Assembly: GCA_964640055.1 (NCBI GenBank)
Contig: CAZXFH010000001.1
Span: 6,744-70,743 of the forward strand
DNA: 64,000 nucleotides
Source: an uncultured bacterium
GTDB taxonomy: Bacteria; Fidelibacterota; UBA2242; JAFGTP01
Direction of reading: 5' to 3'
The position numbers and the translations under genes are program-made. Below, in pieces: positions 1-64,000 of the stretch. A model generated the notes under the pieces. That model was not told the DNA's origin. It saw only the letters and a program-made list of their open reading frames with translations, and did no database searches. The stretch's first letter is position 1. Each line of letters opens with the position of its first letter.

Positions 1-1057
1 GGCACCTGCTTCCAGCCGTGTGGCCACCATTGGTGGTGAAATCGCCAACAATGCCAGTGGTGTGCGTTCCATAAAATATGGTGCAGTCAGAGATTCCATC
101 CTCGGCATGAAAGTCGTCTTGGCCAACGGTGAATTAATTAATTGCGGAGCCAAAACACGGGTAGAGGCCAGTGGGTATCAGATCGACCGCCTGATGGTCG
201 GTTCTGAAGGCACATTGGGCATCATTGTTGAGGCCACTCTCAAATTTGTACCCATCCCAAAATATCGCTGTCTGGGGATTGCCAAATTCAATCAATTGGA
301 AGAGGCCGGAGATGCAATTAGTGAAATCATGTCCCAACAAATTGATTTATCTCTGCTGGAATTAATGGACAACGTAGCTATTACTGCAGTCAATAAGATT
401 CAGGACATGGGATTACCCGATGTGGAAGCTATCCTGCTTTTCGAAGCGGACGGCATGGCTCAGGCAGTTGTGGACCACTCCGTTGAGCAAGCCAAAAAGG
501 TTTGTGAAAACCATAATGGTTTTGGAATTGAGTTAAGCTATGATGCCAAAGAACGGACCCGGATTTTTGCCGGGCGCAAAAAGTTGTTTCCCTCCCTGTC
601 AAACTATAAGGAATTATATTCCTGTACTTCCCTGGCCGATGATATGGCTGTTCCCTACTCTAAAATGGCAGAAACAGCCCGAAAAATCCACGAAATTGCC
701 AAACGCAATAATGTTATCATGACGGCCTATGGACATTGCGGATCTGGCTGTATGCATACTAAAATTCTTATGGATCCCTATAAGGAAGCCCAATGGGAGG
801 ATGCCAAACAGGCGGTATTTGAAACCTATGAATATGTACGCTCCGTTGGAGGTACTACATCGGCCGAACACGGTATTGGTATTTCCAAAGCACCAGCCTT
901 CAAAAGGGAAAAATCCGATTCTCTGCGAATAATGCGGGCCTTGAAATTGGCCTTCGATCCCAATAATATCCTCAATCCCGGCAAATTAATGGATGCACCG
1001 GAAGACTGGGTTTCAGCTACCAGATTACGCTATCATGTCAAGCAAAAATTAAGTTAA
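1..1057 (+). CDS. FAD-linked oxidase, GlcD / D-2-hydroxyacid (D-lactate) dehydrogenase family; 5' end lies outside the window
   Basis: The frame is open from nt 2 (APASSRVATIGGEIANNASG...), a PCMH FAD-binding domain segment. The C-terminal ...TSAEHGIGISKAPAF matches the GlcD 'EHGIG' region. It sits tightly next to downstream Fe-S genes. Confidence 0.8.
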   Translation, partial: APASSRVATIGGEIANNASGVRSIKYGAVRDSILGMKVVLANGELINCGAKTRVEASGYQIDRLMVGSEGTLGIIVEATLKFVPIPKYRCLGIAKFNQLEEAGDAISEIMSQQIDLSLLELMDNVAITAVNKIQDMGLPDVEAILLFEADGMAQAVVDHSVEQAKKVCENHNGFGIELSYDAKERTRIFAGRKKLFPSLSNYKELYSCTSLADDMAVPYSKMAETARKIHEIAKRNNVIMTAYGHCGSGCMHTKILMDPYKEAQWEDAKQAVFETYEYVRSVGGTTSAEHGIGISKAPAFKREKSDSLRIMRALKLAFDPNNILNPGKLMDAPEDWVSATRLRYHVKQKLS

Positions 1058-1075
1058 TTATCCTGGAGAGCTAAT

Positions 1076-1636
1076 ATGGAATTTAAGCGGTTACAAAAAT
1101 GGGAAGACAAATTAAACGTATGTATCCGGTGCGGATACTGTTTTGAGCATTGTCATCTTTTTAAAACATCCCGCTGGGAAATCGACACTCCTCGTGCTAA
1201 ATTAATCCTTCTCTATGGAATATTACATGGCGAGGTCTTACCAACCGAATATTTGGCCAACAAAATCTTTGAATGTTTCTATTGCAAGCGATGTGATGAC
1301 AATTGTTCCGCCGGTGTCCCGGTTACCGAAATAATTACAGATGCCCGCGCAGATTTGATCGATGCGGGGTTTGACGTTTACGGGACCGTTTCCAAAACAG
1401 ATGATGACCGCTGTGTGCGATGCGGTATTTGTGTCTCGGTTTGCACCAAACAGGAAGCCCGTTCGATCGATTGGGAAAATAAAAAGATGTTGATCGACAG
1501 AACCAAATGCCAGAGTTGTGGCTGCTGTGAAGCCGCCTGCCCCACCGGGGCCGCATATATAGTAAAGGGTTGGGGAGTCAGTGAAGCGGAATTGAAAGAA
1601 AATGTACGTAATTTTCTGCAAGGAGCAAGCCAATGA
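1076..1636 (+). CDS. polyferredoxin-like protein with four CxxCxxCxxxC(P) [4Fe-4S] motifs
   Basis: Motifs CIRCGYCFEHC, CFYCKRCDDNC, CVRCGICVSVC and CQSCGCCEAACP. No CCG (HdrD/GlcF) domains. GGAGA Shine-Dalgarno. Overlaps the next gene by 4 nt. Confidence 0.7.
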   Translation: MEFKRLQKWEDKLNVCIRCGYCFEHCHLFKTSRWEIDTPRAKLILLYGILHGEVLPTEYLANKIFECFYCKRCDDNCSAGVPVTEIITDARADLIDAGFDVYGTVSKTDDDRCVRCGICVSVCTKQEARSIDWENKKMLIDRTKCQSCGCCEAACPTGAAYIVKGWGVSEAELKENVRNFLQGASQ

Positions 1637-2034
1637 ATGATAGCAGGACAATTGTGTTTTGTTGTAACTGGTCCTCTTATCCCGGATTACAAATGTCTAA
1701 ATATTCCGGATCAGGACCGGAGAAAAACCACCATGTTATTGTAAATATGTGTTCCGGAAGAATCTCACCGGAAATAATTATGGACGCTTTCCGCAATCAG
1801 GCGGCCGGAGTGTTAATTGCCAGCTGCCCCCTTGAAGAATGTGAACATGATGCTAACTATAAAACCCGCCGCCGCATCATGTTGTTAAAACGAATGTTAA
1901 ATCAATTTGGCATAGAACCTGAACGTATTCAGTTGGAATGGATTGATAAAGGGGAATCTCAAAAATTACAATCAGTTATCGAAGATTTTACATCTGAAAT
2001 CGATCATTTAGGACCGATTGAAACATATCAGTAA
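1633..2034 (+). CDS. mvhD: MvhD-like hydrogenase delta subunit ([2Fe-2S], methyl-viologen-reducing hydrogenase delta family)
   Basis: FCCNWSSYPG...VNMCSGRISP...GVLIASCPLEECEH matches the MvhD/FlpD signature. AGGAG Shine-Dalgarno. Confidence 0.7.
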   Translation: MNDSRTIVFCCNWSSYPGLQMSKYSGSGPEKNHHVIVNMCSGRISPEIIMDAFRNQAAGVLIASCPLEECEHDANYKTRRRIMLLKRMLNQFGIEPERIQLEWIDKGESQKLQSVIEDFTSEIDHLGPIETYQ

Positions 2035-2087
2035 TTCACTGATGTTTATTTTAATTTATAATTTTTCCTAATTAACTAGGAGGAAAA

Positions 2088-3011
2088 ATGAAAAAAGTAT
2101 CAATCATTGGTAGCGGTAATGTGGGTACAGCCACTGCCTTTTATTTAGCGGAAAAAAATGTTGCTAATATCCAGCTGATTGATATCATTGAGGGGAAAGC
2201 GGAAGGTAGCGCTCTAGATCTGGCCGAAGGTTCCCCCATACGTGGATATGATGTACTTATCAAAGGCGCTTCGGATTTTAAAGCGATAGCAGGCTCACAA
2301 GTAGTTGTTATTACCGCTGGTAAAGTCAGAAAACCAAACACTATCCGTCTCGAGCTACTAGAAGAGAACCGGAAAATTCTGGATGATATTGTCGAAAAGA
2401 TCAAGAAATACGCGCCGGAAGCAGTCGTATTGGTAGTAACTGAACCTGTCTGCACCCTAACCTATTATACCAAAGAGAAAAGTGGTTTTGATCGGTTTAA
2501 AATAATCGGAGTTGCCGGAAAACTGGATACATCCCGGGTTTGTGAATATGTGGCCAAAGCTCTGAATGTTACGCCGGTTGAAGTCTCTGCCCTGGTATTG
2601 GGCGGACATAATGAATACATGGTTATTCCGACGGAGTATATTCGGACCGGCGGTATTCCCGCAGAAGTACTCTTAGGCCGGGAAAAGATAGATGAAATTA
2701 TTACCCAAACCCGCGAAGCCGGCTCTAGGATTCTCTCTTTATTAAAAAAACAAACTTCACAATACTCACCGGCCGCTTCGATAGCAGAAACCGTTGAAGC
2801 CATTATAAGTGATACCAACGCAATTATGTGTGCCTCTGTGTGTCTGGAAGGTGAATATGGCTACAAGAATGTCTGTTTGGGTGTGCCCATCCAGATTGGC
2901 AAATCCGGTGTAAAGAAAATTATTGAGTTGGATCTATCACTTGAAGTCAAAGAAAAGTTGGATCTATCAGAGGAAACCGTGAAAAAAGCCATTGATTCAC
3001 TGGGGATATAG
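2088..3011 (+). CDS. mdh: LDH/MDH-superfamily NAD-dependent dehydrogenase, paralog 1 (Arg at the Q102/R102 specificity position, so malate-dehydrogenase-like)
   Basis: N-terminal Rossmann motif IIGSGNVGTA. Also ITAGKVRKP, LDTSR and catalytic GGHNEY. It has an unusual TEPVC in place of the TNPVD motif. Strong AGGAGG Shine-Dalgarno. Confidence 0.8.
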   Translation: MKKVSIIGSGNVGTATAFYLAEKNVANIQLIDIIEGKAEGSALDLAEGSPIRGYDVLIKGASDFKAIAGSQVVVITAGKVRKPNTIRLELLEENRKILDDIVEKIKKYAPEAVVLVVTEPVCTLTYYTKEKSGFDRFKIIGVAGKLDTSRVCEYVAKALNVTPVEVSALVLGGHNEYMVIPTEYIRTGGIPAEVLLGREKIDEIITQTREAGSRILSLLKKQTSQYSPAASIAETVEAIISDTNAIMCASVCLEGEYGYKNVCLGVPIQIGKSGVKKIIELDLSLEVKEKLDLSEETVKKAIDSLGI

Positions 3012-3020
3012 GAGGTTCAT

Positions 3021-3953
3021 ATGAAAGTAAGTATTATTGGCAGCGGTAAAGTAGGAATTTCCGCAGCGTTATATCTGGCTGAAAAAAAGGTGGCTGATTT
3101 GGTCCTTATCGATGTTGTACCCGGTTGGGCCGCAGGCAATGCTTTGGATATCGTACACTCTGCTCCGATCAGAAGATATGATATATATATTCACGGATAT
3201 GAAGACGTTTCAAAAATAACGGGATCCGATGTAGTCGTCATCACGGCCGGAAAACCCAGACTACCGGGGATGTCGCGGGAAGACTTGCTTTATGACAATA
3301 CAAAAATAATGAGTTCGATTGCGGCTGATGTTGCTAAATATGCACCCAATGCCGTTATTATTACAGTTACCAATCCATTGGATATTTTAGCCTATGTAGC
3401 CTTAAAAGTCTCTGGCTTTGCTCTTAAAAGAGTAATCGGTATGGCCGGTGTTCTCGATTCAACCCGCTTCCGTTATTTTATCGCCAGTGAACTGAAAGTA
3501 AGTCCTAAAAATGTTACAGCCTTGGTTCTGGGCGGTCATGGTGATCTAATGGTCCCCCTGCCCCGCTATTCTTCTGTCCACGGAATCCCTGTCACTGAAT
3601 TATTGTCCAAGTCAAAAATTGATAAATTGGTGGAAAGGACCCGAAAGGCCGGGGGCGAGATCGTCTCCTACCTTAAAACTGGCAGTGCCTATTGGTCGCC
3701 GGGGTGTTCCGTGGCTGAAATGGTCGAATGTATCGTACGTCACCGGCAGCGTATCATTCCTTGTTCAGCCTACTTAAGAGGAGAATATGATATTGATGGT
3801 CTATTCGCCGGTGTTCCGATAAAAATCGGTCGTAACGGTGTGGAAGAAATAATAGAATTGCCTTTGAATACCGGAGAAAAAAAGGCTTTGCATCTTTCTG
3901 CAGAAAAAGTGCGTAGCGTAATCGAGAAACTGGAAAATGAAAAACTGATTTAA
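3021..3953 (+). CDS. mdh: LDH/MDH-superfamily NAD-dependent dehydrogenase, paralog 2 (malate-dehydrogenase-like)
   Basis: IIGSGKVGIS, ITAGKPRLPGMSRED, TNPLDIL, LDSTR and GGHGD. AGGAGG Shine-Dalgarno. Confidence 0.8.
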   Translation: MKVSIIGSGKVGISAALYLAEKKVADLVLIDVVPGWAAGNALDIVHSAPIRRYDIYIHGYEDVSKITGSDVVVITAGKPRLPGMSREDLLYDNTKIMSSIAADVAKYAPNAVIITVTNPLDILAYVALKVSGFALKRVIGMAGVLDSTRFRYFIASELKVSPKNVTALVLGGHGDLMVPLPRYSSVHGIPVTELLSKSKIDKLVERTRKAGGEIVSYLKTGSAYWSPGCSVAEMVECIVRHRQRIIPCSAYLRGEYDIDGLFAGVPIKIGRNGVEEIIELPLNTGEKKALHLSAEKVRSVIEKLENEKLI

Positions 3954-5290
3954 TGCCAATTAAGATTCCGTTCTGGGGAGAAAAAATCAGTATTAATCTT
4001 CCCCAAAAAAATATAGGTGAAATAGTATATCCTAACCGGGTTGATTCGGAACCGGAAAGACAGGTAGTACTGGAATCACTCAAGAATCCGGTTGGCGCTC
4101 CGACTTTAGACAAATTTATCAAGGGAGAAGACCGGATATTATTCATCGTGAATGACGCCACCCGCCCCACGCCCACTGCCAGAATACTGGACCTTCTCTG
4201 GGATAAATTAAAGCATAAAAACATAAAATTTTTAATTGCTACGGGCATGCACCGGGAACCAACCCCGGATGAATACAGGGAAATCTTCGGTGAACGTTAT
4301 CCAATTTTAAAAAATCAGGTTTATTCCCATAACGCTCATGATGATGATCAGAATATTCACCTTGGGAAAACTGATCAGGGATCAGAACTATACTTTAACA
4401 AGCTCGTGGTAGAGACAAAAAAAATAATCTACCTGACTTCAGTTGAACCACATTATTTTGCCGGTTATACTGGTGGCGCAAAATCATTTTTACCGGGCGT
4501 GGCGGGCTATAGAACCATTACTCATAATCATGAATTGGCGCTAAAATTTTCAGCCCGGGCTCTGGAAGTCGAAAATAATCCCGTACGTAAAGATATTGCA
4601 GAAGCTTTCGTCCTTGTCTCCCAAAATAAACAAATCTTTGGTATCCAAACCGTTTTAGATAAAGATCATCGCGTTTATTACTGTGCCTGCGGGGATACCC
4701 ACAAATCTTTTGAGCTGGCTTGTGAAAAAGCCAAAGATGTCTTTTCAGTGGAAATTAAAGATAAAACTGACATAGTAGTAGCGGTTGCCCCCTATCCCAT
4801 GGATATTGATCTCTATCAATCCCAGAAAGCAATTGATAACGCCAAATTGGCCCTTAATGAAAACGGTATTCTCATTCTGGTTTCCAGTTGTCGAAAAGGG
4901 GTGGGTGACGATACTTTTGTAAAGCTGCTCAGTCAATCCAGTAATCCTGATGAAGCACTTAAAAAAATCTCTAAAGGCTATCAATTCGGTTTCCATAAAG
5001 CCTCAAAAATGGCAGAAATTATGAAATGGGCCTCAATATGGGCCTTCACCCGTTTGAATCACAATGTCCTGCAGAATATGTTCATTCAAAAATACACTTC
5101 CCTGCAAGATGCCATCGATGAGGCTCTCCAAAATAAGGGGGATGAAAGAATTCTTTTTCTGATGGATGCCAGTCTGACAGTTCCCAGAGTTGCTGACCGT
5201 CTCTTGCATAAACGCCGCTTTATACACGGACCGATGGAGAGTGAGTATGACTATAGAGATGTAACCTTGGACAATTTTTTTGCAGATTAA
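3953..5290 (+). CDS. larA: LarA-family nickel-pincer-nucleotide-dependent 2-hydroxyacid racemase/epimerase (lactate racemase-like)
   Basis: Motifs NDATRPTPT, ATGMHR, EPHYFAGYTGGAKS (the NPN-tethering Lys), HNH and YQSQKA match LarA signatures. The start overlaps the mdh stop (taATG). Confidence 0.75.
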   Translation: MPIKIPFWGEKISINLPQKNIGEIVYPNRVDSEPERQVVLESLKNPVGAPTLDKFIKGEDRILFIVNDATRPTPTARILDLLWDKLKHKNIKFLIATGMHREPTPDEYREIFGERYPILKNQVYSHNAHDDDQNIHLGKTDQGSELYFNKLVVETKKIIYLTSVEPHYFAGYTGGAKSFLPGVAGYRTITHNHELALKFSARALEVENNPVRKDIAEAFVLVSQNKQIFGIQTVLDKDHRVYYCACGDTHKSFELACEKAKDVFSVEIKDKTDIVVAVAPYPMDIDLYQSQKAIDNAKLALNENGILILVSSCRKGVGDDTFVKLLSQSSNPDEALKKISKGYQFGFHKASKMAEIMKWASIWAFTRLNHNVLQNMFIQKYTSLQDAIDEALQNKGDERILFLMDASLTVPRVADRLLHKRRFIHGPMESEYDYRDVTLDNFFAD

Positions 5291-5353
5291 ATCACAGGAT
5301 AAAAGCCGCATTTATGTTAAAAAGTAAAAATGTTTATAATAATGGAGGAATAA

Positions 5354-6355
5354 ATGGCAAAACCTAAAGTAGCATTCTACTGGTGCGCTTCTTGTGGCGG
5401 GTGTGAAGAAGCCATTGTCGATTTGAATGAAGATTTGGTTAAAGTGGCGGAGCTAGTGGAAATCGCCTTTTGGCCCTGCGCCATGGATTTTAAATACGAA
5501 GATGTTCGTAAAATGAAGACCGATGAACTGGCAGTGGCTTTTATTAATGGGGCGATTCGTACCGATGAACAGGAGGAGATGGCAAACCTCTTGCGGGAAA
5601 AAGCCCAGTTAGTGGTCTCGTTCGGGGCCTGTTCCCACATGGGCGGTATTCCTGGCTTGGGGAATTTCTGGGATCGGGAGACTATTTTTGAGTCCTCATA
5701 CGGAAAGAAGTGTCCCTCCATTGATAATCCAGACGGAATTGTGCCCCAAACCAACAGCAAGGTAAAAGAAGGTGAATTAACCCTCCCCAGCTTTCATAAT
5801 ACAGTGAAAAGTCTGGATCAAGTCGTGGATGTGGATTATTATCTACCTGGCTGTGCACCGGCTCCCTATTTAACCCTGAACGCTGTTAACGCCATTTTAG
5901 AAGGTAATCTGCCCGAAAAAGGCACGGTATTGGCTCCTGAAAAATCACTATGCGATACCTGCTCGCGCAATGAGACTAAACCCGAAAAGCTATCCATTAA
6001 GGAAATTAAAAGAATATCCCTGGCTGAAATAGACCAGGAAAAATGCTTTTTAGCCGAAGGTGTGATATGCCTTGGCCCGGCAACCCGTGCCGGATGCAGC
6101 GAGGAAGGGGACGGCCGCTGTATTGCCGCTAATATGCCCTGCCGGGGATGTTATGGTCCGCCGCCGGGGGTCGTGGATATGGGCGCTAAAATGGTATCAG
6201 CGCTTGCTTCTATCATTGGATTGGAAAATGAAGAGGAGATGGAAGAAGCAGAAGTGGCCAAATTAATAGATCAGGTCGTTGATCCGGCGGGTACTTTTTA
6301 CCGCTTCTCACTACCTGTTTCTCTGCTAAGAAGAAAAAGAATGGTAAAATCCTAA
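5354..6355 (+). CDS. mvhG: [NiFe]-hydrogenase small subunit, group 3 (MvhG-like)
   Basis: N-terminal YWCASCGGCEE proximal-cluster motif. Multiple C-terminal Cys motifs (CDTC, CLGPATRAGC, CRGC). GGAGG Shine-Dalgarno. Confidence 0.75.
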   Translation: MAKPKVAFYWCASCGGCEEAIVDLNEDLVKVAELVEIAFWPCAMDFKYEDVRKMKTDELAVAFINGAIRTDEQEEMANLLREKAQLVVSFGACSHMGGIPGLGNFWDRETIFESSYGKKCPSIDNPDGIVPQTNSKVKEGELTLPSFHNTVKSLDQVVDVDYYLPGCAPAPYLTLNAVNAILEGNLPEKGTVLAPEKSLCDTCSRNETKPEKLSIKEIKRISLAEIDQEKCFLAEGVICLGPATRAGCSEEGDGRCIAANMPCRGCYGPPPGVVDMGAKMVSALASIIGLENEEEMEEAEVAKLIDQVVDPAGTFYRFSLPVSLLRRKRMVKS

Positions 6356-6371
6356 AGGAGGATGACAATCC

Positions 6372-7835
6372 ATGACTAAAAAAATATCGATAGATCCAAT
6401 TACGAGACTTGAAGGCCATGGGAAAATCGAGATTTTCCTCGATGATAGTGGCAATGTAGATAATGCTTATTTGCAGGTACCGGAATTAAAAGGATTTGAA
6501 CAATTCTGTGTAGACCGGCCGGTTGAAGAATTACCACGTATTACCCCCCGGATTTGTGGTGTATGCCCTACCGCCCATCATATGGCTTCCACACGTACTT
6601 TAGATGCAGTGTATCATGTCAAACCTACGGAAACCGCTGAAAAAATCAGACGGCTGATTTATAACTCTTTTATGATGGAAGACCACCTGCTCCACTTCTT
6701 CTTTCTGGGGGGTCCGGATTTTGTAGTAGGACCTGACGCATCCCCGGGAGAGCGGAATATATTAGGTGTCATTGGCAAAGTAGGTCTGGAGATCGGTAAA
6801 AAAGTAATTAATGCCAGAAAAAACCTGCGTAATATTATCACTACCCTGGGTGGCCGTATTATCCATCCGGTTTGTGGATTACCTGGCGGTGTGTCACGGG
6901 GAGTAACCAAGGAAGAACGTGAAGATTTCCTGAAGGTTGCCAAAGATTCCGTTGAATTCGCCAAATTTTCACTAAAAATTTTCAATGATGTTGTCCTCGA
7001 AAATAAGACTTACCTTGATTTAATTGTGGGTGATATTTATAAACATGAAACCTACTATATGGGACTTGTGGATAAGAATAACAAGGTCAATTTTTATGAT
7101 GGCAAAATCCGCGTTGTGGATCCTGCAGGAAAAGAATACGCGAAATTTGCAGTAAAAGACTACCTTGACCACATAGCCGAACATGTGGAGCCCTGGAGTT
7201 ATATCAAATTTCCTTTCCTGAAGAAAATCGGTTGGAAAGGCTTTGAAGATGGACCGGAAAGCAGCATCTACCGGGTTGCTCCCCTAGCCCGCTTAAATGC
7301 CGCCAGTGGTATGGCCACGCCCCTTGCTCAGGAAGAGTATGAGCGGATGTTTGACACCTTGGGTGGTAAGCCCTCTCATTTTACACTGGCTTTTCACTGG
7401 GCGCGTTTAGTGGAAGTCATGTTTTGCGCTGAGCGTCTTGTTCAGTTACTCAAGGATGAGTCTATCACAGATCCTGATATCCGAAATATTCCCACAGAAA
7501 CACCCGATGAGGGGGTTGGTGTGGTGGAAGCACCTCGCGGCACTTTGATTCACCATTATCAAACTGATAAAGACGGCATTGTAACCGCTGCAAATCTAAT
7601 TGTTGCCACCGTGGCTAATTCAGCAGCCATCTCCATGTCAATTGCCAAAGCAGCCAAAAATCTGATCAAAAACGGAAAGGTTGATGACGGCATACTTAAT
7701 ATGGTAGAAATGGCCTTTCGTCCCTATGATCCCTGTCTGGCTTGTGCCACCCACTCACTACCCGGGAAAATGCCCATTATGCTTAATCTCTATGATTCTA
7801 AGGGAAATAAACTCGAAAGTATAAAAAGAGATTAA
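6372..7835 (+). CDS. mvhA: [NiFe]-hydrogenase large subunit, group 3 (MvhA-like)
   Basis: L1 motif RICGVCPTAHH and L2 motif DPCLACATH. A roughly 25-aa C-terminal extension follows the His, as expected for maturation-protease cleavage. Confidence 0.85.
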   Translation: MTKKISIDPITRLEGHGKIEIFLDDSGNVDNAYLQVPELKGFEQFCVDRPVEELPRITPRICGVCPTAHHMASTRTLDAVYHVKPTETAEKIRRLIYNSFMMEDHLLHFFFLGGPDFVVGPDASPGERNILGVIGKVGLEIGKKVINARKNLRNIITTLGGRIIHPVCGLPGGVSRGVTKEEREDFLKVAKDSVEFAKFSLKIFNDVVLENKTYLDLIVGDIYKHETYYMGLVDKNNKVNFYDGKIRVVDPAGKEYAKFAVKDYLDHIAEHVEPWSYIKFPFLKKIGWKGFEDGPESSIYRVAPLARLNAASGMATPLAQEEYERMFDTLGGKPSHFTLAFHWARLVEVMFCAERLVQLLKDESITDPDIRNIPTETPDEGVGVVEAPRGTLIHHYQTDKDGIVTAANLIVATVANSAAISMSIAKAAKNLIKNGKVDDGILNMVEMAFRPYDPCLACATHSLPGKMPIMLNLYDSKGNKLESIKRD

Positions 7836-7851
7836 TCAAAATAGAGTATCA

Positions 7852-8304
7852 ATGAAAACTCTTATCCTCGGTCTCGGTAATCCCATTCTCACCGACGACA
7901 GTGTAGGCATTCGTATTGCTCAAGAGATCAGAGCACAATGCTCTCAGCTTGATGTCACAGAAGCCAGTGCGGCTGGTTTTCGCGTAATCGATGAAATTAT
8001 CGGTTATGACAAATTACTGATTATTGATTCTATTAAAACGGGTAAAGCTGCACCCGGTACTTTATTTAAATTTAATACCGAGGATTTTAAAAATACGCTC
8101 CATTTTTCTTCTCCTCACGATATTTCCTTTTTTGATGCCATGGAAATTATGCGGGCAGAACAGGAGAAGTTACCGTCTCAAATTGCCATCTATGCTATTG
8201 AAGTACAAAACACAACCACTTTTTCGGAACAATGTACCAAGCCCGTTGAAGCTGTGATTCCGCAGGTTGCCAGACAAATAATCAGAGAGCAATCACTGGC
8301 TTAA
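7852..8304 (+). CDS. hydrogenase maturation endopeptidase (HycI/HoxW/FrhD family)
   Basis: LILGLGNPILTDDSVGIRIA matches the N-terminal family signature. About 150 aa, immediately after the large subunit. Confidence 0.75.
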   Translation: MKTLILGLGNPILTDDSVGIRIAQEIRAQCSQLDVTEASAAGFRVIDEIIGYDKLLIIDSIKTGKAAPGTLFKFNTEDFKNTLHFSSPHDISFFDAMEIMRAEQEKLPSQIAIYAIEVQNTTTFSEQCTKPVEAVIPQVARQIIREQSLA

Positions 8305-8362
8305 TCCAATTGATATGGAACAGAATAAATATAATCACCTTTAAAATATAGCAAAGGAGAAA

Positions 8363-10057
8363 TTGATGAACCAAGAAAACATGAACCGCTGGCAGGTTGA
8401 TGCGAAAGGCTTGAACTATTTTCCAATAGTCAAAAGAGGACTGGAAATCATCCGGGACCCTTTACTAAATAAAGGAACCGCTTTTTCCAAGCGTGAACGG
8501 GATGAGCTGGGCTTGCAAGGCCTGGTACCGCCGCACCAATCAACTGTGGAGGAACAATTAAAGCGGGTTAAAGGTAACTATGAGCGGAAAAATACAGATA
8601 TTGGTAAATATATATTCTTAGAGGCCTTACATGACCGTAACGAAAACCTTTACTATCGGTTATTACTGGAAAATTTAGAAGAGATGACTCCCATTGTTTA
8701 TACTCCTACCGTTGGTCAAGCCTGTCAGGAATATGGTAATATCTATCGAAGAGCCAGGGGAATGTATATTGCTTCCCATATGAGAGGAAAAATTGATAAA
8801 TGCATCAGAAACTGGCCCGAAGATAATATTGATGTGATTGTTGTAACTGATGGCAGCCGCATACTGGGATTGGGTGATTTAGGGGCAAGCGGGATCGGAA
8901 TTCCTATCGGAAAGTTATCGCTTTACGTGGCTTGCGCCGGCATATATCCTTCAAAAACCCTGCCCATTGTCATTGATGTAGGGACTAATAATGAGAAATT
9001 CTTAAAGGATCCCCTCTATTTGGGAGAGCGTCATCCCCGTCTGACGGGTGATGAATATTTTGATCTTATTGACGAATTTATATCTGCCGCCCATCGGCGC
9101 TGGCCTAAAGCACTAATCCAATTTGAAGACTTTACCAATGATAATGCCTTTAAATTACTGGAAAGGTACCGTTATAAATTGTTGTCTTTCAACGATGATA
9201 TTCAGGGAACGGGCGGAGTAGCCTTAGCCGGATTACTGGCCTCTCTAAGGATAACCAAAGAAAAACTAACCGATCAACGCATCGTATTTTTAGGAGCGGG
9301 TTCAGCAGCAGTAGGTATCGCAGATATGATCGTGGCCGGAATGCAGGAAGAAGGGCTTAGCAATAAAGAAGCACGTGAACGATTTTGGTTCCTGGATAGC
9401 AAAGGTCTGGTTACGCACCAACGCAAAGATAAATTAGCCGAACATAAATTACCCTATGCTCGTAAAGAGAAGTTTATCAAAACCCTGGTAGATGTGGTGG
9501 ATGCAGTAAAACCTACTGTATTAATTGGAGTCAGTAAACAACCGGGCGCCTTCAATGAAAATGTTATTAAAACAATGCAAAAACATGTAGAGCACCCCAT
9601 CATCTTTGCGCTTTCAAATCCCACTTCCAAATCTGAATGCACAGCTCAACAAGCCTATGAGTGGACAAATGGTAAGGTAATCTTTGCCAGTGGCAGTCCT
9701 TTTAAACCGGTCACCTATAAAGGAACGACCTATGAAATCGGACAAGGAAATAATATGTATATTTTTCCGGGCGTTGGTCTGGGCGCTGTGGCTTGTCGGG
9801 CGATAAAGATAACCGACTCTATGTTCTACGCCGGTGCGAAAGCCTTGGCTGAACTTGTAGACCAAAAAACCTTGAATAAAGGCAAAGTATATCCTGACTT
9901 AAAAAACATTAGAGACATCTCTGCTGAAATTGCTACTGCAGTTTGTCGGGTCGCTTATGCGGAAGGATTAGCCTGGGAAAAAGAACCAGAAGATATAAAT
10001 GAATTCGTAAAAAGCAAAACCTACAATCCAATTTATTTACCCTATAAAGCAATCTAA
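8363..10057 (+). CDS. maeA: NAD-dependent malic enzyme (large, eukaryote-like form)
   Basis: N-terminal LNKGTAFSKRERDELGLQGLVPP and the FNDDIQGTGGVALAG and LGAGSAAVGIA motifs. 564 aa. Confidence 0.85.
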   Translation: MMNQENMNRWQVDAKGLNYFPIVKRGLEIIRDPLLNKGTAFSKRERDELGLQGLVPPHQSTVEEQLKRVKGNYERKNTDIGKYIFLEALHDRNENLYYRLLLENLEEMTPIVYTPTVGQACQEYGNIYRRARGMYIASHMRGKIDKCIRNWPEDNIDVIVVTDGSRILGLGDLGASGIGIPIGKLSLYVACAGIYPSKTLPIVIDVGTNNEKFLKDPLYLGERHPRLTGDEYFDLIDEFISAAHRRWPKALIQFEDFTNDNAFKLLERYRYKLLSFNDDIQGTGGVALAGLLASLRITKEKLTDQRIVFLGAGSAAVGIADMIVAGMQEEGLSNKEARERFWFLDSKGLVTHQRKDKLAEHKLPYARKEKFIKTLVDVVDAVKPTVLIGVSKQPGAFNENVIKTMQKHVEHPIIFALSNPTSKSECTAQQAYEWTNGKVIFASGSPFKPVTYKGTTYEIGQGNNMYIFPGVGLGAVACRAIKITDSMFYAGAKALAELVDQKTLNKGKVYPDLKNIRDISAEIATAVCRVAYAEGLAWEKEPEDINEFVKSKTYNPIYLPYKAI

Positions 10058-10185
10058 GTAGCGGAGTATATTCAAATGTTTTTAACTAAATAATTAATAT
10101 TATTCAATGATTAAATACCGGGAATTTAAAATAATTCAATGGCTGAGGCTATATATATTAAACAAAATTAATTAAGGGGGTAATT

Positions 10186-11913
10186 ATGTCAAGCTTACCA
10201 AGTTATCAATTTTATGATGACATAAAAGAAATGTCACCTCCACGGGCAATCGCAGAAACGATCATGTTAAATCCTAAGATACGTAAAGTCACTCCGGCAG
10301 AGGCCTATGAGATGGCCTTGAAACAGCCAGGCATTGCCGTAACCGATCTTGACATCTATCCACCTTTTGCAGAAAAATTAGGCCTACCTCACGGTTCGAA
10401 AGTACTCAATGATTGTCATGGAAAAATTATTGGACGCACAGCAAAAGCACGTCGCTTTTATAATCGTATCTCAGAAAGTGAAAAGCACAAAGTAGAGGGT
10501 GATTTACGGGAGGCGGTCTATCAGATAGAACATTACGAGCTGATTAAAGCCGAAGCGGTCCTGGGTCTTGATCCCGATTTGATGCTGAAAGCCACTTTTA
10601 TTACAACTGCCGGCGATGCCAACAATATGTTCAACTGGTTGACTAATTTCGCACCTTTTGACCTGATGGCTGAAAAATATGCAAATAGTAATCCCTTACC
10701 TATTCAGGACATTATTATAGTGGCCTTTAATGATTGGACCTGCGAAGATCCTTATTACCATAATGTAGGCGCCCCCCAATTAGCACTAGTCGATGAAAAA
10801 CATAATGTGATCTTTAACTTGGGAATGCGTTATTTTGGTGAACGTAAAAAAGGCACCCTCACCCTGGCCTGGACATCAGGAATGCGTCTGGGAATGGCCG
10901 CCTGTCATGGCGGAATAAAAGAAATCGACTTTTCTGACTGTGCGCCCCAGCATAAACAGCTGGGTAAGAAATCTATTGCCTTTTTCGGCCTGTCAGGAAC
11001 GGGTAAATCCTCACACACTAATTCACCGGATAACGGAGGTACATTACCCGAAGGATTTAAAAAAGCGGTTTTACATGATGATGCCTTCCAGATTGATCCG
11101 AAGGATAAAGTCTGCCGTGTCTGGGAACCATCTCTATTCGATAAAACCGACAGTCGCGGACTCGAACATCCGGAATGGAAATATGCGCTGGCCTTGATGA
11201 ATCATGCCCTTTTAGAAGTGAATGATACCCTCCTACCCCTTGGACTGGATGTGCGGCAAGGTAACGGTCGCGCCTTGTTCGATAGAGACCTGCTAGGTAA
11301 ATGGGTTAACAAATGTACTTTCCCGACTGCCTTAGCTTGGCTAATGAAAGATACTGTTCTACCACCAGTGATCAAATATAATAATAAATACCTGGCGGTG
11401 GCGATGGGTGCTGCTCTGATCACCAAGCGAACCCGGGCTGAAAACGTTACCGAAGAAGAACTTAATAAATTGGTGTTCGAACCTTTTGCCAATCCTTTCC
11501 GAGTTTACGAACTATATAAAGATGTGGAAGCTTTTATAAAGGTCCTGGAAACCGGTGCGGACTGTTACACCTTCAATTCATCCGGTTTCTGGAAGTATTC
11601 AGATCATGATCTGGATGACATTAAACTCCAAACCTCATTGACTATTCAGACAGGCATTCTTACGGATCAATTAGAATGGGAAGATTGGGATCTCCTACCC
11701 GGAGCCATGATTCCCACTAAAGACAGTATTGACCAGCTCATTCCGGGATATTATGAAAAATATCATCCCCGAGATCGAAAACATATGAATATATACATTA
11801 ATACCCTCAAAGACCGTTTTAAACAGCGTCAAGACTTCCTGAAATCCTCTGATCTTAGCACAAAGCCAAAACTGCTGGAAAAATTAGCGGATGCCCTTAA
11901 AATCAAAGCATAA
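10186..11913 (+). CDS. pckA: phosphoenolpyruvate carboxykinase (ATP), divergent
   Basis: Kinase-1a FFGLSGTGKSS and YFGERKKG (PEPCK Y-GE-KKG) motifs. AGGGGG Shine-Dalgarno. Confidence 0.65.
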   Translation: MSSLPSYQFYDDIKEMSPPRAIAETIMLNPKIRKVTPAEAYEMALKQPGIAVTDLDIYPPFAEKLGLPHGSKVLNDCHGKIIGRTAKARRFYNRISESEKHKVEGDLREAVYQIEHYELIKAEAVLGLDPDLMLKATFITTAGDANNMFNWLTNFAPFDLMAEKYANSNPLPIQDIIIVAFNDWTCEDPYYHNVGAPQLALVDEKHNVIFNLGMRYFGERKKGTLTLAWTSGMRLGMAACHGGIKEIDFSDCAPQHKQLGKKSIAFFGLSGTGKSSHTNSPDNGGTLPEGFKKAVLHDDAFQIDPKDKVCRVWEPSLFDKTDSRGLEHPEWKYALALMNHALLEVNDTLLPLGLDVRQGNGRALFDRDLLGKWVNKCTFPTALAWLMKDTVLPPVIKYNNKYLAVAMGAALITKRTRAENVTEEELNKLVFEPFANPFRVYELYKDVEAFIKVLETGADCYTFNSSGFWKYSDHDLDDIKLQTSLTIQTGILTDQLEWEDWDLLPGAMIPTKDSIDQLIPGYYEKYHPRDRKHMNIYINTLKDRFKQRQDFLKSSDLSTKPKLLEKLADALKIKA

Positions 11914-11947
11914 TTTTTCAAACTCACCACTTATTGAGTTTGAAAAA
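11914..11947 (+). terminator. perfect 13-bp inverted repeat (TTTTTCAAACTCA-N8-TGAGTTTGAAAAA) directly after the pckA stop; intrinsic terminator or regulator-binding palindrome
   Basis: All 13 positions pair. The stem is AT-rich and the downstream T-run is weak. Confidence 0.4.
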
Positions 11948-12206
11948 TTGGGCATATCATAACGGACCATTGTTCATAATCACCATTACGGGAATCTATG
12001 GGCTCAACACATAAAATATTTAATTATTATAATTTGGAAGTTAATTATTTCAAGCAATAATATTTGAACGTAAATTGAAGCCGGTTTGTACCTTTATTCA
12101 TTACTAAATTTTTACTTTATTATTAATTCCCTTTTATTTATTTTATACTCAGAATTATGTTATAACGATAGTATTATTTTTAATTAATTAATCAGGGGAG
12201 GACGAA

Positions 12207-13508
12207 ATGTCGACACTAAGAACCAAGCTAAGTAAGCAGATTCCCGCAACCCGTAAAAAAATCCGTAAAGTCGTTAAAGCACACAAGGATGTGATTGTCA
12301 GCACGGTTAATGTAAAGCAGGTCTACGGTGGCATGCGGGGTGTAGTGGGTTTGGTCTGCAACACTTCCTATGTTGATCCCCATCAGGGTTTGATTATTAG
12401 GGGCATACCGGTTAATGATTTGACCGATAAATTGCCTGAAGAAGTCTTTTTCCTTTTGTCAACCGGTGATCTACCGTCAAAAAATGATTTAAAGGATCTT
12501 CAAGAGGAGCTGAATCTGCGTGCAGAAGTACCGGATCATGTCTGGGATATCTTACTTGCCATGCCCCGGGATTCCCATCCTATGACAATGCTGAGTACGG
12601 CTATTTTGGCTTTAGAAAATGGCTCTATTTTCAAAGAAAAATATTCAGCCGGATTAAGAAAAGCTGATTTTTGGGAAGCGACCCTTGATGACTGTTTAGA
12701 ATTAATCGGGAAATTACCTTCTATCGCCGCCGGTATTTACCGGATCCGTTTTGCCAAGGGTGAACTGATTCCCTATGACCCCTCCCTGGATTGGGGTGCT
12801 AACTATGCCCATATGTTAGGCATACCTGATCCCAATGGTGAATTTGCGGATTTAATGCGTTTATATCTAGTCCTCCATTGTGACCATGAAGGGGGTAATG
12901 TGAGTGCCTTTACTTCCCAGGTCGTCAACTCAGCCTTATCCAATATCTATTATGCCACCTCGGCTGGTTTGAATGGTCTGGCCGGGCCTCTCCATGGATT
13001 AGCTAATCAGGAATGTTTAAAATTCGTCCATTCGATTCATGAAAAGTTCCATGGGGTACCTACTAAAAAAGAGTTGGCAGAATTTGTTTGGTCAACTTTA
13101 AACCTTGGTAAAGTAGTACCCGGATATGGTCATGCTGTGCTCCGGGCCACCGATCCCAGGTTTACGGCATTCCATAAATTTGGTGACCAATATTGTAAGG
13201 ATGATGATGTATTTCAAATTGTCAGTAGACTATTTGAAATCGTACCCGGAATATTAAAAGAATACGGTGGCGGTAAAGTTGCAGATCCCTATCCCAATGT
13301 AGATGCTATCTCCGGATGCTTGTTACATCATTATGGATTGACCATGTTCGACTATTACACGGTTCTTTTTGGGGTATCCCGCATTTTGGGCTTTTGTGCT
13401 CAGGCGATTCTGGCCCGCGGATTACAAGCACCTATTATCAGGCCAAAAACAGTAACCAATGAATGGATCGAAGAAAAAATAAAAGAGGCAACCAAAAAGA
13501 AAAAATAA
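12207..13508 (+). CDS. gltA: citrate synthase, eukaryote/mitochondrial-like type I
   Basis: VYGGMRG..., GYGHAVLRATDPR and HCDHEGGNVSA motifs. GGGGAGG Shine-Dalgarno. Confidence 0.85.
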   Translation: MSTLRTKLSKQIPATRKKIRKVVKAHKDVIVSTVNVKQVYGGMRGVVGLVCNTSYVDPHQGLIIRGIPVNDLTDKLPEEVFFLLSTGDLPSKNDLKDLQEELNLRAEVPDHVWDILLAMPRDSHPMTMLSTAILALENGSIFKEKYSAGLRKADFWEATLDDCLELIGKLPSIAAGIYRIRFAKGELIPYDPSLDWGANYAHMLGIPDPNGEFADLMRLYLVLHCDHEGGNVSAFTSQVVNSALSNIYYATSAGLNGLAGPLHGLANQECLKFVHSIHEKFHGVPTKKELAEFVWSTLNLGKVVPGYGHAVLRATDPRFTAFHKFGDQYCKDDDVFQIVSRLFEIVPGILKEYGGGKVADPYPNVDAISGCLLHHYGLTMFDYYTVLFGVSRILGFCAQAILARGLQAPIIRPKTVTNEWIEEKIKEATKKKK

Positions 13509-13530
13509 AGGAAAGGAAAAGCAAACCGCT

Positions 13531-15465
13531 ATGCCCCAAAATCTTGTGCAAAAAATTCTGGCGGCCCATCGGGTATCCGGTAAACTAAAGGTTGACGAAA
13601 CCATTGGTATAAAAATAGACCAAACTCTCACTCAGGATGCCACTGGTACAATGGCCTATCTGGAATTCGAAGCCATGAACATATCTGAAATAAAGACGGA
13701 ATTATCAGTCAGTTATGTTGATCACAACACCATACAAATAGGATTTGAAAACGCCGATGATCACCGCTATTTAATGTCTGTTGCTGAAAAATATGGTATA
13801 TATTATTCTAAAGCCGGTAATGGGATTTGCCACCAGGTACATTTGGAAAGATTTGGTCTGCCTGGAAAAACCTTATTAGGCTCAGACAGTCATACACCCA
13901 CGGGTGGTGGTATCGGTATGTTGGCCATTGGTGCCGGAGGACTGGATGTGGCCTGTGCCCTGGCGGGCTTGCCCTTTTACATGCCCTATCCCAAAGTATT
14001 AAATGTCCGCCTTACCGGTCAATTACAACCCTGGGTTACTGCCAAAGATATTATTCTGTATTTACTGGAATTACTTTCTACCAAGGGCAATGTAGGCTGG
14101 ATGATTGAATTTAGTGGCCCGGGGGTAAAAACGCTTAGTGTCCCCGAACGGGCCACCATAACAAATATGGGAGCTGAGCTGGGCGTAACGTGTTCCTTGT
14201 TTCCCAGTGATGAAATTACCCGGGCTTTTCTTGAAGCCCAGGAACGGGAGACGGGATGGCGAGCCCTTCAGGCCGACCCGGGCGCCAATTATGACCGTAC
14301 TATTGAAATCGATTTAAGTACACTCGAACCACGATTAGCTACCCCACACAGCCCGGGTAACATAAGCTTGGTAAAAAACCTTGCTGGTAAAAAAGTAGAT
14401 CAGGTTTGCATTGGTAGTTGTACTAACTCATCCTATAAAGATTTAATGACCGTTGCCGAAATGGTACGGGATAAAACTTTACCGGAGCATGTTAGCTTTA
14501 TTGTAGCGCCTGGATCCCGACAGGTATTTGATATGATCGTCAGAGATGGCGGTATGTCCAGCCTGATAGGCTTCGGCGCTCGTATTATGGAGTCCACCTG
14601 CGGTTTTTGTATCGGTAATGGACAAGCGCCAGGTACCGATGCTATATCCATTCGCACCAATAACCGTAATTTTAAAGGGCGTTCTGGTAATCCCAATGCA
14701 CAGGTCTTTTTAGCCAGCCCGGAAACCGCCGCCGCCTGCGCAATTCAGGGTGCTATCACCGATCCTCGCGATATGGGGAGGCCTCCCAAAATAGAAATAC
14801 CGCACAAATTTACCATTGATGATAGTATGATTCTGTATACCCAGAACAAAAATCAGGACATTCAACGGGGACCTAATATCGGGGATCCACCTAAAAATGA
14901 GCCACTCCCTTCTATTTTATCCGGAGAAATTGCGCTTAAAGTAGGCGATAAAATCACTACCGATCATATTATGCCTGCAGGTAATCGCCTAAAATACCGC
15001 TCTAATATACCCAAATATTCCGACTTTGTGTTCGAACCTATCGATACCACCTTTCCGGATCGCTGTTTAGAAAACAAAAGCGCCGGACAAGCCAATTTTA
15101 TCGTAGCGGGTTGGAGTTATGGACAAGGATCATCGCGGGAACATGCCGCTATATGTCCGGCTTATTTAGGCGTAAAAGCAGTTATTGCCAAGTCCATCGA
15201 AAGGATCCATCGTTCTAATCTAATTAACTTCGGTATTATACCCATAATACTAACCCATGAAGAGGACTATGACCAACTTGAACAAGCAGAAAAACTGGCT
15301 ATCCCTGATATTAAACAATATATAAAAGATAAAGACCTTTTAACCATTAAGAATCTGGATAAGGGATTGGAAATTCAGGTTCATCTGGAGCTGACTTCTC
15401 GGGAACGAGACATCCTGTTGATCGGTGGTTTATTAAATCATATTCGGAAACAGGCCAAGCAATAA
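13531..15465 (+). CDS. acn: aconitate hydratase (aconitase family, 644 aa)
   Basis: GSCTNSSYKDL, SGNRNFKGR and CGFCIGNGQ motifs. Context is citrate synthase then IDH. Confidence 0.75.
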   Translation: MPQNLVQKILAAHRVSGKLKVDETIGIKIDQTLTQDATGTMAYLEFEAMNISEIKTELSVSYVDHNTIQIGFENADDHRYLMSVAEKYGIYYSKAGNGICHQVHLERFGLPGKTLLGSDSHTPTGGGIGMLAIGAGGLDVACALAGLPFYMPYPKVLNVRLTGQLQPWVTAKDIILYLLELLSTKGNVGWMIEFSGPGVKTLSVPERATITNMGAELGVTCSLFPSDEITRAFLEAQERETGWRALQADPGANYDRTIEIDLSTLEPRLATPHSPGNISLVKNLAGKKVDQVCIGSCTNSSYKDLMTVAEMVRDKTLPEHVSFIVAPGSRQVFDMIVRDGGMSSLIGFGARIMESTCGFCIGNGQAPGTDAISIRTNNRNFKGRSGNPNAQVFLASPETAAACAIQGAITDPRDMGRPPKIEIPHKFTIDDSMILYTQNKNQDIQRGPNIGDPPKNEPLPSILSGEIALKVGDKITTDHIMPAGNRLKYRSNIPKYSDFVFEPIDTTFPDRCLENKSAGQANFIVAGWSYGQGSSREHAAICPAYLGVKAVIAKSIERIHRSNLINFGIIPIILTHEEDYDQLEQAEKLAIPDIKQYIKDKDLLTIKNLDKGLEIQVHLELTSRERDILLIGGLLNHIRKQAKQ

Positions 15466-15498
15466 TTATAATCATCATAGGGACTGGAAGGAGCTATT

Positions 15499-16845
15499 AT
15501 GACCTTTAAGAAGTTACAGGAACCCCAGGAGGGTACCAGGATAACCATCCAAAATGGTACAGTTGTAACGCCGGATAATCCCATTATTCCGTTTATCGAA
15601 GGAGATGGGATCGGACCGGATATCTGGCGCGCCACACGAAATATCGTCGATGCGGCGGTCAATAAAATGTACCAGGAACAAAAGAAAATTATCTGGTTTC
15701 AAATTCATGCGGGGCTCTCCGCCCTAAAAAATTATGGTAACGACGATGTCCTACCGGACGATACAATTGAGGCTATTAAAAATTATAAGATTGCAATTAA
15801 AGGGCCTTTAACTACACCCGTTGGTAGATTCGCCTATGTCTGTTTAAAATGTGCTAAAGAACAAGACGGGGAGAATGACAAACGTCCGGTTAAGTGTATT
15901 AAGTGTGGTTCAGAATTTGTAACCCCGCGTTTCCGTTCACTAAATGTTGGTTTGCGTCAAATATTAGATCTGTATGCCTGTGTCCGTCCAGTGCGCTGGT
16001 ACCGCGGCGTTCCCTGTCCGGTAAAACATCCCGAAAAGCTGGATGTGGTCGTATTCAGGGAAAATACAGAAGATGTTTATGCTGGTATTGAATTTGAAGA
16101 AGGATCAAATGAAGCCTTAAAAATCATTGATTTTTTACATCAAGAAATGAATTCTGTAATTTTAAAAGATAGTGGAATTGGAATAAAACCAATTTCTGTG
16201 ACTCGTACAAAACGACTGGTACGCAAAGCGATTGATTATGCCATTGCGCATCATAAACCCAATGTTACGCTCGTCCATAAAGGTAATATTATGAAATTTA
16301 CAGAGGGTGCCTTTCGGGATTGGGGATATGATGTGGCTAAAACTGAGTACCGGGATCAAATTATTACGGAAAATGAACTATGGGATGAATGCAACGGTCA
16401 AATCCCTCAGGGAAAAATCCTGCTTAAAGATAGAATTGCCGATCAGATGTTTCAACAAGTTTTACTGCGTCCGGATGAATACAGTGTAATCGCAACACCC
16501 AATCTAAATGGTGACTATCTATCAGATGCCTGTGCCGCTCAGGTGGGCGGCCTGGGGATTGCTCCGGGTGCTAACCTGGGTGATAAAATTGCCTTGTTCG
16601 AAGCCACGCATGGTACCGCACCTAAATATACTGGCATGGACAAAGTCAATCCTAGTTCGCTGATCCTTTCCAGTGTCATGATGCTGAATCATATCGGTTG
16701 GAGAGAAGCGGCTCAGGTTATCGAAACTGCCTTGGAAACCACTATTTCAAATAAGACAGTAACCTATGATTTGGAACGTCAAATGACCGGTGCTGTAAAA
16801 CTACAGACCTCTGAATTTAGCCAACAGATTATCGAAAACATGTAG
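15499..16845 (+). CDS. icd: NADP-dependent isocitrate dehydrogenase (prokaryotic Icd type) with an inserted CxxC-x13-CxxC element
   Basis: Collinear with Icd throughout ([53 protein letters not shown]). About 30 extra residues follow KGPLTTPVG. Confidence 0.85.
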
Positions 16846-16860
16846 ATGTGGGAGATTATT

Positions 16861-17532
16861 ATGAAATCCTTGGACAAACTTCTTTCGAAAGCAGAGCAGC
16901 ATAAAATGGAGGGCCGCCTTGATGAGGCTCTAACACTGTATGAAAATATCATCAAAGAGAACCCAGGAAATATTCCCACCTTGATGAATTTGGGCAATCT
17001 ATATTACATATCCGGTGATTTAAAAAAATCCATTCATGCCTATCAGGAAGTACTCAATTTGAAACCCAAGTTCAGCTTCGCTCTCTATAAATTAGGGGTG
17101 GCTTATTATCGGGCAGCCCATTTCAGGGAAGCTATTGAAACGCTCCATAAAGTCTTGAAAGTCGATCCGGAATTATATATGTCTCATTATTGGTTAGGAT
17201 TGTCATATTATCACATTGGCAAGGCTGAAAAAAGTGTGGAATCCTACCAAAACCTATTAAAAGAAAGTAAAGAGGTTTTCCTGGGACATTATTATTTAGC
17301 CATGGCTCTGAAAGCCTCCGGAAAGTACCGGGAAGCCAAACAGCATTTGGAAAAACTTATCGAAGACAATCCCAAGCACAGTTCGGCCCATTACCATTTA
17401 GGCGGGGTCTATATGGCGATCCATGCTATGGACGATGCTATCAAAATGTTTAAGAAGGTACTTGAACTGGATCCTGAACATACGGGCGCTGCTAACAAAC
17501 TGGAATATCTGACCAATGTTCCGCCTATTTAA
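16861..17532 (+). CDS. TPR-repeat protein
   Basis: Repeated TPR-like A..Y...G.Y.EA helices. Start chosen at MKSLDKL with a GGGAG Shine-Dalgarno; the ORF-track ATG at 16846 overlaps the icd stop. Confidence 0.6.
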   Translation: MKSLDKLLSKAEQHKMEGRLDEALTLYENIIKENPGNIPTLMNLGNLYYISGDLKKSIHAYQEVLNLKPKFSFALYKLGVAYYRAAHFREAIETLHKVLKVDPELYMSHYWLGLSYYHIGKAEKSVESYQNLLKESKEVFLGHYYLAMALKASGKYREAKQHLEKLIEDNPKHSSAHYHLGGVYMAIHAMDDAIKMFKKVLELDPEHTGAANKLEYLTNVPPI

Positions 17533-17556
17533 TAAACAAAAATAGATAATATTATT

Positions 17557-18147
17557 ATGGCAATTATATTTATTGGGATTAACGGGAGCCCCAGAAAATA
17601 TAGCAATACCCGCTTTCTATTAGAAAAAGCACTGCATGCTGCGGTTGATTTAGGTGCTCAGGCAACTATTATTGATACCGCTGCAACCCTGGATCAATTA
17701 GACGCACCTTTCTGCGTACATTGCTCCAGTCCTTGTAAACAACAATGTTACCGTGGAACACAGCTCGAGCAGGACTACAAGCTAATCTCTCAAGCAGACG
17801 GAATTATTTTGGCAAGTCCGGTATATTTTGGCACTGTTAGCGCCCAATTAAAAGCCTATTGGGATATGTCACGGGCACTACGGTCCCGAGAATGTCTGTT
17901 GAATACAATCGGGGGGGCCATTGCAGTGGGTGCCTCCCGGTTTGGTGGACAGGAAACAACTATACGTACCTTGCATGACATGATGTTAATCCAGGGAATG
18001 ACTCTGGTAGGCAATGGAATGCAGGGAGTACAGGTAGGGCATCAGGGTGTCTGCGCTCAGCAAGAAACCTTTCATGATGCGGAAGCGATTGCTGATGCTG
18101 AGAGCCTGGGCAAACGGATTTATTACACCATCATGCATACTAAATAA
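17557..18147 (+). CDS. NAD(P)H-dependent FMN reductase-like flavoprotein with a compact Cys motif (iron-sulfur flavoprotein Isf-like)
   Basis: N-terminal IFIGINGSPRKYSNT and the CVHCSSPCKQQC cluster. Confidence 0.55.
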   Translation: MAIIFIGINGSPRKYSNTRFLLEKALHAAVDLGAQATIIDTAATLDQLDAPFCVHCSSPCKQQCYRGTQLEQDYKLISQADGIILASPVYFGTVSAQLKAYWDMSRALRSRECLLNTIGGAIAVGASRFGGQETTIRTLHDMMLIQGMTLVGNGMQGVQVGHQGVCAQQETFHDAEAIADAESLGKRIYYTIMHTK

Positions 18148-18173
18148 ACAGGTCGGTTTCCCAGAATACAACC

Positions 18174-18473
18174 ATGCAGCTGATCATCACAATATCTAAA
18201 ATCAAAGGACATTGTCCTGTTTATGCAATTGGTGATAAGATCGTCTTGGATCAGGGCTACCAAGTAAACCTTAACCAAACCGATAACATCTGTATGCACT
18301 CCCTGGGTGCAATTCTCCCTTACTACAATGCCTTGGCCAAAGGTATTCGACCTCAAGCACTCGGACTTAATAATGACGATTCAAACCGGGCTTTTGTACA
18401 ATGCTCGGATCCCTGCGAATATACGGATGGCGGAACCGTCATTTTTGAAATTAAAGCGGTTAACTGCAAGTAA
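18174..18473 (+). CDS. small Cys-rich protein, TIGR04076-like
   Basis: GHCPVYAIGDKIVLD..., C.HSLGAILPY and CSDPCE resemble the TIGR04076 family pattern. Confidence 0.45.
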   Translation: MQLIITISKIKGHCPVYAIGDKIVLDQGYQVNLNQTDNICMHSLGAILPYYNALAKGIRPQALGLNNDDSNRAFVQCSDPCEYTDGGTVIFEIKAVNCK

Positions 18474-18482
18474 TGGTTTAAA

Positions 18483-19070
18483 CTAACTCTGATATAATTT
18501 ATTTATATAAATATAGCGTTCCACCGCTTGAGGTACTAAAAACCGGATCGATAAACCCGCATTTAAATATTGCCTGATCAAACTGGAAGATATTCCTATC
18601 AGCGGGGCTTGAATAAATTCTACTTCACGCAGGAAATCGGGGCTCACTTTATCCTCAGAGAATCCAGGACGACGTAGCACTACCACTCGGGCGGAGCGTA
18701 ATATTTCAAAGGGGGCTTTCCAGCGATCAAATTCGACAAGACTATCACTGCCAATTAAAAACAGTAGCTCTTCCCGGCTCAGATTATTCTTCTTGCGATA
18801 TTCTTGAATGGTATCCAGGGAATAAGATCTCCCTTTGCGCTGCTTTTCAAGGGTGGATATTTTAAATTCTGGATAATCATTAATCGCAATCTTTAACATT
18901 TCCAAACGTTGGGAAAAGGGTAAAAAACTGTCCCTGGGTTTATGAGGCGGATTCGCCGCAAGTACGAAATATGTCTCATCTACTGCAAATTGATTCAACG
19001 CCGCCTGGGCCATAATAAGATGTCCCAGATGAGGTGGATCGAAAGTGCCCCCAAATAAACAGATACTCAA
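18483..19070 (-). CDS. nadD: nicotinate-nucleotide adenylyltransferase
   Basis: LFGGTFDPPHLGHL (H/T)xGH motif. About 195 aa. Confidence 0.85.
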   Translation of the reverse strand: MSICLFGGTFDPPHLGHLIMAQAALNQFAVDETYFVLAANPPHKPRDSFLPFSQRLEMLKIAINDYPEFKISTLEKQRKGRSYSLDTIQEYRKKNNLSREELLFLIGSDSLVEFDRWKAPFEILRSARVVVLRRPGFSEDKVSPDFLREVEFIQAPLIGISSSLIRQYLNAGLSIRFLVPQAVERYIYINKLYQS

Positions 19071-19885
19071 AATCTTCTTCTACTCTCTTCCTGCTCTTTC
19101 TCGATCTCTTGCAATTCATTTTGATAGGTGGCAGCCAAATTCTGCAAGGCTTTTTCCCGATCTGCTTGTTTAGTGTCTATCTCAATTTCCGCTAGCAATT
19201 CCTGGTATTTATCAAATTCACGCAGCTGTATCAGACAATAAGCCTTACCCAGTTTCGCATCCAAAGCCCATTTAGTATCGTAATAACTGGTCAACATTTC
19301 ATCGAAGTAAATAATTGCGGCCCGCCAACGCCTCATTTTTTTGTACAGGTGTCCGCTTTCATATAATTTGCGACCTAATTTAGTACGCAAGGCTTCAATA
19401 TGCTTCTCAGCCGCATCAATGTATTCACTACCTGGATATGTATCAATAAAATCCTGCAGGTAGCGTAATGCTCTATGGGTATATTCTTGTTCCAATTGGT
19501 ATTTCGGTGACAATTTTACATAACTGAGTGCAATTTTATATTCCGCTTTTTCTACCAAAGGACTATAAGCATATCTTCGTGTTAAGGTCTCATATTCAGA
19601 TATTGCCAGGAGATAATCCTTTTTATTAAAATGACATTCACCCATATAATACTGGGCATCATCCGCAATATCACTTCCCGGCCGATTTAAAATCACCAAT
19701 TCAAATTTATCCAGTGCTTTGATCCATTTTTTCTTCTCAAAGGCCTGTTTTCCTGCTTCGAAAAAGACTGTATAATCCTGGCCTTCACTTACAGCCTTTT
19801 TATTACCAGCACATCCGGTAAAGAGTCCTAATAAAAAAATGATACTTAATGTTCTTAGATCAGCTTTTATCTCATTTAATTGCAT
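19067..19885 (-). CDS. TPR lipoprotein, BamD/YfiO-like
   Basis: Lipobox LFTGCAG and several TPR-like helices. 4-nt overlap with nadD. Confidence 0.5.
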   Translation of the reverse strand: MQLNEIKADLRTLSIIFLLGLFTGCAGNKKAVSEGQDYTVFFEAGKQAFEKKKWIKALDKFELVILNRPGSDIADDAQYYMGECHFNKKDYLLAISEYETLTRRYAYSPLVEKAEYKIALSYVKLSPKYQLEQEYTHRALRYLQDFIDTYPGSEYIDAAEKHIEALRTKLGRKLYESGHLYKKMRRWRAAIIYFDEMLTSYYDTKWALDAKLGKAYCLIQLREFDKYQELLAEIEIDTKQADREKALQNLAATYQNELQEIEKEQEESRRRF

Positions 19886-19957
19886 ACCTTTTTCCGTCTA
19901 ACCTATGAAAATCTTTAATGTTACAAACCTGTTCCTCATTTGTGGACAACAAACCGA

Positions 19958-20905
19958 TTAAAATTGAAGCGATAAATTAACCCCTCGAATCATGGCTTCC
20001 CGACGGTATCCCGGAATTAAGGAAAGCTGCCAGCTCAATTTTTCCGGTTTTTCAGAATCATATCGCTTAGCGGTCAACTGGGCATGTAACGCGCTGAATA
20101 AATGGTTAAACATGACGACAGTAATAAATTTGGTCGCTGATTTAAGGGCTGTATTGGAATCTTTTCTCTGGGTTAAATAATTATCCCGGTGATCACTGAC
20201 CGTAAGGGTAGTATCATTAGGATTATTGAAATCAAAGAAATCATCCCAACCACAGGCAAATTGATGATATTTCCCGATATTTTCATAATAATCCCGGGAC
20301 CGGACCGGTGTCAAACTACCGCCCCCTAGGGAATCACTTAAAAAAGACTCAACTGCATTGCTGCCAAAGACGCCTTTTTCCTGGGTCACCCGCTTTTTAA
20401 AGTCCTCATTTAGCAGAATATTATAATATTCATCATTGACTTGCCAACTAAGATATATATGATGCCCTTCTACCCCACAATATTCATGTGTATCCATCCA
20501 TTCTAAATAATCCTCTAAGCGCCAATGTTCATTCGCAAATTCCTTATATTCGTCCTCTAATTCCTCACCCCGGGTTTTGCGGTTATACCAACCATACCAA
20601 CCCAGCGCTTCGATACTAAAAAATCCCAGGGCACGCCATTTAGCACCAGTATATAATTCTCCAGCGCCGGGTACCAACGCCGATAGCAAAAAGGCTCTTC
20701 CCGGTGATTTTTCCCATGTAAACTGATTGGTATCTTCTTTAGCCATGGTTTCATCAAAAGCATGACCATATTTCAGAGGTAATAGCAAGCTTTTGGCATC
20801 ATTCAAAGACCGGGTGCCTGAAAGTGCGCCATCCTGTCCGCAAAGCATCACGGGTATTACTAAAAATAAAGCGATCAGTACCACCATAAAATGTTTAGAT
20901 GTCAT
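19958..20905 (-). CDS. secreted hypothetical protein
   Basis: Start moved to MTSKHFMVVLIALFLVIPVMLC (signal peptide), preceded by an AGGGAGG Shine-Dalgarno. Trp/Tyr/acidic-rich with no recognisable domain. Confidence 0.5.
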   Translation of the reverse strand: MTSKHFMVVLIALFLVIPVMLCGQDGALSGTRSLNDAKSLLLPLKYGHAFDETMAKEDTNQFTWEKSPGRAFLLSALVPGAGELYTGAKWRALGFFSIEALGWYGWYNRKTRGEELEDEYKEFANEHWRLEDYLEWMDTHEYCGVEGHHIYLSWQVNDEYYNILLNEDFKKRVTQEKGVFGSNAVESFLSDSLGGGSLTPVRSRDYYENIGKYHQFACGWDDFFDFNNPNDTTLTVSDHRDNYLTQRKDSNTALKSATKFITVVMFNHLFSALHAQLTAKRYDSEKPEKLSWQLSLIPGYRREAMIRGVNLSLQF

Positions 20906-20919
20906 CTTTATGTCCTCCC

Positions 20920-23900
20920 TTATAAACCAAATAATATGGTCAAATAGGTTCTCCATTCTTTACCATAGATATTGATTTTATCCTGTCGGTCAATAACTTC
21001 AAATTGATCCAGTCCATAAACCAGATCAAAGCTAATACTTGTGGGATAGGCATAAAAGGAAAAACCGCTCAGACGCAGTTGCAAACCAACATCCCGTTTA
21101 AAACTATCCACGATATACTGAGATACTCCCAAAGGATCAGCCGTAAATACCTGCCAATCCAACCCGGGATAAGCACCCACCTGACTCCAGGCATTGCCGG
21201 CCTCAAAATAGGTACCAACGAAAGCATTCTGCAGATCAAACATAAGCAAGTCAATATTTTTTTCAACAAATAAAGGCCAGCGTAAGGTGTAGTGCAAACT
21301 AAGCAGATTACGCCCCTCGATACTGTAAAATGGATATCCCCTTAACCCGGGTAATCCGCCGGCAAAAAAATTGAAAAAGGAATCGATATCATACTTGGAA
21401 ATCCAGCCCATACGCCACTTGAAATTACCCACCAGATTCTTAAGCACCGGGTATTTATGATGCCAGATACCTTCATGCTCGATTTTCCAGTAGTAATTTT
21501 TACGAAAGACCTCCTTTAAGGTGCCAAAATCCTCATGTATCCCGAATTCCTTTAAAAATTTATCATAATTCCGGGATACCAGCGTATTCAATTCTGTTCC
21601 GTTATTTGGATTTGTTTGTTGGTTAACAGTAGCCAAGATTTTCTCGCGTTTCCAATATAATCGAAAATTCAAACCTTTGTAATAATTATAGGTAAACCCA
21701 TTGGAATAGATTTTCTGCGAGGGAATTTTTTCAGTTAAGCTCGTCCGGTAATTGGCATAGCACGCATCGAATCTTAACTGGTTCAAATTGGTCAGAGGCC
21801 GAGAAATCCCAAAGATAGCTTCTGTCAGGCGAAAGGTATAATCCATTTCAATGGGATACTCATTATATGTTGTTTGCTGATCAAAAATACCACGACTCAT
21901 ATTATAAAATTCTAAAAATAAGGTCGGGTCCCACTGATGATACTCCAGCAGCAGGAAGAGGTCATGATCCTTCTGCATATTGATCGCCGCCCCGCCAAAA
22001 ATATTAAAGCGCTTGATAACTTCGCTGGAATAGAAATAAAACCCGGGTTTCAGTTTTCCGTAATCAAGCATTAAGCGTGGTAAAATAAAAAATTTCGAGA
22101 ATTGATCGTGGTACTGGACCGAATGAGAACTATCCAAGTTAGAACATTCCGCCCGCGCCGGTATCTGTTCCGAATATTGCGGTTTATAACCGGCCAGCGC
22201 CTTTGGCTGTGATTGTGCGGCTTGCATCATGTTGATCTGATATGCTCCCTTATCATAGAGCGAATATAATATTTCACCCTGCTGATTAACAGAAGGCATA
22301 AAAGCCCCGCCGGTCACATTGGTCAGCAACTCGGTTTTACCGGTGGCAAGTGATTTCCGATAAATATTAAAAATTCCCGTACTGTCACTGGCATAATAGA
22401 GCCACTCACCCTGAGGTCCAAAATAGGGATTGCGTTCATCATGGAGGGCATTCAGAAAGGCAGACAAATGTTGATCCTCAAGACTTAAAAGGAGAATATC
22501 CCGGCCATGATTGGTCATATAATCAAAGGCAATCCGCTCTCCGTCCGGCGACCAGCTGGCCGAAAATATTTGTTCACCACTGGTGAAATCGGTCAATAAG
22601 GAATCCTGCTGTGAGTTCAGGTTTCTGACAACCAGATTGGAAGTACCATCCTGGCCGGTGATATAAGCGATCTTTTCGCCATCCGGTGATAACTCAGGAT
22701 GGTAGGACCGTTTGAAGTGGGTAATCTGCTTTTCTTGGAGATCTTCCAGACCATAGCGATATATATCATAAAAAACCGATCCATGGCGGTCAGGCTTGCT
22801 TTTACGGGAGTAATAGATGTATCGACCGTCCGGAGCAACTGTTACTCTGGACTTAACTCGGGGATGGATCAACTTTTCACACTCCGTCTTAATATTATAA
22901 GCATATAGGGCAGTTTGTGAAAAATAATCACGGCCTTTATTGGAAAGATAGTAGATTATGGAATCCTGGCTCCATTGCGGATAAATTTGGGTGGTACCGC
23001 CAGTCAGCAGAGTTTTACCGCTATAAGGATGCCGCTCTATATTCGCGACCATCTCAAAATAATTTTCTTCCAAATGAGATTTCCAATCCTGATAGACCTT
23101 ATCACCGGGTATTCCGGTTACTTTTTGGAGAGCACTCTCAACTGAAAATTGTAATGGATTGGATAGGACATTTAACAGCCGCGGCAACACATTTTCGCCA
23201 TGGGTACGATATAAATAGCGGGTAAAGGCCAGGCCTTGATTATATACGGATTCATTGCCAATGCCCCGTTTGCCAAAAGTTCCCATGTGATCCAGAGATA
23301 ATAAATTATCGTGGAGCACCCGGTCTCGCAGGATCATATCACGGTGGGAATCCCACAAATCATGCGTCGAACCCGGGTATTGAAATTGAGCCACACCTTC
23401 AGCCAGCCACATAGGAATGACCAATCCCGGAAAGGGATAGGATACAATGACCCGCGGATATCCATAAACCACATCATCCCTTTTCTCATCTTCATAATCA
23501 ATGACCTGGAAATAAGCGGCTGGAAAATTACGCGGATATTTCATGGCCTTCTGCAATGTCACAATATGGCTGAATTCATGGGCGATCACATCCCAAAGCC
23601 AATTGTGATTTCCACGTAACAGAAAATCCAGCGGAGTTGCCCAAATATCAATTTTATTATCGTAATAGTAGGCTGCTCCATTGGAGATGTCATCAGTATC
23701 CCAGATGATCAGATCGGTTTTCTCATCGGGCTGATACTGAAAAAATTCAGTAATAGGCTGGTAGACACTTTCAGCGATACGGGCACTGGTCTGGGCGGTC
23801 CATTCAGCCCCTTTATGATAGTGAATCTCAAAATGAGGGGTTTCAATTGTCTGCCACTTTAATTCGGGATGATTATACCGGGCCTGTCCACTGACCTGGT

Positions 23901-23952
23901 AGAGTGTGAGCATTACACCTATAATTAATTTAATCCATCGCCGGAAATCCAT
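20920..23952 (-). CDS. secreted zinc metallopeptidase-like protein with TolB-type (PD40) beta-propeller repeats and a large C-terminal domain
   Basis: Signal peptide, HEXXH (VIAHEFSHIV) and repeated SPDGEKIAY / WSPDGERIAFD / YASDSTGIFNIY blades. 1010 aa. Confidence 0.55.
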   Translation of the reverse strand: MDFRRWIKLIIGVMLTLYQVSGQARYNHPELKWQTIETPHFEIHYHKGAEWTAQTSARIAESVYQPITEFFQYQPDEKTDLIIWDTDDISNGAAYYYDNKIDIWATPLDFLLRGNHNWLWDVIAHEFSHIVTLQKAMKYPRNFPAAYFQVIDYEDEKRDDVVYGYPRVIVSYPFPGLVIPMWLAEGVAQFQYPGSTHDLWDSHRDMILRDRVLHDNLLSLDHMGTFGKRGIGNESVYNQGLAFTRYLYRTHGENVLPRLLNVLSNPLQFSVESALQKVTGIPGDKVYQDWKSHLEENYFEMVANIERHPYSGKTLLTGGTTQIYPQWSQDSIIYYLSNKGRDYFSQTALYAYNIKTECEKLIHPRVKSRVTVAPDGRYIYYSRKSKPDRHGSVFYDIYRYGLEDLQEKQITHFKRSYHPELSPDGEKIAYITGQDGTSNLVVRNLNSQQDSLLTDFTSGEQIFSASWSPDGERIAFDYMTNHGRDILLLSLEDQHLSAFLNALHDERNPYFGPQGEWLYYASDSTGIFNIYRKSLATGKTELLTNVTGGAFMPSVNQQGEILYSLYDKGAYQINMMQAAQSQPKALAGYKPQYSEQIPARAECSNLDSSHSVQYHDQFSKFFILPRLMLDYGKLKPGFYFYSSEVIKRFNIFGGAAINMQKDHDLFLLLEYHQWDPTLFLEFYNMSRGIFDQQTTYNEYPIEMDYTFRLTEAIFGISRPLTNLNQLRFDACYANYRTSLTEKIPSQKIYSNGFTYNYYKGLNFRLYWKREKILATVNQQTNPNNGTELNTLVSRNYDKFLKEFGIHEDFGTLKEVFRKNYYWKIEHEGIWHHKYPVLKNLVGNFKWRMGWISKYDIDSFFNFFAGGLPGLRGYPFYSIEGRNLLSLHYTLRWPLFVEKNIDLLMFDLQNAFVGTYFEAGNAWSQVGAYPGLDWQVFTADPLGVSQYIVDSFKRDVGLQLRLSGFSFYAYPTSISFDLVYGLDQFEVIDRQDKINIYGKEWRTYLTILFGL

Positions 23953-23969
23953 ATAATGAAATATATATC

Positions 23970-26900
23970 CTATTTAATAACCATTATCTTGACTATTTTG
24001 CTCTCTTCCTGCCCCCCCCTTTGTGCCCTGACCACAGCAAAATATACTCCGCTGGAGGCCGAGGAAACCCGCCATGCCCTTTCATTATAATCATTCACCA
24101 AAGGTTGATTATCCCGAAAGCTGGTTATAAAATCGCCGGCGATATCATAAATTTCAATCGTTATGGCACACGCTTTATTGGGGAAATAACGAATACGTGT
24201 AATATTATCACCTTTAACCGGATTGGGCCAGTTATAGATTTTCTTCTTGTTTAATAGGGGTACATTGCTCACTGGCACCATTGCTGATAATACTGGGTAG
24301 TGAAAAGTCCGTTTTCCACTGCCGCCGAAACACTGCCAGTTATTGTCTGATAAAGATTCCTCACTTATTTTAATGCCCCGGATATTCCCCTGTTTATCTG
24401 AACTAATATATAGCAGTCCCAGCGAATCATTGAGTAGCGTAGCAGATCTTTCACCCGCCGCTGCCATCGGCCTCGGAAAAGAGGATAATAAGTTCCCCTG
24501 GCCATCATAGGCCACCACTCCCAGGGGATCTATACCGGCAATAATATCCAGGATTCCATCACTACTGATGTCACTGGTGACCAGATTAAGGTTAAATCTT
24601 CCGGTATAATAATTAGGAATTTTAATTGGAAAATTTTCTTCCACTACCAAATTTTCATTCAAAGCTGATATTTTATCTTGCTCGGCAATCAGAATTTCAA
24701 CGCGGCCGTCACCATCAATATCTGATAATATCTTTTTAAAACAAGGTGTTGCCAGCTGATATGATTTTATATTTGCATGATCGGTCCCTGTATCTGTAAT
24801 CAGATACAAAGTTCGACCACTACTAAGTAAGGCATCTCGATCCGAATTGGCATTGATATAACCGGTGACAAGATCAGTGCAACTTGTATCCGGCAGATCA
24901 ACTTTTTCCAATATTTCAAAAGGGTTCAATCTAATCTGTAAAAGATATCCACCCGCTTGAGTTGCATATAATTCTCCTGCCGCAAAAGCAATATTGTTCA
25001 GTTCAGCGGTTAAGTCATAATAGCTAATATCTCCGGTTACGAGATTATATTCCACCAGTTCATAGCTGTTTTCAGTGCGGTGCTTGCCAGCAAAAATAAT
25101 ATTACTCCCTGAGAAGACCGGATTACTGGTTATTTCAATATCCGTCAATACCAGACTATCCAAAAATTCAATATCATAGCTATCTAGAATTTCCCAATAA
25201 AAAAGCCTACCGTCACCATTGTGACCTTTATTCAAAACAGCTAGATATTGGGTTTGTTCATGAGTAGTAAAAACAGGAACTGCTTCCTGATATATTCCGG
25301 GATAAGGTGCCGATTTTTGTAAGCTACCGTCACTTCGATAAACATAAATACTATCTCCGATGATCACAAATTCAGAAAAAGCATCTTGTACGTCGACATC
25401 AATAGGTAATGGTAAATACTGTGTTGTGAGCGTCGTACTAATCGGATAGCCATCCATGGCAAAATTGCGCTGAATACGAAAGTTCATTATCTGACCTGCC
25501 GCACCGATACTATCAATAGCAATACCTGAATAAGCCCCATCATTAGTTCGGGAGGAGGGATGCGTATAATCATTGAAACCCACTCGGTCTTCGGAATTTT
25601 CAGGATAATCAGGATTCAAATCCCAGAAACCCTCATTCCCGGCAAACCAGGGATCAAAAAACCAACCGATATCCACATTAGCGCCAAATATTTGTGAGGT
25701 ATAGCCAATATCCTGGGCGCCATCCCCTTCTTCCAGGTCTACGCCTCGTATTTCCCGTTCTCTATTGACCCGATTAGTTGCTAGACCGGCCTCAATTATG
25801 GCATCATCAATATGCCATATTAATAAGCCAGAACCGGGAAGGCCAACATCATAGCGAGGGACCGATAATAGAACGCCGCTGCGTTCGGAAAAAACCGCCC
25901 CGATAGAATCTTTGATAAGCGGGATAACAGAAGGCCATTCCTGTTTGTTGTTCTCTTCATAAATACGGTATTGAATACTATCCAGCGTTACGCCCGGTCG
26001 TACAAAACTATACCGATTTTCCACAAGAAAATATTCCTGCATATTAATAGGTACTCGCCACATTAGCGTATCAGAATTTGCTTCGGCATGCTTCAAACAC
26101 AGCTCTTGACTGCTATGTGCCTCATGAGGTTCGACCCAGCCCATATAAGTGCGGGACCAAGCACAAGGTAAGGCCGGAATTAATCCGTTCAAATTCGAAG
26201 AGCCCTGGTCCATCAACCCAAATTTTCCGATACCGGAAGCCCCTGTCTCAGTATCAAAAAGGGCCGGAAGACCGAGATAAAAGCCCATCATTAAAGCAAA
26301 GGTACCATTTAATCCGATCTGATAATCACAGGGATTCTCTACCTCACCAAAGACTTCCTGCCAGTTATCATAATATAGATGATTTTGTGTCTCTGGCAGT
26401 ATGATACCATCAGTGATATGATGAGTGGCATCTTCAACTGGAATCCCACTAAAAGGGATCTCATTTGAGTATACCAAACTTAAATCCTGCTGATTCAAAT
26501 AAGCAGATGGTATATCCCGGGGAGTCGGATCTAGGGTAATATTAAAATCCTGACCAACTCCCGCATGAAATATTACCACAACGTCATAAAGGGAAAAATC
26601 CACAGACTCATCGGCAGTCACTACCGCATCCCGGAACAATTCTGCAAGGCGAATATCTACCGAATCCTCTTTTAAGAATGGATGATAATAGGCCATTCGG
26701 TTGGGCAAGCGAAAGGCCGCGGTATCATTCTGTGGATATACCGCTGAATTAAGGGTATCAATTACCAGTTTTCCGCGGGATACGTGATAGTAATAATTTG
26801 ACAGGGCTTTAATATGGTCCCTAAAATAGGTCTTGTCATGGGGTGGCGGATCGACTTGCATAGATTCGCAAGCCTCGGGGAAAGATTGTTCCTCTAGTAA

Positions 26901-27110
26901 AAATCCACCTGTTCCGGTAGTGGCGGCATTGACATCCGGTAAAAATGAGACCCGTATGGCACAAATTTTAATATTATTATCCGTAATTTTCTGATTACTT
27001 TTGTTCGAGCTAAAAACCGATGATAGCAGAGGTAGGACCGGTTGACTTTTACCCCAAAGAGATGTAGCAATTAAGATTATAGATGTAATATAAGAATATT
27101 TTTTTATCAT
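23970..27110 (-). CDS. large secreted protein with FG-GAP/VCBS-like repeats and a C-terminal T9SS sorting domain
   Basis: Signal peptide. DIDGDGRVEILIA and SDISSDGILDIIAG repeats. The C-terminal ...GVYFAVVRAQRGGQEESKIVKIMVIK is typical of a type-IX secretion CTD. Confidence 0.6.
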   Translation of the reverse strand: MIKKYSYITSIILIATSLWGKSQPVLPLLSSVFSSNKSNQKITDNNIKICAIRVSFLPDVNAATTGTGGFLLEEQSFPEACESMQVDPPPHDKTYFRDHIKALSNYYYHVSRGKLVIDTLNSAVYPQNDTAAFRLPNRMAYYHPFLKEDSVDIRLAELFRDAVVTADESVDFSLYDVVVIFHAGVGQDFNITLDPTPRDIPSAYLNQQDLSLVYSNEIPFSGIPVEDATHHITDGIILPETQNHLYYDNWQEVFGEVENPCDYQIGLNGTFALMMGFYLGLPALFDTETGASGIGKFGLMDQGSSNLNGLIPALPCAWSRTYMGWVEPHEAHSSQELCLKHAEANSDTLMWRVPINMQEYFLVENRYSFVRPGVTLDSIQYRIYEENNKQEWPSVIPLIKDSIGAVFSERSGVLLSVPRYDVGLPGSGLLIWHIDDAIIEAGLATNRVNREREIRGVDLEEGDGAQDIGYTSQIFGANVDIGWFFDPWFAGNEGFWDLNPDYPENSEDRVGFNDYTHPSSRTNDGAYSGIAIDSIGAAGQIMNFRIQRNFAMDGYPISTTLTTQYLPLPIDVDVQDAFSEFVIIGDSIYVYRSDGSLQKSAPYPGIYQEAVPVFTTHEQTQYLAVLNKGHNGDGRLFYWEILDSYDIEFLDSLVLTDIEITSNPVFSGSNIIFAGKHRTENSYELVEYNLVTGDISYYDLTAELNNIAFAAGELYATQAGGYLLQIRLNPFEILEKVDLPDTSCTDLVTGYINANSDRDALLSSGRTLYLITDTGTDHANIKSYQLATPCFKKILSDIDGDGRVEILIAEQDKISALNENLVVEENFPIKIPNYYTGRFNLNLVTSDISSDGILDIIAGIDPLGVVAYDGQGNLLSSFPRPMAAAGERSATLLNDSLGLLYISSDKQGNIRGIKISEESLSDNNWQCFGGSGKRTFHYPVLSAMVPVSNVPLLNKKKIYNWPNPVKGDNITRIRYFPNKACAITIEIYDIAGDFITSFRDNQPLVNDYNERAWRVSSASSGVYFAVVRAQRGGQEESKIVKIMVIK

Positions 27111-27168
27111 AATCCCTAAAGTATCTGGAGAATTAGAATTACTTGATAGGAGGGAATATAATGGTCAC

Positions 27169-28437
27169 TTAAAATTTTAGATTCAAAGAAAAATGCATCG
27201 TGTTGGCGCGCGGGTGCCCCGCATCACCGGAAGTATATCCGAAATCAAAACCCATTCCGGCATATCTCAAGCCTGCACCAAAAGTTGGTACGGGCCACTT
27301 ATTGTTCATTAATATTTTGCCTGGTTTATCATAAAGGAAGCCAACCCGGATAGCAAATAAATTGGAGTACCAATACTCAATTCCGAAATTATGCACCAAT
27401 TTTTCCAATTCCTTCCCCAGTGAACCATCTGCTAGATCTCCATCACTATCCGCTAGTTCTCCCCATTTGTTTTTACCATCACCACGATCTTTTCCCACCC
27501 CATCCTCATTGGATACTTTGGCATCGTATAGTAAGAACCAGTCATCTACCCAGGAGGTAAAAATTCCCTTATACCAGGGGTCGGAATGGGCGAATTCGTG
27601 CTGTCCATTTTCATTATATTCACCGCCGGGCATCGGATTACCACTTTCATCATAGCCGCCGATGCGGGCATCTCCATCGATATCCCGGTCAGGATAAGAG
27701 GCTACCATCAATTTATTCACATCATAGGCGATCGTTATCCGGTTATATTTTCCACCTATTTCATATTTAAATCCCAATTTTAAGTTAGTCGGCATGGGAT
27801 CGGCTTGTGCCACATCAATAAAAGCGATCTTGGGACCAATATTTGAAATGGAAGCACCTAAAGTGAGATTTCTCAGCAGAAATTCTCTTTTTAAATACCC
27901 CAGATCAAAAGCGAAATTGGTCGACTGTCCTTTACCTTTCTCTGCTCCGGCTAAAATGTCTGTGAGATGCTGATGCACCATTTTGACATTCATCCCAAAT
28001 GCAGTGGTCCGGCTTAAACGTGTGCCGTAAGAAGCCGTGGCTGCCATCATATAAGAAGTAAACTCACCCAGCGGATTCCCGCGTTCATCCATAGCCAGTT
28101 GCGTTCCTAAATTCATAATCACTATATTGCCACCGATTGAACCGACGTTTCTTACATAATGGCGATAGGCAATAAAATCGTAATAAAGATCAGAGGCTAA
28201 ATTAGGGAGCCAATTGGTATGCATAACGGATATCTCTCGTCCCTGTAAGAAACCTAGTCCGGCTGCATTATAATAGGTGGCATAGGCATCATTGGAAATG
28301 GCCGCACCAGTTTCACCCATACCGGTAGCCCGTGCGCCTGGATTTATCAATAACCAGATTGCGCCCGCTTCACTTTGCGCGCATAGAACCATGGGTAAAA
28401 CCAAGATTATAAATATTAGGCCAAAATATTTTTTCAT
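27169..28437 (-). CDS. outer-membrane beta-barrel protein (possible PorV/PorP-like T9SS accessory protein)
   Basis: Start at MKKYFGLIFIILVLPMVLCAQ after an AGGAGG Shine-Dalgarno. Alternating amphipathic strands. Ends in ...NLKF (C-terminal Phe). Confidence 0.45.
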   Translation of the reverse strand: MKKYFGLIFIILVLPMVLCAQSEAGAIWLLINPGARATGMGETGAAISNDAYATYYNAAGLGFLQGREISVMHTNWLPNLASDLYYDFIAYRHYVRNVGSIGGNIVIMNLGTQLAMDERGNPLGEFTSYMMAATASYGTRLSRTTAFGMNVKMVHQHLTDILAGAEKGKGQSTNFAFDLGYLKREFLLRNLTLGASISNIGPKIAFIDVAQADPMPTNLKLGFKYEIGGKYNRITIAYDVNKLMVASYPDRDIDGDARIGGYDESGNPMPGGEYNENGQHEFAHSDPWYKGIFTSWVDDWFLLYDAKVSNEDGVGKDRGDGKNKWGELADSDGDLADGSLGKELEKLVHNFGIEYWYSNLFAIRVGFLYDKPGKILMNNKWPVPTFGAGLRYAGMGFDFGYTSGDAGHPRANTMHFSLNLKF

Positions 28438-28611
28438 TCTTTTCCTCCTTGGAATAAAAAACCGAACCTCCGGTCGCATTCGGCTTGCTAAGTATCTGTT
28501 TTATAATAGGTTATATTATTAAATTATTCGGCTATCAAATTCTCGATAGGCACTTCCTCATTTTGGCGGTAAATTAAAAGAAAATCCTTCGATAAACAAG
28601 ATATTCATGGA

Positions 28612-28777
28612 ATTAAAATTGCTCAGCCTCATCAATTAGCATGATGGGAATATCATCCTTGATCTGATATTTGAGCCGACAGGCATGACAAATTAATTTC
28701 TTATTTTGATGATCATATTCTAATTCACCCTTACATTTCGGGCAAACTAAAATCTCAAGTAATTCTTTTGAAACCAT
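28612..28777 (-). CDS. Trm112/YcaR-family small zinc-ribbon protein (54 aa; not in the supplied ORF track)
   Basis: Translation MVSKELLEILVCPKCKGELEYDHQNKKLICHACRLKYQIKDDIPIMLIDEAEQF matches the Trm112 LLEILVCP.CKG...C..C...Y.I.D.IP.ML pattern. Confidence 0.6.
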
Positions 28778-28878
28778 TGACTTCCCTTAACATCTCTGTT
28801 TAACCCAGTCTATTTAAAACATCTTTTATTCGAAAGTTCCCAGTTGAAACCTAAACCTGATTACCGAAAACCGGTGCC

Positions 28879-29325
28879 TTATGACAGTCGGTTAATCTGA
28901 TCCCTGAATTCATTCAGATCTTTAAACTTTTTATAAACTGACGCAAAGCGTATATAAGCAACCTCATCTAAATTCTTGAGATGCCTCATCACCAATTCAC
29001 CAATTGTGCTGGAAGGGATCTCCGCGCCTGAATTCTCTTCAATTTCTTTTTCAATATCCATGATCACAGATTCAATTCGCTCCGAAGCCACCGGGCGTTT
29101 ATTGCAGGCGATTTTAATACTGTGCTTTAATTTTGAGCGGTCAAATTCTTCCCGACTACCGTCATTCTTAATCACTACCAGAGGAAATTCCACAATATGT
29201 TCATAGGTTGTAAACCGATGTTTACAATCAATACATTCCCTTCTCCTTCGAATAGCAGAACCGTTTTGTGCAGCCCGGGAATCAATCACTTTTGTTTCTG
29301 TAGAGGTGCAATAAGGGCACTTCAT
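28879..29325 (-). CDS. nrdR: transcriptional repressor NrdR
   Basis: MKCPYCTSTETKVIDSR zinc ribbon plus an ATP-cone. 148 aa. Confidence 0.85.
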   Translation of the reverse strand: MKCPYCTSTETKVIDSRAAQNGSAIRRRRECIDCKHRFTTYEHIVEFPLVVIKNDGSREEFDRSKLKHSIKIACNKRPVASERIESVIMDIEKEIEENSGAEIPSSTIGELVMRHLKNLDEVAYIRFASVYKKFKDLNEFRDQINRLS

Positions 29326-29332
29326 AACCTAC

Positions 29333-30637
29333 CTATATTTTTAATTCTTGATAGAGGGAAAATTTAACACACAACTCTTTTACTTCCGATTTTACCTGCG
29401 CAATAATCTGATCATTTCCACAATTAGCAATGACTTTATCAATTAACCGGGCTATTTCCCGCATTTCATCCCCTCGCATACCCCGAGTCGTCAGGGCAGC
29501 AGTCCCGATCCGGATTCCACTGGTCACAAAAGGACTACGTGTATCGAAGGGGACCATATTCTTATTAGTGGTAATACCCGCTGCTTCCAGGGCCTGTTCC
29601 GCTTGTTTGCCCGTAATATCCTTATTGGTCAGGTCAATGAGAATTAAGTGGTTGTCAGTACCACCTGAGATTAGCTGATAATCTCGCTTGAGTAGCTCTT
29701 CAGCTAAGGTCTTAGCATTATCTATCACCAGCTGAGAATATTGTTTAAAAGAGGGATGCAGGGCTTCTTTAAAAGCCACTGCTTTAGCTGCAATAATGTG
29801 CATTAGCGGTCCGCCCTGTATGCCGGGCATCACATTGGAGTCAATAACTTCTGACATCATTCGGATTCGGCCGGATTTACGGGCTTTAATCCCCATTGGA
29901 TTTTCATAATCCTTCCCGATTAGTATAAGACCTCCCCGGGGACCGCGTAAAGTTTTATGAGTTGTGGAGGTAACAACATGTGAATAGGGCAACGGGTCGG
30001 GATGAAATCCAGTGGCAATTAATCCGGCCGGATGAGCCATATCCGTTACCAGATAGGCACCAACCTCATCGGCAATCTCTCTGAATTTAACAAAATCGAT
30101 AAAGCGAGGATACGCACTGGCTCCCGCTACAATGGTTTTTGGTTTATATTTCCGAGCTAAACGAGCCAGCTGGTCATAATCGATCCGACCGGTTTCCTTT
30201 TTAACGCCATAGGCCACAATATTAAATAATTTTCCGGAAAAATTCACCGGACTACCGTGGGTTAGATGACCACCATGAGCTAAATTCATTCCCAAGATGG
30301 TATCACCGGTTTTCAATATAGAAAAATAGACAGCCATATTGGCTTGGGAACCGGAATGAGGTTGCACATTTGCATATTCAGCATTAAATAGTTTTTCCAC
30401 ACGTTCGCGGGCCAGATTCTCTGCCTGGTCTACTGCACCGCAACCACCGTAATAGCGTTTCCCAGGATATCCTTCGGCATATTTATTGGTCATGATACAG
30501 CCGGCGGTTTCTAAAACAGCCGGGCTTACAAAATTTTCCGAGGCAATTAGTTCAAGGGTCCATCTTTCCCGGGCCATTTCTTCTTTGATTGCAGCCGTTA
30601 TTTCAGGATCTTGGTTGATAAGAAAATCGTAATTCAT
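29333..30637 (-). CDS. glyA: serine hydroxymethyltransferase
   Basis: [10 protein letters not shown] and the [18 protein letters not shown]-lysine motif. Confidence 0.9.
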
Positions 30638-30643
30638 AAACCA

Positions 30644-31078
30644 TTACCTCTTCTTTTCGAACTTGCGTACCCGTCGCATGTGGCGCCCACCTGAAAAACC
30701 GGTTTTTAAAAATATTTTTAGCCTCTTTTTAGCATCGGTTACCGATACATATTCAGCCCCGAGACACATCACATTGGCATTATTATGTTGACGGCTTAAA
30801 CGGGTCACCGCTTCATTGTAACAAAGTGCTGCCCGGATATTAGCCTGTTTATTGGCACTTATACTCATACCTATTCCGGTTTTACAGATAAGCACTCCAA
30901 AGGCAGCATCATGCTTTTCGAGTAAGTCCGTAACTGTGTGGGCATAATCGGGATAATCAACCGAATCTTCACTATGTGTACCGGCATCGTAGACCTTAAA
31001 ACCAAGTGCACTGGCATGTTCCACAAGTGCTTTTTTTAGAACGACACCTCCATGATCAGCGCCAAAAATCACTAACAT
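30644..31078 (-). CDS. rpiB: ribose-5-phosphate isomerase B (RpiB/LacAB family)
   Basis: Start chosen at MLVIFGADHGG... The CKTGIGMSI motif is present. Confidence 0.8.
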   Translation of the reverse strand: MLVIFGADHGGVVLKKALVEHASALGFKVYDAGTHSEDSVDYPDYAHTVTDLLEKHDAAFGVLICKTGIGMSISANKQANIRAALCYNEAVTRLSRQHNNANVMCLGAEYVSVTDAKKRLKIFLKTGFSGGRHMRRVRKFEKKR

Positions 31079-31083
31079 TAGCT

Positions 31084-32370
31084 TTACTCGGGACTCTCTG
31101 TAACCCAGGAATAGCACTTTCCTTTGGGTGTATAATCAGTGCGGCGGTCACCGCTTGCATCATACCGGTTCATAAACCAATCTTCTTTATTTGGAATAAG
31201 ATACTCCTTAAGATAATCAATGCGTGATTTTACATCCCGTTGGCCCCGTTTGTAAGCTTTTATATAATGATCGTAGGCCAGCTGATATACCAGTTTATCT
31301 TCGAAATTCACCTTGCGTGAGCTGCTACAAAATTCCGCTGTCTTATAATAAACTTCACCGACGAGCTTATAAGCCAGACCAGAATCACTATCTTTTTTAA
31401 CCGCTTTTTCGGCCCATTCATAGGCCTTTTCAAATTCAGATAAATCCAAATAGCCTTTGACAATATTTTCGATTATGGATATATCCTGCGGTGAAATATT
31501 CTTAATAATATGGATATAAGCAGCCAAACCCTCTTCTTTTTTACCGGTGGTATAATACAACCCGCCCAATTGATTCCAGGCTTCAAAATTCTTTAAATCC
31601 ATTTGTGATACAGCCTTATATACTTCGATCGCTTTTTCGTAATTGCCTCTCTCTCTCAGCGCCCGGGCATAATCCAGCCCATTTTGTACACACCGATTGC
31701 TTTCCCAAGCGTCCCGCTGAACTTCAATCGGATCTTTACCCAGTTTTTTATAAGCTGTTAAACGATCATTGACCGCCTGGTCATCTCCCGGATTGAGTTC
31801 CAAAATTTTATTGACCGCCCAAAGGACATCTTCATACCTTTCAGCATCAAAATACAATTTGACCAATTTGCTATAATGTGCGATTTCTTCTGGATTTTGT
31901 TCAGCGAGTTTTTCGTATTGTCGAATTTCCATGTTGATATTGCCCTGCTTGTGATAAATATAGGCAATATTCTTCAGGAGATATTTCTCATTGGGCATAT
32001 ATTCTTCACCCTTTAAATAGACATAGAGAGCACTATCGTAATAAGCCGGATTATCAGAAGCGAGCTGCTGATAGGCACGGCCATAATAGGTGAAAATGTC
32101 CTCGGCATATTCTTCCTCACATCCGTTTTCAACCATTTTTTTATAATTCTTGATAGCGCCTTTCCAGTTCTGATTTAGATAATAACTGTAAGCAAAACTG
32201 AGGTACCGGTCGCATAATTCGCGATTGATCGGCTCCTCTTCGGCCTCTGCCGTGACCTGCTCTTCGCTGCCCTCTTGCGCTGCAGGAGGTACACAAAGCT
32301 GCATTACAAATAAAGACAGAATCAAAATAAACAGGAAAAGAATTGTGGTTTTAAATATTGGTAATTTCAT
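31084..32370 (-). CDS. TPR-repeat lipoprotein
   Basis: Signal/lipobox and many TPR helices. Confidence 0.55.
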   Translation of the reverse strand: MKLPIFKTTILFLFILILSLFVMQLCVPPAAQEGSEEQVTAEAEEEPINRELCDRYLSFAYSYYLNQNWKGAIKNYKKMVENGCEEEYAEDIFTYYGRAYQQLASDNPAYYDSALYVYLKGEEYMPNEKYLLKNIAYIYHKQGNINMEIRQYEKLAEQNPEEIAHYSKLVKLYFDAERYEDVLWAVNKILELNPGDDQAVNDRLTAYKKLGKDPIEVQRDAWESNRCVQNGLDYARALRERGNYEKAIEVYKAVSQMDLKNFEAWNQLGGLYYTTGKKEEGLAAYIHIIKNISPQDISIIENIVKGYLDLSEFEKAYEWAEKAVKKDSDSGLAYKLVGEVYYKTAEFCSSSRKVNFEDKLVYQLAYDHYIKAYKRGQRDVKSRIDYLKEYLIPNKEDWFMNRYDASGDRRTDYTPKGKCYSWVTESPE

Positions 32371-32395
32371 GATCCCACTCCATTCTTAATTAATA

Positions 32396-33601
32396 TCATC
32401 TAAATCTTCGAAACCATACTCCCCCGGTTGTAATCCCGAAGTGGAGTGTTAATATACGCTCTTCCCCAATAATTTCATCGAGAAATCCTTTCCTGAGACC
32501 ATATTTTAAGGCAATATCAATACGATTCAGATTATTATAATAGGGAATGCCCATCCCAGTGGTGATACCCAACTCGCTGTATTTTTCAAATCCCTCTTTA
32601 TAATATAGTCCCGTTTTATAATATCCACCAGCCCGAAAAAATAAGTTTTGCCACCACTCCCGTTTCAAGGCCCGACTAGATACCTTCTCCAGACCGGCGC
32701 TGACTTGATAGGCGTTCTGAGCGAATCCGTCCTGGTAAATGTTGAAGTTCTGGAAAATATCTTTCTGTACACTGCGCCATTCAAAATCACCAACGATAGC
32801 CATATTATTCCAAAACTGTTTATAGAACCCAATTCTGTAAAGAGCCGGATAAGCTAGGGCTTGATACTGTGATACACTATCAGGCCCATATTGATAATGA
32901 ATTGCCTTTTTATACTGGAAATCAACATTCTGTTCCATATACATGGCAATCCGATAGTTGTCCGGCACCTCCCAGGTAAATCCGACTCCGGCTTGCGTGC
33001 CTTTAACAGTCAGTCGCCGCTTATAAAAACTGTCAATCTCATTATTATTGCCCAGGTCCAATAGTTTGCGGTAAACAATATCCCCAAAAATAAACCGTAA
33101 TTTTAATCCAGCATTAAGATTCTTGGTAACACGATAACCCAAACCACTATAAAATTCCGACAATCCGCCCTTGATTTCCAAATCATCCTGATACCAGATA
33201 TAATTATTATTGAAATTGAGAGAATCTAGGTAAGACTGCTTAACAGCAGTCCTGGAAATGGGAGCCATACCCAGAACAAATCCAATGTAAGGCCCAATTG
33301 GAAACTTAAAAGAAAAACCCCCGAATTGATTTAAGGTATACCAGCCCTGTGCTTTATCAGATGCAACACTGAAAGTATTTAATTGTCCTTGTAGCGAAGC
33401 CGTAAAAAAACCATTCCAAAGGGCTGGATTTTTAGGATTCACCCCCAAAGAATCACGGATGCCACTGCCGGCCTCGCCAAGCCCTAACATCCTTACCGAA
33501 GAAGTTGGCGCTTGCATCCCAAATCCATAGGCAGAATAGTGTGAACTTTGAGCTAAAGTAACAAAAGGTAGCAGGCAAATTATACAAATTAAACGACGCA
33601 T
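32396..33601 (-). CDS. secreted hypothetical protein (possible outer-membrane protein)
   Basis: Signal peptide MRRLICIICLLPFVTLAQS. Gly/Tyr-rich beta-strand-like composition. Confidence 0.45.
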   Translation of the reverse strand: MRRLICIICLLPFVTLAQSSHYSAYGFGMQAPTSSVRMLGLGEAGSGIRDSLGVNPKNPALWNGFFTASLQGQLNTFSVASDKAQGWYTLNQFGGFSFKFPIGPYIGFVLGMAPISRTAVKQSYLDSLNFNNNYIWYQDDLEIKGGLSEFYSGLGYRVTKNLNAGLKLRFIFGDIVYRKLLDLGNNNEIDSFYKRRLTVKGTQAGVGFTWEVPDNYRIAMYMEQNVDFQYKKAIHYQYGPDSVSQYQALAYPALYRIGFYKQFWNNMAIVGDFEWRSVQKDIFQNFNIYQDGFAQNAYQVSAGLEKVSSRALKREWWQNLFFRAGGYYKTGLYYKEGFEKYSELGITTGMGIPYYNNLNRIDIALKYGLRKGFLDEIIGEERILTLHFGITTGGVWFRRFR

Positions 33602-33608
33602 GCTTTAT

Positions 33609-34862
33609 TTACTTTTCCTTAATCAGTAATAAGTCTAATTGTGGTCTTTTAGCAATCGACAGACTTTTATGGTTATATAGACTGAAAATTGATACATCAT
33701 GGGTAACATTTGAGGTCCAGATGACCATCCCCAGATTCTCTCGGAATCCGCTGATAAATCCCTGGACGGTATTTTCCAGGTTAAATACCAGAGCGGTATC
33801 GTTCGGCAGGATAGTGGTCTTAGCCTCATATGATCCAATGGTACTTAAGAATTCAGGATACCATGTTGTGGAATCCATAAGACTAAGATAATAGGTCATC
33901 GATTCTTGATAATCAATTGTTTGTGTGGTATCAATTTGAAATTCCAATTGTGCTTTTCCAATCAATAGGTTGGCATCATTAAGCGTATCTGGCAAGCTAA
34001 AGTTAAGCAACACACAACTTTCTTGTGCTTCATTTAAATAAAAGCGCTCGGGATCGGAATCTAATTGTATTACTTCAACTATCGATAAATCGGCACCGCA
34101 GGTTAGCTGCTCCGTTATTGTGTCACCCTTGATTTGATAAACCACTTCTAACTGGGGGGCATTATCGGACTCCCTGGAATAAATAGTCTGAAATAAATCA
34201 ACGGGCGGATCAATCATATCCAACATCAGCCCCTGAGTGCTCTGAGTTGTATCGCGCCATACTGAGATAAACTCTTTTGGTAAAGGAATAGTATCCGTGT
34301 CTCCGGCTCCTAATTGAAAGGTCTGTTGTAGATGTTTATGCATTACGTCTATGGAAAAATTCTCGTAATGTGTGCTATCCTCATCCCATTGCACAGTAGC
34401 ATCGCTTTTAAGTAACCAAACACCACAATTGGAAAGTTTGGGGGTATTTATTTGCTGGGTTAGTCTGTTTTCGGTTACTAGGATCATACGCACATCAAAT
34501 AGACTATCCAGTGTATCGGGTAAGCTTTCATCTAAATTAAAATTTAAAAGTGAATAGGACCTAAAATGATTATTTTTACCCAGGTATAAAAATCGATTGT
34601 TTCCCAGTCGTGGAGTTGCCTTTTTCATTTCTCCGGAAATATCCGCTCCGGTTAAGGTTAATTGGCGGAATTCATTTAACCCGGTATGATCGTCTGTGCT
34701 GGATAAAGAAGGCATTTTTTCACTACAGCTATTGAGCGTAAACAGAAATATTACCAGTAGAGATATTTTTAAAATTACTTGTGAAAGAAATTTATTTAAA
34801 AATATATGGATTAAATGCTTCCAAGATCTTTTATAATTTATCAATAACTTCAATGATTTCAT
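33609..34862 (-). CDS. hypothetical lipoprotein
   Basis: Hydrophobic N-terminus ending ...FTLNSC. No known domain recognised. Confidence 0.4.
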   Translation of the reverse strand: MKSLKLLINYKRSWKHLIHIFLNKFLSQVILKISLLVIFLFTLNSCSEKMPSLSSTDDHTGLNEFRQLTLTGADISGEMKKATPRLGNNRFLYLGKNNHFRSYSLLNFNLDESLPDTLDSLFDVRMILVTENRLTQQINTPKLSNCGVWLLKSDATVQWDEDSTHYENFSIDVMHKHLQQTFQLGAGDTDTIPLPKEFISVWRDTTQSTQGLMLDMIDPPVDLFQTIYSRESDNAPQLEVVYQIKGDTITEQLTCGADLSIVEVIQLDSDPERFYLNEAQESCVLLNFSLPDTLNDANLLIGKAQLEFQIDTTQTIDYQESMTYYLSLMDSTTWYPEFLSTIGSYEAKTTILPNDTALVFNLENTVQGFISGFRENLGMVIWTSNVTHDVSIFSLYNHKSLSIAKRPQLDLLLIKEK

Positions 34863-35667
34863 CGGCCATTTTTTCCCAATCTTCCTGTGTTTCTCCTACC
34901 AACTTGGTTGCGGATATTTTCTCACTATGCTGATCAAAAAGTTTTTTAAAAACAGGATCTTGCTGATAGGCTGTCATAAGATCCTCATTTCGGTTGATAA
35001 CCATCACCCGATCGCAATAGGGGATCGCAGCAGCGAGTACATCCAGCTGATCATCTTTTGCATATGTCGTATCAGGTTCGCTCAACCCAACTTCTTTATA
35101 TTCTGACAGGCTATATTTGCCACGGTCTGATTTGGAATGCAATAACATTAATATTTTTACATCTTTAATGTACTCCTTGTCGAAAATGTTCGAATGTACG
35201 AAAAGCGGTAACAGACCGGTTTGCCAGTCATTACAGATGATAACCTCTGGCTTCCATCGCAAATAGTTTAACGTTGCTAGTGCCGCTGAAGCAAAATACC
35301 CGAATCGATGGGAATTCAAACAGCTCTGATTACTCTGTTGCGGGTTATAAAGTTCTCCATCTTGAGCGGTATAATAAGAATCGTTTTCAAGAAAATAGAC
35401 CTGCACTTTTGTATTCGGGATGAAAGCAGACTTTACAGAGGCCTGCACATCTTCACCACAAAATTTAAGATCCATATCCCGTAACCGAATGACTTCCCGT
35501 AAAATATAACGCCGTTCGCTAATAAATCCATATTTGGGCATCATCAGGCGAAAATCATGCTTCCGTTCTATAAATACATTAGGCACACCTTTGGAAAAAG
35601 CAGCTAGCTCATAGGTCTCCGCAAAGGGGATGATTTCTGAGGTTAAGTAATAAATTCGTTTTGTCAT
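34831..35667 (-). CDS. stand-alone glycogen/starch-synthase N-terminal (GT5-like) domain protein
   Basis: YLTSEIIPFAETYELA..., MMPKYG and VIICNDWQTGLLP resemble the GlgA N-domain. It is only 278 aa and has no GT1 C-terminal domain. Confidence 0.45.
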   Translation of the reverse strand: MTKRIYYLTSEIIPFAETYELAAFSKGVPNVFIERKHDFRLMMPKYGFISERRYILREVIRLRDMDLKFCGEDVQASVKSAFIPNTKVQVYFLENDSYYTAQDGELYNPQQSNQSCLNSHRFGYFASAALATLNYLRWKPEVIICNDWQTGLLPLFVHSNIFDKEYIKDVKILMLLHSKSDRGKYSLSEYKEVGLSEPDTTYAKDDQLDVLAAAIPYCDRVMVINRNEDLMTAYQQDPVFKKLFDQHSEKISATKLVGETQEDWEKMADEIIEVIDKL

Positions 35668-35669
35668 AA

Positions 35670-36581
35670 TTAATTCATCATTTGTTTGGCTTTACTTATA
35701 TATTCACTATTAGGGAAATTTCTCATCAATTCTCGGAAGGCGGCATGGCCTTTCTCTCTATCGCCTTGGGCCAAATAACAGAGCCCCAATTTAAACTGCG
35801 CATCGTCCGCTTTATTGGTATTCATAAAATTAAAGACCTGTTTGAATTCAACTATCGCTTGACTATATTGTTTCATGGCATAATAACATTCCCCGATCCA
35901 ATACTGGGCATTATCAGCCAGATCATTATTGCGATCCTCGGCAATTAATTGTCGAAATAATTCTTTTGCTACCCGGGGATTATTATTTTGATAGTGTGAC
36001 AGGGCTTTCAGGTAACGCTCCCGATAAGTCTCTATTTGACTGGGTGTTGATGCTACTGACTTTGGCTCAGATTGTAGGGTTTGAGCCTCCTGCAGGCTTT
36101 CACTCAAAGATAGAATCCGATTTTCCAGCACTACTAGTTGGGATAGAATTTCAAAATTAATACTGTCAGCATAATTAGCTCGCCGGGTATATTTTTCCAT
36201 CTGATACTGTAGACCATCAATCATAGTCTGTTGTGCCTGAGTGACGGATTCTAAATCCTCTACCGAATGAGTCAACGAATCCAGATAACCATACCATCTT
36301 TTCTCTGACTGAACCAATGCCGGTAATATGGCCACTCTATTACTAAGACTATCCACAGTAAGCAATAATGAATTAACTTGTTCCTGTAGATTAGCTAACT
36401 CCTGCTTAACAGTATCCAATTCTTGAGCCAGTTCCTTATCCCTTCTACCATAGATTTGTTCCGTTAACAAGGAGAACAATACACAGCAGAGTACAAGCAG
36501 CCGTAACCCGCGGTTAATCGGTTTTTTTTGATTAATTATTTTTTCTTTTACGCTCAAAATCATTGTGCCCATCCAAAACAC
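35670..36581 (-). CDS. coiled-coil plus C-terminal TPR protein, YbgF/CpoB-like
   Basis: N-terminal TM segment, long coiled coil, and C-terminal TPR region (NAQYWIGECYYAMKQY...). Confidence 0.45.
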   Translation of the reverse strand: MFWMGTMILSVKEKIINQKKPINRGLRLLVLCCVLFSLLTEQIYGRRDKELAQELDTVKQELANLQEQVNSLLLTVDSLSNRVAILPALVQSEKRWYGYLDSLTHSVEDLESVTQAQQTMIDGLQYQMEKYTRRANYADSINFEILSQLVVLENRILSLSESLQEAQTLQSEPKSVASTPSQIETYRERYLKALSHYQNNNPRVAKELFRQLIAEDRNNDLADNAQYWIGECYYAMKQYSQAIVEFKQVFNFMNTNKADDAQFKLGLCYLAQGDREKGHAAFRELMRNFPNSEYISKAKQMMN

Positions 36582-36633
36582 ATATATTGTCGAAAATTAT
36601 CTATTTTAGCCCTAAAAACAAAGAAATAAGTTC

Positions 36634-37896
36634 TTAATATTTAATACGGTGGATGCTGAAATTCATCATCAATCCAATAATTATCAGGCAGCTGATTAAA
36701 AAAGATCCGCCATAACTGATAAAAGGCAATGGCAAGCCGGTTACCGGTAATAATCCAATGGTCATACTGACGTTTACAACCACATGGAAGAATAAAATAC
36801 TGACAAGCCCGATTACCACCAAGGAACTGTATTTATCTTTCATCCGATAAGCTGATTGGACATTAATAAGGATTAAAAGAAAAAATAATAAAAGCACAAA
36901 GGTAACTCCTATAAACCCATATTCTTCACCAATTACTGAAAATATGAAGTCAGTCTGTTGTTCCGGTAAAAATTTCAAATGAGTCTGCGTGCCTTGACCG
37001 ATGCCCTTGCCCAATAATCCTCCTGAGCCAATGGCTACCTGTGATTGGATAAGCTGGTATCCGGCTCCCTGGGCATCGGCCTCTACATTAAACAGGGTCA
37101 TAATCCGATCCTGTTGATAGGGTTGCAGACGGTTCCAAAGAACGGGAGTAACAAAACCCAAGGATAAATTGATTACTGAGAGTGTAATGGCAATCCACAA
37201 CTTTTCTTTACTGAAATACATAACAATAAACAGAATTATCACCCAGATGAAAAAAGTATAAAAGTTAAAAGCGGTCAGAATACTGATGAGGGGGGCAATG
37301 ATCACGAAAATATGAAATATCCTCACTCCGGCCCAAAAAAGCATTGGAAAAAGAATCATTACATAGATAATGGCGGTACCTAAATCCGGTTGATTAAATA
37401 TAATAACCATTGGAATGAGAGTTGCCATTAGCGGTAAAAGCATAATCCGAAAGTCCGAGGTCGGTATTTCCGTGCTGGATAAATATTTAGCAACTGCTAG
37501 AACAAGCAATATTTTCATGATCTCGGAGGGTTGTAAATTAAAGGGACCGATATCAATCCACCGATGAGTACCGGCCGTTTCACTATCGATGAAAAAGGGT
37601 ACAATGATGAGAATCAATCCAATCGCATACAGTAAATAGGTCCATTCATAGATCAACTTTTTTTGAATAAAAAACACAATTGTTGCCAGGATAATACCAA
37701 AAATAAGCCAAAGCACTTGTTTGCCAATGGCTTTATGGAAAAACGTTTGATCGGCATGTAAAGAGGCACTATAGAGTGCTACTAGCCCAAAGGCACAGAG
37801 TAAAGTTACTAATATTACTATCAACAGATTAGTACGGCTGAAAAATTCAAAGAGACTCTCTCGGGAAGTGGCCCTAATCTGATTCATACCCGGCAT
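36634..37896 (-). CDS. rodA: SEDS-family peptidoglycan glycosyltransferase RodA (MrdB)
   Basis: Polytopic FtsW/RodA-like protein directly downstream of mrdA. The true start is uncertain (MPGMNQ or MNQ); the ORF-track start at 37980 overlaps mrdA by about 100 nt. Confidence 0.75.
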   Translation of the reverse strand: MPGMNQIRATSRESLFEFFSRTNLLIVILVTLLCAFGLVALYSASLHADQTFFHKAIGKQVLWLIFGIILATIVFFIQKKLIYEWTYLLYAIGLILIIVPFFIDSETAGTHRWIDIGPFNLQPSEIMKILLVLAVAKYLSSTEIPTSDFRIMLLPLMATLIPMVIIFNQPDLGTAIIYVMILFPMLFWAGVRIFHIFVIIAPLISILTAFNFYTFFIWVIILFIVMYFSKEKLWIAITLSVINLSLGFVTPVLWNRLQPYQQDRIMTLFNVEADAQGAGYQLIQSQVAIGSGGLLGKGIGQGTQTHLKFLPEQQTDFIFSVIGEEYGFIGVTFVLLLFFLLILINVQSAYRMKDKYSSLVVIGLVSILFFHVVVNVSMTIGLLPVTGLPLPFISYGGSFLISCLIIIGLMMNFSIHRIKY

Positions 37897-39673
37897 ATAC
37901 TTTCTTTTGTTTTTGATAGTATTTAAATATTTTTCCGGCAATAGGAGCTGCGGTCTCTCCGCCGCCCCCACCATGCTCAATTAAAATTACGACGGCAATT
38001 TTTCCAGGATTGTAATCCGCGTAACCAATAAACCAAGCATGAGATTTACCGTGGGGATTTTGAGCCGTCCCGGTTTTCCCAAATATTTGCGTTCCTTTAA
38101 TGTGAGCCGCTTTTCCAGTTCCGTCTTTATCATTGACTACAGAATACATTCCATTTTGAACAATCCGCCAAGTATCCGGGGAAAAGATTTTGACCGAATC
38201 TTTTTGCGTTGAAAAATACTTGAAATTATTTACCTTTTTATCATAATACTTTAAACCCAAATGGGGTTGTGTCACTTTACCATTGGTTGCTATTATGGAG
38301 ATAAAGCGTGCCATTTGTATGGGGGTAACTAACAAATCACCTTGGCCAATAACCAAGTTTAACTTATTGCCTTCGGTCCATTGACCGGTGCCATACTTAT
38401 TATCCATATAATTTCGATCCGGCACCACTCCCCTGGCATCATTCGGCAAATCTATTTCGGAACTGCTTCCAAAGTAAAATGTTCTAGCAGTCTTAGCCCA
38501 CAGATCTATATCAATACGCCGTATTAAGTGGTAAAAAAAGACATTACAAGATTGGGCAATCGCAGAGTGAATATCAACTTTGCCATGGCCGCTACTTTTC
38601 CAGCAATGAAAGGATCTTCTTCCCAGCCGATATCGGCCCACACATCTAACGGTCCAGGTGGTATCAATATATCCATCCTCGATGGCTACCATGGCGGTTA
38701 TTAATTTAAAGGTTGAGCCGGGCGGATATAATCCTTGCGTAACCCGGTTGTATAACGGCCGGACCGGATTATTCCGTAATTGATTCCAAACATCTGCATC
38801 TATTATCCCGCTGAATAAATTGGGCGAGTAATCCGGTTTGCTAATAAAGGAAATAATCTCTCCGTTATCCGGATTAAGTACTATGGCAACGCCCTGTGTA
38901 TCCTGCATTAGAGTTTCGATATATTGCTGGAGATCCAGATCTATGGTCAAATAGAGATCGTTGCCCGGTTCAGGTAATTTCTGGGTTTTTTCGGTATAAC
39001 TGCTAACGGCTTGACCATGAGCATTCACTTGTACATAACGATAGCCGGTTTTTCCTCGTAAAATGGATTCATAACGTCTCTCCACACCTTTCCAACCGAT
39101 TAAATCACCTAGACGATATCCGGAGTGTTTGATACGCTCTAAAGCGTGCCGATCTATTTCTCTTAAATAACCGATAACATGTGAAAGGTTGGTCTTGGCC
39201 GGAAAGGATCTTAAGGGTGCCAAAGAATAGAGTACACCAGGTAATTCTAATTTGTGTTCTTCTAATTTGGTGAGCGTTTGAAAGTCAATATCCTCGGCAA
39301 CTTTAGCTGGTAGAAATCTGCCGCGCCAGTTCTTCTGAACGCGATGACGAATATCCTTAACCTGCAATCCCAATAATTCAGATAAATACTGATATGTCTT
39401 TTGAGAAGAACGCAACTCGAAAGGGATTATGTTGATATTGTACTGGAATTTATTGTCGGCAATTATCCGACTGTTGCGATCATAAATAATACCACGCGGT
39501 GCTTCGATAGGTACGACCCGTACTCGGTTTGATTCCGCCATGCCTACAAATTTGCGGTAATGCGAAATTTGTAGATTGTATAGCCTCAGGATCAAAACGA
39601 TAAAGATTAAACCTGCTATTATCAGCACTGCCAGACGTCGAATTGGAATTATGGCATTTACGGATGGTAACAT
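37874..39673 (-). CDS. mrdA: penicillin-binding protein 2 (elongasome transpeptidase)
   Basis: N-terminal TM segment and the transpeptidase motifs STFK, SCN and KTGTA. Confidence 0.85.
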   Translation of the reverse strand: MLPSVNAIIPIRRLAVLIIAGLIFIVLILRLYNLQISHYRKFVGMAESNRVRVVPIEAPRGIIYDRNSRIIADNKFQYNINIIPFELRSSQKTYQYLSELLGLQVKDIRHRVQKNWRGRFLPAKVAEDIDFQTLTKLEEHKLELPGVLYSLAPLRSFPAKTNLSHVIGYLREIDRHALERIKHSGYRLGDLIGWKGVERRYESILRGKTGYRYVQVNAHGQAVSSYTEKTQKLPEPGNDLYLTIDLDLQQYIETLMQDTQGVAIVLNPDNGEIISFISKPDYSPNLFSGIIDADVWNQLRNNPVRPLYNRVTQGLYPPGSTFKLITAMVAIEDGYIDTTWTVRCVGRYRLGRRSFHCWKSSGHGKVDIHSAIAQSCNVFFYHLIRRIDIDLWAKTARTFYFGSSSEIDLPNDARGVVPDRNYMDNKYGTGQWTEGNKLNLVIGQGDLLVTPIQMARFISIIATNGKVTQPHLGLKYYDKKVNNFKYFSTQKDSVKIFSPDTWRIVQNGMYSVVNDKDGTGKAAHIKGTQIFGKTGTAQNPHGKSHAWFIGYADYNPGKIAVVILIEHGGGGGETAAPIAGKIFKYYQKQKKVYAGYESD

Positions 39674-39681
39674 AATATTTT

Positions 39682-40161
39682 TCAGTCTGTCTTAAGCGGT
39701 AAAAAATAGTCTACTAAAAAATAGAAAACACTCACATACAGGCTGGAGGGAACAACATAGCGCAGAATGATATACTGAATTTGGTAACCCGTCCCCTGAA
39801 AATAGATAAGATAAAAAATCAAAAAATGTAAGCAAATGATTGTGAAAATAATTAAATAAAAGGAAAAAATATTGATCCGTTTCCGACGATCTTTCAAATA
39901 CCCGGAGAGGAAACCCGCTACAGTTTTAGACAAAGCCGATAATCCCAGAAAAGAGCCCAGACCCAGGGCATCGACCAAAATACCGATACTAAAACCATAT
40001 AACTGACCGAGAGCCCGTCCTAAGAGTTGACCTATAATAATTACCAGAATTAAGACAAAATCAGGACGAATGTCTTGGAGCGATAATAAGGGCGCCACCA
40101 AAATCTGTATGAATAGGACTAAAAGACTAAAGCCAATAATAATTATTATTTTTCGTAACAT
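39682..40161 (-). CDS. mreD: rod shape-determining protein MreD
   Basis: Small polytopic membrane protein between mreC and mrdA. Confidence 0.65.
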   Translation of the reverse strand: MLRKIIIIIGFSLLVLFIQILVAPLLSLQDIRPDFVLILVIIIGQLLGRALGQLYGFSIGILVDALGLGSFLGLSALSKTVAGFLSGYLKDRRKRINIFSFYLIIFTIICLHFLIFYLIYFQGTGYQIQYIILRYVVPSSLYVSVFYFLVDYFLPLKTD

Positions 40162-40949
40162 GGTCCCGATATCACAATAAATACTTCTTCAATCGAATTT
40201 AGATCAACATAGGGCCTGATTTTAACAATCTGGTATAAACCATTGGCCGATTGCTTTATATCTACAACTTCTCCGACCTTTATTTCACCTGGATAGATAT
40301 CACTATAACCGGATGTGATCACAATTTCACCTGGATGAATAACCACGGTTTTGGGAATTTCCTCAACTTTAGTGTAGCCGCTACCATCCGGTTGCATAAT
40401 ACCCACATGTCGACTAGTCTGAAAGCGTACACTTAATCTGAAATTGATATCATTAAACAATTGTACCATTGAAGTTTTCTGTCCGATGGAAACGGTTTTA
40501 CCAACGATACCATCGGTGCTCAGGATCGCCATATCTTTTTTGACCTGTTGCTCAGCTCCGGCATTAATTAATATGGAATTATAAACCACGGTAGTGCCTC
40601 GATTCAATACACGGGCAGCTAATAAATCAAGTCGAGAGGTGTCAACGAAATCCAACATTTCGCGTAAACGTTGATTCTCTATGTAAGCTTCTTTTAGCTC
40701 TGTATTCAATAAGGCTAGACGTATGTTATCTTGTCTTAACTCTTTATTTTCTTCCACCAGTCCTGATAATTGTTCAATCCACTGACCCGGATAGTGCAGG
40801 AATGCAAAGGTTGAGGACAGTCTGCCCTGAATCTGACGAACTTGAGTATTATCGTTTGACAATAAAATAACAAAAGAGACGATTATAAGTATGATAAAGA
40901 GAAGATAATCGTAATTTTCAAAAACGAAGCCATATACTTTACGAAACAT
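40146..40949 (-). CDS. mreC: rod shape-determining protein MreC
   Basis: N-terminal TM segment, coiled coil and beta-rich C-terminus. Positioned between mreB and mreD. Confidence 0.75.
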   Translation of the reverse strand: MFRKVYGFVFENYDYLLFIILIIVSFVILLSNDNTQVRQIQGRLSSTFAFLHYPGQWIEQLSGLVEENKELRQDNIRLALLNTELKEAYIENQRLREMLDFVDTSRLDLLAARVLNRGTTVVYNSILINAGAEQQVKKDMAILSTDGIVGKTVSIGQKTSMVQLFNDINFRLSVRFQTSRHVGIMQPDGSGYTKVEEIPKTVVIHPGEIVITSGYSDIYPGEIKVGEVVDIKQSANGLYQIVKIRPYVDLNSIEEVFIVISGPCYEK

Positions 40950-40954
40950 TTGAA

Positions 40955-41968
40955 TTAGAGTAATACCTCTTTGAATTTATCAATATTCTCAATAATAATT
41001 CCTGTACCTTTAACAACAGACTGCAATGGATTCTCAGCTACATTAACAGCCAAATCGGTCTCTACTCGAATCCGCTGGTCTAATCCTTTTAATAACGAAC
41101 CACCACCTGTCAAAATTACACCCCGATCCAGAATATCAGAAGATAATTCTGGTGGTGTCTGTTCCAGGGCTTGCTTGATGGCCTGGGCAATCTGATCGAT
41201 GGTATCTTTCAGGCACTCCCGGATTTCTACCGATGAAACCTCTATGGTTTTGGGAATACCGGCTACTAGACTCCGCCCTTTTATAGAAACAGTTGTATCA
41301 TCTACAGGCATGGCCGATCCCACACCACATTTAATCCACTCTGCCGTTCGCTCGCCAATCAATAAATTATGTTCATCTTTAAAATATTGGATAATGGCCT
41401 CATCCATTTCATCCCCGGCAATCCGAATTGCTTGCTTTGTGACGATCCCATTTAAAGCGATTACGGCTATTTCAGTGGTTCCACCGCCAATATCCACAAT
41501 GATATTGCCCACCGGCTTAGAAATATCAATTCCGATCCCAATCGCAGCTGCGATCGGTTCTTCGACTAAATACACTTTGCGCGCATTAGCCCGTTCTGCC
41601 GACTCCCGGACAGCCCGCTTCTCCACTTCAGTAATACCCGAAGGAATACAAATTACAATATTCGGACGTGCGATCCGACTCAGGTTGATCTTGCGGATAA
41701 ATCCCCTAATCATGGCATCGGACATATCAAAATCAGCAATAACACCATCCTTGAGCGGACGTATGGTCTGTATTTCACGATGGGTCTTCCCCAGCATCTC
41801 CTTGGCGTCCTTTCCCACCGCAACAACCTCACCATCATGAACCGAACGGGCCACAATAGAGGGTTCATCCAGCAATATTCCCTGTCCCTTTACATATATT
41901 AGCGTATTCGCAGTTCCTAAATCAATGGCAATATCTCCGGTAAACATGTTGAACAACTTTAAACCCAT
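40955..41968 (-). CDS. mreB: rod shape-determining protein MreB
   Basis: IDLGTANTLIYV, VVAVG and DIGGGTTE actin-fold motifs. Confidence 0.9.
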   Translation of the reverse strand: MGLKLFNMFTGDIAIDLGTANTLIYVKGQGILLDEPSIVARSVHDGEVVAVGKDAKEMLGKTHREIQTIRPLKDGVIADFDMSDAMIRGFIRKINLSRIARPNIVICIPSGITEVEKRAVRESAERANARKVYLVEEPIAAAIGIGIDISKPVGNIIVDIGGGTTEIAVIALNGIVTKQAIRIAGDEMDEAIIQYFKDEHNLLIGERTAEWIKCGVGSAMPVDDTTVSIKGRSLVAGIPKTIEVSSVEIRECLKDTIDQIAQAIKQALEQTPPELSSDILDRGVILTGGGSLLKGLDQRIRVETDLAVNVAENPLQSVVKGTGIIIENIDKFKEVLL

Positions 41969-41985
41969 GGTAACTCCACAAAATA

Positions 41986-43539
41986 TTAATGTTTAAATAC
42001 GCGCTGACCTGTAAAAATCATAAACAGAGCATGCTCCTTACAAGCATCGATAACCTCTTGATCACGTATGCTCCCGCCCGGTTGAATAACCCCTGCGATC
42101 CCGTGTTGGGCCGCCAGATCTATGGAATCCCTAAATGGGAAAAAGGCATCAGAAGCTATTACGCTGCCCTCTGTATCGAGTTCACCTTCGCTCGCCTTGC
42201 GTAAAGCAATTTTCAAGGAATCAACCCGGGACATCTGACCAGCCCCGACACCAATCGTACCCGTGGCATCCGCCAATACGATAGCATTAGACTTAACTTG
42301 CTTAACTAAGTTCCATCCGATTTTCAAGGCTTTTTCAGTCCTACTATCTATTTTCCCTTCGGCAACAACTTTCCAGTTGCCACCATTGGATATTACTTGC
42401 TGCTCTTCCTGCACGAGCAATCCCCGACCATAACTTTTATATATTTTATTTCCCTTCAAGGCCTCAGTATTGGGTATTAGTAGACGTAAATTCTTTTTGC
42501 CGGCCAAACACTCCTGGGCATCCGACATAAACTGGGGGGCAACGATGCACTCTAAAAAATGTTTGCGTAATTCATCAGCAAAGGTTTTATCGATCGGAAT
42601 GTTTGTACAAACAATCCCACCAAAGAAACTAATCTTATCCGTTTTCACAGCCCGTAAAAAAGCGGACTGACCATCCTCGCCAAGGCCGAATCCACAGGGA
42701 TTTGTATGCTTGATAAGGACACACATCGGTTCCTTTACATCCATCTGGTTAATAATTTGATAGGCAGATAGGCAATCAACATAATTATTATAGGAAATCT
42801 CTTTCCCCTGCAGTTGATGGAAAGGATACCACCCCTCATCCTCTGGACTGTATAGAGCAGCTTTCTGGTCTGGATTTTCACCATATCGCAAAGTATGGAT
42901 TTTACGGTAGCTGTTACTGACATAGTTAGGCAATGGTGAGTCGGTATCCGCGCTAAAATATTCAGCAATAAGGGCATCGTAATTTACAGATTGCCTAAAT
43001 ACTATTCCAGCCAACCTTTTTCGATAATCCAAATCCAGACGGTTCTTTTTAAATTTTTCAATAAACTCTCGGTATTGATTAATCCTGGAAAGCACAACGA
43101 CCTGTTTAAAGTTTTTCGCGGCCGCACGCAACATACTGGGACCACCCACGTCGATCATTTCAATAATTTCATCATCAGTTTTCTCAGCATCTTGATAGAT
43201 TTCACTGAAAGGATACAGATTGACCACTACTAATTGAAAAGTCGGTGCGGAAATTCGATCCAGATCAGCAGTGTGTTTTTGCTTATCAGTATCCGCCAAT
43301 ATACCGGCAAATATACGTGGATGTAAGGTTTTGACACGTCCACTCAAAACCTCCGGAAACTCGGTAACCGTCTCAATTTTGGTGGCCTTAATCCCGGCCT
43401 CAGTCAGCTTACGGTAGGTGCCGCCAGTTGAATAAATAGCGACTTCCTTTTCGGTCAAAAATTGGGCTAACTCCACAATGCCTTGCTTATTCCAGACACT
43501 TAATAATGCGCGCCTTATCTGCATTCTGTTATTCATCAA
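41986..43539 (-). CDS. purH: bifunctional AICAR transformylase / IMP cyclohydrolase
   Basis: N-terminal MGS-like ALLSVWNK. 517 aa. Overlaps purN by 11 nt. Confidence 0.85.
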   Translation of the reverse strand: MMNNRMQIRRALLSVWNKQGIVELAQFLTEKEVAIYSTGGTYRKLTEAGIKATKIETVTEFPEVLSGRVKTLHPRIFAGILADTDKQKHTADLDRISAPTFQLVVVNLYPFSEIYQDAEKTDDEIIEMIDVGGPSMLRAAAKNFKQVVVLSRINQYREFIEKFKKNRLDLDYRKRLAGIVFRQSVNYDALIAEYFSADTDSPLPNYVSNSYRKIHTLRYGENPDQKAALYSPEDEGWYPFHQLQGKEISYNNYVDCLSAYQIINQMDVKEPMCVLIKHTNPCGFGLGEDGQSAFLRAVKTDKISFFGGIVCTNIPIDKTFADELRKHFLECIVAPQFMSDAQECLAGKKNLRLLIPNTEALKGNKIYKSYGRGLLVQEEQQVISNGGNWKVVAEGKIDSRTEKALKIGWNLVKQVKSNAIVLADATGTIGVGAGQMSRVDSLKIALRKASEGELDTEGSVIASDAFFPFRDSIDLAAQHGIAGVIQPGGSIRDQEVIDACKEHALFMIFTGQRVFKH

Positions 43540-44170
43540 TAACCACCTTGTTATCTTTGATTTTTATGCGATCTTCACAAAAGGCCTTGATAACCTTTGG
43601 AAAAACATGATGCTCAACCTTGAGAACCCGTTCCGCCAGTGAATCGGGTGTGTCTTCAGGATGAACAGCTACTTTTTCCTGATAAATAATCAGCCCGGTA
43701 TCATAGTGTTCATCGACAAAATGGACCGTCACACCAGTGACCTTCACCCCTGACTCTATAACCGCCGCATGCACACGATGACCATAGTAGCCTTTGCCAC
43801 CAAAATTAGGTAGCAATGCCGGATGGATATTGATCATGGCGTACTTGTATTTGCGAACTAATGGAGTCGGAATTAGCTTTAAATATCCGGCTAGGATTAC
43901 TAAATCGATCTGATATCGATCTAGTAATGAAATAAGAAAATTTGTATAATCTGCACTACTTTTAAATTGTTTAATATTTACAAAATGAGTGGCAATGCCG
44001 GCCAGCTCTGCTTTATCAAATATTTTCGGATGGCTGCGGTCGCTAATCACACATTTTATTTGGGCGGGTATATTTCCTTTCCGGATTTCTGCTAAAATTG
44101 CGGCAAAGTTTGATCCTCTGCCAGAAGCAAATACAGCTATATTTTTCACTTCGCCAACTTCCTTCTCCAA
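43529..44170 (-). CDS. purN: phosphoribosylglycinamide formyltransferase
   Basis: IAVFASGRGSNF and the NIHPALLP region. About 200 aa. Confidence 0.8.
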   Translation of the reverse strand: MEKEVGEVKNIAVFASGRGSNFAAILAEIRKGNIPAQIKCVISDRSHPKIFDKAELAGIATHFVNIKQFKSSADYTNFLISLLDRYQIDLVILAGYLKLIPTPLVRKYKYAMINIHPALLPNFGGKGYYGHRVHAAVIESGVKVTGVTVHFVDEHYDTGLIIYQEKVAVHPEDTPDSLAERVLKVEHHVFPKVIKAFCEDRIKIKDNKVVIDE

Positions 44171-44425
44171 TTTTTGACACCCAAATTTAAATAATTAACA
44201 CTTCACAAGCAATTCGATATTTTTTTAAATTCAGCCTAAGATATTTAATTTTATATTATAAATTTCTTAAAAATATCTCCATGATATAGCTAACTTTATA
44301 TTAATTTATTTTATTCTTTACAATTGTGAGTTATTTTCATTTTAGCAGCTAAGAAAGTTATTAAAGTAAAGTTATCTTAATATATTTTATATTTAACTCA
44401 TTAAACCTTAAACAATAAAGTTTGC

Positions 44426-45115
44426 TTACATTCTGGTTACCTGTCCGCCACCTGCCTGTGATAAGCAGTGATGATAAATAGTTTCAATTATCTTATTCAG
44501 GTAGGTTATATCGTCAAAGACATCAAAATTATCAGTATCAATAATTAATATATTTCCTTTTTTACTCGCTTCCTTAATCCAGCGGTCATAAGTAATATTG
44601 AGCCGATGAAGGTATTCCGGATCGATATCTCGCTCAAACTGGCGGGATCGTCTTTTTATGCGGGTTAACAAGGTATCAATACTGGCCTTTAAATAAATAA
44701 TCAAATCGGGGCTCTTTAAATATTGGGTCATAATACTAAACAACTCTTGATAATTGTACCAATCCCGCTGACTCATATTGCCCATTTCATAAAGATTCCG
44801 GGCGAAAATTTCCACATCTTCATAGATAGTGCGGTCCTGAACAGTCGACTGGTCACTTTCTGTCATAATCTTGTGGGTTTTAAAGCGATGAGATAAAAAG
44901 TATACTTGGAGATTAAAACTCCAGCGTTTCATGTTTTGATAAAAATCATTTAAATAGGGATTATCAATAACTGATTCATAGTATGCTCGCCAACCCAATT
45001 TATCGGCAATGATTTTGGTTAAAGTTGTTTTCCCAACGCCAATATTACCCGCTACGCCAATAAAGTATGTCCGCTTACTCACCAATGATCTCTCCCAGGC
45101 TAGATTCTCCGACAA
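44426..45115 (-). CDS. deoxynucleoside kinase
   Basis: P-loop GVAGNIGVGKTT and a dNK-like ERD-type motif region. The ORF-track start overlaps mtaB by 41 nt, so the true start may lie downstream. Confidence 0.65.
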   Translation of the reverse strand: MSENLAWERSLVSKRTYFIGVAGNIGVGKTTLTKIIADKLGWRAYYESVIDNPYLNDFYQNMKRWSFNLQVYFLSHRFKTHKIMTESDQSTVQDRTIYEDVEIFARNLYEMGNMSQRDWYNYQELFSIMTQYLKSPDLIIYLKASIDTLLTRIKRRSRQFERDIDPEYLHRLNITYDRWIKEASKKGNILIIDTDNFDVFDDITYLNKIIETIYHHCLSQAGGGQVTRM

Positions 45116-46418
45116 TCTTATATAATTTAGTCAGTTTAATCTGATTGACTATTCCCAAGTTGCTCTCAGTTTTGACTTTTATGTAGTTATCCGTATATCC
45201 CTGATAATATTCTCCATTTACCGCTTCTTCGTATAGTACTTTAAAAGTATTATCTAAATGCCTTTTTATAAAATTCTGCTGCTTATCTCTACTTAGTTTA
45301 CGCAATTGTGCCGCACGTTGTTTTTTTTCTGGTACAGAGACGGTGTCAGTTTTTTTTACAGCTCGGGTTAGCGGCCGCTGCGAGTAACGAAAAACATGCA
45401 GATAATTGACCGGTAACACCTTGAGGTAAGTAACCAAATCATTGAAATCCTGTGATGATTCACCCGGATAGCCAACCATGACATCCGTCCCGATAGAAAC
45501 ACCAGGAATCTCCTGTGCGATATGCCTTACCAAACGCTGATAAAACCCGGGGGTATATTTACGTCCCATAGCGTCAAGTATCTTATATGTTCCGTGCTGT
45601 AAAGGTATATGAAAATGCCGACAGATCCGTTCTTCATTTTTCATTAGATCAATAAGTTCATTATTTACCAAATCCGGTTCTATAGAACTCAACTGGATTC
45701 TGGGAATATCTGTATCCTGAATCAGTTTCTTGATCAAATCTGCCAGATTACGATTATCAGTTGACTGGTAGTGCCCTAGGTTAATCCCGGAAAGTACAAT
45801 TTCCTGATAACCCTTTTCATAAAGTCTTTGTGCTTCTGTGAGGCATGCTTGCCAAGGACGGCTACGGCTGGGACCTCTTAAATAGGGAATTATGCAGTAG
45901 TCACAGTAATAATCGCAGCCATCTTGAATTTTCATAAAGGCCCGGGTCCGGAAACCATCCGGAATATCAGCATGGTTTGGAAAGGTACTATTCATTTCTG
46001 CCGGTTTTTCCCCATTCCAATCGGCAACATATGCTCTGGGAGGCTCCTCATTAAGGTGGGGGATATACTTCTCCAACTGATATTTTTCTTGGTTGCCAAT
46101 GACCAGATCAACTCCCGGAACACGCAGTAAGGCTGCCTTTATTTCCTGAGCATAACATCCGGCTACAATTATTTTACCCGGCGGGGAAATGCGCCGCGCT
46201 GCCGCCACAGCTCCCCGTGTTTTAGCAGCGGCCTGTTGCGTCACTGTGCAGGAATTAATTACCGTAATATCGGCTGGCTGGTTCTGCGGTACTATTTCAT
46301 ACCCCACCTCTTGCAGGCGGGATGCTATAGAATCACTTTCGGAATGATTCAGACGGCATCCCAGTGTTCTAAAAGCCACTTTAATTGGTTCTGAAATTTT
46401 AGTCACAGAATAATTCAT
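45075..46418 (-). CDS. mtaB: radical-SAM methylthiotransferase, MtaB-like (MiaB family)
   Basis: N-terminal MTTase Cys (LGCRLN), radical-SAM CDYYCDYC and a C-terminal TRAM-like region. Confidence 0.65.
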   Translation of the reverse strand: MNYSVTKISEPIKVAFRTLGCRLNHSESDSIASRLQEVGYEIVPQNQPADITVINSCTVTQQAAAKTRGAVAAARRISPPGKIIVAGCYAQEIKAALLRVPGVDLVIGNQEKYQLEKYIPHLNEEPPRAYVADWNGEKPAEMNSTFPNHADIPDGFRTRAFMKIQDGCDYYCDYCIIPYLRGPSRSRPWQACLTEAQRLYEKGYQEIVLSGINLGHYQSTDNRNLADLIKKLIQDTDIPRIQLSSIEPDLVNNELIDLMKNEERICRHFHIPLQHGTYKILDAMGRKYTPGFYQRLVRHIAQEIPGVSIGTDVMVGYPGESSQDFNDLVTYLKVLPVNYLHVFRYSQRPLTRAVKKTDTVSVPEKKQRAAQLRKLSRDKQQNFIKRHLDNTFKVLYEEAVNGEYYQGYTDNYIKVKTESNLGIVNQIKLTKLYKIVGESSLGEIIGE

Positions 46419-46433
46419 TCCACAAGCATACCA

Positions 46434-47501
46434 TTAATAACTTATCTCCAGACAACTACGATCGCCTATTATGAAACGATTGGTGCTGGGTTTTGTATCC
46501 CCTATTTTGATAGATACATTTTTACCGAAAATACTCGATTCGATACGCTTGCCTTGATTTTCAATTGAGCAATAGGGCATCAGGATACTAAACTCCAGTT
46601 CCGAATTAAATATTTTACAATCATTTTCAATAGCCGTATAGGGTCCGATATAAGAATTAATGATCTTTGTATTCGCACCAATGATTACCGGTCCCCGGAT
46701 AACGCTATTTTTTATTGCAGCCCCTTTTTCAATAATTACCCTCCCGGCGATCTCACTCAACTTATCAATCGTCCCTTCTCTGCTATCCTGAATATTATCC
46801 AAGACCAAGCGGTTAGCTTCCAAGAGATCAGCTGGTTTCCCTGTGTCTTTCCACCAGCCGGTGATCTCTGAATAGGTTACCCGATACCCTTTATTCAACA
46901 GGTACTGATGGGCATCTGATATTTCCAGCTCCCCTCGTTGACTGGGTTTAATATTTTTTACTGCCTCAAAAATATTACTGTCATACAGATATATTCCCGT
47001 AACTGCATATTTACTTTTTGGTTGCTGAGGTTTCTCTTCTATGCCAACGATGCGGTTTTCTCTTATCTCAGGCACCCCGAATCTTTCCGGATCATGTACC
47101 TGGGATAACACCAAATGACAATTGGATCTATTTTGCTGAAATTCCCGGATAAACCGATCAATGCCACCGATGATAATATTATCTCCCAGATAAAATATAA
47201 ATGGATCCTTCCCGATGAAGGGCTCCGCGATCTTTATACAATGAGCCAATCCGGCCGGACGTTCCTGTGGAATATAGGTGATTTTAACCCCAAATTTCTT
47301 GCCATTTTGATAAACATGTTTTACTTCCTGTCCCTCCTGGTTGGTAATAATTCCCACCTCAGTAATACCCGCATCCCGTACATACTCCAGGGCATAATTC
47401 AAGATGGGTTTATTAGCGATCGGAATCAGATGTTTATTCTGGGTAAAAGTGATCGGGCGTAGGCGGGTTCCATGACCTCCGGCTGTTATCAACGCTTTCA
47501 T
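46434..47501 (-). CDS. sugar-phosphate nucleotidyltransferase with C-terminal left-handed beta-helix (glucose-1-phosphate thymidylyltransferase-like, long form)
   Basis: ALITAGGHGTRLRPIT signature. Hexapeptide-repeat C-terminus. Confidence 0.7.
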   Translation of the reverse strand: MKALITAGGHGTRLRPITFTQNKHLIPIANKPILNYALEYVRDAGITEVGIITNQEGQEVKHVYQNGKKFGVKITYIPQERPAGLAHCIKIAEPFIGKDPFIFYLGDNIIIGGIDRFIREFQQNRSNCHLVLSQVHDPERFGVPEIRENRIVGIEEKPQQPKSKYAVTGIYLYDSNIFEAVKNIKPSQRGELEISDAHQYLLNKGYRVTYSEITGWWKDTGKPADLLEANRLVLDNIQDSREGTIDKLSEIAGRVIIEKGAAIKNSVIRGPVIIGANTKIINSYIGPYTAIENDCKIFNSELEFSILMPYCSIENQGKRIESSIFGKNVSIKIGDTKPSTNRFIIGDRSCLEISY

Positions 47502-47516
47502 ATTCCATTCCTCTCT

Positions 47517-48845
47517 TTATTTCTCTTTAATAATTTTTGATTGCGGAACTTTAGCTATTAAATCAAGGCCCTCATTATCGATTATATCAGCCTGTATGAT
47601 CTGACCGGATTCCAGCACGTGGTTACCGGGAAACCGTACGACACAATCGACCTCCGGGGCATCCCAGGGGGTGCGACCGATCCATGCGCCATCTTTCTGC
47701 TCATCAATGATCACCGGCACCGTTTTGCGCTGCTGTTTACGAGCAAAACCAGTGGCAATCTCATACTGAATATCCATGACCCACTCTCGGCGTTCCTCCT
47801 TTAAGGAGGAAGGAATATCGTCACGCAATTCAGCCGCTGCAGTGCCCTCTTCCTCGGAATATTTAAACACGCCTAGTCTTTCAAAGCGTTGGGCTTCAAC
47901 AAAGTCCAGTAACTGGTGAAAATCTTGTTCATTTTCCGTAGGAAAGCCAACCATTAGCGAGGTTCGCAAAGCCAACTCTGGTACTTGAGACCTCATTTTC
48001 CTTAGCAAATGTTTTATTTGATCCACGGTTCTTGTCCGACGCATCAACTTTAAGATTCTGTCCGAAGCATGCTGGATCGGTATATCAACATAGGGACATA
48101 TACTGGCATGTTCCACAATTAACCGGTTGATTTTTTCATCCCAATAATCAGGGTTGGTATACATAATCCTTATCCAGGGAAAAAGGTCTAGCCGAGCTAA
48201 CTCATCCAGCAAATCATAAAGTTTACGTTTGCCATATAAATCTGTACCATATCGAGTCAAATCCTGGGCAATTAAAATCAATTCCTGAACACCCTTTTGT
48301 TTTAAATAAACTGCCTCCTGAAGCAGCTGATCTATGGGACGACTTATCTGTTTACCACGCATTTGCGGAATCGAGCAGAAACTACAGGTGTTATCGCATC
48401 CTTCAGCAATTTTCAAATAGGCATAATGACCGGGGGTCAGCAGCTCTCTGGATCTTACCAAATTATTACCGGGATAATCCCTCTGGGTAAGTATTCTTAC
48501 GATCTCTTCCTGGGAATTTACACCCAAAATCCAATCCACCTCTGGTAATTCCCGGCGTAATTCTGATGTATATCGTTGGGCAAGACATCCCATAACCAGA
48601 ATTAATTTCACGGCACCGTTTCTTTTCAATTCGATTGTGTCCAAAATGGTTTGGACCGACTCTTCCCGGGCATCATGGATAAAACCGCAGGTATTTATGA
48701 TCACGAATGCTGCCGTTTCACCTTCGGATTCATATTGAAATCCGGATTTTTCTAACATTCCCTTCAAAATTTCCGAATCAACAGTATTCTTGGGACATCC
48801 CAGACTGATAATTGTAAAAGCTCTATTTGAACCTGGTGTGTTCAA
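47517..48845 (-). CDS. rimO: ribosomal protein S12 methylthiotransferase RimO
   Basis: SLGCPKNTVDSE, radical-SAM CDNTCSFCSIP and a C-terminal TRAM domain. Confidence 0.8.
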   Translation of the reverse strand: MNTPGSNRAFTIISLGCPKNTVDSEILKGMLEKSGFQYESEGETAAFVIINTCGFIHDAREESVQTILDTIELKRNGAVKLILVMGCLAQRYTSELRRELPEVDWILGVNSQEEIVRILTQRDYPGNNLVRSRELLTPGHYAYLKIAEGCDNTCSFCSIPQMRGKQISRPIDQLLQEAVYLKQKGVQELILIAQDLTRYGTDLYGKRKLYDLLDELARLDLFPWIRIMYTNPDYWDEKINRLIVEHASICPYVDIPIQHASDRILKLMRRTRTVDQIKHLLRKMRSQVPELALRTSLMVGFPTENEQDFHQLLDFVEAQRFERLGVFKYSEEEGTAAAELRDDIPSSLKEERREWVMDIQYEIATGFARKQQRKTVPVIIDEQKDGAWIGRTPWDAPEVDCVVRFPGNHVLESGQIIQADIIDNEGLDLIAKVPQSKIIKEK

Positions 48846-48866
48846 TATATGTCCTGGATTTTTTGA

Positions 48867-50369
48867 TTAGGATTTACGGAGTAAGACATCTACATAATCA
48901 TGGGGATCAAATTCCACCAAATCCTCCAATTTCTCGCCCACCCCCAGATAACGTATCGGAATATTCAGTTTATGATTGATGGCCAAGACAATTCCTCCTT
49001 TGGCAGTCCCATCCAGTTTAGTTAATATCAATCCGCTTAAACCAACTGCTTGATTAAACTGTTCCGCCTGTACAATTCCATTCTGTCCGGCATTGGCTTC
49101 GATAACTAACCAAATATCATGCGGTGCGTCAGGATAAGCTTTATTGATGACCCGTTTTATCTTTTTCAGTTCCTCCATTAAATTGGACTTAGTATGCAAT
49201 CGTCCGGCTGTATCGATAAGTAAAACATCTATTGATTTAGCTACCGCCGATTTCACGGCATCAAAAGCAACCCCCGAGGGATCCTTACCTTTAGGATTTC
49301 CTAAAAATTCCACCCCGGATCGTTGTGCCCAAATTTTTAACTGCTGGTAAGCGGCGGCCCGATAAGTATCAGCCGCTGCCATCATCACTTGCTTACCTGC
49401 AGAGGCATATCTATGTGCCAATTTACCGATCGTCGTGGTCTTGCCCGTCCCGTTTACCCCGACCATCAGGATAATATGAGGTGATGATTGGACCTTATTA
49501 ATCACAGGTGCTTCCTCACTATTCAGAATGGCAAGCAACTCCTCTTTGAGTATATCCTTCAACTGGGCGGCTTCACTTTTCTTGACATCGCGTAATTTGT
49601 CTACCAATTCCTCAGTTAAATCCACACCGATATCCGTGGCAATTAAGGTTTCCTCAATCTCTTCTAGAACATCTTTGTTTACGGTAAAGAATTTTTTTAT
49701 CAGTGGTAATCTAGCAGCCAGTTTATATTCAGTCTTGGATAATCCTTGGTCCAATTTAGAGGTCTTCACCTCCTTCGATGGCGGTCGGGAAGTCGATTTT
49801 TCACGTATTTCACGGATAAAGCTATAAAAATATTGTATTGCTGAAATAAACATGAAAAAGATCGATACCCACATTAAAGGCATCTGGAAATTGACCGGTG
49901 TAATTTGATCTCCATAGATAAAGGCTAAAATCGTGGCGGTGGTTATCACGATAGTTATTTTCCCTAGTTTATTGGCTCCAGGTGATATTTTACAAATATT
50001 CATCATATACACACCCAGCAGGGAAATGGAAAAGTCCCGAATAAGTAAAACCCCAAAATAAAAGAACGGTACCGTATCGCTTATAACCAGGTAGAGCATT
50101 ACACTGAACATCACTATCTTGTCCGCCAGTGGATCTAGCATCTTTCCCAGAGAGGTAATTTGATTACTTATGCGCGCCAGCCAGCCATCTAACATATCGC
50201 TGAAAATACAAATAACCATAAATATGAAGGCTGTTCCACTTTGATTTTCTTTTAGAAAATATATAATAGGAATAGCCAAAGCAGCCCGGATGATGGAGAT
50301 GATATTGGATCCGGTAACAATCCGGTCCGGATGTATTTTTTCATATCTTTCCTGGACAATACGCTTCAC
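48867..50369 (-). CDS. ftsY: fusion protein: N-terminal CDP-alcohol phosphatidyltransferase (PgsA-like) domain joined to the signal-recognition-particle receptor FtsY NG domain
   Basis: Residues 58-83, DGWLAR-x8-G-x3-D-x3-D, are a perfect CDP-OH-P transferase motif, with about 5 TM helices. Residues from about 205 to 500 are FtsY (GVNGTGKTTTIGKLA, DTAGR, TKLDGTAKGG). Confidence 0.8.
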   Translation of the reverse strand: MKRIVQERYEKIHPDRIVTGSNIISIIRAALAIPIIYFLKENQSGTAFIFMVICIFSDMLDGWLARISNQITSLGKMLDPLADKIVMFSVMLYLVISDTVPFFYFGVLLIRDFSISLLGVYMMNICKISPGANKLGKITIVITTATILAFIYGDQITPVNFQMPLMWVSIFFMFISAIQYFYSFIREIREKSTSRPPSKEVKTSKLDQGLSKTEYKLAARLPLIKKFFTVNKDVLEEIEETLIATDIGVDLTEELVDKLRDVKKSEAAQLKDILKEELLAILNSEEAPVINKVQSSPHIILMVGVNGTGKTTTIGKLAHRYASAGKQVMMAAADTYRAAAYQQLKIWAQRSGVEFLGNPKGKDPSGVAFDAVKSAVAKSIDVLLIDTAGRLHTKSNLMEELKKIKRVINKAYPDAPHDIWLVIEANAGQNGIVQAEQFNQAVGLSGLILTKLDGTAKGGIVLAINHKLNIPIRYLGVGEKLEDLVEFDPHDYVDVLLRKS

Positions 50370-51157
50370 AATTGCTCCTTAATCAATATGCCTGATAATT
50401 CCTTTTTCCTTAGTTCAATTTTACGTTTCAATTGTAGATAACAGGGCAGACCTGCCCGCTTTTGTATAAGAACATTAGTACTTAATTCGGAAAAGTTCCC
50501 ATTGAATATTATTTCTCCGCTATCCATGATCCATAAAAAATCACAGACATTTTTCAGAAATTTAAAATCATGGGTTATCACAATCAATGCTTGGTATTTC
50601 TGGCGTCTTTTTATGATTCTCTGTAATTGTGACTTCCCTCGAGAGCCCAGACTAATAGTGGGCTCATCCAGGATCAAGACATCTGGTTCACAAGCAAAAT
50701 TTAAGGCCAAGGCAAACCGCCTTAACTCGCCACTACTGAGGGCATATCCATTTTTATTGATTATATCCACTAATCCAATATCAAAAAAACCCAGTACTTC
50801 TTTTATTTTTTTATATAAGCCCGTGAATTTTTGATTTCTATTACTTATCAATTGGAGCGTATCTTTTATCTTGTTCCCGAGGAACAGATTCTCTGGAAAT
50901 TGCGGTGAGTATAGGATATCTAATGCAGCAAAGTTTATATTGCTATTATGACAGGAAAAGTTTTTTTTACCCGATTGTAGATCAATTATTCCTGCTAATA
51001 TTTTTCCTAAAGTGGTCTTCCCAGATCCTGATAGACCATAAATGCCCAGCGGGGATATAAATCGGTAATCCAGCCGTTCAGTATGTAATCGAAAGCTTTT
51101 ATTTCCCGGATATTTAAAATGTAATTTATTCAGCTGCAGTGATATTGCTTCTAGCAT
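50366..51157 (-). CDS. ABC-type ATPase, EcfA/CbiO-like
   Basis: Walker A GLSGSGKTTLGK, signature LSSGELRR and Walker B LILDEP. Confidence 0.7.
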   Translation of the reverse strand: MLEAISLQLNKLHFKYPGNKSFRLHTERLDYRFISPLGIYGLSGSGKTTLGKILAGIIDLQSGKKNFSCHNSNINFAALDILYSPQFPENLFLGNKIKDTLQLISNRNQKFTGLYKKIKEVLGFFDIGLVDIINKNGYALSSGELRRFALALNFACEPDVLILDEPTISLGSRGKSQLQRIIKRRQKYQALIVITHDFKFLKNVCDFLWIMDSGEIIFNGNFSELSTNVLIQKRAGLPCYLQLKRKIELRKKELSGILIKEQL

Positions 51158-51825
51158 TGATCAAACTCATTTAAACCCAAATATGAGGTTGTTTCGCCCT
51201 GATAGACAATCCGTCCATCCTCCAGTCTGATAATATAATCAGCCAGATAAATCTCTTCTTCTTCATGAGTTGTCCATATCATGCTGATCCTGTTATCTCT
51301 CTTTTGCTCTAATCGATTGTAAAACGACATCCGGTCCACAATATCCAGAAAAGAGGTTGGTTCATCTAAAATTAATAAAGATGGCTTGGCGATAAGAATA
51401 CTCATCAGGGCGAGATGCTGTTTTTGTCCGCCGGACAATTCGTTAGGAGAATCTTTGCGTCGCTCCCAAAGTCCCATATGCACTAACGCCTCTTGCACTC
51501 TACGATCAATTTCCTTATAAGATAATCCCATATTTTCCAGATTGAAAGCCAGTTCACGCTCCAGATTTAGTTGGATCAGTTGATCATCAGGATTTTGGAA
51601 AATATACCCGATCCCCAGAGGGTTTTGTTTAAGCGTCCCCGGCAGTTGAAGTTCTCCTTGGTTAGGTTGAAGTAATCCGGCAATTATTTTTATTAAGCTT
51701 GTTTTACCGGAACCACACTCACCCGTAATGGCAACCCATCTATGGAGAGGGATCCTGAGATTTAGGTTCGTAAACAGAGGGGTTTCCGTATAATTAAAGC
51801 AAATATTTTCCAGGGTAATTCTCAC
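51151..51825 (-). CDS. ABC-type ATPase, EcfA/CbiO-like
   Basis: GECGSGKTSLIK, YIFQNPDDQL (CbiO-like), LSGGQKQ and LILDEPTS. Confidence 0.7.
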   Translation of the reverse strand: MRITLENICFNYTETPLFTNLNLRIPLHRWVAITGECGSGKTSLIKIIAGLLQPNQGELQLPGTLKQNPLGIGYIFQNPDDQLIQLNLERELAFNLENMGLSYKEIDRRVQEALVHMGLWERRKDSPNELSGGQKQHLALMSILIAKPSLLILDEPTSFLDIVDRMSFYNRLEQKRDNRISMIWTTHEEEEIYLADYIIRLEDGRIVYQGETTSYLGLNEFDQC

Positions 51826-53102
51826 TCTGACTCCAGAATTTCTTTAACGGTACGTGCTGAGGCACCCAAATTTTTAATAATCACCTGCCGGGCGGTTATA
51901 GCCATATGTTCATAATATCCCCGTTCATTGATCATATGAGCTATTTCACAGTACAAATCCTCACTATTAGCACAACATCGACCACCTCCACTTTCCAATA
52001 ACAATTTTGCTTCTCTTGAATTGTGAAAGGTCGGCCCGAATAAAACCGGTATAGTTGCAGCAGCGGGTTCCATTACATTGTGAATCGATCCCCGAAAACT
52101 ACCCCCTATAAAGGCCACATCCGCCTGATGATACAGCTCTGCAAGTACCCCGACACTATCTATTAGAACCACCGCTGTCTTGGTGTCTGTCTTATCAACC
52201 TCCGAAAATCTAGTAGTTTGATAGCCCTGATATTCAAAATTGTCCTCCAAAGTCTCCAATGCATACTCGTTTGGTTCATGGGGAGCGAGAATCACTCTGA
52301 ACTGTTGATAGATTTGCATCAATTTGAAAATTGCCGGTAATATATGCCGGGCATCCTGCGGCCAAATACTACCGCATATTAACACAAAACCCGACGGAAA
52401 TAGCTGGGGTATCTTGGTGAGAACTCTTTTCTGGGCCCTGTGAAACACCTGATCATAGCGGGTATCCCCCAGATTAAGTACTTTTATCGGTACAGAACCT
52501 ATTAAACTTTCAACCGAGTGCTTATCCTCCTGGGAGATTGCATAAATATAATCCAGACAGCGATAGATCTCACCGAAAAAAGTTTTTACCACGGGAAACC
52601 ATTTAGTACTTTTACGGCGTACCCTGGCGGACATGAGATAGGTTTTTACTTTATGCCTGCGTGCGTTCAGGATCAAATTCATCCAGAGTTCATAAGTAAC
52701 AAATATGATCTTGCGTGGCTTTAATTTTTGAATAAACTTCCGAGTCCTTAAGAAGGTATCCAGTGGAAGATAAATATAAAGATCTACTTCAGTAACCCGC
52801 TTGGCATGTTTGAATCCACTGGGTGAAGTGAAACTGGCGATAATTCCTATATCGGGGCGCAAGGCCTTTAATCCTTTGATTACCGGCCTGGCTTGTTCAA
52901 ATTCACCTAGGGAAGCCGAATGAATTAAAAAAAGAGGTTTATGTGGATTGGCTGTACGGTATTTACGTACCTCTCGCCAACTACGACGCCTTCCTTGAAT
53001 GCCTTCCCGGGATTTCTTACTGAACAGATAGGAGATATGATAGATCATAAAGGATAAAGGAATGAAAATGACATTATATATAATAAACCAGAAAAAAATC
53101 AA
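51822..53102 (-). CDS. waaA: 3-deoxy-D-manno-octulosonic acid (Kdo) transferase
   Basis: N-terminal TM segment and LIHSASLGEFEQARPVI. About 426 aa. Confidence 0.75.
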   Translation of the reverse strand: MIFFWFIIYNVIFIPLSFMIYHISYLFSKKSREGIQGRRRSWREVRKYRTANPHKPLFLIHSASLGEFEQARPVIKGLKALRPDIGIIASFTSPSGFKHAKRVTEVDLYIYLPLDTFLRTRKFIQKLKPRKIIFVTYELWMNLILNARRHKVKTYLMSARVRRKSTKWFPVVKTFFGEIYRCLDYIYAISQEDKHSVESLIGSVPIKVLNLGDTRYDQVFHRAQKRVLTKIPQLFPSGFVLICGSIWPQDARHILPAIFKLMQIYQQFRVILAPHEPNEYALETLEDNFEYQGYQTTRFSEVDKTDTKTAVVLIDSVGVLAELYHQADVAFIGGSFRGSIHNVMEPAAATIPVLFGPTFHNSREAKLLLESGGGRCCANSEDLYCEIAHMINERGYYEHMAITARQVIIKNLGASARTVKEILESE

Positions 53103-53105
53103 AAC

Positions 53106-54137
53106 TCAGGCTCCCAGTAATGATTGTTTGATGGTACTAAATATCTCTGTTGGCGCTATATCCAAACAATATTGCTGTTGTCGGTAACAGACCCGATCTC
53201 CTTTTTGGGAACAGGGACGGCACCAGATTTGGCGCTCAAAGGTTAAACTTTGCTTAAGATTGCACCCGGCACCGGTTTCACGGGAGGTGGGACCTAAGAT
53301 TAAGCCTACCGGAACTCCCAAGGCTTCAGCAGCATAAACCAATCCGGTATCATTACCAATAACCGCTCTGCTTTCTGATAATAATGCCAGAGTGGTGGTT
53401 AAGTCTGTCATTCCACGGAGCAGAATACTTTTATCTGGAAGTAGATCCTTAATTGGTGTTAGGTAATCATCCTGAGAGCCACCAAGCCAGATTATGGGAA
53501 TATTCAGATCTTCATTTATTTTTTTAGCTAAAGCAACAAACTTCGGTAAAGGATATCTTTTATTGTACCAGGTTGCAACAGGAAGAAAAGTAACGTAGGG
53601 TTTTGTAATATTATGCTGACGAATTATTTCCAGAGCATCTTTTTTAGCCTGTTCGTCTAGATATATTTCCGGCATATTATCATTCGCATAAATATTCAAA
53701 GGGTGTAATACATTGAAATAAGCCTGTCTTAAATTATAGCTGTCCGCAAATAAATTAATATAAAAATAAAATAATAAAATGCGTTTGAAATATGGTTTTT
53801 TATATCGGAGACTAGGTATTCCTCTCAAAAAACGGCCTAATATTAAACTCCGAATACTACTGTGAAAATCTATAAAGAGAGAATAGCCTTTTTGTTGCAG
53901 TTGTTGGCACAAGCTTAACCAACCGGATAATCCTTTAGCGGTATCAAAGGTAATCACTTGGAAAATCTGAGGATTGTATAACAGAAGGGGCTTATATTGT
54001 TCTTTGGTAAGAAAATCGACCTTGGCTTTGGGGTAGCGCTTGTGTAAGGGTTCCAGAATGGAAGTTAACTGTACAATGTCACCCAGTGAACTCAAGCGGA
54101 TAATTAGTATTTTTCGGGGCTCCTGGATAAGATTCAC
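53106..54137 (-). CDS. glycosyltransferase family 9 (LPS heptosyltransferase-like) with a Cys-rich C-terminal tail
   Basis: ILIIRLSSLGDIVQLTSIL N-terminal signature. C-terminal CRPCSQKGDRVCYRQQQYC. Confidence 0.65.
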   Translation of the reverse strand: MNLIQEPRKILIIRLSSLGDIVQLTSILEPLHKRYPKAKVDFLTKEQYKPLLLYNPQIFQVITFDTAKGLSGWLSLCQQLQQKGYSLFIDFHSSIRSLILGRFLRGIPSLRYKKPYFKRILLFYFYINLFADSYNLRQAYFNVLHPLNIYANDNMPEIYLDEQAKKDALEIIRQHNITKPYVTFLPVATWYNKRYPLPKFVALAKKINEDLNIPIIWLGGSQDDYLTPIKDLLPDKSILLRGMTDLTTTLALLSESRAVIGNDTGLVYAAEALGVPVGLILGPTSRETGAGCNLKQSLTFERQIWCRPCSQKGDRVCYRQQQYCLDIAPTEIFSTIKQSLLGA

Positions 54138-55114
54138 TTACTTCTTTGTTGATTGTATTTTACCAATTCAATGAGTGCGTTTTTAGCGGGACTATCCGGG
54201 AAGGATGCAAGTTCCTGTATAGCTTTAAGAGATAGGTCACCAATACATTCCTGGGTATAAACGATTCCGCCGTTTTCTTTGACGATCGCATTTATTTCCT
54301 CAACCTCTTCCTGTTTGGCCCCTTTTCGGATTAACTTTTTTAAACGTTTTCTTTTTAAATCCGGCAATTTTTTTAAAGTATGAATCAGGGGCAGGGTTAA
54401 AATATTACTCTTTACATCCCGACTGATTGGTTTCCCAATCCGCTCGGCATCCCCAGTATAATCAAAGAGGTCATCTTTCATCTGAAAGGCCATCCCTACA
54501 TTTTTGCCATATCGATAGAGAGCACACCTTTTTTCAGGCTTTGCAGCCACACTAGCGGCCCCCATTTTGCAGCTCGTGGCAAACAAGGAAGCGGTTTTCG
54601 CCCAGATCATCTGGCGATAAGTTTCTTCATCCATTCCTCTGGTATAACTTTTTTCAATCTGTAATATTTCTCCAGAACTCAACAGTTCCGATGTCTTGGA
54701 CAGTAAACTTAACAGATTGTAATCCCGCAGTTTAATCATATAACTTAAACTTTTACTGAAAAGATAATCACCGATCAAGACCGCAACTTGATTATGCCAG
54801 AGCGCATTGACCGACGGTTGACCGCGGCGGGTATCACTCTGATCTACGATGTCGTCGTGAATCAAAGTTGCGGTATGCAGCAGCTCGACCAGACAGGCTG
54901 AGATTGTAGTGCGGCGGTTTGGTTGGCCGCATAATTGGGCCGTCAGCATTACCAGTAAAGGCCGAATTTGTTTACTTTCCTGTGATAGGATATATTCCCC
55001 AATCTTATCGATCAGTTTTACTTCAGAACGCAGAGCCCGTGCAAATTCTTCCTGAAATAGTCTTTGTTCCGCTTCTATAGATGTAAAAATCTCTGATAAT
55101 TTACTTTTATTCAT
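54134..55114 (-). CDS. polyprenyl diphosphate synthase (IspB-like, trans-IPPS)
   Basis: First motif LIHDDIVDQSDTRRG and second motif KDDLFDYTGD. Confidence 0.8.
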   Translation of the reverse strand: MNKSKLSEIFTSIEAEQRLFQEEFARALRSEVKLIDKIGEYILSQESKQIRPLLVMLTAQLCGQPNRRTTISACLVELLHTATLIHDDIVDQSDTRRGQPSVNALWHNQVAVLIGDYLFSKSLSYMIKLRDYNLLSLLSKTSELLSSGEILQIEKSYTRGMDEETYRQMIWAKTASLFATSCKMGAASVAAKPEKRCALYRYGKNVGMAFQMKDDLFDYTGDAERIGKPISRDVKSNILTLPLIHTLKKLPDLKRKRLKKLIRKGAKQEEVEEINAIVKENGGIVYTQECIGDLSLKAIQELASFPDSPAKNALIELVKYNQQRSK

Positions 55115-55124
55115 AATATTTTAC

Positions 55125-55907
55125 TTAGCCTGCTAAAGAATCTTGGTCATCCTCTTCTGGTAAATCACGGGGCTTATAGGCCACTCGCGATACAATAATA
55201 CTAAATTCATACAACAATACTAAAGGAATTCCCATCATCATCATACTAACCGGATCAGGAGGTGTAATAAAGGCCGCTAAGATCAGAGCTATAATAACCG
55301 CATAACGCCAGTATTTACGTAAAATACGGGGAGAAATCAGTCCCATTTTGGTTAACATAAACGATAAAATAGGCATCTGGAAAATAACCCCGGTGGCGAC
55401 AATTAGCTGCAAAACAAATTTAGTATAATAAATAATGGAAATGTTCTTTCTAACCTCTTCTGCCCCCAGTTTAATTAAAAAATTCATGGCAAAGGGAATG
55501 ATAACAAAATAGGCAAAAGCACTGCCCGCCAAGAAAAACAACGTGACACTGATCACTAGCCCCGGTCCCCACCGTTTTTCATCGGGATATAATCCCGGAG
55601 CGATAAAAGCCCAGAACTGATAGATTATCACCGGAATAGAAAAAACAATTCCCATAACGAAAGCCACCCAGAACTTTAACATTAACATGCCTTGGACTTT
55701 TAACACCTGGATGGTCATAAAATTTTCTACCCGTTGGGTAGGTAATAGCAGCAGATCAATGAAAAAATCAGAGCAGATAAAAGCGCCGATGGCGAAAACT
55801 ACTACGGCGGCTAAAGATTTGATAATCCGCCACCTAAACTCCTCCAAATGATCTAAAAATCCCATATCATGGATATTTTTTGATTGTGCTTTATTTTTTT
55901 TAGGCAT
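55125..55907 (-). CDS. tatC: twin-arginine translocase subunit TatC
   Basis: HLEEFRWRIIKSL start and 6 TM helices. About 260 aa. Confidence 0.8.
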   Translation of the reverse strand: MPKKNKAQSKNIHDMGFLDHLEEFRWRIIKSLAAVVVFAIGAFICSDFFIDLLLLPTQRVENFMTIQVLKVQGMLMLKFWVAFVMGIVFSIPVIIYQFWAFIAPGLYPDEKRWGPGLVISVTLFFLAGSAFAYFVIIPFAMNFLIKLGAEEVRKNISIIYYTKFVLQLIVATGVIFQMPILSFMLTKMGLISPRILRKYWRYAVIIALILAAFITPPDPVSMMMMGIPLVLLYEFSIIVSRVAYKPRDLPEEDDQDSLAG

Positions 55908-56173
55908 GAATTATTAATTTACAGAATTAAAACAGACCTCTATTTCATACCCCATAATTTATAAGAATAACTCCTTTTTTCTCATATAAATTTGGGACTA
56001 AATGCTTAGTGGCTATTTAAAGAATGAGTCTTATCCGATTGATAAAATTCAGATAGTTATAAAATCTAGAAAAAATACTCTAATACAGTTCTTCTGTGAC
56101 AACCCAAATCTAATATTAACATCCAATAAATTAGTCGGAATGATTTTTCGAATTACGATAAAGGGGGTTCAAA

Positions 56174-56490
56174 TGAAAAATATTATAAAAATCTTTGGTT
56201 TGGTTCTTTTTTTTGTAAGTCTTGTGTTAGGAACTTATTTATTGAGCACCAAAAAAGACACTTCACCGGTAATAGAAGTATCAGCCTCTATTGATAATTT
56301 TGATAATGCCTTAATTAGTGGTTTAATCCAATTGCACACCACCTCAACTTATGCAAAATATGGCTATATAAAAATCAAGTTCGATAACAATGAAATCCTG
56401 GCTCGCGTTCCCATGCGAGAACTGGATAGTTTAGTTTCCGGTGAAGTTGAATATTCGGAATTTATCCGATCGTTTATCAAATTCACCTGA
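56174..56490 (+). CDS. small membrane-anchored hypothetical protein
   Basis: Start at MKNIIKIFGLVLFFVSLVLG with an AGGGGG Shine-Dalgarno 6 nt upstream. The longer ORF-track start at 56002 lacks an RBS. Confidence 0.5.
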
Positions 56491-56530
56491 TAATTTAACA
56501 CTCTTACCACCTACCACTCCCTCATACTAA

Positions 56531-56557
56531 AGGGCCTGTATATCAGGCCCTTTTTTA
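56531..56557 (+). terminator. rho-independent terminator
   Basis: AGGGCCTG-tatat-CAGGCCCT gives a perfect 8-bp GC-rich stem followed by TTTTTT. Confidence 0.85.
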
Positions 56558-56625
56558 CCTCCAAATTAAAGCATTGATAATGGCATTAAAACTGATTATA
56601 CTTTCTTGACATATATGAGGAACCA

Positions 56626-59598
56626 ATGGACCCCAAGGAACTAAATTATTTTTATAACAAATTTAAATATGGTGAAGAAAGTTTTCACGATTTAATGCAA
56701 AATAGAATTAAAGAAATTCTATTGGTTTCCAGTTTTTACGATGCCTTTACCTTTGAACAAGACGGACGTCTATCAGAACAGATTTTCGGCGAATATCGTC
56801 AGTTGAATCTTAGTACTGCTCCCCGGGTCACAAGTGTTCCCACGGCAGATGAGGCCCTTAAACTGCTGGATAAGAAATCTTTCGATTTGGTCATCACTAT
56901 GCTGCATGTTGGCAAGACCCCCTCTTCAGAACTGGCTAAACAGATTAAAAATAAACAGAAAGATCTACCCGTGGTACTTCTGTTAAGCACCCTATCTGAC
57001 ACGAAATATTTTGAACCCATCATTGAAGTTGATCAGGCTTTTGATAATATCTTTCTCTGGAATGGCGATGCCAAATTATTTTTAGCAATCATTAAATCAA
57101 TAGAAGATAAACGAAATGTTGAATTTGATACGAAACAGGGTTTAGTAAGGGTCATTTTATTAGTAGAAGATTCGATTAAATACTATTCAATTTTTCTACC
57201 TCTACTCTATCAGGAAATTGTCAAACAAACACAAATACTGATCCGGGAAGAACTCAATGATATTAACAAACGGCTGCGTATGCGGGCGCGTCCCAAAGTA
57301 ATCCTGGTACATACCTATGAAGAAGCCCAGCAAATATATGCCAAATACCGTGAATATATAATAGCGGTTATTTCCGATATCCGGTATCCTAAAAACGGAA
57401 AGGTAAATGATAAAGCCGGTATACAACTAATTCGCAATATTAAACAGGATGAATTCGATATTCCAACCAGCTTACTTTCCTCTGATCTGGGGAATAAAGA
57501 GCAGGCCGAGCAACTACACTCCACCTTTTTAAACAAATATTCCAAAAGACTATTAAACAATTTAAGTCAATTTATCCACGATCATCTCGGTTTTGGAGAA
57601 TTTATCTTCAAGGATGCTCAAGGTAGTACAATAGATAAGGCCAAATCCCTGGAAGAATTCAAAAATATACTGGAATCTATACCTGACGCGTCGATTATTT
57701 ACCACAGTAAACGCAACCACTTCAGTGCCTGGCTCATGGCGCGCGGAGAAATACGGATCGCCAGGAAAATACGTCCCTTAAAGGTTAAGGACTTCTCTTC
57801 AGTCAAAGCAATTCGCTCTCACTTGAGCTCGACTTTGGATGAAATCCTGAATCGGCGTCGCAAAGGTAATATCATTAATTTTCATCCTTTACGCGGACTA
57901 GAATCCAATCAAATAATACGCCTGGCAGAAGGATCCCTGGGCGGTAAAGGTCGCGGCCTAGCCTTTCTGAATGCTCTACTCGTGACGATGGAATTGGAAA
58001 CCCATTTTGGTGACAGTCATATTCTACTACCAGGAACCGCAATAATCGGAACCAACGAATATGATGATTTTATAGAGCGAAATAAGATTGCTGAAATTGA
58101 GGTTGAAAATAAGACAGATCAAGAAATCAATAGGCTTTTTTTGCAGGGCAAGCTATCACAAAGTTTAATCCAAAAACTGAGCGAGTTATTACAAAAGGTT
58201 AATTTTCCTCTAGCCGTCCGCTCCTCAGGTTTACTGGAAGATTCCTATTCTGAACCTTTTGCTGGTATCTATCGTACTTTTATGGTACCCAATAATGACC
58301 CTGATTTCGGGGCCCGTTTAAACCAGTTGAGTCAAGCGATTAAATTAGTTTATGCCTCTGTCTATACAGAAAACGCCCGTTCATATATTGAGAGTCTAAA
58401 TCATCAACTTGATGAAGAGAAAATGGCAGTTCTCATTCAGAGAATTGCTGGTGAAAATTATAACCAACAATATTTTTATCCTCACTTTTCCGGAGTAGCG
58501 CAATCCTATAATTTTTATCCAATCTCACAACTAAAAAATGAGGATGGGATTGTCTCGCTCGCTGTTGGCCTGGGTAGAACCGTGATGGAAGGTGGGCAGG
58601 TTTTTCGCTTTTGCCCCTCCTATCCGAAAAAAGATTTCTTTCAACCGGAGACTCAACTAAAAGACTCACAGAGACGATTCTATGCCATTAAAATGGATGA
58701 CCCGCAATTCAACCTTACTCTCGGTGAAGAGGTCACTTTAGAGAGATTGGATATAAAAAAAGCCGAAGAACATGGAGTACTAAAACAGCTGGCCTCTACC
58801 TGGGATATCCATGATAAAAAATTATTGCCCGGCTTACGTAGGCAGGGTCCACGCGTTGTAAATTTTGTAAATATTGTCAAATATGAATATTTTCCTTTAG
58901 CAGATATCATTAATAAACTGTTAGAGATCGGGGATGCCGCTCTGGGAATGCCAGTCGAAATAGAATTTGCGGTTGATCTCAAGAAAAATATCAAACAAGA
59001 CCAGTATCCCGCTTTCTATGTTCTTCAAATTCGTCCCTTAACCATCGGAACCGAGGAGGTAAGTATCCCTAAAGAACTGGATAAAGAAAATATTTTACTT
59101 GCCACAAATAAAGGGATGGGAAACGGCACTTTTAAGCATCTAAAGGATATTATCTATCTAGATCCCCGGAAATTTGACAAAGGGAAAACACAGCAGATGA
59201 AAAAAGAAATATCCCGGCTGAACCAGGAAATGGACACTCAGAATCGCGACTATATTTTGATTGGTCCGGGGCGCTGGGGTTCCCAGGATCGTTTTCTAGG
59301 GATTCCGGTGCGCTTCATTGACATTCACAGGGCCAAAGTTATTGTCGAAATGGGTCTCAAAGATTTCAATATTGATCCATCCCAGGGAACTCACTTCTTC
59401 CACAATGTCGTGGCCATGAAATTAGGTTATTTTTCAGTGCCTTACCATTCTCAGACAAATTTTATTGATTGGGAATGGGTTTATAATCAAGATGCCGAAC
59501 AAAAGAGCCCCTATTTTTTTCACATCAGAACTTATAACCCCTTACAGGTCAAAATGGATGGGCGTATTGGCCGCGCCGTGATTTTAAAACCTCAATAG
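56626..59598 (+). CDS. large regulatory-type protein: N-terminal receiver-like domains plus a C-terminal PEP/pyruvate-binding (PPDK_N ATP-grasp) domain
   Basis: GSLGGKGRGLAFLNAL, AVRSSGLLEDSYSEPFAGIYRTFMVP and VEIEFAVD...FYVLQIRPLT match the PEP-synthase/PPDK N-domain. There is no phosphohistidine or PEP-utilising domain. The N-terminal 400 aa are CheY-like alpha/beta but degenerate. Confidence 0.6.
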   Translation: MDPKELNYFYNKFKYGEESFHDLMQNRIKEILLVSSFYDAFTFEQDGRLSEQIFGEYRQLNLSTAPRVTSVPTADEALKLLDKKSFDLVITMLHVGKTPSSELAKQIKNKQKDLPVVLLLSTLSDTKYFEPIIEVDQAFDNIFLWNGDAKLFLAIIKSIEDKRNVEFDTKQGLVRVILLVEDSIKYYSIFLPLLYQEIVKQTQILIREELNDINKRLRMRARPKVILVHTYEEAQQIYAKYREYIIAVISDIRYPKNGKVNDKAGIQLIRNIKQDEFDIPTSLLSSDLGNKEQAEQLHSTFLNKYSKRLLNNLSQFIHDHLGFGEFIFKDAQGSTIDKAKSLEEFKNILESIPDASIIYHSKRNHFSAWLMARGEIRIARKIRPLKVKDFSSVKAIRSHLSSTLDEILNRRRKGNIINFHPLRGLESNQIIRLAEGSLGGKGRGLAFLNALLVTMELETHFGDSHILLPGTAIIGTNEYDDFIERNKIAEIEVENKTDQEINRLFLQGKLSQSLIQKLSELLQKVNFPLAVRSSGLLEDSYSEPFAGIYRTFMVPNNDPDFGARLNQLSQAIKLVYASVYTENARSYIESLNHQLDEEKMAVLIQRIAGENYNQQYFYPHFSGVAQSYNFYPISQLKNEDGIVSLAVGLGRTVMEGGQVFRFCPSYPKKDFFQPETQLKDSQRRFYAIKMDDPQFNLTLGEEVTLERLDIKKAEEHGVLKQLASTWDIHDKKLLPGLRRQGPRVVNFVNIVKYEYFPLADIINKLLEIGDAALGMPVEIEFAVDLKKNIKQDQYPAFYVLQIRPLTIGTEEVSIPKELDKENILLATNKGMGNGTFKHLKDIIYLDPRKFDKGKTQQMKKEISRLNQEMDTQNRDYILIGPGRWGSQDRFLGIPVRFIDIHRAKVIVEMGLKDFNIDPSQGTHFFHNVVAMKLGYFSVPYHSQTNFIDWEWVYNQDAEQKSPYFFHIRTYNPLQVKMDGRIGRAVILKPQ

Positions 59599-59606
59599 AA
59601 TCTATT

Positions 59607-59638
59607 AAAGCCACTACGGCTGGAGTAGCGGCTTTTAT
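59607..59638. terminator. putative bidirectional terminator hairpin between convergent genes
   Basis: AGCCACTAC-ggctgga-GTAGCGGCT pairs 8 of 9 bp, followed by TTTT on the plus strand and a TTT run on the minus strand. Confidence 0.45.
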
Positions 59639-59669
59639 CAGATATGCTAAATCAAGTCCTATTCACTAT

Positions 59670-61028
59670 TTACACAACCCCCTGATCCAACATAGCATCG
59701 GCTACTTTAATAAACCCGCCAATATTAGCACCTTTCACATAATTGACAAAGTTACCCTTTTGTCCATATTTCTTACATGTGGCATGGATACTCTCCATGA
59801 TGGCGTGTAACTTTTCATCAACTTCTTCGCGACTCCAGTGAAGTTTCATCGCATTTTGACTCATTTCAAGGCCAGAAACAGCCACACCACCAGCATTAGC
59901 AGCTTTACCCGGTCCGAAAAGAATTTTATTTCTTAAGAAATGCTCAACAGCCTCAGGTGTACATGGCATGTTTGCACCTTCAGAAACACAAATTACACGA
60001 TTGTTTACAAGCCTTTTTGCATCGTCAAGATTCAATTCATTTTGGATAGCGCATGGCAGTGCAATATCAACTTTCTGTTCCCATGATTTTTTACCAGTAT
60101 AGAATGTGGCGTTGGGAAATTTATCAGCATAAGGGGCAACCACATCATTATTTGACGCACGGAGTTCGAGCATGTAGTTGAATTTCTCTTCTGTGCTGAT
60201 TCCATCCGGATCATAGATATAACCGTCAGGGCCTGAAATTGTCACTACCTTAGCACCTAGTTCAGTCGCTTTTTGTACAGCCCCCCAAGCAACATTTCCA
60301 AAACCGGAAATGGCTACTGTTTTGCCTTGAAAAGATTTCCCTTTAGTTTTCAGCATTTCATTAGCAAAGTATACATTACCAAAACCGGTTGCTTCTGGAC
60401 GAATTAAACTGCCGCCCCAGTTCAGTCCCTTACCAGTTAAAGTGCCGGTAAATTCATTTTTAATACGTTTATACTGTCCGAAAAAATAACCTATCTCGCG
60501 TCCGCCAACGCCAATATCACCCGCCGGTATATCGGTATTGGGTCCTATATAACGGCCAAGTTCGGTCATAAAAGATTGACAAAAACGCATGACTTCATTA
60601 TCGGATTTTCCTTTGGGATCAAAATCTGATCCGCCTTTCCCCCCACCCATAGGTAGCGTAGTTAAACTATTTTTAAACACCTGTTCGAACCCTAAAAATT
60701 TCAGAATCCCCAAATTTACCGAAGGATGAAAGCGTATACCACCTTTATAAGGCCCGATCGCTGAATTGAATTCAACCCGAAATCCACGGTTAACCTGGAC
60801 ATGCCCTTCATCATTCAACCAGGGTACACGAAAAATGATCACCCGTTCTGGTTCTACAATACGCTCTAATATGTTGTGATTCAGATAAACAGGGTTCTCT
60901 TCTAAGAAATCCCAGAGCGTTTCCACAACTTCCTGTACCGCCTGATGAAATTCTTTTTGAGCGGGATTTTTAGCCCTGACCATCTCCATAAATTCATCTA
61001 CCGATGAATAGGTTCTCCTTGCCGCCAT
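59670..61028 (-). CDS. gdhA: glutamate dehydrogenase (Glu/Leu/Phe/Val dehydrogenase family, likely NADP-specific)
   Basis: KGGIRFHP, GGGKGGSDFDPKG and GFGNVAWGA motifs. 452 aa. Confidence 0.9.
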   Translation of the reverse strand: MAARRTYSSVDEFMEMVRAKNPAQKEFHQAVQEVVETLWDFLEENPVYLNHNILERIVEPERVIIFRVPWLNDEGHVQVNRGFRVEFNSAIGPYKGGIRFHPSVNLGILKFLGFEQVFKNSLTTLPMGGGKGGSDFDPKGKSDNEVMRFCQSFMTELGRYIGPNTDIPAGDIGVGGREIGYFFGQYKRIKNEFTGTLTGKGLNWGGSLIRPEATGFGNVYFANEMLKTKGKSFQGKTVAISGFGNVAWGAVQKATELGAKVVTISGPDGYIYDPDGISTEEKFNYMLELRASNNDVVAPYADKFPNATFYTGKKSWEQKVDIALPCAIQNELNLDDAKRLVNNRVICVSEGANMPCTPEAVEHFLRNKILFGPGKAANAGGVAVSGLEMSQNAMKLHWSREEVDEKLHAIMESIHATCKKYGQKGNFVNYVKGANIGGFIKVADAMLDQGVV

Positions 61029-61816
61029 ACAATGCCTCCTTCTTGATTTACTGACTTAATCCTGATTAATCCATTAATGTAAATTAATTTTTTCATATGC
61101 GAAATGAGAATATAAATATTTTCTTCAGAGCAAACTCCTATATTATTCAATAACTTGTCCCCGATTTTGTTTTTGTAAATAACCGCACGCCAGTACACTG
61201 TTATTGAAAAGCCCAACACCTGACCTCGGTTACAAACTTGTTTAATTGTATGTGAAAAACTTGGCTGCAATAATACCTATATTCCTTTGATCCCATATAT
61301 CAGTATAAACAAATGACAAAAATAATGCCAGCGGATTCAAACAGATCACTTAAAATATTCTCCGAAAGTAATCCCCGTACCCTGCTTATATTTTCCCTTA
61401 GTCATACAGGATAAAAACAAAATATTCCCAAATATCAGAAAAAAATTATTAAAACCGGACAATTTTTCCAAAAATAATAAGCAAGCCCAACCACCTGCTT
61501 TATTCACACCTATTTTCAGCAAAACAGAATCGATCAATACAATTTCGTTAACACTTTCTCAAAATAAAATCCAATGCAGTAATTAAAGAGATTATAAAAA
61601 CCGGATAGAAAGGCCCATGAAATCGGTTAAAGGCTGTTCTTGGCCCAATCCTTAAATAAATTATGTTTACAAATTAATATTTTTAATTATAAAAATAATG
61701 GTCTAATTTTTGTATTTGAAAAAGCGATTTGAAAAATGATATTCGCCTGACAGAGTGAACATACTTTTTCAGTATTATTAATTTAATTCAATTATTCTTG
61801 TGTCTAAGGGGGTATA

Positions 61817-62281
61817 ATGCCTGAGGATTTTACCAACATTACCACATTAGAAAAGGACCAGAGTAATCTCATCAAAGCCTTACAGTTGGTGCAGGAAGGG
61901 GAAGGCTATATTTCCGATCAACGGTTGAGAGATATTTCTGATTATTTTGATATTCCAGCGGTTGATGTGGAAGGGGTAGTTAGTTTTTACGCCCAATTTA
62001 AACGCACTAAACCCGGCAAGTTCATTATATCTGTTTGTGACGGAACGGCTTGTCACATAAAAGGCTCCTCTCAGGTCAAAAACTGGATTACCGATACGAT
62101 CGGCATTCAGGATGGCGAAACCGACACCGATAAATTGTTCACCCTGGAAACAGTGGCTTGTCTGGGATGCTGCAGCCTGGCGCCTGTGATTGCCATCAAC
62201 GGGAGAGTATTTGGGAAGCTGGATCGTAAAAAGCTACTCAAAATCCTGCGCAATTACAGAAAGGGGGCCCAGGATGATTAA
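61817..62281 (+). CDS. nuoE: NuoE/HoxE/HndA-like thioredoxin-fold [2Fe-2S] subunit
   Basis: CDGTACHIKGS...CLGCCSLAPV. AGGGGG Shine-Dalgarno. Confidence 0.8.
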   Translation: MPEDFTNITTLEKDQSNLIKALQLVQEGEGYISDQRLRDISDYFDIPAVDVEGVVSFYAQFKRTKPGKFIISVCDGTACHIKGSSQVKNWITDTIGIQDGETDTDKLFTLETVACLGCCSLAPVIAINGRVFGKLDRKKLLKILRNYRKGAQDD

Positions 62282-63986
62282 GCGCATTAAAGTCGGAACG
62301 GGGAGTTGCGGAGTCGCGGCCGGTGCTGATGATGTCTATCAATATTTTAAAAGCAACCTGAAGGACATAGACGTAATTGAGGTGGGATGCATTGGCCATT
62401 GTTATGCCGAGCCTGTTGTCGAAGTGGAAACCGATGGAGGATCCATTTTTTACCGGGAGGTGGAGCCCACGGATGAGTATGTTGATCGCATCCTCAATTT
62501 AGAGGATGAATCGCAATTAATTTTTCAGTCAATACGTACCGATAAAGAGGAAATAAAGGTTACAAAATTATCTGGCCGTATTGATCCGGTTTCCCTCGAG
62601 GAATACCAAAAATACGGGGGGTACTCCAGTTTGCAGGAGGCACTGAAAATGTCCCCAGACGATGTAGTTGCAGAAGTTAAAACCGCCGGATTGCGCGGAC
62701 GTGGCGGCGGCGGATTTCCAACCGGTTTGAAATGGAGTTTCTTAGCAGGACAGAAAACTAAACGGAAATATTTGATATGTAATGCCGATGAAGGGGATCC
62801 CGGGGCTTTTATGGACCGTTCACTCATGGAATCCGTACCCCATCAAGTATTGGAGGGTATGTTAATCGCCGCTCATGCCACCGGTGCCACCGATATATTC
62901 ATATATGTACGCGCCGAGTATCCCTTGGCCGTGCGTAATTTAAAAAAGGTCATTCAGCAAATTGAAGCCAATAATCTTAACCAGTTCAATGGCAATCGGA
63001 TTGAAATTAAAATAAAGGAAGGGGCTGGTGCCTTTGTTTGCGGTGAAGAGACAGCCATGATACACTCTTTGGAAGGTAGTCGGGGCACTCCGCGTTACCG
63101 TCCCCCATTTCCCACAGATAAGGGCTTTAAGGATTTCCCAACCTTAATCAATAATGTGGAAACTTATGCCAATGTCCCTATGATCCTGAAAGAGGGAGGT
63201 GACAGCTATGCGGAACTGGGTACTGAAAATAGCAAAGGGACCAAGCTGTTTGCTCTAGCCGGTGATTGTAAGTATACAGGATTAGTGGAAGTTCCTATGG
63301 GCATCACCATTGGTGAGATTGTCTATGACATTGGTGGCACACAAGAAGGAGAGGTTAAGGCCGTTCAGATCGGCGGACCCAGCGGAGGCTGTATCCCGGC
63401 AGAACATTTTGACACACCCATTGACTATGACTCGCTGACTTCTCTGGGGGCGATCATGGGGTCCGGCGGGCTTATCGTAATCGGTAACAATCGTTGTATG
63501 GTCGAAACTGCCCGCTACTTTTTGGATTTTACGGCCCGGGAAAGCTGCGGAAAATGTACTTTCTGTCGCATCGGCACCAAACGTATGTTAGAAATACTCG
63601 AGCGCATTACCCGAGGAGAGGGTAAAGAAGAAGATATTGCCTGGCTGGAAGATCTGGGCAACAAAATTATCAAAGGCTCATTATGCGGACTGGGGCAGAC
63701 AGCGCCTAATCCGGTACTCTCTACGCTCAGATATTTCAATGAAAAGTATCTAAAACATGTTAAGGACAAACAGTGTCCGGCACTGCAATGTAATGCATTG
63801 GTTGAAATTGAAATTGATCAGAAAAAATGCATTGAATGTAAGTTGTGCATTAAAAATTGTCCAGTTGATGCAATCTCCGAAGATTTTGTTATTGATAATG
63901 ATTTATGTACACGGTGTAATAGCTGTATTGAAGTCTGTCCGAAAGAGGCTGTCGTGCGGACTTTAAGGGGAGGCAATCGTGAGTAA
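62275..63986 (+). CDS. nuoF: NuoF/HydB/HndC-like NAD(H)-binding flavoprotein subunit with an N-terminal Trx-like 2Fe-2S domain and C-terminal 2x[4Fe-4S]
   Basis: Start at ATGATTAAG overlapping the nuoE stop. GLRGRGGGGFPTGLKW (NADH/FMN), ESCGKCTFCRIG, CIECKLCIKNCP and CTRCNSCIEVCP. Confidence 0.8.
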
Positions 63987-64000
63987 AATCAAACTTAAAA
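63979..64000 (+). CDS. start of a NuoG/HydA-like gene; 3' end lies outside the window
   Basis: GTG start after an AAGGGGAGG Shine-Dalgarno. MSKIKLK... is a typical N-terminus of the 2Fe-2S NuoG / [FeFe]-hydrogenase / formate dehydrogenase alpha subunits. Only 7 codons are visible. Confidence 0.35.

Follow-up and report, generated by a model that had tools for sequence, protein, structure and literature searches.

How the bacterial SRP receptor, the dock for ribosomes engaged in membrane-protein synthesis, reaches the membrane and is activated there is a long-standing question. The receptor of E. coli depends on the anionic lipids phosphatidylglycerol (PG) and cardiolipin and tolerates artificial polytopic anchors, and genetic evidence tying FtsY function to acidic lipids was reportedly obtained by Erez et al. 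in 2010. We know of no natural physical link between the SRP receptor and lipid synthesis, and no description of a fusion between FtsY and a phosphatidyltransferase was found in the literature searched. The gene reported here, carried on a 64-kb stretch of DNA (the window), physically joins SRP targeting and lipid synthesis, for which mutual dependence had been the only known connection.

Bacterial FtsY, as in the A-NG protein of E. coli and the short NG-only protein of T. maritima (1VMA), has in common with the fusion protein a complete NG unit, all GTPase motifs and a basic N-terminal segment. The fusion differs in having no acidic A-domain and in carrying NG covalently on a six-transmembrane (6-TM) enzyme, whereas ordinary FtsY binds the membrane peripherally, reversibly and in dependence on lipids. 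According to PMC5533587, FtsY has a preference for PG and cardiolipin, both anionic lipids; the same paper and PMC6022935 cite Bibi et al. 2001 and Maeda et al. 2008 for a putative integral-membrane FtsY in actinobacteria. FtsY of Streptomyces lividans and other actinobacteria likewise has an N-terminal hydrophobic membrane segment ahead of NG, an anchor of the simple kind also present in P0051, a relative of the fusion; there the segment is short and is not known to have any activity, whereas in the fusion it is replaced by a six-helix enzyme domain with conserved catalytic residues. With six TM helices upstream of NG the fusion falls within the class of naturally integral-membrane FtsY (Bibi et al. 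2001). The TatC(6 TM)-FtsY-Ffh construct of Braig et al. 2011 showed that a polytopic anchor supports SRP targeting (PMC3128533), and laboratory constructs of this type share with the fusion a topology in which a cytoplasmic C-terminus is joined to NG; their anchors are arbitrary, whereas the fusion is natural, ancient and conserved, with a lipid-synthesis enzyme in the place of the anchor. The eukaryotic SRalpha/SRbeta receptor, as described in passages of PMC5533587, resembles the fusion in that an integral partner keeps NG on the target membrane permanently, although non-covalently through a transmembrane GTPase and not covalently through a lipid-synthesis enzyme. A natural fusion of a CDP-alcohol transferase membrane domain with a soluble cytoplasmic partner is seen in the bifunctional IPCT-DIPPS of Archaeoglobus (4MND, among the fold matches reported below), where the partner is the preceding-step enzyme and lies at the N-terminus, whereas the partner in the fusion belongs to protein targeting and lies at the C-terminus.

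The fused gene occupies positions 48867..50369 of the minus strand as a single ORF of 500 codons plus stop. Its GTG start shares four nucleotides (GTGA) with the stop of the upstream ABC-ATPase gene. No internal stop was present in the ORF listing, and Pfam assigned CDP-OH_P_transf (PF01066) to aa 21-174 (E=1e-28), SRP54_N (PF02881) to aa 227-278 and the SRP54 GTPase (PF00448) to aa 297-497 (E=7e-77). The ORF listing, Pfam and NCBIfam agree with an earlier sequence-only reading of this DNA, in which one ORF free of internal stops and frameshift signs was said to join a CDP-alcohol phosphatidyltransferase to FtsY, and all of the motifs named in that reading were found (DMLDGWLARISNQITSLGKMLDPLAD, spanning D58 to D83, as well as GVNGTGKTT, DTAGR and TKLDGTAKGG).

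The N-terminal part (aa 17-194; 49788..50321, minus strand) was identified by PF01066, AlphaFold and phmmer as a six-TM CDP-alcohol phosphatidyltransferase domain of a PgsA-like variant subfamily. Hydropathy and AlphaFold models place the helices at residues 20-40, 44-68, 73-96, 102-126, 134-156 and 162-194, revising the earlier count of about five to six. Six helices imply that the C-terminus of the domain, and hence the FtsY part, is cytoplasmic, and both termini of the domain are predicted to face the cytoplasm. The AlphaFold model of the domain (pLDDT 86) has S. aureus PgsA as its best match in the PDB (7DRK/7DRJ; TM-score 0.71-0.77, rmsd 2.5 Å), every top match in the fold comparison was a CDP-alcohol transferase, and phmmer with the fusion against the PDB returned 7DRJ (E=2.6e-16). 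The superfamily signature D-x2-D-G-x2-A-R-x7-12-G-x3-D-x3-D lies between TM2 and TM3 and reads D58-x2-D61-G62-x2-A65-R66-x8-G75-x3-D79-x3-D83 (50121..50198, minus strand). Compared with S. aureus PgsA (7DRJ/7DRK; PMC8640168), the domain has the same six-TM fold and an identical motif and keeps N5, R65, K75, K83, R110, K135, S177 and Y181; it differs by the changes R118->G, K137->S/T/A and T138->I/V/L and by the 300-aa cytoplasmic GTPase that follows at the C-terminus.

TM6 is followed by a basic, poorly conserved linker (aa 195-205; 49755..49787, minus strand) leading to the N-terminus of FtsY. The linker is disordered (pLDDT < 50 for aa 195-202 in the AlphaFold model), and mean pairwise identity over aa 187-205, a span overlapping the end of TM6, is 19%. 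The distance from the end of TM6 to the GLxKT motif is mostly 16-20 aa among the fused proteins, with a range of 6-33. The conserved basic segment L206-F228 (LDQGLSKTEYKLAARLPLIKKFF; 49686..49754, minus strand), delimited by comparison of the junction with that of locus L003, aligns to the extreme N-terminus of the stand-alone short FtsY (MINFGLNKTGRFLASRLPLLGRFF). L206, G209, L210, K212, T213, P222 and L223 are nearly invariant in the fused proteins, and the segment, with a hydrophobic moment of 0.4-0.5 and a net charge of +2 to +4, is a candidate for the lipid-binding alphaN1 helix. The junction itself is seamless, reading SKLDQGLSKTE in the fused form against a first product ending in LSKND and a second beginning MINFGLNKTG in the split form.

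The remainder of the protein consists of the FtsY N domain, a four-helix bundle (aa 229-295; 49485..49685, minus strand; PF02881 and TIGR00064), and the G domain, an SRP-type GTPase (aa 296-497; 48879..49484, minus strand; PF00448 and Foldseek), in which the P-loop GVNGTGKTT takes up aa 304-312 (49434-49460, minus strand). The FtsY equivalog TIGR00064 scored 337.5 bits over aa 230-496 against a cutoff of 260.7, bearing out the earlier description of a complete FtsY NG behind a short basic linker. The motifs GVNGTGKTT, DTYRAAA, DTAGR and TKLDGTAKGG are invariant across 41 homologues, and Foldseek matched the NG part to solved FtsY structures (6CY5, 2Q9B, 1VMA and others) with E~1e-24, a target-normalised TM-score of 0.83-0.89 and 42-50% identity. 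Mean pairwise identity among the fused proteins is 56% in the transferase N-domain, 52% in the FtsY N domain and 71% in the G domain. The window contains no SRP-type GTPase besides that of the fusion, and neither ffh nor 4.5S RNA is present in it (0 matches in an Rfam search). The fused protein is probably the only FtsY of the cell, and a putative role as SRP receptor would comprise GTP-dependent heterodimer formation with Ffh/4.5S RNA and delivery of nascent chains to SecYEG.

The fused architecture was found in Marinimicrobia, a group of uncultured marine bacteria, in at least 41 protein clusters that are 52-83% identical; clustering was at 90% identity, and the assemblies came from JGI, ENA, NCBI and Logan. 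Two GTDB species representatives have it as well (L007 and L008, with 33% and 50% GC), as does a much deeper second lineage (P0193) represented in an NCBI assembly and in a Logan run. This answers the call of the sequence-only reading for the same fusion in related genomes. This recurrence bears on the chance that an adjacent pgsA-like gene and ftsY were merely read as one through a sequencing indel or a missed stop, a concern prompted by relatives holding the two genes overlapping in different frames, which one indel would fuse. Such a case was encountered: P0084 (39% identical, 504 aa; locus L004) was rejected as an independent fusion because its middle section is out of frame, with the C-terminal TM helices encoded at L004 6359..6562 in another frame; it represents two adjacent, overlapping genes with a probable sequencing frameshift. 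On contig L088, from the same run of ERZ sample accessions as L004, cinA is called in three pieces. The fused frame at issue, by contrast, is shared by separate clusters with identities as low as 52%, drawn from four independent data sources and from the output of different assemblers, by the two GTDB representatives and by P0193, and its linker, varied in both sequence and length, stays open and basic in every fused protein, with TM6 intact in all of them. An artefact is effectively refuted and has next to no chance of accounting for the gene; the separate genes joined by misassembly that the sequence-only reading had guarded against do not apply to a frame recurring in independent datasets. 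The gene might also yield two products, the fusion and a free soluble FtsY initiated internally at the old ftsY start. A perfect Shine-Dalgarno (SD)-like sequence, AAGGAGGTGA (49766-49775, minus strand), a 10-mer with a single occurrence in the 64-kb window, both strands counted, precedes an in-frame TTG (L206; 49752-49754) at the position of the stand-alone FtsY start. The spacing of 14 nt from GGAGG to TTG is, however, beyond the usual range; L007 has the TTG and L008 a TTA, both with no SD-like sequence, and the codons that carry it in the window encode KEVK, replaced by KDLT in P0002, the closest homologue. The SD-like sequence and TTG are therefore not conserved, a conserved internal start for free FtsY was not supported, and the product is taken to be a single polypeptide, a second one being very improbable.

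The function of the transferase domain was judged from its residues and family scores. The eight catalytic-motif residues, which bind metal and CDP, are invariant in 41 of 41 fused proteins, as are the substrate-contacting K75, K83, R110, K135, S177 and Y181 (S. aureus PgsA numbering), with N-domains diverging to 38% pairwise identity. This conservation disposes of the generic TM anchor lacking the catalytic motif that the sequence-only reading had allowed for, and it weighs against a transferase domain that has no enzymatic function and is kept as a six-helix membrane anchor. In favour of a mere anchor are the performance of engineered FtsY on unrelated polytopic anchors, the single TM helix with which P0051 manages and the loss of three head-group residues of canonical PgsA; yet subfamily members that stand alone and have nothing to anchor (P0134, P0135 and P0190-P0192) retain the same signature, and charged aspartates inside the membrane domain are not expected of a pure anchor. 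We consider that alternative improbable and infer that the N-terminal domain is a catalytically competent phosphatidyltransferase and not a decayed anchor. What it makes is a separate matter. The domain could be the only phosphatidylglycerophosphate synthase of the genome, in which case PG synthesis itself would be tied to the SRP receptor. The pgsA equivalog TIGR00560 is its best family match, S. aureus PgsA is the closest solved structure by both sequence and fold, the contacts to the PGP 3'-phosphate (K83, R110, S177 and Y181; PMC8640168) are kept, and a second CDP-alcohol motif was absent both from the 64-kb window and from every Marinimicrobia locus inspected, these being small parts of genomes. 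Among the canonical-type PgsA matches listed, most of them with no source name, none could be placed in a genome that carries the fusion; the best candidate, P0152, was discarded since it lies on a contig of 66% GC from another assembly and has no other gene in common with the Marinimicrobia material. The TIGR00560 score, however, is 90.6 bits against a cutoff of 109.1, with ftsY-linked relatives at 82-109 and the canonical PgsA of Ignavibacteria (P0167) at 132.8, and the cardiolipin synthase family ClsA (NF053678) reached 67.3 bits against a cutoff of 240. The residues of S. aureus PgsA that contact the glycerol-3-phosphate-derived head group, K83, R110, R118, K137 and Y181 plus T138 and S177 (PMC8640168), are only partly kept: position 118 is G in 39 of the 41 fused proteins, K137 is replaced by S, A or T and T138 by I, V or L. 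Replacement of these three (by G, S/T and I/V) is common to the whole variant subfamily, whereas all three are kept in the three canonical PgsAs compared. Ignavibacteria, moreover, have the canonical gene in a pgsA-pgpA-cinA-recA context, and a bin labelled Ignavibacteriaceae (L016) also holds a variant gene beside ftsY, which suggests paralogy. A housekeeping PgsA is on this evidence rather unlikely, though a serious contender. By its scores and replacements the domain is assigned to a large, uncharacterised variant subfamily and not to canonical PgsA; the replaced residues alter the acceptor pocket that takes up the 3'-phosphate and 2'-OH of the glycerol-phosphate head group, and these replacements with the sub-threshold TIGR00560 score mean that something other than PGP or PG may be made. 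The earlier label PgsA-like thus holds as to a CDP-alcohol transferase with S. aureus PgsA as best structure and falls short of the pgsA equivalog; likewise, of the proposed synthesis of PG or another CDP-alcohol lipid, the intact transferase motif stands and PG as product is not established.

The fused gene lies in a packed string on the minus strand (46434..53102), defined by the ORF listing and family searches, that runs from a kdtA/waaA-like gene (51822-53102) through two ECF-type ABC ATPases (51151-51825 and 50366-51157) and the fusion to rimO (47517-48845) and a long-form rmlA (46434-47501). The neighbours gave no clue to function, the kdtA-like gene and both ABC ATPases scoring below equivalog cutoffs and the others being rimO and rmlA. 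The core order kdtA, ABC, ABC, transferase with FtsY, rimO is shared by Marinimicrobia loci L001-L003, L005, L093 and L094, and the P0193 lineage has kdtA, ABC, ABC, fusion, rimO; an rmlA-like NTP_transferase directly 3' of rimO was found only in the window and L001-L003. In Marinimicrobia relatives of identical synteny a 212-aa CDP-OH_P_transf gene overlaps ftsY by 8 nt, and in L009 the pair is split by two in-frame stops; the fusion hence joins a conserved gene pair. In L005 and L006 a 210-aa gene is inserted between the pgsA-like gene and ftsY, and the FtsY (P0051) bears its own single N-terminal TM helix, an arrangement that speaks for selection to keep FtsY permanently anchored in the membrane. 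The inserted gene was dismissed as a decayed remnant of a fused domain, as its small membrane-protein product is unrelated and matched no family, and the gene is surrounded by AT-rich spacer. A large Marinimicrobia clade has a 294-aa FtsY with no anchor, so anchoring is not obligatory. Adjacency of pgsA and ftsY was rejected as a general bacterial trait: among the best 80 loci kept from a GTDB scan, a CDP-alcohol motif lies within the 4 kb upstream of ftsY only in the six that match both domains, and the other 74, nearly all from other phyla, match the FtsY part only and have no such neighbour. Variant-type genes of Bacteroidota and Calditrichia (P0134 and P0135) are likewise not beside ftsY. 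The pairing is consequently lineage-specific, and a neutral accident in the operon that a frameshift then fixed could account for it.

Taken together, the data are probably best explained by a bifunctional inner-membrane protein, derived from an older gene pair, in which the phosphatidyltransferase is the permanent anchor of the FtsY SRP receptor. The N-terminal 6-TM domain would be a PgsA-related CDP-diacylglycerol (CDP-DAG) phosphatidyltransferase with cytoplasmic termini, and TM6 would be connected by a basic tether, in most homologues some 18 aa long, to a complete FtsY NG whose N-terminus is intact. The enzyme domain would thereby serve as a permanent polytopic anchor in place of the acidic A-domain or transient lipid binding of other bacteria, and the lipid-sensing N-terminal helix of the receptor would be held beside the cytoplasmic mouth of an enzyme using CDP-DAG. 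The presumed ancestor is a translationally coupled pair, pgsA-like then ftsY, conserved in Marinimicrobia and sporadic elsewhere in the Fibrobacterota-Chlorobiota-Bacteroidota group, and fused and split states would interchange by small events, either a 1-nt frame change at the 8-nt overlap or an in-frame stop that is gained or lost. Tethering of the SRP receptor by a lipid-synthesis enzyme, as the sequence-only reading had proposed, is supported by the recurrence of the fused frame in at least 41 clusters and by the catalytic motif, invariant in all 41 fused homologues.

A further reading, which we hold to be unlikely, is that the protein is a device for functional coupling: the transferase would make an anionic or special phospholipid at the foot of the receptor, switching FtsY and SecYEG to the active state and matching insertion to lipid supply. 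The lipid may be PGP/PG, cardiolipin or one with another head group. PgsA-type enzymes are homodimers, so the receptor would on such coupling be presented as a pair, and the conserved pair of split genomes would mark a non-covalent complex of the same kind. That local lipid synthesis feeds activation of the SRP receptor or of SecYEG is speculative.

The locus is a 'Rosetta-stone' fusion retained over deep divergence within one phylum, Marinimicrobia, and it comes with natural controls in the overlapping split genes, the split by in-frame stops and the version with a single-TM anchor. This set of variants offers a direct experimental handle on whether co-translational targeting is influenced by lipid synthesis at the site, and the fusion also draws attention to the large PgsA-like subfamily with an altered acceptor pocket. 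In databases the fused proteins are labelled simply 'FtsY', a label that hides the enzyme domain.

The fused gene occupies 48867..50369 on the minus strand as a single ORF of 500 aa, whose GTG start shares 4 nt with the stop codon that ends the ABC-ATPase gene upstream. As the sequence-only reading had held, the ORF reads through uninterrupted, and every motif quoted there was located in the product. Pfam assigned CDP-OH_P_transf (PF01066) to aa 21-174 (E=1e-28), SRP54_N to aa 227-278 and SRP54 GTPase to aa 297-497 (E=7e-77). The FtsY part, described earlier as a complete NG domain, justified that description: it scored 337.5 bits over aa 230-496 against the cutoff of 260.7 of the NCBIfam FtsY equivalog TIGR00064, and matched solved FtsY structures with target-normalised TM-scores of 0.83-0.89. 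The estimate of about five transmembrane helices was corrected to six, placed by hydropathy and two AlphaFold models at aa 20-40, 44-68, 73-96, 102-126, 134-156 and 162-194, with aa 195-202 between TM6 and the NG domain modelled as a low-confidence linker. Given six helices, and since TM2 and TM3 of S. aureus PgsA are joined by a catalytic loop on the cytoplasmic side (PMC8640168), the C-terminus and the FtsY part are predicted to be cytoplasmic. The sole CDP-alcohol motif and the sole SRP-type GTPase of the 64-kb window both lie within the fusion; no tRNA genes and no Rfam families at gathering threshold were found anywhere in the window.

The same fusion, which it had been suggested to seek in related genomes, was found there repeatedly. 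Searching 5.8 billion proteins brought up ~49 clusters (from JGI, ENA, NCBI and Logan) with both PF01066 and PF00448, at 53-83% identity and 93-100% query coverage, named members being labelled 'FtsY [Candidatus Marinimicrobia/Neomarinimicrobiota]'. The alignment of 41 full-length fused members was free of frame problems. The fused ORF was also present in two GTDB species representatives, L007 (GC 50%) and L008 (GC 33%). When the N-domain was searched exhaustively with HMMER against 1.84 billion representatives, a second fused protein emerged that is far more distant: P0193 (525 aa, N-domain 38% identical). Its gene lies in the same operon as that of the window and was recovered from both NCBI (one assembly) and Logan (one run). 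The fusion is not an artefact. A separate candidate, P0084 from locus L004, was discarded as a frameshift artefact. Contigs from one run of sample accessions (ERZ250395xx/ERZ250394xx) contain probable frameshift errors: a pgsA-like gene reads on into ftsY in L004 (6001-7515), and cinA is called as three pieces in L088 (5067-6297). 'Fusions' known only from such data therefore deserve distrust.

In the Marinimicrobia loci L001-L003, which encode a 294-aa FtsY, a 212-aa CDP-OH_P_transf gene lies directly upstream of ftsY with an 8-nt overlap, in the synteny of the window (kdtA, ABC, ABC, pair, rimO, NTP-transferase). The split-pair enzyme ends in ...ANLSKND* and its FtsY begins with MINFGLNKTGRFLASRLPLLGRFF, and the matching stretch of the fused protein is ...KTSKLDQGLSKTEYKLAARLPLIKKFF; the junction therefore joins a full enzyme to a full FtsY N-terminus. 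A one-nucleotide frame change would suffice to fuse such an overlapping pair. Elsewhere the pair is separated by two in-frame stops (L009), by a spacer of ~95 nt (L011) or ~110 nt (L071, bin labelled Rhodothermales), or overlaps (L016, bin labelled Ignavibacteriaceae). In a variant operon (L005 4551-6999; L006 324-2772) an unrelated, unannotatable 210-aa membrane-protein gene stands between pgsA-like and ftsY, and FtsY there (P0051, 332 aa) carries at its N-terminus a single TM helix of its own. The pgsA-like protein of these two loci has a catalytic-motif spacer of 12 residues, not 8 (DGYLARMAIRFANTNNHIGKLLDPLAD), and a BrnT/BrnA toxin-antitoxin pair lies immediately downstream of rimO. None of the 74 FtsY-only loci among the best 80 of the GTDB scan, nearly all from other phyla, had a CDP-alcohol motif within 4 kb upstream. 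In a rough NJ tree of the NG domain, built without support values, the split 294-aa clade and P0051 nested among fused forms and the fused P0193 paired with the split L009, a pattern suggesting either an ancient fusion followed by fissions or repeated switches between the two states.

Pairwise identity among the 41 fused proteins averaged 56% in the N-domain, 52% in the FtsY N-region and 71% in the G-domain; in the linker, which is basic in every one and mostly 16-20 aa long, it averaged 19%. In S. aureus PgsA (SaPgsA) the motif is D57xxD60G61xxA64R65...G74xxxD78xxxD82; CDP-DAG is bound by N5, R65 and K135, the PGP 3'-phosphate is contacted by K83, R110, R118, K137 and Y181, and T138 bonds the 2'-OH with S177 nearby (PMC8640168). 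The sequence-only reading had allowed that homologs might lack the catalytic motif; its eight residues were invariant in 41/41 fused proteins, as were K75, K83, R110, K135, S177 and Y181. R118 was replaced by G in 39 of the 41, K137 by S/A/T and T138 by I/V/L. This variant signature was shared by the split partners, by the stand-alone P0134 and P0135 (Bacteroidota, Calditrichia), whose genes do not adjoin ftsY, and by 134 of 146 classifiable top HMMER representatives; R118, K137 and T138 were kept in all three canonical PgsAs (S. aureus, Ignavibacteria, Nannocystaceae). The pgsA-like partner in L003 (5370-6008; split clade with 294-aa FtsY) and P0189 have K83 replaced by C or A and RYF, not RDF, after R110, indicating greater drift of the acceptor pocket there than in the 41 fused proteins, all of which keep K83.

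Every ftsY-linked protein scored best with the pgsA model TIGR00560, at 82-109 against a cutoff of 109.1, whereas the canonical Ignavibacteria PgsA (gene context pgsA-pgpA-cinA-recA) reached 132.8 bits. The label 'PgsA-like' thus stands as regards the best match and is qualified by scores at or below the cutoff and by replacement of R118, K137 and T138. The N-domain model (pLDDT 86) was closest in fold to SaPgsA (TM-score 0.71-0.77, rmsd 2.5 A), with PIP synthases ranking behind, and the ClsA model gave 67 bits against a cutoff of 240. We conclude that the N-domain is a predicted catalytically intact CDP-DAG phosphatidyltransferase of a distinct PgsA-related subfamily, the acceptor pocket of which, judged by sequence, has lost part of the site holding the terminal phosphate. 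Glycerol-3-phosphate may remain the acceptor; alternatively, a non-phosphorylated alcohol could take its place, and with PG in that role the product would be cardiolipin. Seven proteins of 340-420 aa (P0196, P0209, P0221, P0238, P0248, P0267, P0301) carry a tandem pair of PF01066 domains and resemble covalently linked dimers, since PgsA-type enzymes are homodimers. P0303 (494 aa), which has an N-terminal CDP-OH_P_transf domain and, in its C-terminal part, a weak match to Vps62 (PF06101), is a further unusual C-terminal fusion in the same enzyme subfamily.

The linker-coding region holds a perfect Shine-Dalgarno-like 10-mer, AAGGAGGTGA, with an in-frame TTG 14 nt downstream where a stand-alone ftsY would start (49752-49775 including the TTG, minus strand); it occurs once in the window, both strands counted. 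Neither L007 nor L008, both fused homologues, has it, so it probably arose by chance or is a relic of recent origin. No conserved internal start was present in the fused genes compared (window, L007, L008), so the fusion is expected to be made as one polypeptide.

Full-text searches found no description of the fused architecture, and the source databases give it the plain name 'FtsY'. Membrane-anchored FtsY is already known; new is an FtsY anchored by a conserved lipid-synthesis enzyme and derived from a conserved gene pair. The enzyme domain most probably serves as a permanent polytopic anchor that keeps the SRP receptor on the cytoplasmic side of the membrane. FtsY's own basic N-terminal segment (aa 206-228) is kept, behind a short flexible tether leaving TM6, the helix bearing S176 and Y180, which correspond to residues lining the acceptor entrance in SaPgsA. 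FtsY-Ffh fused to the C-terminus of the 6-TM TatC complemented E. coli (PMC3128533), and actinobacterial FtsYs have hydrophobic N-termini, as described in citing papers (PMC5533587, PMC6022935); by analogy, these precedents show such anchoring to be compatible with function. FtsY favours the anionic lipids PG and cardiolipin (PMC5533587), which makes its co-localisation with a phosphatidyltransferase suggestive. Selection for anchoring is supported by L005/L006, where the pair has been separated and FtsY brings a TM helix of its own. An anchor is not indispensable, as the large clade with a 294-aa, unanchored FtsY demonstrates.

Between kdtA and the fusion lie two ABC ATPase genes, adjacent and overlapping (50366-51825, minus strand). 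Both best matched ECF-transporter ATPases, far under the cutoffs, and no permease or EcfT/S gene was evident in the gene string. Every Marinimicrobia locus examined keeps the ATPase pair ahead of its pgsA-like and ftsY genes, unlike the order in E. coli, where the ABC ATPase gene ftsE comes after ftsY.
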